A stretch of DNA of 10,780 nt from an uncultured delta proteobacterium (lineage in GTDB: Bacteria; Myxococcota; Myxococcia; Myxococcales; Anaeromyxobacteraceae), in NCBI GenBank assembly GCA_963828255.1, contig CAWHDZ010000036.1:1-10780 (forward strand). Direction: 5' to 3'. The notes under the pieces were generated by a model that ran no database searches, was not told the DNA's origin, and saw only the letters and a program-made list of their open reading frames with translations. Below are positions 1 to 10,780 of this stretch, one piece after another (within the stretch, counting starts at the first letter, position 1; every line of letters begins with the position of its first letter). The position numbers and the translations under genes were made by a program.

Positions 1-47
1 GCGGTAGCGACGGCGAGACACCCTCACGGGGCGTTCGACCGCGCGGC

Positions 48-62
48 TGACGCGCCGCGTCA
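48..62. promoter_or_regulatory. Perfect 7-1-7 palindrome TGACGCG-C-CGCGTCA, candidate transcription factor site
   Basis: Dyad read directly; starts 46 nt before the TTGAC at 94. A degenerate copy (TGACGCGATGTGCCA, 10256..10270) starts 46 nt before the TTGAC at 10302. Confidence 0.5.
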
Positions 63-93
63 AGGGCCGTCATGGAATTCCCGCAAAGTCGGC

Positions 94-122
94 TTGACCC
101 GTCCACTTCACTTGTGCAGATT
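94..122 (+). promoter_or_regulatory. Putative sigma70-type promoter: -35 TTGACC (94-99), 17-nt spacer, -10 CAGATT (117-122)
   Basis: Near-consensus -35 and canonical spacing in a less GC-rich patch just upstream of the first gene; -10 matches TATAAT at 3/6 (A2, A4, T6). Confidence 0.55.
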
Positions 123-138
123 CAAGCAAGTGATTGAA
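121..138. promoter_or_regulatory. Inverted repeat TTCAA-N8-TTGAA, likely autoregulatory operator of the ArsR-family repressor
   Basis: TTCAA(121-125) GCAAGTGA TTGAA(134-138) overlaps the predicted -10/start region and ends 2 nt before the ATG. ArsR/SmtB repressors typically bind AT-rich dyads over their own promoter. Confidence 0.65.
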
Positions 139-140
139 AG

Positions 141-821
141 ATGATGAACGCAACCAACCACGGCCGCCGCGGCGCACTCGCCCACTACGACGAACTGGCC
201 CGCATCGGGAAGGCGCTCTCGAGCCCGGTGCGCCTGCGCCTCCTCGACCTGCTCCGGCAGGGTTCACGCAACGTGGACGAGCTGGCCCAGGCTGCCGACG
301 TGACGGTCGCCAACTCCTCGCGCCACTTGCAGCAGATGCGCACGGCCCGCCTGGTCCACGCGGAACGGGAGGGCAAGAACGTCCGCTACCGCATCGCAGA
401 CGAGAAGGTGTCCCGCGCCTTCGGCCTCCTGCGAGGACTGGCCGAGTCGCTCCTCCCCGAGATGGAGCTGCTCCGGCGCGAGATGGGCGCGCTCGATCCT
501 GCGGAGAGGGACGAGCTGCTCGGCCGGATCCTCCGCGGCGAGGTGACCCTCGTGGACACGCGGCCGGTCGAGGAGTACCAGGCCGGCCACCTCCCCGGTG
601 CGCGCTCCATCCCGCTCGAGGAGCTGCCCGGACGTGTCCAGGACCTCCCTCGCGATCGCGAGGTGGTCGCCTACTGCCGCGGTCCGTACTGCCCCATGGC
701 CTCGGAGGCCGTGGCGATCCTCTCGGCCGCCGGGTTCCGGGCCCGTCACCTGGACCTCGGAGTCCCCGACCTTCCCACCCGCTCCCGTTCCACCCCACGA
801 CTCAAGAGGAAGAACCGATGA
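141..821 (+). CDS. ArsR/SmtB-family transcriptional regulator fused to a C-terminal rhodanese domain
   Basis: N-terminal winged HTH (KALSSPVRLRLLDLL...NSSRHLQQMRTARLV..REGKNVRYR); rhodanese motifs LVDTRP.EEY.AGHLPGA and VVAYCRGPYC (CRGPYC at 675-692). Alternative start at 144. Confidence 0.92.
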   Translation: MMNATNHGRRGALAHYDELARIGKALSSPVRLRLLDLLRQGSRNVDELAQAADVTVANSSRHLQQMRTARLVHAEREGKNVRYRIADEKVSRAFGLLRGLAESLLPEMELLRREMGALDPAERDELLGRILRGEVTLVDTRPVEEYQAGHLPGARSIPLEELPGRVQDLPRDREVVAYCRGPYCPMASEAVAILSAAGFRARHLDLGVPDLPTRSRSTPRLKRKNR

Positions 822-1771
822 AGAACCTCACCCGATCCATCGCCGTGGCCCTGGCCGCGGTCCTGTTCGCCGTCCCCGCCTCCGCGGCCGACGAGTTCAT
901 CACCGTCGACGCCGCCAAGGCCCTGCTGGGCAAGCCGAACGTGCGCTTCGTCTACGGCGACTCCGACAAGGAATTCGAGAAGGGGCACATCCCCGGGTCG
1001 GTGGTCGCCTACGCCCATGACCTTCACTACCTGGACGACGTGAAGGCCTGCAAGGGCCTGCCCATGTGCGAGCCCACCGCCGCGAAGTACATCGGCGCCA
1101 CGCTGGGGATCGACGCGGCGACCGAGGTGGTGGTCTACGACGCCGGAGCCGGCGCGAACGCCAGCGGCGCCTGGTTCTTCCTCAAGCTCTACGGCGCGAA
1201 GAACGTCCGCATCCTCGACGGGGGACTCGCCACCTGGAAGGCCCACGGAGGTGCGGTCGAGGCCGGTGGTCCCGCCAAGGTGGCCGCGAAGACCTTCGCC
1301 CCCAGCGTCCAGTGGGGCATGATCGCCACGGTGGACGAGGTGAAGAAGGCCACCGCCGACGCGGCCCACTACCTCATCCTCGACTCCCGCCACAACCTCG
1401 ACGAGTACACCGGGAAGACCCTCTCCAGCGCGCTCGCCTCGCCCGGCAAGGAGATCACCGTGAAGCGCGGCGGGGCCATCCCCACCGCGGTCTTCTCCCC
1501 CTGGAGCAAGTACGCTGGAAACAAGGACGGACAGGCCGACAAGCCCACCCTGAGGGACCAGGCCGATCTCCAGAAGCAGCTCGAGAAGCTCAAGAAGAAT
1601 GGGTACGACCCTTCCAAGACCGTGATCAGCTATTGCGCCGTGGGACTGGGCCGTGGATCGTTCCAGTACCTGGCGCTCCAGAAGGCCGGGCACCAGAACG
1701 TGAAGCTGTACGTCGGCTCCTGGGACGAGTGGGGGAACGATCCTTCCCTCCCCGTCGCCAGCCAGCCCTGA
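818..1771 (+). CDS. Exported tandem-domain rhodanese/sulfurtransferase-like protein (317 aa)
   Basis: True start ATG 818 (GAGGA at 806-810, ATGA overlap). Sec signal MKNLTRSIAVALAAVLFAVPASA; N-domain GHIPGS, VVVYD (inactive), LDGGLATW; C-domain ISYCAVGLGR and the terminal signature LYVGSWDEW. Confidence 0.9.
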   Translation: MKNLTRSIAVALAAVLFAVPASAADEFITVDAAKALLGKPNVRFVYGDSDKEFEKGHIPGSVVAYAHDLHYLDDVKACKGLPMCEPTAAKYIGATLGIDAATEVVVYDAGAGANASGAWFFLKLYGAKNVRILDGGLATWKAHGGAVEAGGPAKVAAKTFAPSVQWGMIATVDEVKKATADAAHYLILDSRHNLDEYTGKTLSSALASPGKEITVKRGGAIPTAVFSPWSKYAGNKDGQADKPTLRDQADLQKQLEKLKKNGYDPSKTVISYCAVGLGRGSFQYLALQKAGHQNVKLYVGSWDEWGNDPSLPVASQP

Positions 1772-1792
1772 CCGACCCGAGGAGGTGCGACC

Positions 1793-2917
1793 GTGCGCGC
1801 ATTCCTGCTGGGCGCCCTGACCGGCGCGGCCTTCGGCGTCGTCCTCTACAAGGTGGGGGCGACGCGGTACTCGCGGGTCATGGGCATGCTCACGCTCCGT
1901 GACACCAAGATCATGAAGTTCGCCTTCACCGCCATCGGCGTGGCCTCGCTCCTCTACGGGCTGGCCGCGGCGGCGGGCGTGGCCGAGGCCTGGGGGGTGG
2001 TGCCCCGCGTGATGCCCTACGTGGGGGCCGCCCACCTCCTGGGAGGCGCGCTCTTCGGCATCGGGCTCGGGGTCTCCGGCCTGTGCCCCGGCACCTGCGT
2101 GGCCAAGGCCGGCGGCCGCGGCGGCGCGAAGAAGTTCGTCGGCACGGCCGCCATCGCCGGGCTGCTCGTGGGAGTGCTGCTCTACGGGCTGCTCAAGGAC
2201 CCGCTGATGCGGGCCGAGGTGATCGCCACCAACCAGAAGCCGCTCACCCTGCACGGGGTGCTGGGCCTCCCCTACGCGGCCGTGGCGCTTGCCTGGGGCG
2301 CGCTCTTCGTCCTCGTCGCGCTTGTGGTCGACCGGTTCACCAGGGAGAAGACCTACGAGCCAGCCCGCCCCGCGTCCGGCCCGGTCGATGCGATTCGCGG
2401 GGAGTGGAGCTGGGTGGCCGCGGGAACCATCGCCGGGTTGCTGGTCTTCCTGGCCAGCGCACAGGGTGGCTACCTGGGCTTCTCGGGGGCGCTGCTCGCC
2501 GTCACCGGGTGGGGCGCCCATTTGCTGGGGCACCCGCTCGACCTCGTGCCCCGCATCAACGACGACATCGTCTGGCGCGCGGCCCTCATCATCGGGGTCT
2601 TCCCGGGGGCGCTTCTCGCCGCCGCGCTCTCGCTCCGCTCCAGGGCGGCGACCGAGGCGCCCGCGCCCAAGGTGCTCGACGGCGGCGCCATCGGGCGCAG
2701 CTTCGGCGCGGCCACGGTGATGAGCCTGGGCGCGCTCATCGGCGGCGGCTGCACGACCGGCGCCTTCATCGCGGCGTGGCCGACCTTGTCGCTCGGAAGC
2801 ATCGCCATGGCCGGCACCTTCTTCGTGGTGTCGATGGCCGTTGCGAATGGCCGCCTGCTCGCCCGATCCCTCGATCTCGGGGCCGCGCAGGCATCCGGTG
2901 ACCGCGTCTACGACTAG
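1793..2917 (+). CDS. YeeE/YedE-family (thiosulfate/sulfur-compound transporter) polytopic membrane protein
   Basis: GTG start with GGAGG at 1781-1785; many Gly-rich hydrophobic helices; motifs GGALFGIG..VSGLCPGTC in the N-half and GALIGGGCTTG in the C-half. Confidence 0.88.
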   Translation: MRAFLLGALTGAAFGVVLYKVGATRYSRVMGMLTLRDTKIMKFAFTAIGVASLLYGLAAAAGVAEAWGVVPRVMPYVGAAHLLGGALFGIGLGVSGLCPGTCVAKAGGRGGAKKFVGTAAIAGLLVGVLLYGLLKDPLMRAEVIATNQKPLTLHGVLGLPYAAVALAWGALFVLVALVVDRFTREKTYEPARPASGPVDAIRGEWSWVAAGTIAGLLVFLASAQGGYLGFSGALLAVTGWGAHLLGHPLDLVPRINDDIVWRAALIIGVFPGALLAAALSLRSRAATEAPAPKVLDGGAIGRSFGAATVMSLGALIGGGCTTGAFIAAWPTLSLGSIAMAGTFFVVSMAVANGRLLARSLDLGAAQASGDRVYD

Positions 2918-2926
2918 GGGCGACAC

Positions 2927-3067
2927 ATGAAGACCCAGGTACGGATCCTGATCCTGATGACCATCGTGGCGCTCGCGGCGGGCTGGATCGGGCTTCGCCG
3001 CGGGAACGCGGCACTCGAGGCGCGTCTCGCGGCCGCCGGATCGCCCGCCAAGGAGGTGCGTCCATGA
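2927..3067 (+). CDS. Small 46-aa single-helix membrane protein, not in the ORF track
   Basis: MKTQVRILILMTIVALAAGWIGLRRGNAALEARLAAAGSPAKEVRP*; AGGGG at 2916-2920; fills the gap between flanking genes; its TGA overlaps the next ATG (ATGA 3064-3067). Confidence 0.7.
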   Translation: MKTQVRILILMTIVALAAGWIGLRRGNAALEARLAAAGSPAKEVRP

Positions 3068-3531
3068 GCGTCAAGGCCGAGGTCCTCGCATCCGCGGCGA
3101 TCCTGGCGGTGCTGTCCACGATGCTCGTCGTCGAGGGGAGCCGCCGCGTCGAGCTGGAGCGGCGCGTCCCCGTCGAGGCCAAGGAACTCTACCGGACGCT
3201 GGCCCGGTCGCAGACCAGCTGGCAGGTCGTCGACGTGCGCCCCGATCTCTCGGAGGGTTACGAGGAGTCGCACGTCCCCGGCGCCATCCCGCTGCCGGGA
3301 TGCGACCTGGCGCGCGCCCCCGAGTCCGCCCGGGCACGGATCCTCTTCTCGGTCCCCACGGTGCTGGTGGCGCCGAAGGACGACCCGGAGGCCTTGCGGG
3401 CCTGCCTGTCGCGGTTCGCATCGGCCCGCGGCCTGGCGGGCGGCATGGACGGATGGTCCGGTGCGAACCTGCCGGAGGACGTGGGAGCGTACTCACCGCC
3501 GTCGGCCAAGGCCGGCGGCGGCTGTCTCTAG
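3064..3531 (+). CDS. Membrane-anchored or exported single-domain rhodanese-fold protein with C-terminal GGGCL tail
   Basis: N-terminal hydrophobic segment; VVDVRP, YEESHVPGAI, LAGGMDGW..ANLP rhodanese signatures; AAGGAGG RBS upstream; the usual active-site Cys position reads TVLVAPKDD. Confidence 0.85.
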   Translation: MSVKAEVLASAAILAVLSTMLVVEGSRRVELERRVPVEAKELYRTLARSQTSWQVVDVRPDLSEGYEESHVPGAIPLPGCDLARAPESARARILFSVPTVLVAPKDDPEALRACLSRFASARGLAGGMDGWSGANLPEDVGAYSPPSAKAGGGCL

Positions 3532-3546
3532 CCGCGGGAGCCCCAG

Positions 3547-6423
3547 ATGACGGTCAGCCGACGCACGCTGCTCAAGTCCCTCGTGGCCCTCGGCGCGGGG
3601 GGCGCCGCCGCCCGGACGCTGGCTGGCCAGGGTCCGGACGCGCCGGTCCAGGCGCCGCCGGCCCCTGCGGGCCCTGCCGGGCGGGCCACCGAGGCCGCCT
3701 ACCGCGAGGAGTTCGCGGCGACCTACGGGGACGGCGAGAGCCACGGCCACGCCTACCATTGCGTGAACTGCCAGGGGAACTGCGCCTGGGACGTCTGGAC
3801 CGACGCAGAGGGGCGCATCACCCGCGAGAACCAGTCGGCGAGCTACCCGGCCATCGCCCCCGACGTACCCGACGCCAACCCGCGCGGGTGCAACAAGGGG
3901 GTGCAGCAGTCCCAGATCCTCTACCAGCCAGACCGCCTCCTCCACCCCATGCGCAGGACCGGGGCGCGCGGGGAGGGCAAGTGGAAGCGCATCTCCTGGG
4001 ACGAGGCCATCACCGAGGTGGCCACCCACCTCTACGAGACCATGCTCGGGACCGGACCGGCCGGGAACTACGTGCACATGGGCTCGGGCATGCTCTCGGA
4101 GGCCCGTGCGGCATCGGTGAAGCGGCTCGGCACGCTGCTCGGCGCCGTGCGCCCCTACATCGCGAGCTACGTGGGCGACATGTTCCCCGGCGTCTCGGTG
4201 GTCTACGGCGAGGGGAACCTGGGCTGCACCTACGACTTCGTTTTCGGCTCGGACGTGGCGCTCTTCTGGGGGTGCAACCCCAACACCTCGCGCATCCCCG
4301 ACGCCCACTACCTCTGGGAAGGCAAGTACCGGGGCGCCAAGATCATCGTGGTCACCCCCGAGTTCAACGCGAGCGCCATCCACGCCGACCTCTGGGTGCC
4401 GGTGAAGCCGGGGTTCGACGGCCACCTGGCGCTTTCCATCATCCAGCGGCTGGTGGCCACCAGGCGCTACTCCGAGCCCTTCCTGAAGCAGTTCACCGAC
4501 CTGCCGCTCCTCGTGCGCACCGACACGAAGCAGCTGGTCCGGCTGCACGACATCAATCCGGCCGACCCGCGCTTCGACCGGAAGAGCGCCGAGCTCTTCG
4601 CCGCCGACCACGACAAGCACCACGAGGTCTTCCTGGCGTGGGACCGCAACCAGAAGAAGGTCGTGGCGCTGCCGGGCTGCGAGGGCTCCACCGTCGACAC
4701 CCTGCGGCTCACCGACATCGCCTGGAAGATCGACCCGGCCCTCTCCGGCAAGTTCCGCATCCGCCTCGCGGGCAAGGGCGAGGTGGAGGTGGAGCCGGCC
4801 TTCGCGTCCTTCGTGCGCGAGCTGCAGGCCTACACGCCCGAGAAGACCGCCAAGGTCACCGGGGTGCACCCGTCCGTCGTCGAGCAGCTGGCCAAGGAGC
4901 TCTCCGGGTCGCGCGTCGCCATCGTGACCCTTGGGTTCGCGGTCGGGAAGCACTTCAACGGGATGCTGTCGCAGCGGGCCGTGGCCTCGCTCACCGCCTT
5001 CCTGGGCAAGCTGGGCCCGTTCGGCGGCCTCGCCACCGAGAACGAGTGGAGCATCAGCGGGCTGGAGGGGCTCTCCGGCTTCGCCGGGAAGTACACCCAC
5101 CGCTTCGCCTCCGGCTTCGTCTCCGAGTTCATGCTGGGGGATGGCTTCTCCGACGCGGCCCAGGCCTTCGACGATGCCGACGTGAAGCGCGCCACGGGAA
5201 CCTCCCGGGCCGCCTACGACGCGCAGGTGAAGGAGCTGATCGAGGCGTCGGCCGGCGACGCCGGGGAGAAGAAGGGAAAGCCCTGGTGGAAGGAGGTGGA
5301 GACCTTCCTGATCTTCGCCGACGCCCGCCTGCGCCGGAACAAGGGGGCCTACAAGCAGGCCTTCCTCGACAAGGCGAAGTTCATCGCCTACGGCGACTTC
5401 CGGATGAGCGACTTCGCGACTTGGGCCGACGTCCTCCTCCCCTGCACCACCTCGTACGAGGCCTGGGACCTCCGCACCAACCCCGGCTACCACCGCTTCG
5501 CCAACATCTGCGTCCCGCCCGCCAACTTGAAGCGGGTCGGCGAGGTGAAGTCGGAGTGGGAGATCTCGACCCTCATCGTCGAGAAGCTGGAGGCGCTGGC
5601 GAAGGCCCGGCACCAGGCCACCGGCGACGAGCGGTCCATCAAGATCCCCGACGCCACCCATGCGAAGGACGGATTCCACGCCATGGACCGGCTGGTCGAG
5701 GAGTTCACCCAGGGCGGCAAGCTGCGCACCGACCGCGAAGCGGTGGAGTTTGCGCTCGAGCACGTGGACCAGTTCAAGCCCAGCTCCGCGAAGTCCATGG
5801 TCGAGCGCGGGGGCTTCCTGGTCCTGAACGAGAAGGCGGGGAAGACCTCGCCGCTCTACCCCGACAGGCCCTACAACTCCTTCGAGAACAACCTCTACCT
5901 GCACCAGCGCTTCGAGACGGTCTCCGGGCGGCTCACCTTCTACGTGGACCACCCGCTCTGGATCGCCGCCGGAGCCCAGATCCCGCGGGCCACCGAGCCC
6001 ATCCACCCGCGCCGGTTCCCGTTCCTGCTCATGACGCCTCACGCCCGCTGGTCGATCCACTCGACCTACAAGGTGTCCCCGACGCTGCTGCGCCTGCAGC
6101 GCGGCGAGCCCTGCGTGATGATGAATCCGAGGACCGCCGCGGCCAAGGGGATCGGCGACGGCGACCGGGTGCGAATGTGGAACGACCTCGGTGAGATCTT
6201 CGTCCAGGCCAAGATCGCCACCGGTGTCCCGCCCGCCGCCGTCCTCATGGAGCACGGCTGGGAGCCCTTCCAGTACCGGGGGCGCAAGGGGCACAACGCC
6301 GTCATCGGGGACATGCTGAACCTCCTCGAGGTGAGCGACGGCTGGGGCCACCTCAAGTTCGGCACGAACTGGGACGGCAACCAGCACGCCTACGACTCGA
6401 CCGTCGACATCGCCAAGGTCTAG
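3547..6423 (+). CDS. Type II DMSO-reductase-family Mo-bisPGD oxidoreductase, catalytic alpha subunit, Tat-exported (NarG/SerA/ClrA/PcrA/EbdA/DdhA-like); substrate unknown
   Basis: Tat motif SRRTLLK; FS0 motif H71-x3-C75-x3-C79-x35-C115 (HCVNCQGNC...NPRGCNKG); RGEGKWKRISWDEA; predicted Mo ligand D211 (SYVGDMFPG); WGCNP..SRIPDAHY; ADVLLP; TPHARWSIHSTY; 958 aa. Confidence 0.93.
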   Translation: MTVSRRTLLKSLVALGAGGAAARTLAGQGPDAPVQAPPAPAGPAGRATEAAYREEFAATYGDGESHGHAYHCVNCQGNCAWDVWTDAEGRITRENQSASYPAIAPDVPDANPRGCNKGVQQSQILYQPDRLLHPMRRTGARGEGKWKRISWDEAITEVATHLYETMLGTGPAGNYVHMGSGMLSEARAASVKRLGTLLGAVRPYIASYVGDMFPGVSVVYGEGNLGCTYDFVFGSDVALFWGCNPNTSRIPDAHYLWEGKYRGAKIIVVTPEFNASAIHADLWVPVKPGFDGHLALSIIQRLVATRRYSEPFLKQFTDLPLLVRTDTKQLVRLHDINPADPRFDRKSAELFAADHDKHHEVFLAWDRNQKKVVALPGCEGSTVDTLRLTDIAWKIDPALSGKFRIRLAGKGEVEVEPAFASFVRELQAYTPEKTAKVTGVHPSVVEQLAKELSGSRVAIVTLGFAVGKHFNGMLSQRAVASLTAFLGKLGPFGGLATENEWSISGLEGLSGFAGKYTHRFASGFVSEFMLGDGFSDAAQAFDDADVKRATGTSRAAYDAQVKELIEASAGDAGEKKGKPWWKEVETFLIFADARLRRNKGAYKQAFLDKAKFIAYGDFRMSDFATWADVLLPCTTSYEAWDLRTNPGYHRFANICVPPANLKRVGEVKSEWEISTLIVEKLEALAKARHQATGDERSIKIPDATHAKDGFHAMDRLVEEFTQGGKLRTDREAVEFALEHVDQFKPSSAKSMVERGGFLVLNEKAGKTSPLYPDRPYNSFENNLYLHQRFETVSGRLTFYVDHPLWIAAGAQIPRATEPIHPRRFPFLLMTPHARWSIHSTYKVSPTLLRLQRGEPCVMMNPRTAAAKGIGDGDRVRMWNDLGEIFVQAKIATGVPPAAVLMEHGWEPFQYRGRKGHNAVIGDMLNLLEVSDGWGHLKFGTNWDGNQHAYDSTVDIAKV

Positions 6424-6432
6424 AGGACCCCC

Positions 6433-7482
6433 ATGACGACCCGACAACTCGCGATGGTGATGGACCTCAACAAGTGCATCGGCTGCCAGACCTGCACGGT
6501 CGCCTGCAAGACGCAGTGGACCAACCGGAACGGCCGCGCGTACATGTACTGGAACAACGTGGAGACCCGCCCGGGCACCGGCTACCCCCGCGACTGGGAG
6601 GGCATGGGCGGTGGCTTCGATGGATCCGGCGTCCTGCGGGACGGCACCGTCCCGTCGCGCGGCGCCGACTACGGGACGCCCTGGGACTTCAACCTCGACG
6701 AGGCCGCGCTCGGCAAGGTGCTCGGTCCCCTGGGAGAGCCGAAGGCCGGTCCGAACTGGGACGAGGACCGCGGGGAGGGCGACTTCCCGAACAGCTGGTT
6801 CTTCTACCTTCCCCGCATCTGCAACCACTGCGCGAACCCCGGCTGCCTGGCCGCCTGCCCGCGGGGCGCCATCTTCAAGCGCGACCAGGACGGCGTGGTC
6901 CTGGTGGACCAGGAGCGCTGCGAGGGGTTGCGCTACTGCGTCGCCGGATGCCCGTACAAGAAGATCTTCTTCAACCCGGAGACCTCCCGATCGGAGAAGT
7001 GCATCCTCTGCTTTCCGCGGGTGGAGGCCGGGCTCGCCCCGGCCTGCGCCCAGCAGTGCGTGGGCCGCCTGCGCTTCGTGGGCTACCTCGACGACGAGGC
7101 CGGGCAGGTCCACAAGCTGGTCCGCAAGTGGGAAGTGGCCCTCCCGCTTCACCCGGAGTACGGCACCCAGCCCAACGTCTTCTACGTGCCTCCGCTCCCG
7201 GGCCCCCCGAAGTTCGACGCGAAGGGGCGCCCCATCCCGGGGAGCGAGCGCATCCCCATGGCCTACCTGGAGGGCCTGTTCGGCACGGGTGTGCGCAAGG
7301 TGGTGGCCAAGCTCGAGTCGGAGATGGCGCGGAAGCGGGAGGGCAAGCCTTCCGAGCTGATGGACGTGCTCATCGCCTTCCAGCAGAAGGAGATGTTCCG
7401 CCTCGGGACCCCCACCGCGACCGGGCTGGTCCAGCTGGGCCGGCGCGGCATTCGCTCGGTCGAGGCGAAGGAAGGACGATGA
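6433..7482 (+). CDS. Type II DMSO-reductase-family Fe-S beta subunit (NarH/SerB/EbdB-like; three 4Fe-4S plus one 3Fe-4S predicted)
   Basis: MVMDLNKCIGCQTCTVAC, YMYWNNVETRPG.GYP, GPNWDED, FYLPRICNHCANPGCLAACP, CEGLRYCVAGCPYKK (three-Cys group), KCILCFPR..PACAQQCVGR, LPLHPEYGTQPNVFYVPP; GAGGA RBS. Confidence 0.95.
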   Translation: MTTRQLAMVMDLNKCIGCQTCTVACKTQWTNRNGRAYMYWNNVETRPGTGYPRDWEGMGGGFDGSGVLRDGTVPSRGADYGTPWDFNLDEAALGKVLGPLGEPKAGPNWDEDRGEGDFPNSWFFYLPRICNHCANPGCLAACPRGAIFKRDQDGVVLVDQERCEGLRYCVAGCPYKKIFFNPETSRSEKCILCFPRVEAGLAPACAQQCVGRLRFVGYLDDEAGQVHKLVRKWEVALPLHPEYGTQPNVFYVPPLPGPPKFDAKGRPIPGSERIPMAYLEGLFGTGVRKVVAKLESEMARKREGKPSELMDVLIAFQQKEMFRLGTPTATGLVQLGRRGIRSVEAKEGR

Positions 7483-8660
7483 TCATGCGCCGAGTCCTCG
7501 TCGTCGCGCTTTCGCTCGCAGCCGCGCCCCTGGCCCTGGCCGCCGACTTCCTCTCCGCCGAGACCCTCGAGGTCGTGAAGGTGGCCGGACCGCTGGTCCC
7601 CGACCCGGCCGCGCCCTTCTGGGACTCCGCCCCGGTGGCCACCATCCTGGCCGGTCCGCAGCACACCATCCGTCTCCACGATCGTCAGGCCAACGATGCG
7701 GTGGACAGGGCGACGGCCCGCACCATTCGCGTCCGCGCCGCCACCGACGGCAAGGAACTGGCCGTGCACCTCGAGTGGGCCGACCCCACCGAGAACCGGA
7801 CCACGCTCGAGGCGGTGGACGCCTACGGCGACGCCGCGGCTCTCCAGTTTCCCCGGACCTTCGGCGCCGGGACCCGGCTCCCCTACGTGGGGATGGGGGA
7901 CGAGGAGCAGGAGGTCCTCCTCTACCTCCAGCGCGCCGGCGAGGAGGGGGCAATCGCTCGGCAGGCAGTGGCCCGCGGCTTCGGCTCGTCGTCCCGCGCC
8001 GACCTGGGAGGCCTGCGGGTCGGCATGCGCTACGACGTCGCTCGAAGGACCTGGCGCGCCGTGTTCCTGCGGCCGGTCTCCGCAGCGGGGCACGACCTCG
8101 GCCGGGCGCTCGTGCCCTTCTCGGTCGCGGTCTGGGACGGCGCGGGCAAGGAACGGGGCGGCAACAAGGTGCTCGCCGGCTGGAAGTTCCTGCGCATGCC
8201 CGGAGTGGCTGCCGACCCCGCCTACCAGGCCGAGCTCTCCTGGGGACACCGTCCCGGCGACCTCGGCGATCCGCGCAAGGGTCGGGAGCTCTTCGAGGGC
8301 ATGTGCACCGCCTGTCACGGCGTGGGGGCGGAGAAGGCGGTTCCCGGCCTGGCGCCGGAACTCACCGGGATCGGGGTCGTCGCCACCCCCCGGTACCTGC
8401 GCGACTCGATCCTCTCCCCGACGTCGGTCATCGTCCCGAACCCCAACCTGGCCCAGCGCCAGGACCGTTCGGCGAAGCCCGATTCCCGCGGGGCCTATCC
8501 GTCCGACGAGGCCTACACCTGGTACACGCGAACCGCCGACGGGAAGAAGGTCTCCACCATGCCGGACTATGCCTCGATGGAGCCCGGAGACCTGGGGGCC
8601 ATCGTCGCGTACCTCGTCACGCTGGGACGTGAATCGCCCCAGGAAGGGAAGAAGCCATGA
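7479..8660 (+). CDS. Gamma subunit: EbdC/SerC/DdhC-like DOMON-type heme b domain fused to a C-terminal monoheme cytochrome c (393 aa)
   Basis: Start ATG 7479 (ATGA overlap; alternative 7485). Signal peptide MIMRRVLVVALSLAAAPLALA; LEWADPT, DAAALQFP, PYVGMG (Met 7893-7895), AVWDGAGKERGGNK (Lys 8166-8168); then GRELFEGMCTACH (CxxCH 8304-8318), YLRDSILSP and STMPDY. Confidence 0.87.
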   Translation: MIMRRVLVVALSLAAAPLALAADFLSAETLEVVKVAGPLVPDPAAPFWDSAPVATILAGPQHTIRLHDRQANDAVDRATARTIRVRAATDGKELAVHLEWADPTENRTTLEAVDAYGDAAALQFPRTFGAGTRLPYVGMGDEEQEVLLYLQRAGEEGAIARQAVARGFGSSSRADLGGLRVGMRYDVARRTWRAVFLRPVSAAGHDLGRALVPFSVAVWDGAGKERGGNKVLAGWKFLRMPGVAADPAYQAELSWGHRPGDLGDPRKGRELFEGMCTACHGVGAEKAVPGLAPELTGIGVVATPRYLRDSILSPTSVIVPNPNLAQRQDRSAKPDSRGAYPSDEAYTWYTRTADGKKVSTMPDYASMEPGDLGAIVAYLVTLGRESPQEGKKP

Positions 8661-9055
8661 AGACCCTCGCCGCCGTGCTGGCCGCCGCGCTGGCGCTGCC
8701 CGCAGTCGCCGCCCCTCCAGGAGAGGAGGTGGAGGTCACGGCCGGTGTGGTCACCGGCCTCAAGTGCGCCCTCGATGCCCGGGCCAGCGGGGGGCTGAAG
8801 GCCCTCACCTCCTGCCCTCCCGCCGAGGCCGCCCGGGAGCTGGTGGTCTTCGACGTCGCGGAGAAGCGCATCTTCCGGATCGGGGAGAAGAAGGTCTTCC
8901 GCTACCAGCTGGAGAGCGCCTTCGGGGGCGGCAGCATCGACTTCGAGGGCAAGACCGTGAAGGTGGACGATGCGAACGACATCGCCACCGTCGAGGTCGC
9001 CCAGTTCTCGGTGACGAAGAAGCCCAAGGCAGGAGCCTTCAAGGGATGTCTCTGA
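8657..9055 (+). CDS. Exported hypothetical protein (132 aa), beta-rich, three Cys including a C-terminal KGCL
   Basis: ATGA overlap with the previous stop; signal peptide MKTLAAVLAAALALPAVA; GC3-rich coding-like codon usage; no family recognised. Confidence 0.8.
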   Translation: MKTLAAVLAAALALPAVAAPPGEEVEVTAGVVTGLKCALDARASGGLKALTSCPPAEAARELVVFDVAEKRIFRIGEKKVFRYQLESAFGGGSIDFEGKTVKVDDANDIATVEVAQFSVTKKPKAGAFKGCL

Positions 9056-9870
9056 TTCCCCGGGGCGACTCCGCCACCCCCGGGAACCGCGCGCCCTTCG
9101 CCCGCCACGTCGTCCTCTTCACGAGCGGCAAGGGCGGCGTGGGGAAGACGCTCGTGGCGGTGAACGTGGCGAGCGCGCTGGCGCAGCAGGGGCTCCGGGT
9201 CGGCCTGCTCGACGCCGACGTGCACGGTCCGAGCGTGCCGCGCATGCTCCAGCTCGCCGGGGAGCGCGTCCGCTGGAACGAGGCCGACAAGATGATCCCG
9301 GCCGAGAACTTCGGGCTGCGCGTCATGAGCGTGGGGCTGACCACGCCGGATGCCGACACGCCGCTGGGGTGGCGTTCGGCGGTGGCCACGAGCGCGCTCG
9401 TCCAGATGCTCGACGACGTCGAGTGGGGGCCGCTCGACGTGCTCGCGGTGGACCTGCCGCCCGGGACCGGCGACGTCCAGCTCACGCTGGCCCAGGAGCT
9501 GCGCATCTCCTCCGCCGTGGTGGTCACGACGCCCGCCGTGGTGGCCACCGACGACGTGCGCCGGGCGCTCCGGATGCTCCTCGAGATCGGCGTCCCGGTG
9601 GCCGGCGTGGTCGAGAACATGAGCGGTTTCATCGCCCCGGACACGGGCATCCGGTACCACCCGTTCGGCCAGGGCGGCGGCCGGATGCTGGCTCACGACT
9701 ACCGGGTGCCGTTCCTTGGCGAGATCCCGCTCGACCCACGCATCGGCGCCGCCGCCGACGCGGGCACGCCCATCGCCGCGGTCGGGGACGACGGCCAGCG
9801 GGCGATCTTCGAGCGACTGGCCGCCCGGATCTGGGGAGCTCTCGATCACACAGGAGGAGTGAAATCATGA
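9046..9870 (+). CDS. mrp: Mrp/ApbC/NBP35-family P-loop ATPase lacking the CxxC motif (274 aa)
   Basis: ATG 9046 with AGGAG at 9031-9035; deviant Walker A SGKGGVGKT, LLDADVHGPSVP, DLPPGTGD, VVTTP, GVVENMS, PFLGEIPLDP. Confidence 0.9.
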   Translation: MSLIPRGDSATPGNRAPFARHVVLFTSGKGGVGKTLVAVNVASALAQQGLRVGLLDADVHGPSVPRMLQLAGERVRWNEADKMIPAENFGLRVMSVGLTTPDADTPLGWRSAVATSALVQMLDDVEWGPLDVLAVDLPPGTGDVQLTLAQELRISSAVVVTTPAVVATDDVRRALRMLLEIGVPVAGVVENMSGFIAPDTGIRYHPFGQGGGRMLAHDYRVPFLGEIPLDPRIGAAADAGTPIAAVGDDGQRAIFERLAARIWGALDHTGGVKS

Positions 9871-10232
9871 AGACGAAGTCGATCCCCGCCATGGTCGCCG
9901 TGGCGGCCCTGCTCGCAGCCCCGGCCGTCCGTGCGGGAGAGGCTCCCGCGAAGACCCCAGAGCTCGTGGAGAAGGGCAGGCTGTCCTACGCGAAGAACTG
10001 CGTCGCCTGCCACGGCAAGGGCGGGCAGGGCGACGGCCCGGCCGCGAAGGCGCTCAAGCCGCCCCCGGAGAACCTCGTCACCCATCCCATGAAGGGGGGC
10101 GCCCCCGCGGTGTTCGCCGTGCTGGCGACCGGCATCAAGGGCACCGGCATGACCGCCTTCAAGCACCTCCCCGAGGGGGAGCGCTGGGCGCTCGCCTACT
10201 TCGTGGAAGGGCTCGCGGCGGCGAAGCGGTAA
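9867..10232 (+). CDS. Periplasmic class I monoheme cytochrome c (121 aa)
   Basis: AGGAGG at 9852-9857, ATGA overlap; signal peptide MKTKSIPAMVAVAALLAAPAVRA; CVACH (9999-10013), G.GDGPAA..LKPPP.NL, GTGM distal Met, ERWALAYFV terminal helix. Confidence 0.92.
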   Translation: MKTKSIPAMVAVAALLAAPAVRAGEAPAKTPELVEKGRLSYAKNCVACHGKGGQGDGPAAKALKPPPENLVTHPMKGGAPAVFAVLATGIKGTGMTAFKHLPEGERWALAYFVEGLAAAKR

Positions 10233-10255
10233 CGAGTCTCAGCCCCCGCCTCGCG

Positions 10256-10330
10256 TGACGCGATGTGCCAGGAATATCATGCGCTTCTCCGTAAAATCGC
10301 GTTGACGAGTCCATTTCGGGCGGACAAATA
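10256..10330 (+). promoter_or_regulatory. Putative promoter region of the sco unit; diverged copy of 48..122
   Basis: TGACGCGATGTGCCA, then TCATG...CCGTAAAATCGCG-TTGACG(10302-10307)-17 nt-CAAATA(10325-10330); aligns with the region upstream of arsR. The -10 match is poor. Confidence 0.5.
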
Positions 10331-10346
10331 GACGCGAGCCACCTCC

Positions 10347-10780
10347 ATGTCACCGCACCCGAAACGCGCGCTCGCACTCCTGGCGCTTGTCGCCGCCGTT
10401 CCCGCGGCTGGCCAGACCACCGACCTCCTCAAGCGCGAGGTGGCTGCCATCGGCGTGGTGGAGCGGCTCGGCGCGCCGGTCCCGCTCACCGGCGCCTTCA
10501 CCGATTCGGAGGGGCGGGACGTCAAGCTTGCAGACCGGGCGGGGCGCCCGCTGCTCCTCTCCTTCAACTACACGGCTTGCCCGCGCCTCTGCGGCCTGCA
10601 ACTCGGCGGGCTCGCCCGCGGCCTCAAGGAGGCCGCCTGGACCGGCGAGGGCTTCGACGTCGTCACCGTCAGCATCGACCCGGGCGAGAAGCGCGAGCAG
10701 ATGGCCCGCTACAAGGTGGCCATGGTCCGGGAGGCCGGAGGCGACGCCGGCGTGGCGCGGGCCTGGGGGTTCCTGCGCGG
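10347..10780 (+). CDS. SCO1/SenC-family copper chaperone, 3' end beyond the window
   Basis: Manually translated: MSPHPKRALALLALVAAVPAAG...GVVERLGAPVPL...FTDSEGRDVKL...LLSFNYTACPRLC (CxxxC 10578-10592)...VVTVSIDPGE...AWGFLR; frame open to the window end. Confidence 0.88.
   Translation, partial: MSPHPKRALALLALVAAVPAAGQTTDLLKREVAAIGVVERLGAPVPLTGAFTDSEGRDVKLADRAGRPLLLSFNYTACPRLCGLQLGGLARGLKEAAWTGEGFDVVTVSIDPGEKREQMARYKVAMVREAGGDAGVARAWGFLR

Follow-up and report, generated by a model that had tools for sequence, protein, structure and literature searches.

A predicted sulfur relay and an uncharacterised secreted molybdenum enzyme are joined in one operon in several bacterial phyla

Genes and regulatory features of the operon

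The window analysed here is a 10,780-nucleotide stretch of DNA from an uncultured member of the Anaeromyxobacteraceae (Myxococcota). The original prediction had placed rhodaneses, a YeeE-family protein, a molybdenum enzyme and heme domains in one operon. Profile searches of the window recovered all of these parts: the named genes are present, intact and co-directional on the plus strand between positions 141 and 10232. That parts list was right, but it lacked two core genes, encoding a 46-aa peptide (2927-3067) and a 132-aa protein (8657-9055). As judged from the sequence, four dedicated proteins of a putative sulfur relay and an uncharacterised secreted molybdenum enzyme are joined in this operon, of which a literature search found no description.

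The first gene (141-821) encodes an ArsR helix-turn-helix fused to a rhodanese domain (PF01022 and PF00581; Cys179 and Cys184). An upstream element at 94-138, on the same strand, contains a promoter-like TTGAC (94-98) and the inverted repeat TTCAA-N8-TTGAA (121-138). This repeat is a likely operator, to which ArsR would bind. The TCAA and TTGA half-sites are invariant in all 12 upstream regions aligned, and of the 22 loci in which arsR is full length, 17 have the exact pattern directly 5′ of the gene. The TCAA-N8-TTGA core occurs four times in the 4.3-Mb genome, and the full repeat only at 121-138. A sigma-70 scan returned no sites; terminator-like sites numbered two, against 4.0 in shuffled sequences. 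The ArsR fusion is full length in 22 of 56 related loci and in none of 12 further Aquificota loci. At the other end of the operon, an Mrp/ApbC Fe-S carrier ATPase (9046-9870; PF10609) is found in 31 of the 56 loci and a secreted mono-heme cytochrome c (9867-10232; PF00034/PF13442) in at most 19. These three genes are accessory and lie outside the core. The free cytochrome is a likely electron acceptor.

RNA runs were searched with an Aquificota copy of the module (L089) as the query, not with the window's own DNA. Part of this copy was contained in 21 runs, and none held half of it or more. Contigs of four out of four runs span all 30 bins of L089 and also its flanks. Contig depth, which can neither rank genes nor prove transcription, was even in three runs and raised over the module in X17.

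The secreted two-domain rhodanese (rhodanese-2; 818-1771; two PF00581 domains) has thiosulfate sulfurtransferases as its top PDB matches (E 2e-23). Its Cys273, in the C-terminal domain loop C[AH]VGLGR, aligns with the catalytic cysteine motif of PDB 3hwi and is kept in 52 of 52 homologues; a Cys78-Cys84 pair is also present. By this cysteine, the protein is a predicted thiosulfate sulfurtransferase. The next gene (1793-2917) encodes a YeeE/YedE-family membrane protein (PF04143, 95.5 bits versus a cut-off of 27) composed of a PmpB-like and a PmpA-like half, in which Cys98 (54/54) and Cys320 (55/55) are invariant. It shares PF04143 with YeeE/TsuA, SoxT1A/B and PmpAB, and by motif matching Cys98 and Cys320 seem to correspond to the two cysteines called indispensable in a published account of YeeE/TsuA-type proteins (PMC11582611). 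In contrast to those systems, it has no cysteine N-terminal to Cys98, and the module has no TusA/YeeD partner; its score is far below the cut-off of the TsuA equivalog NF052577 (29.5 versus 400). The 46-aa peptide that follows has a single membrane helix and no cysteine. It gave tblastn matches in 12 of the 56 loci, and a similar short ORF occupies its position in 9 of 12 Aquificota loci.

The second rhodanese-fold protein (rhodanese-1; 3064-3531; 155 aa; PF00581, 25.4 bits) is membrane-anchored and a predicted sulfur carrier. By motif reading, its usual active loop has no cysteine. Cys80, Cys114 and Cys154 are each present in 55 of 55 loci, and Cys154 is the cysteine of a C-terminal tail, which reads GGGCL in 54 loci, SGGCL in one, and GGGCL in 11 of 11 further Aquificota loci. 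Both rhodanese-fold proteins had been expected to be exported. This holds for the two-domain protein; rhodanese-1 has an N-terminal membrane helix in place of a clear cleavable signal, and the charges flanking the helix gave no decisive orientation.

The alpha subunit (3547-6423; PF00384/PF01568) is a Tat-exported Mo-bisPGD protein with the Tat motif SRRTLLK and the FS0 ligands H71-C75-C79-C115. Its Asp211 aligns with the Asp of PcrA and is invariant in 56 of 56 rows. The FS0 motif HCVNCQGNC includes an extra Cys72, found in 160 of 160 sequences and common to the DdhA clade. The beta subunit (6433-7482) is an Fe-S protein above the TIGR03478 cut-off (511.9 versus 480.7). With the Tat signal, the His-Cys3 FS0 site, the putative Asp ligand and TIGR03478, alpha and beta are assigned by sequence to the type II DMSO reductases. 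The secreted gamma subunit (7479-8660) combines a predicted heme b-type EB_dh domain with a c-type heme domain (PF09459 and PF00034). It exceeds the PF09459 cut-off (49.7 versus 33.3) and is below that of TIGR03477 (94 versus 169.85). Met139, CxxCH at 276-280 and Met361 are each kept in 50 of 50 loci; the heme b ligand is presumably that of EbdC, after which we assigned it. The predicted electron path terminates at soluble b- and c-type hemes, and the core has no quinol-binding membrane anchor.

The secreted 132-aa protein has a predicted signal peptide and is a predicted carrier. It ends in FKGCL (Cys131) in 50 of 50 and 12 of 12 loci, and in 119 of the best 120 of 602 homologues. It has no sequence match in Pfam, NCBIfam or the PDB, and the ESM Atlas returned only hypothetical clusters. 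Its structural model has a pLDDT of 87.7, the tail being of low confidence, and matches OB-folds with Z up to 6.2; an OB-fold that ends in a flexible tail is thus predicted. No functional relative came from the fold and PDB searches, and SoxY was absent among the matches listed. Cysteine tails of this kind are rare: among 44,612 stop-to-stop ORFs of the genome only three have one, two of them in this operon. The third is a YeeE-rhodanese fusion ending in GGGGCGG, inside a psr/phs-like operon on contig C7.

Conservation of the core and phylogeny of the alpha subunit

An eight-gene core, consisting of the two rhodanese-fold proteins, YeeE, the small membrane peptide, alpha, beta, the gamma-cytochrome c and the 132-aa protein, is found across 56 related loci in Myxococcota, Bdellovibrionota and Aquificota. 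All but one of the missed core genes are at contig ends. As the original prediction required, the sulfur genes are co-conserved with alpha homologues: rhodanese-1 in 55, YeeE in 55 and rhodanese-2 in 52 of the 56 loci. By contrast, the rhodanese, YeeE and 132-aa genes are found in none of 50 loci of the DdhA sister clade. By these counts, the clustering is not due to chance. Co-conservation extends to L045 and L051, in which the locus is rearranged. Moreover, the FKGCL gene lies 3′ of gamma wherever both are found, rearranged loci included, which suggests a tie to the molybdenum enzyme rather than to YeeE. The operon, intact in the window, is kept in at least three bacterial phyla.

Among 401 Myxococcota genomes, 40 contain alpha, and the FKGCL protein occurs in the same 40 and as one isolated fragment. 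The module is present in 40 of the 151 Aquificota genomes searched; a diverged Aquificota copy (L158) has no upstream sulfur genes. According to the records, cultured genera with the module are represented by Sulfurihydrogenibium subterraneum and Hydrogenothermus marinus.

In the tree, alpha forms its own clade (support 100/99), within which identity is 56-91% (512, at the level of relatives). This clade is sister to the DdhA/Pseudomonas-type ClrA clade (support 100/97; 35-37% identity). Alpha is nested neither in the DdhA clade (35-36% identity) nor with Alicycliphilus/Ideonella-type ClrA (34%), and among named proteins a putative ClrA of Stutzerimonas chloritidismutans comes closest (37%). 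Alpha is therefore outside every characterised clade that could be placed in the tree, as had been anticipated; SerA, PcrA, EbdA, NxrA and S25dA sequences are not in it. Left out of the final tree are P0125 and P0131, whose motifs are degenerate, and a further 25 rows of an earlier tree; alignment A3 also has one row fewer than A1, the row removed being off frame. P0121 and P0123 form intermediate branches. The best PDB match of alpha is PcrA (E 6e-105), and phmmer gave 356 bits for PcrA, 283 for EbdA, 163 for NarG and 112 for NxrA, a comparison by score alone. Alpha is below the cut-off of TIGR03479 (Ser/Clr/Ddh/Pcr-like; 737.8 versus 984.75) and far below those of the EbdA and NarG models (EbdA equivalog, 295 versus 2000).

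Comparison with known sulfur and molybdenum systems

The DdhABDC clade comprises DdhA-annotated proteins of Citreicella, Sagittula and Labrenzia and the Stutzerimonas protein, the type enzyme being that of Rhodovulum sulfidophilum. The module shares with it the Tat-exported alpha and Fe-S beta subunits, a gamma subunit predicted to bind heme b, the Asp ligand and an HCxNC FS0 motif. It differs in that it has no delta chaperone gene between beta and gamma, in that a cytochrome c is fused to gamma and in that rhodaneses, YeeE and Cys-tail proteins are present. ClrABDC (Alicycliphilus), SerABDC, PcrAB and EbdABC have the same type II architecture. However, the aromatic gate residues differ, and no sulfur-relay genes surround clrA of Alicycliphilus. 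A parallel in gene content is the operon on C7 (G000:C7:130685-136135), where YeeE halves and the rhodanese domain ending in GGGGCGG lie beside a molybdenum enzyme. Its motifs suggest an enzyme of Psr/Phs-like type held by an NrfD-like anchor, whereas the window enzyme is Asp-type and cytochrome-linked.

SoxY is described as bearing sulfur on a GGC swinging arm (PMC11237559). Rhodanese-1 has an arm of this type, GGCL being found in 55 of 55 homologues, and FKGCL is a different arm. Because two proteins carry invariant cysteine tails, which the first reading had not noticed, its proposed analogy to Sox gains support. The analogy comprises the periplasmic site, the C-terminal Gly-Gly-Cys arm and a molybdenum enzyme coupled to a c-type heme. 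The parts differ: the module enzyme belongs to the DMSO reductase family and SoxCD to the sulfite oxidase family, the module carriers have a rhodanese fold and a predicted OB-fold, and the module has no SoxAX or SoxB. The SoxY family PF13501 matched no protein of the window or genome, and SoxY, SoxB, DsrA and SorA were not found above cut-off in the genome. In an Sqr/Fcc check, a candidate flavoprotein from L102 gave only a weak match there.

Of 40 Aquificota carriers, 30 have SoxB and none has SoxC above cut-off. SoxB is also found in 68 of 111 Aquificota without an alpha match and in none of 40 Myxococcota carriers, and we therefore rejected the module as an obligate SoxCD replacement. Since SoxC is nearly absent throughout the Aquificota (above cut-off in 1 of 151 genomes) and those 68 genomes have SoxB, the module's presence cannot be predicted from a lack of SoxCD. 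Aquificales are also reported to possess the sHdr route (PMC3665934).

Possible functions of the module

We tentatively propose, at a little under an even chance, that the operon oxidises sulfane sulfur held on the cysteine tails of its partner proteins in the periplasm and passes the electrons to cytochrome c. Thiosulfate or polysulfide would give up sulfane sulfur to Cys273 of the two-domain rhodanese, which would load it onto the FKGCL or GGGCL tail, and the tail would reach the Asp-ligated Mo centre. There, a water-derived oxygen would be added, as the sister enzyme DdhA, an oxidiser of dimethylsulfide (PMC10100899), does to the sulfur of its substrate. Thiol attack would then release the oxidised sulfur as sulfite (or onward to sulfate). 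The Fe-S clusters would probably hand the electrons to heme b and then to heme c, from which they would enter the pool of cytochrome c. YeeE would use its invariant Cys98 and Cys320 to carry sulfur or thiol equivalents over the membrane. In loci with the ArsR-rhodanese, this protein would sit on the palindrome and keep the operon repressed until it is persulfidated. The direction of catalysis may be either, because the sister clade holds both an oxidiser (DdhA) and a reducer (ClrA). In Ser and Clr, this same wiring by heme b and cytochrome c serves reduction. Against sulfur oxidation, the core has no SoxB-like release enzyme, and the Myxococcota, which make up most of the carriers, are not known as sulfur oxidisers. 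An OB-fold with a reactive tail also suits a cofactor or metal chaperone of the CcmE/CusF type.

An unlikely alternative is that the rhodanese splits thiosulfate, the molybdenum enzyme oxidises the free sulfite to sulfate, and the tails carry the sulfane atom to YeeE for import or to a Psr-like enzyme for reduction; the net outcome would be thiosulfate use or disproportionation. The invariant Cys273 would suit this scheme, as would thiosulfate cleavage by TsuB-type proteins, which are described as yielding persulfide and sulfite (PMC11582611). A second, Psr-like molybdenum enzyme (a B-C-A-TorD cluster) lies 3′ of the module in 12 of 12 Aquificota loci, and 13 of 40 Myxococcota carriers have an orthologue, but the other 27 do not. 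Furthermore, a sulfite-oxidase-family protein is also present in 17 of the 40 Aquificota carriers, and the position of the FKGCL gene after gamma argues against delivery to YeeE.

It is rather improbable that the enzyme draws electrons from cytochrome c as a terminal reductase and that the relay clears the product; the substrate would then be an oxyanion of sulfur or selenium, namely selenate, thiosulfate or tetrathionate, or a thiosulfonate bound to a carrier. The clade member ACN99472.1 is annotated as selenate reductase subunit alpha, by annotation only, and among named proteins the nearest to alpha is the putative ClrA of Stutzerimonas. Rhodaneses accompany selenite-reduction operons (Srr); the ExtH model match here is far below cut-off. 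Against this reading, no selenocysteine was seen in the tails of the best 120 of 602 homologues. Alpha is outside the Alicycliphilus ClrA clade and has Ile/Ala at the aromatic gate positions of PcrA, which we take to be F164/Y165. Reduction of thiosulfate or polysulfide requires low-potential quinol donors, not cytochrome c.

Finally, we consider it very doubtful that the relay only matures or activates an enzyme acting on, for example, an organosulfur or thioarsenic substrate, by supplying a sulfido ligand or by inserting the cofactor through the OB-fold protein in place of a delta chaperone. In favour of this reading, no TorD-type gene was found in the window or the module loci, where matches occurred only with the second molybdenum enzyme (versus 32 of 50 sister-clade loci with one), the genome's sole PF02613 gene adjoins narGH, and Moco biosynthesis-like genes, read from translations, flank the Bdellovibrionota loci L044 and L045. 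Against it, Tat substrates receive their cofactor in the cytoplasm, whereas signal peptides are present on both the rhodanese and the FKGCL protein, and four dedicated sulfur genes would be unusual for maturation alone.

Returning to oxidation of tail-bound sulfane sulfur, a wider joint reading is possible though doubtful: the module may be a Sox-independent periplasmic pathway with convergent cysteine-arm carriers, namely the OB-fold protein and the membrane pseudo-rhodanese, and may contain the first DMSO-reductase-family enzyme to act on a protein-bound persulfide. The module supplies Cys131, Cys154, Cys273 and Asp211 as target residues. It bears on the final steps of thiosulfate oxidation in Hydrogenothermaceae that lack soxCD and on the enzymes of sulfur disproportionation where Dsr/Apr are absent. 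In databases, members of the alpha clade go under the names selenate reductase, DMS dehydrogenase or generic molybdoenzyme, so that metagenome surveys would overlook or misassign a sulfur function if it is real. If our proposal is true, sulfur would be oxidised here by a route that is independent of Sox and has not been described. On the wider reading, this route together with the adjacent Psr-like enzyme could span sulfide to sulfite or sulfate, and it would mean unrecognised energy gain from thiosulfate or polysulfide in roughly one in ten Myxococcota genomes, in some Bdellovibrionota and in Aquificota that lack soxCD.

Operon structure and enzyme subunits

Contig C36, which the window spans entirely, belongs to a 4.3 Mb genome with a GC content of 71%. 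Among named relatives, its alpha gene is closest to those of Anaeromyxobacteraceae. From 141 to 10232, eleven genes run in one direction with short or overlapping junctions. Family scans bore out each part named in the original prediction: the HTH-rhodanese fusion ArsR (141..821), the secreted two-domain rhodanese-2 (818..1771), YeeE (1793..2917), the membrane-anchored rhodanese-1 (3064..3531), the Mo subunit alpha (3547..6423), the Fe-S subunit beta (6433..7482), the heme b and cytochrome c subunit gamma (7479..8660) and a free mono-heme cytochrome c (9867..10232). The remaining genes encode a 46-aa membrane peptide (2927..3067), a 132-aa protein (8657..9055) and Mrp (9046..9870). Alpha has a Tat motif, His-Cys3 ligands for FS0 and Asp211, which aligns to the PcrA ligand. 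Its TIGR03479 score (737.8) is below the cut-off of 984.75 and it falls far below both the EbdA and NarG models, and beta passes the TIGR03478 cut-off. We found no description of this operon in full-text searches, whose coverage leaves out the bulk of subscription journals and of bioRxiv supplements, so one may exist. In one paper, "novel DMSO molybdopterins" of Sulfurihydrogenibium are tabulated as psrA/sreA without gene context (PMC4620420).

Conservation of the module and phylogeny of alpha

A GTDB genome scan gave 338 stretches with a relative, and the best 80 of these yielded 56 loci (56-91% identity). By title, these are mostly Myxococcota, with three from Bdellovibrionota (L044, L045, L051) and two from Aquificota (L055, L056); four carry Pseudomonadota as record label. 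The predicted co-conservation of the rhodanese and YeeE genes with alpha was upheld in this survey: rhodanese-1 was found in 55 of the 56 loci, YeeE in 55, rhodanese-2 in 52, beta in 55, gamma in 51 and the 132-aa protein in 50, by profiles made from those same loci (single-sequence tblastn gave equal counts, except 56 for beta). All misses are at contig ends except in L030, a decayed, truncated copy in which alpha is frameshifted and the gamma and 132-aa protein genes are absent. In L045 and L051 the gene order is rearranged, yet every counted core gene is kept. ArsR, Mrp and the free cytochrome are accessory (full-length ArsR in 22 loci, Mrp in 31, the cytochrome in at most 19).

Twelve further Aquificota loci possess the core set, with the exception of L090. 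In this single genome, a deletion (L090:9394-12023) has taken out rhodanese-1 and the peptide, and alpha has lost its N-terminus with Tat and FS0, possibly creating a natural null. Another Aquificota locus (L158) holds a diverged alpha copy without upstream sulfur genes, and L159 an isolated fragment of the 132-aa protein gene. Among 401 Myxococcota genomes, alpha is present in at least 40, a floor from a stricter search. The 132-aa protein is found in all of these 40, with a single isolated fragment in addition. Occurrence is patchy (3 of 13 within the window's genus).

In FastTree (57 rows) and IQ-TREE (35 rows) analyses, module alphas form one clade (100/99), joined by the intermediate branches P0121 and P0123. 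In the midpoint-rooted tree, whose rows do not include named SerA, PcrA, EbdA, NxrA or S25dA, the sister clade (100/97) comprises proteins annotated in databases as DdhA and a putative ClrA of S. chloritidismutans. Identity of alpha to these named proteins is 35-37%, and both clades share the extra Cys of HCxNC; Alicycliphilus ClrA (34% identity) lies outside. As a control, we examined 50 sister-clade metagenome loci of 1.1-18.7 kb, many of them short, with beta found in 36 and gamma in 33. Rhodanese, YeeE or 132-aa protein genes were found in none of the 50. Thus, the sulfur genes are specific to the module branch. In contrast, a TorD-type delta gene is present in 32 of the 50, whereas the module has none.

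Cysteine tails, probable regulation and operon site

Rhodanese-1 has the C-terminus GGGCL at 54 of 55 loci, the remaining one having SGGCL; that of the 132-aa protein is FKGCL in all 50 loci and in 119 of its best 120 homologues (of 602). Tails of this type end only three of the 44,612 stop-to-stop ORFs in the window's genome: those of rhodanese-1, the 132-aa protein and, within a psr/phs-like operon of contig C7, a fusion of YeeE and rhodanese that terminates in GGGGCGG. In that operon (C7:130685-136135, minus strand), the YeeE halves are split, and the half fused to the rhodanese domain has a SoxY-like KKAGGGGCGG tail. Rhodanese-1 has a membrane helix and invariant C80, C114 and C154; its usual loop is without Cys. 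The 132-aa protein belongs to no family in our scans. In the model (pLDDT 87.7) it folds as a beta-barrel, with low confidence for a 12-residue tail, and fold comparison gave only middling matches to OB-folds (Z up to 6.2). Because the sulfur bound by SoxY is carried on a swinging arm with GGC (PMC11237559), the tails of rhodanese-1 and the 132-aa protein are plausible sulfur carriers, by analogy without homology.

An inverted repeat, TTCAA-N8-TTGAA (121-138), downstream of a promoter-like TTGAC (94-98), is a candidate ArsR operator. It is kept in all 12 aligned upstream regions, and the pattern lies upstream of arsR in 17 of 22 arsR-bearing loci; in nine further loci it matches at unrelated positions. 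The full form occurs once in the window's genome. Judged from these sequences, ArsR likely autoregulates the operon at this repeat, and the fusion may sense via its rhodanese Cys179.

The last 541 bases of the window (10240-10780) duplicate C7:97224-97795 of the same genome (99.3%). In the relatives L001 and L036 the operon lies exactly at the site matching this duplicate, and the C7 site is empty; filled and empty alleles are therefore both in the assembly, through strain mixture or deletion (assembly contamination, 6.6%). Positions 10347-10780 hold the start of a SCO1/SenC gene, which on C7 heads a host cytochrome c oxidase-like operon. This gene adjoins the module in 14 of the 56 loci; it was rejected as a member because it is also present at the empty site.

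Proposed sulfur chemistry and genomic background

Alpha is present in 40 of 151 Aquificota genomes, which are related rather than independent, and SoxB in 30 of these 40. SoxC is above cut-off in one of the 151, a genome without the module. Since SoxB is also common without the module (68 of 111 Aquificota genomes), a role as required SoxCD substitute is ruled out. The module and a soxXYZAB-like cluster are about 7-15 kb apart in two Aquificota genomes (L101, L102). SoxB is absent from all 40 Myxococcota genomes with the module. In the window's genome (99% complete), narGH is present and none of SoxY, SoxB, SorA and DsrA is above cut-off.

A second Mo enzyme follows the module in all 12 Aquificota loci read (L089-L100; also L056:13398-19935). 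This Tat-exported protein of about 1,070-1,120 aa also occurs in some Myxococcota (orthologue in 13 of 40 carriers). It passes no NCBIfam model, PhsA being best and far below cut-off. Its genes are ordered B-C-A, with TorD and ferredoxin next in stretches long enough to include them, and in their order they recall psrA1B1CDE (PMC10045233). In two Bdellovibrionota loci (L044:1-7000; L045:3200-9250, 18664-19845), Moco biosynthesis-like and molybdate uptake-like genes flank the module; in L045 a SorA-like protein follows it (362 bits against a cut-off of 600).

In the most economical reading, which we hold tentatively, oxygen would be transferred onto the sulfane atom held on the carrier, and electrons would exit through beta, heme b and then heme c. 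Such an oxidation would account for the tails (Cys154 of rhodanese-1, Cys131 of the 132-aa protein), the catalytic rhodanese-2 (Cys273), the cytochrome wiring and the kinship with DdhA; it leaves product release without explanation, and the sister clade also holds a reducer. Cleavage of thiosulfate first, followed by oxidation of free sulfite, appears unlikely. We regard oxyanion reduction by the Mo enzyme as improbable. That the relay serves maturation or activation is the most doubtful proposal. Whichever reaction is catalyzed, the module very likely handles sulfur. It is real, tightly conserved and uncharacterised; in it, a known enzyme family gains a new branch and, with it, a new accessory system.
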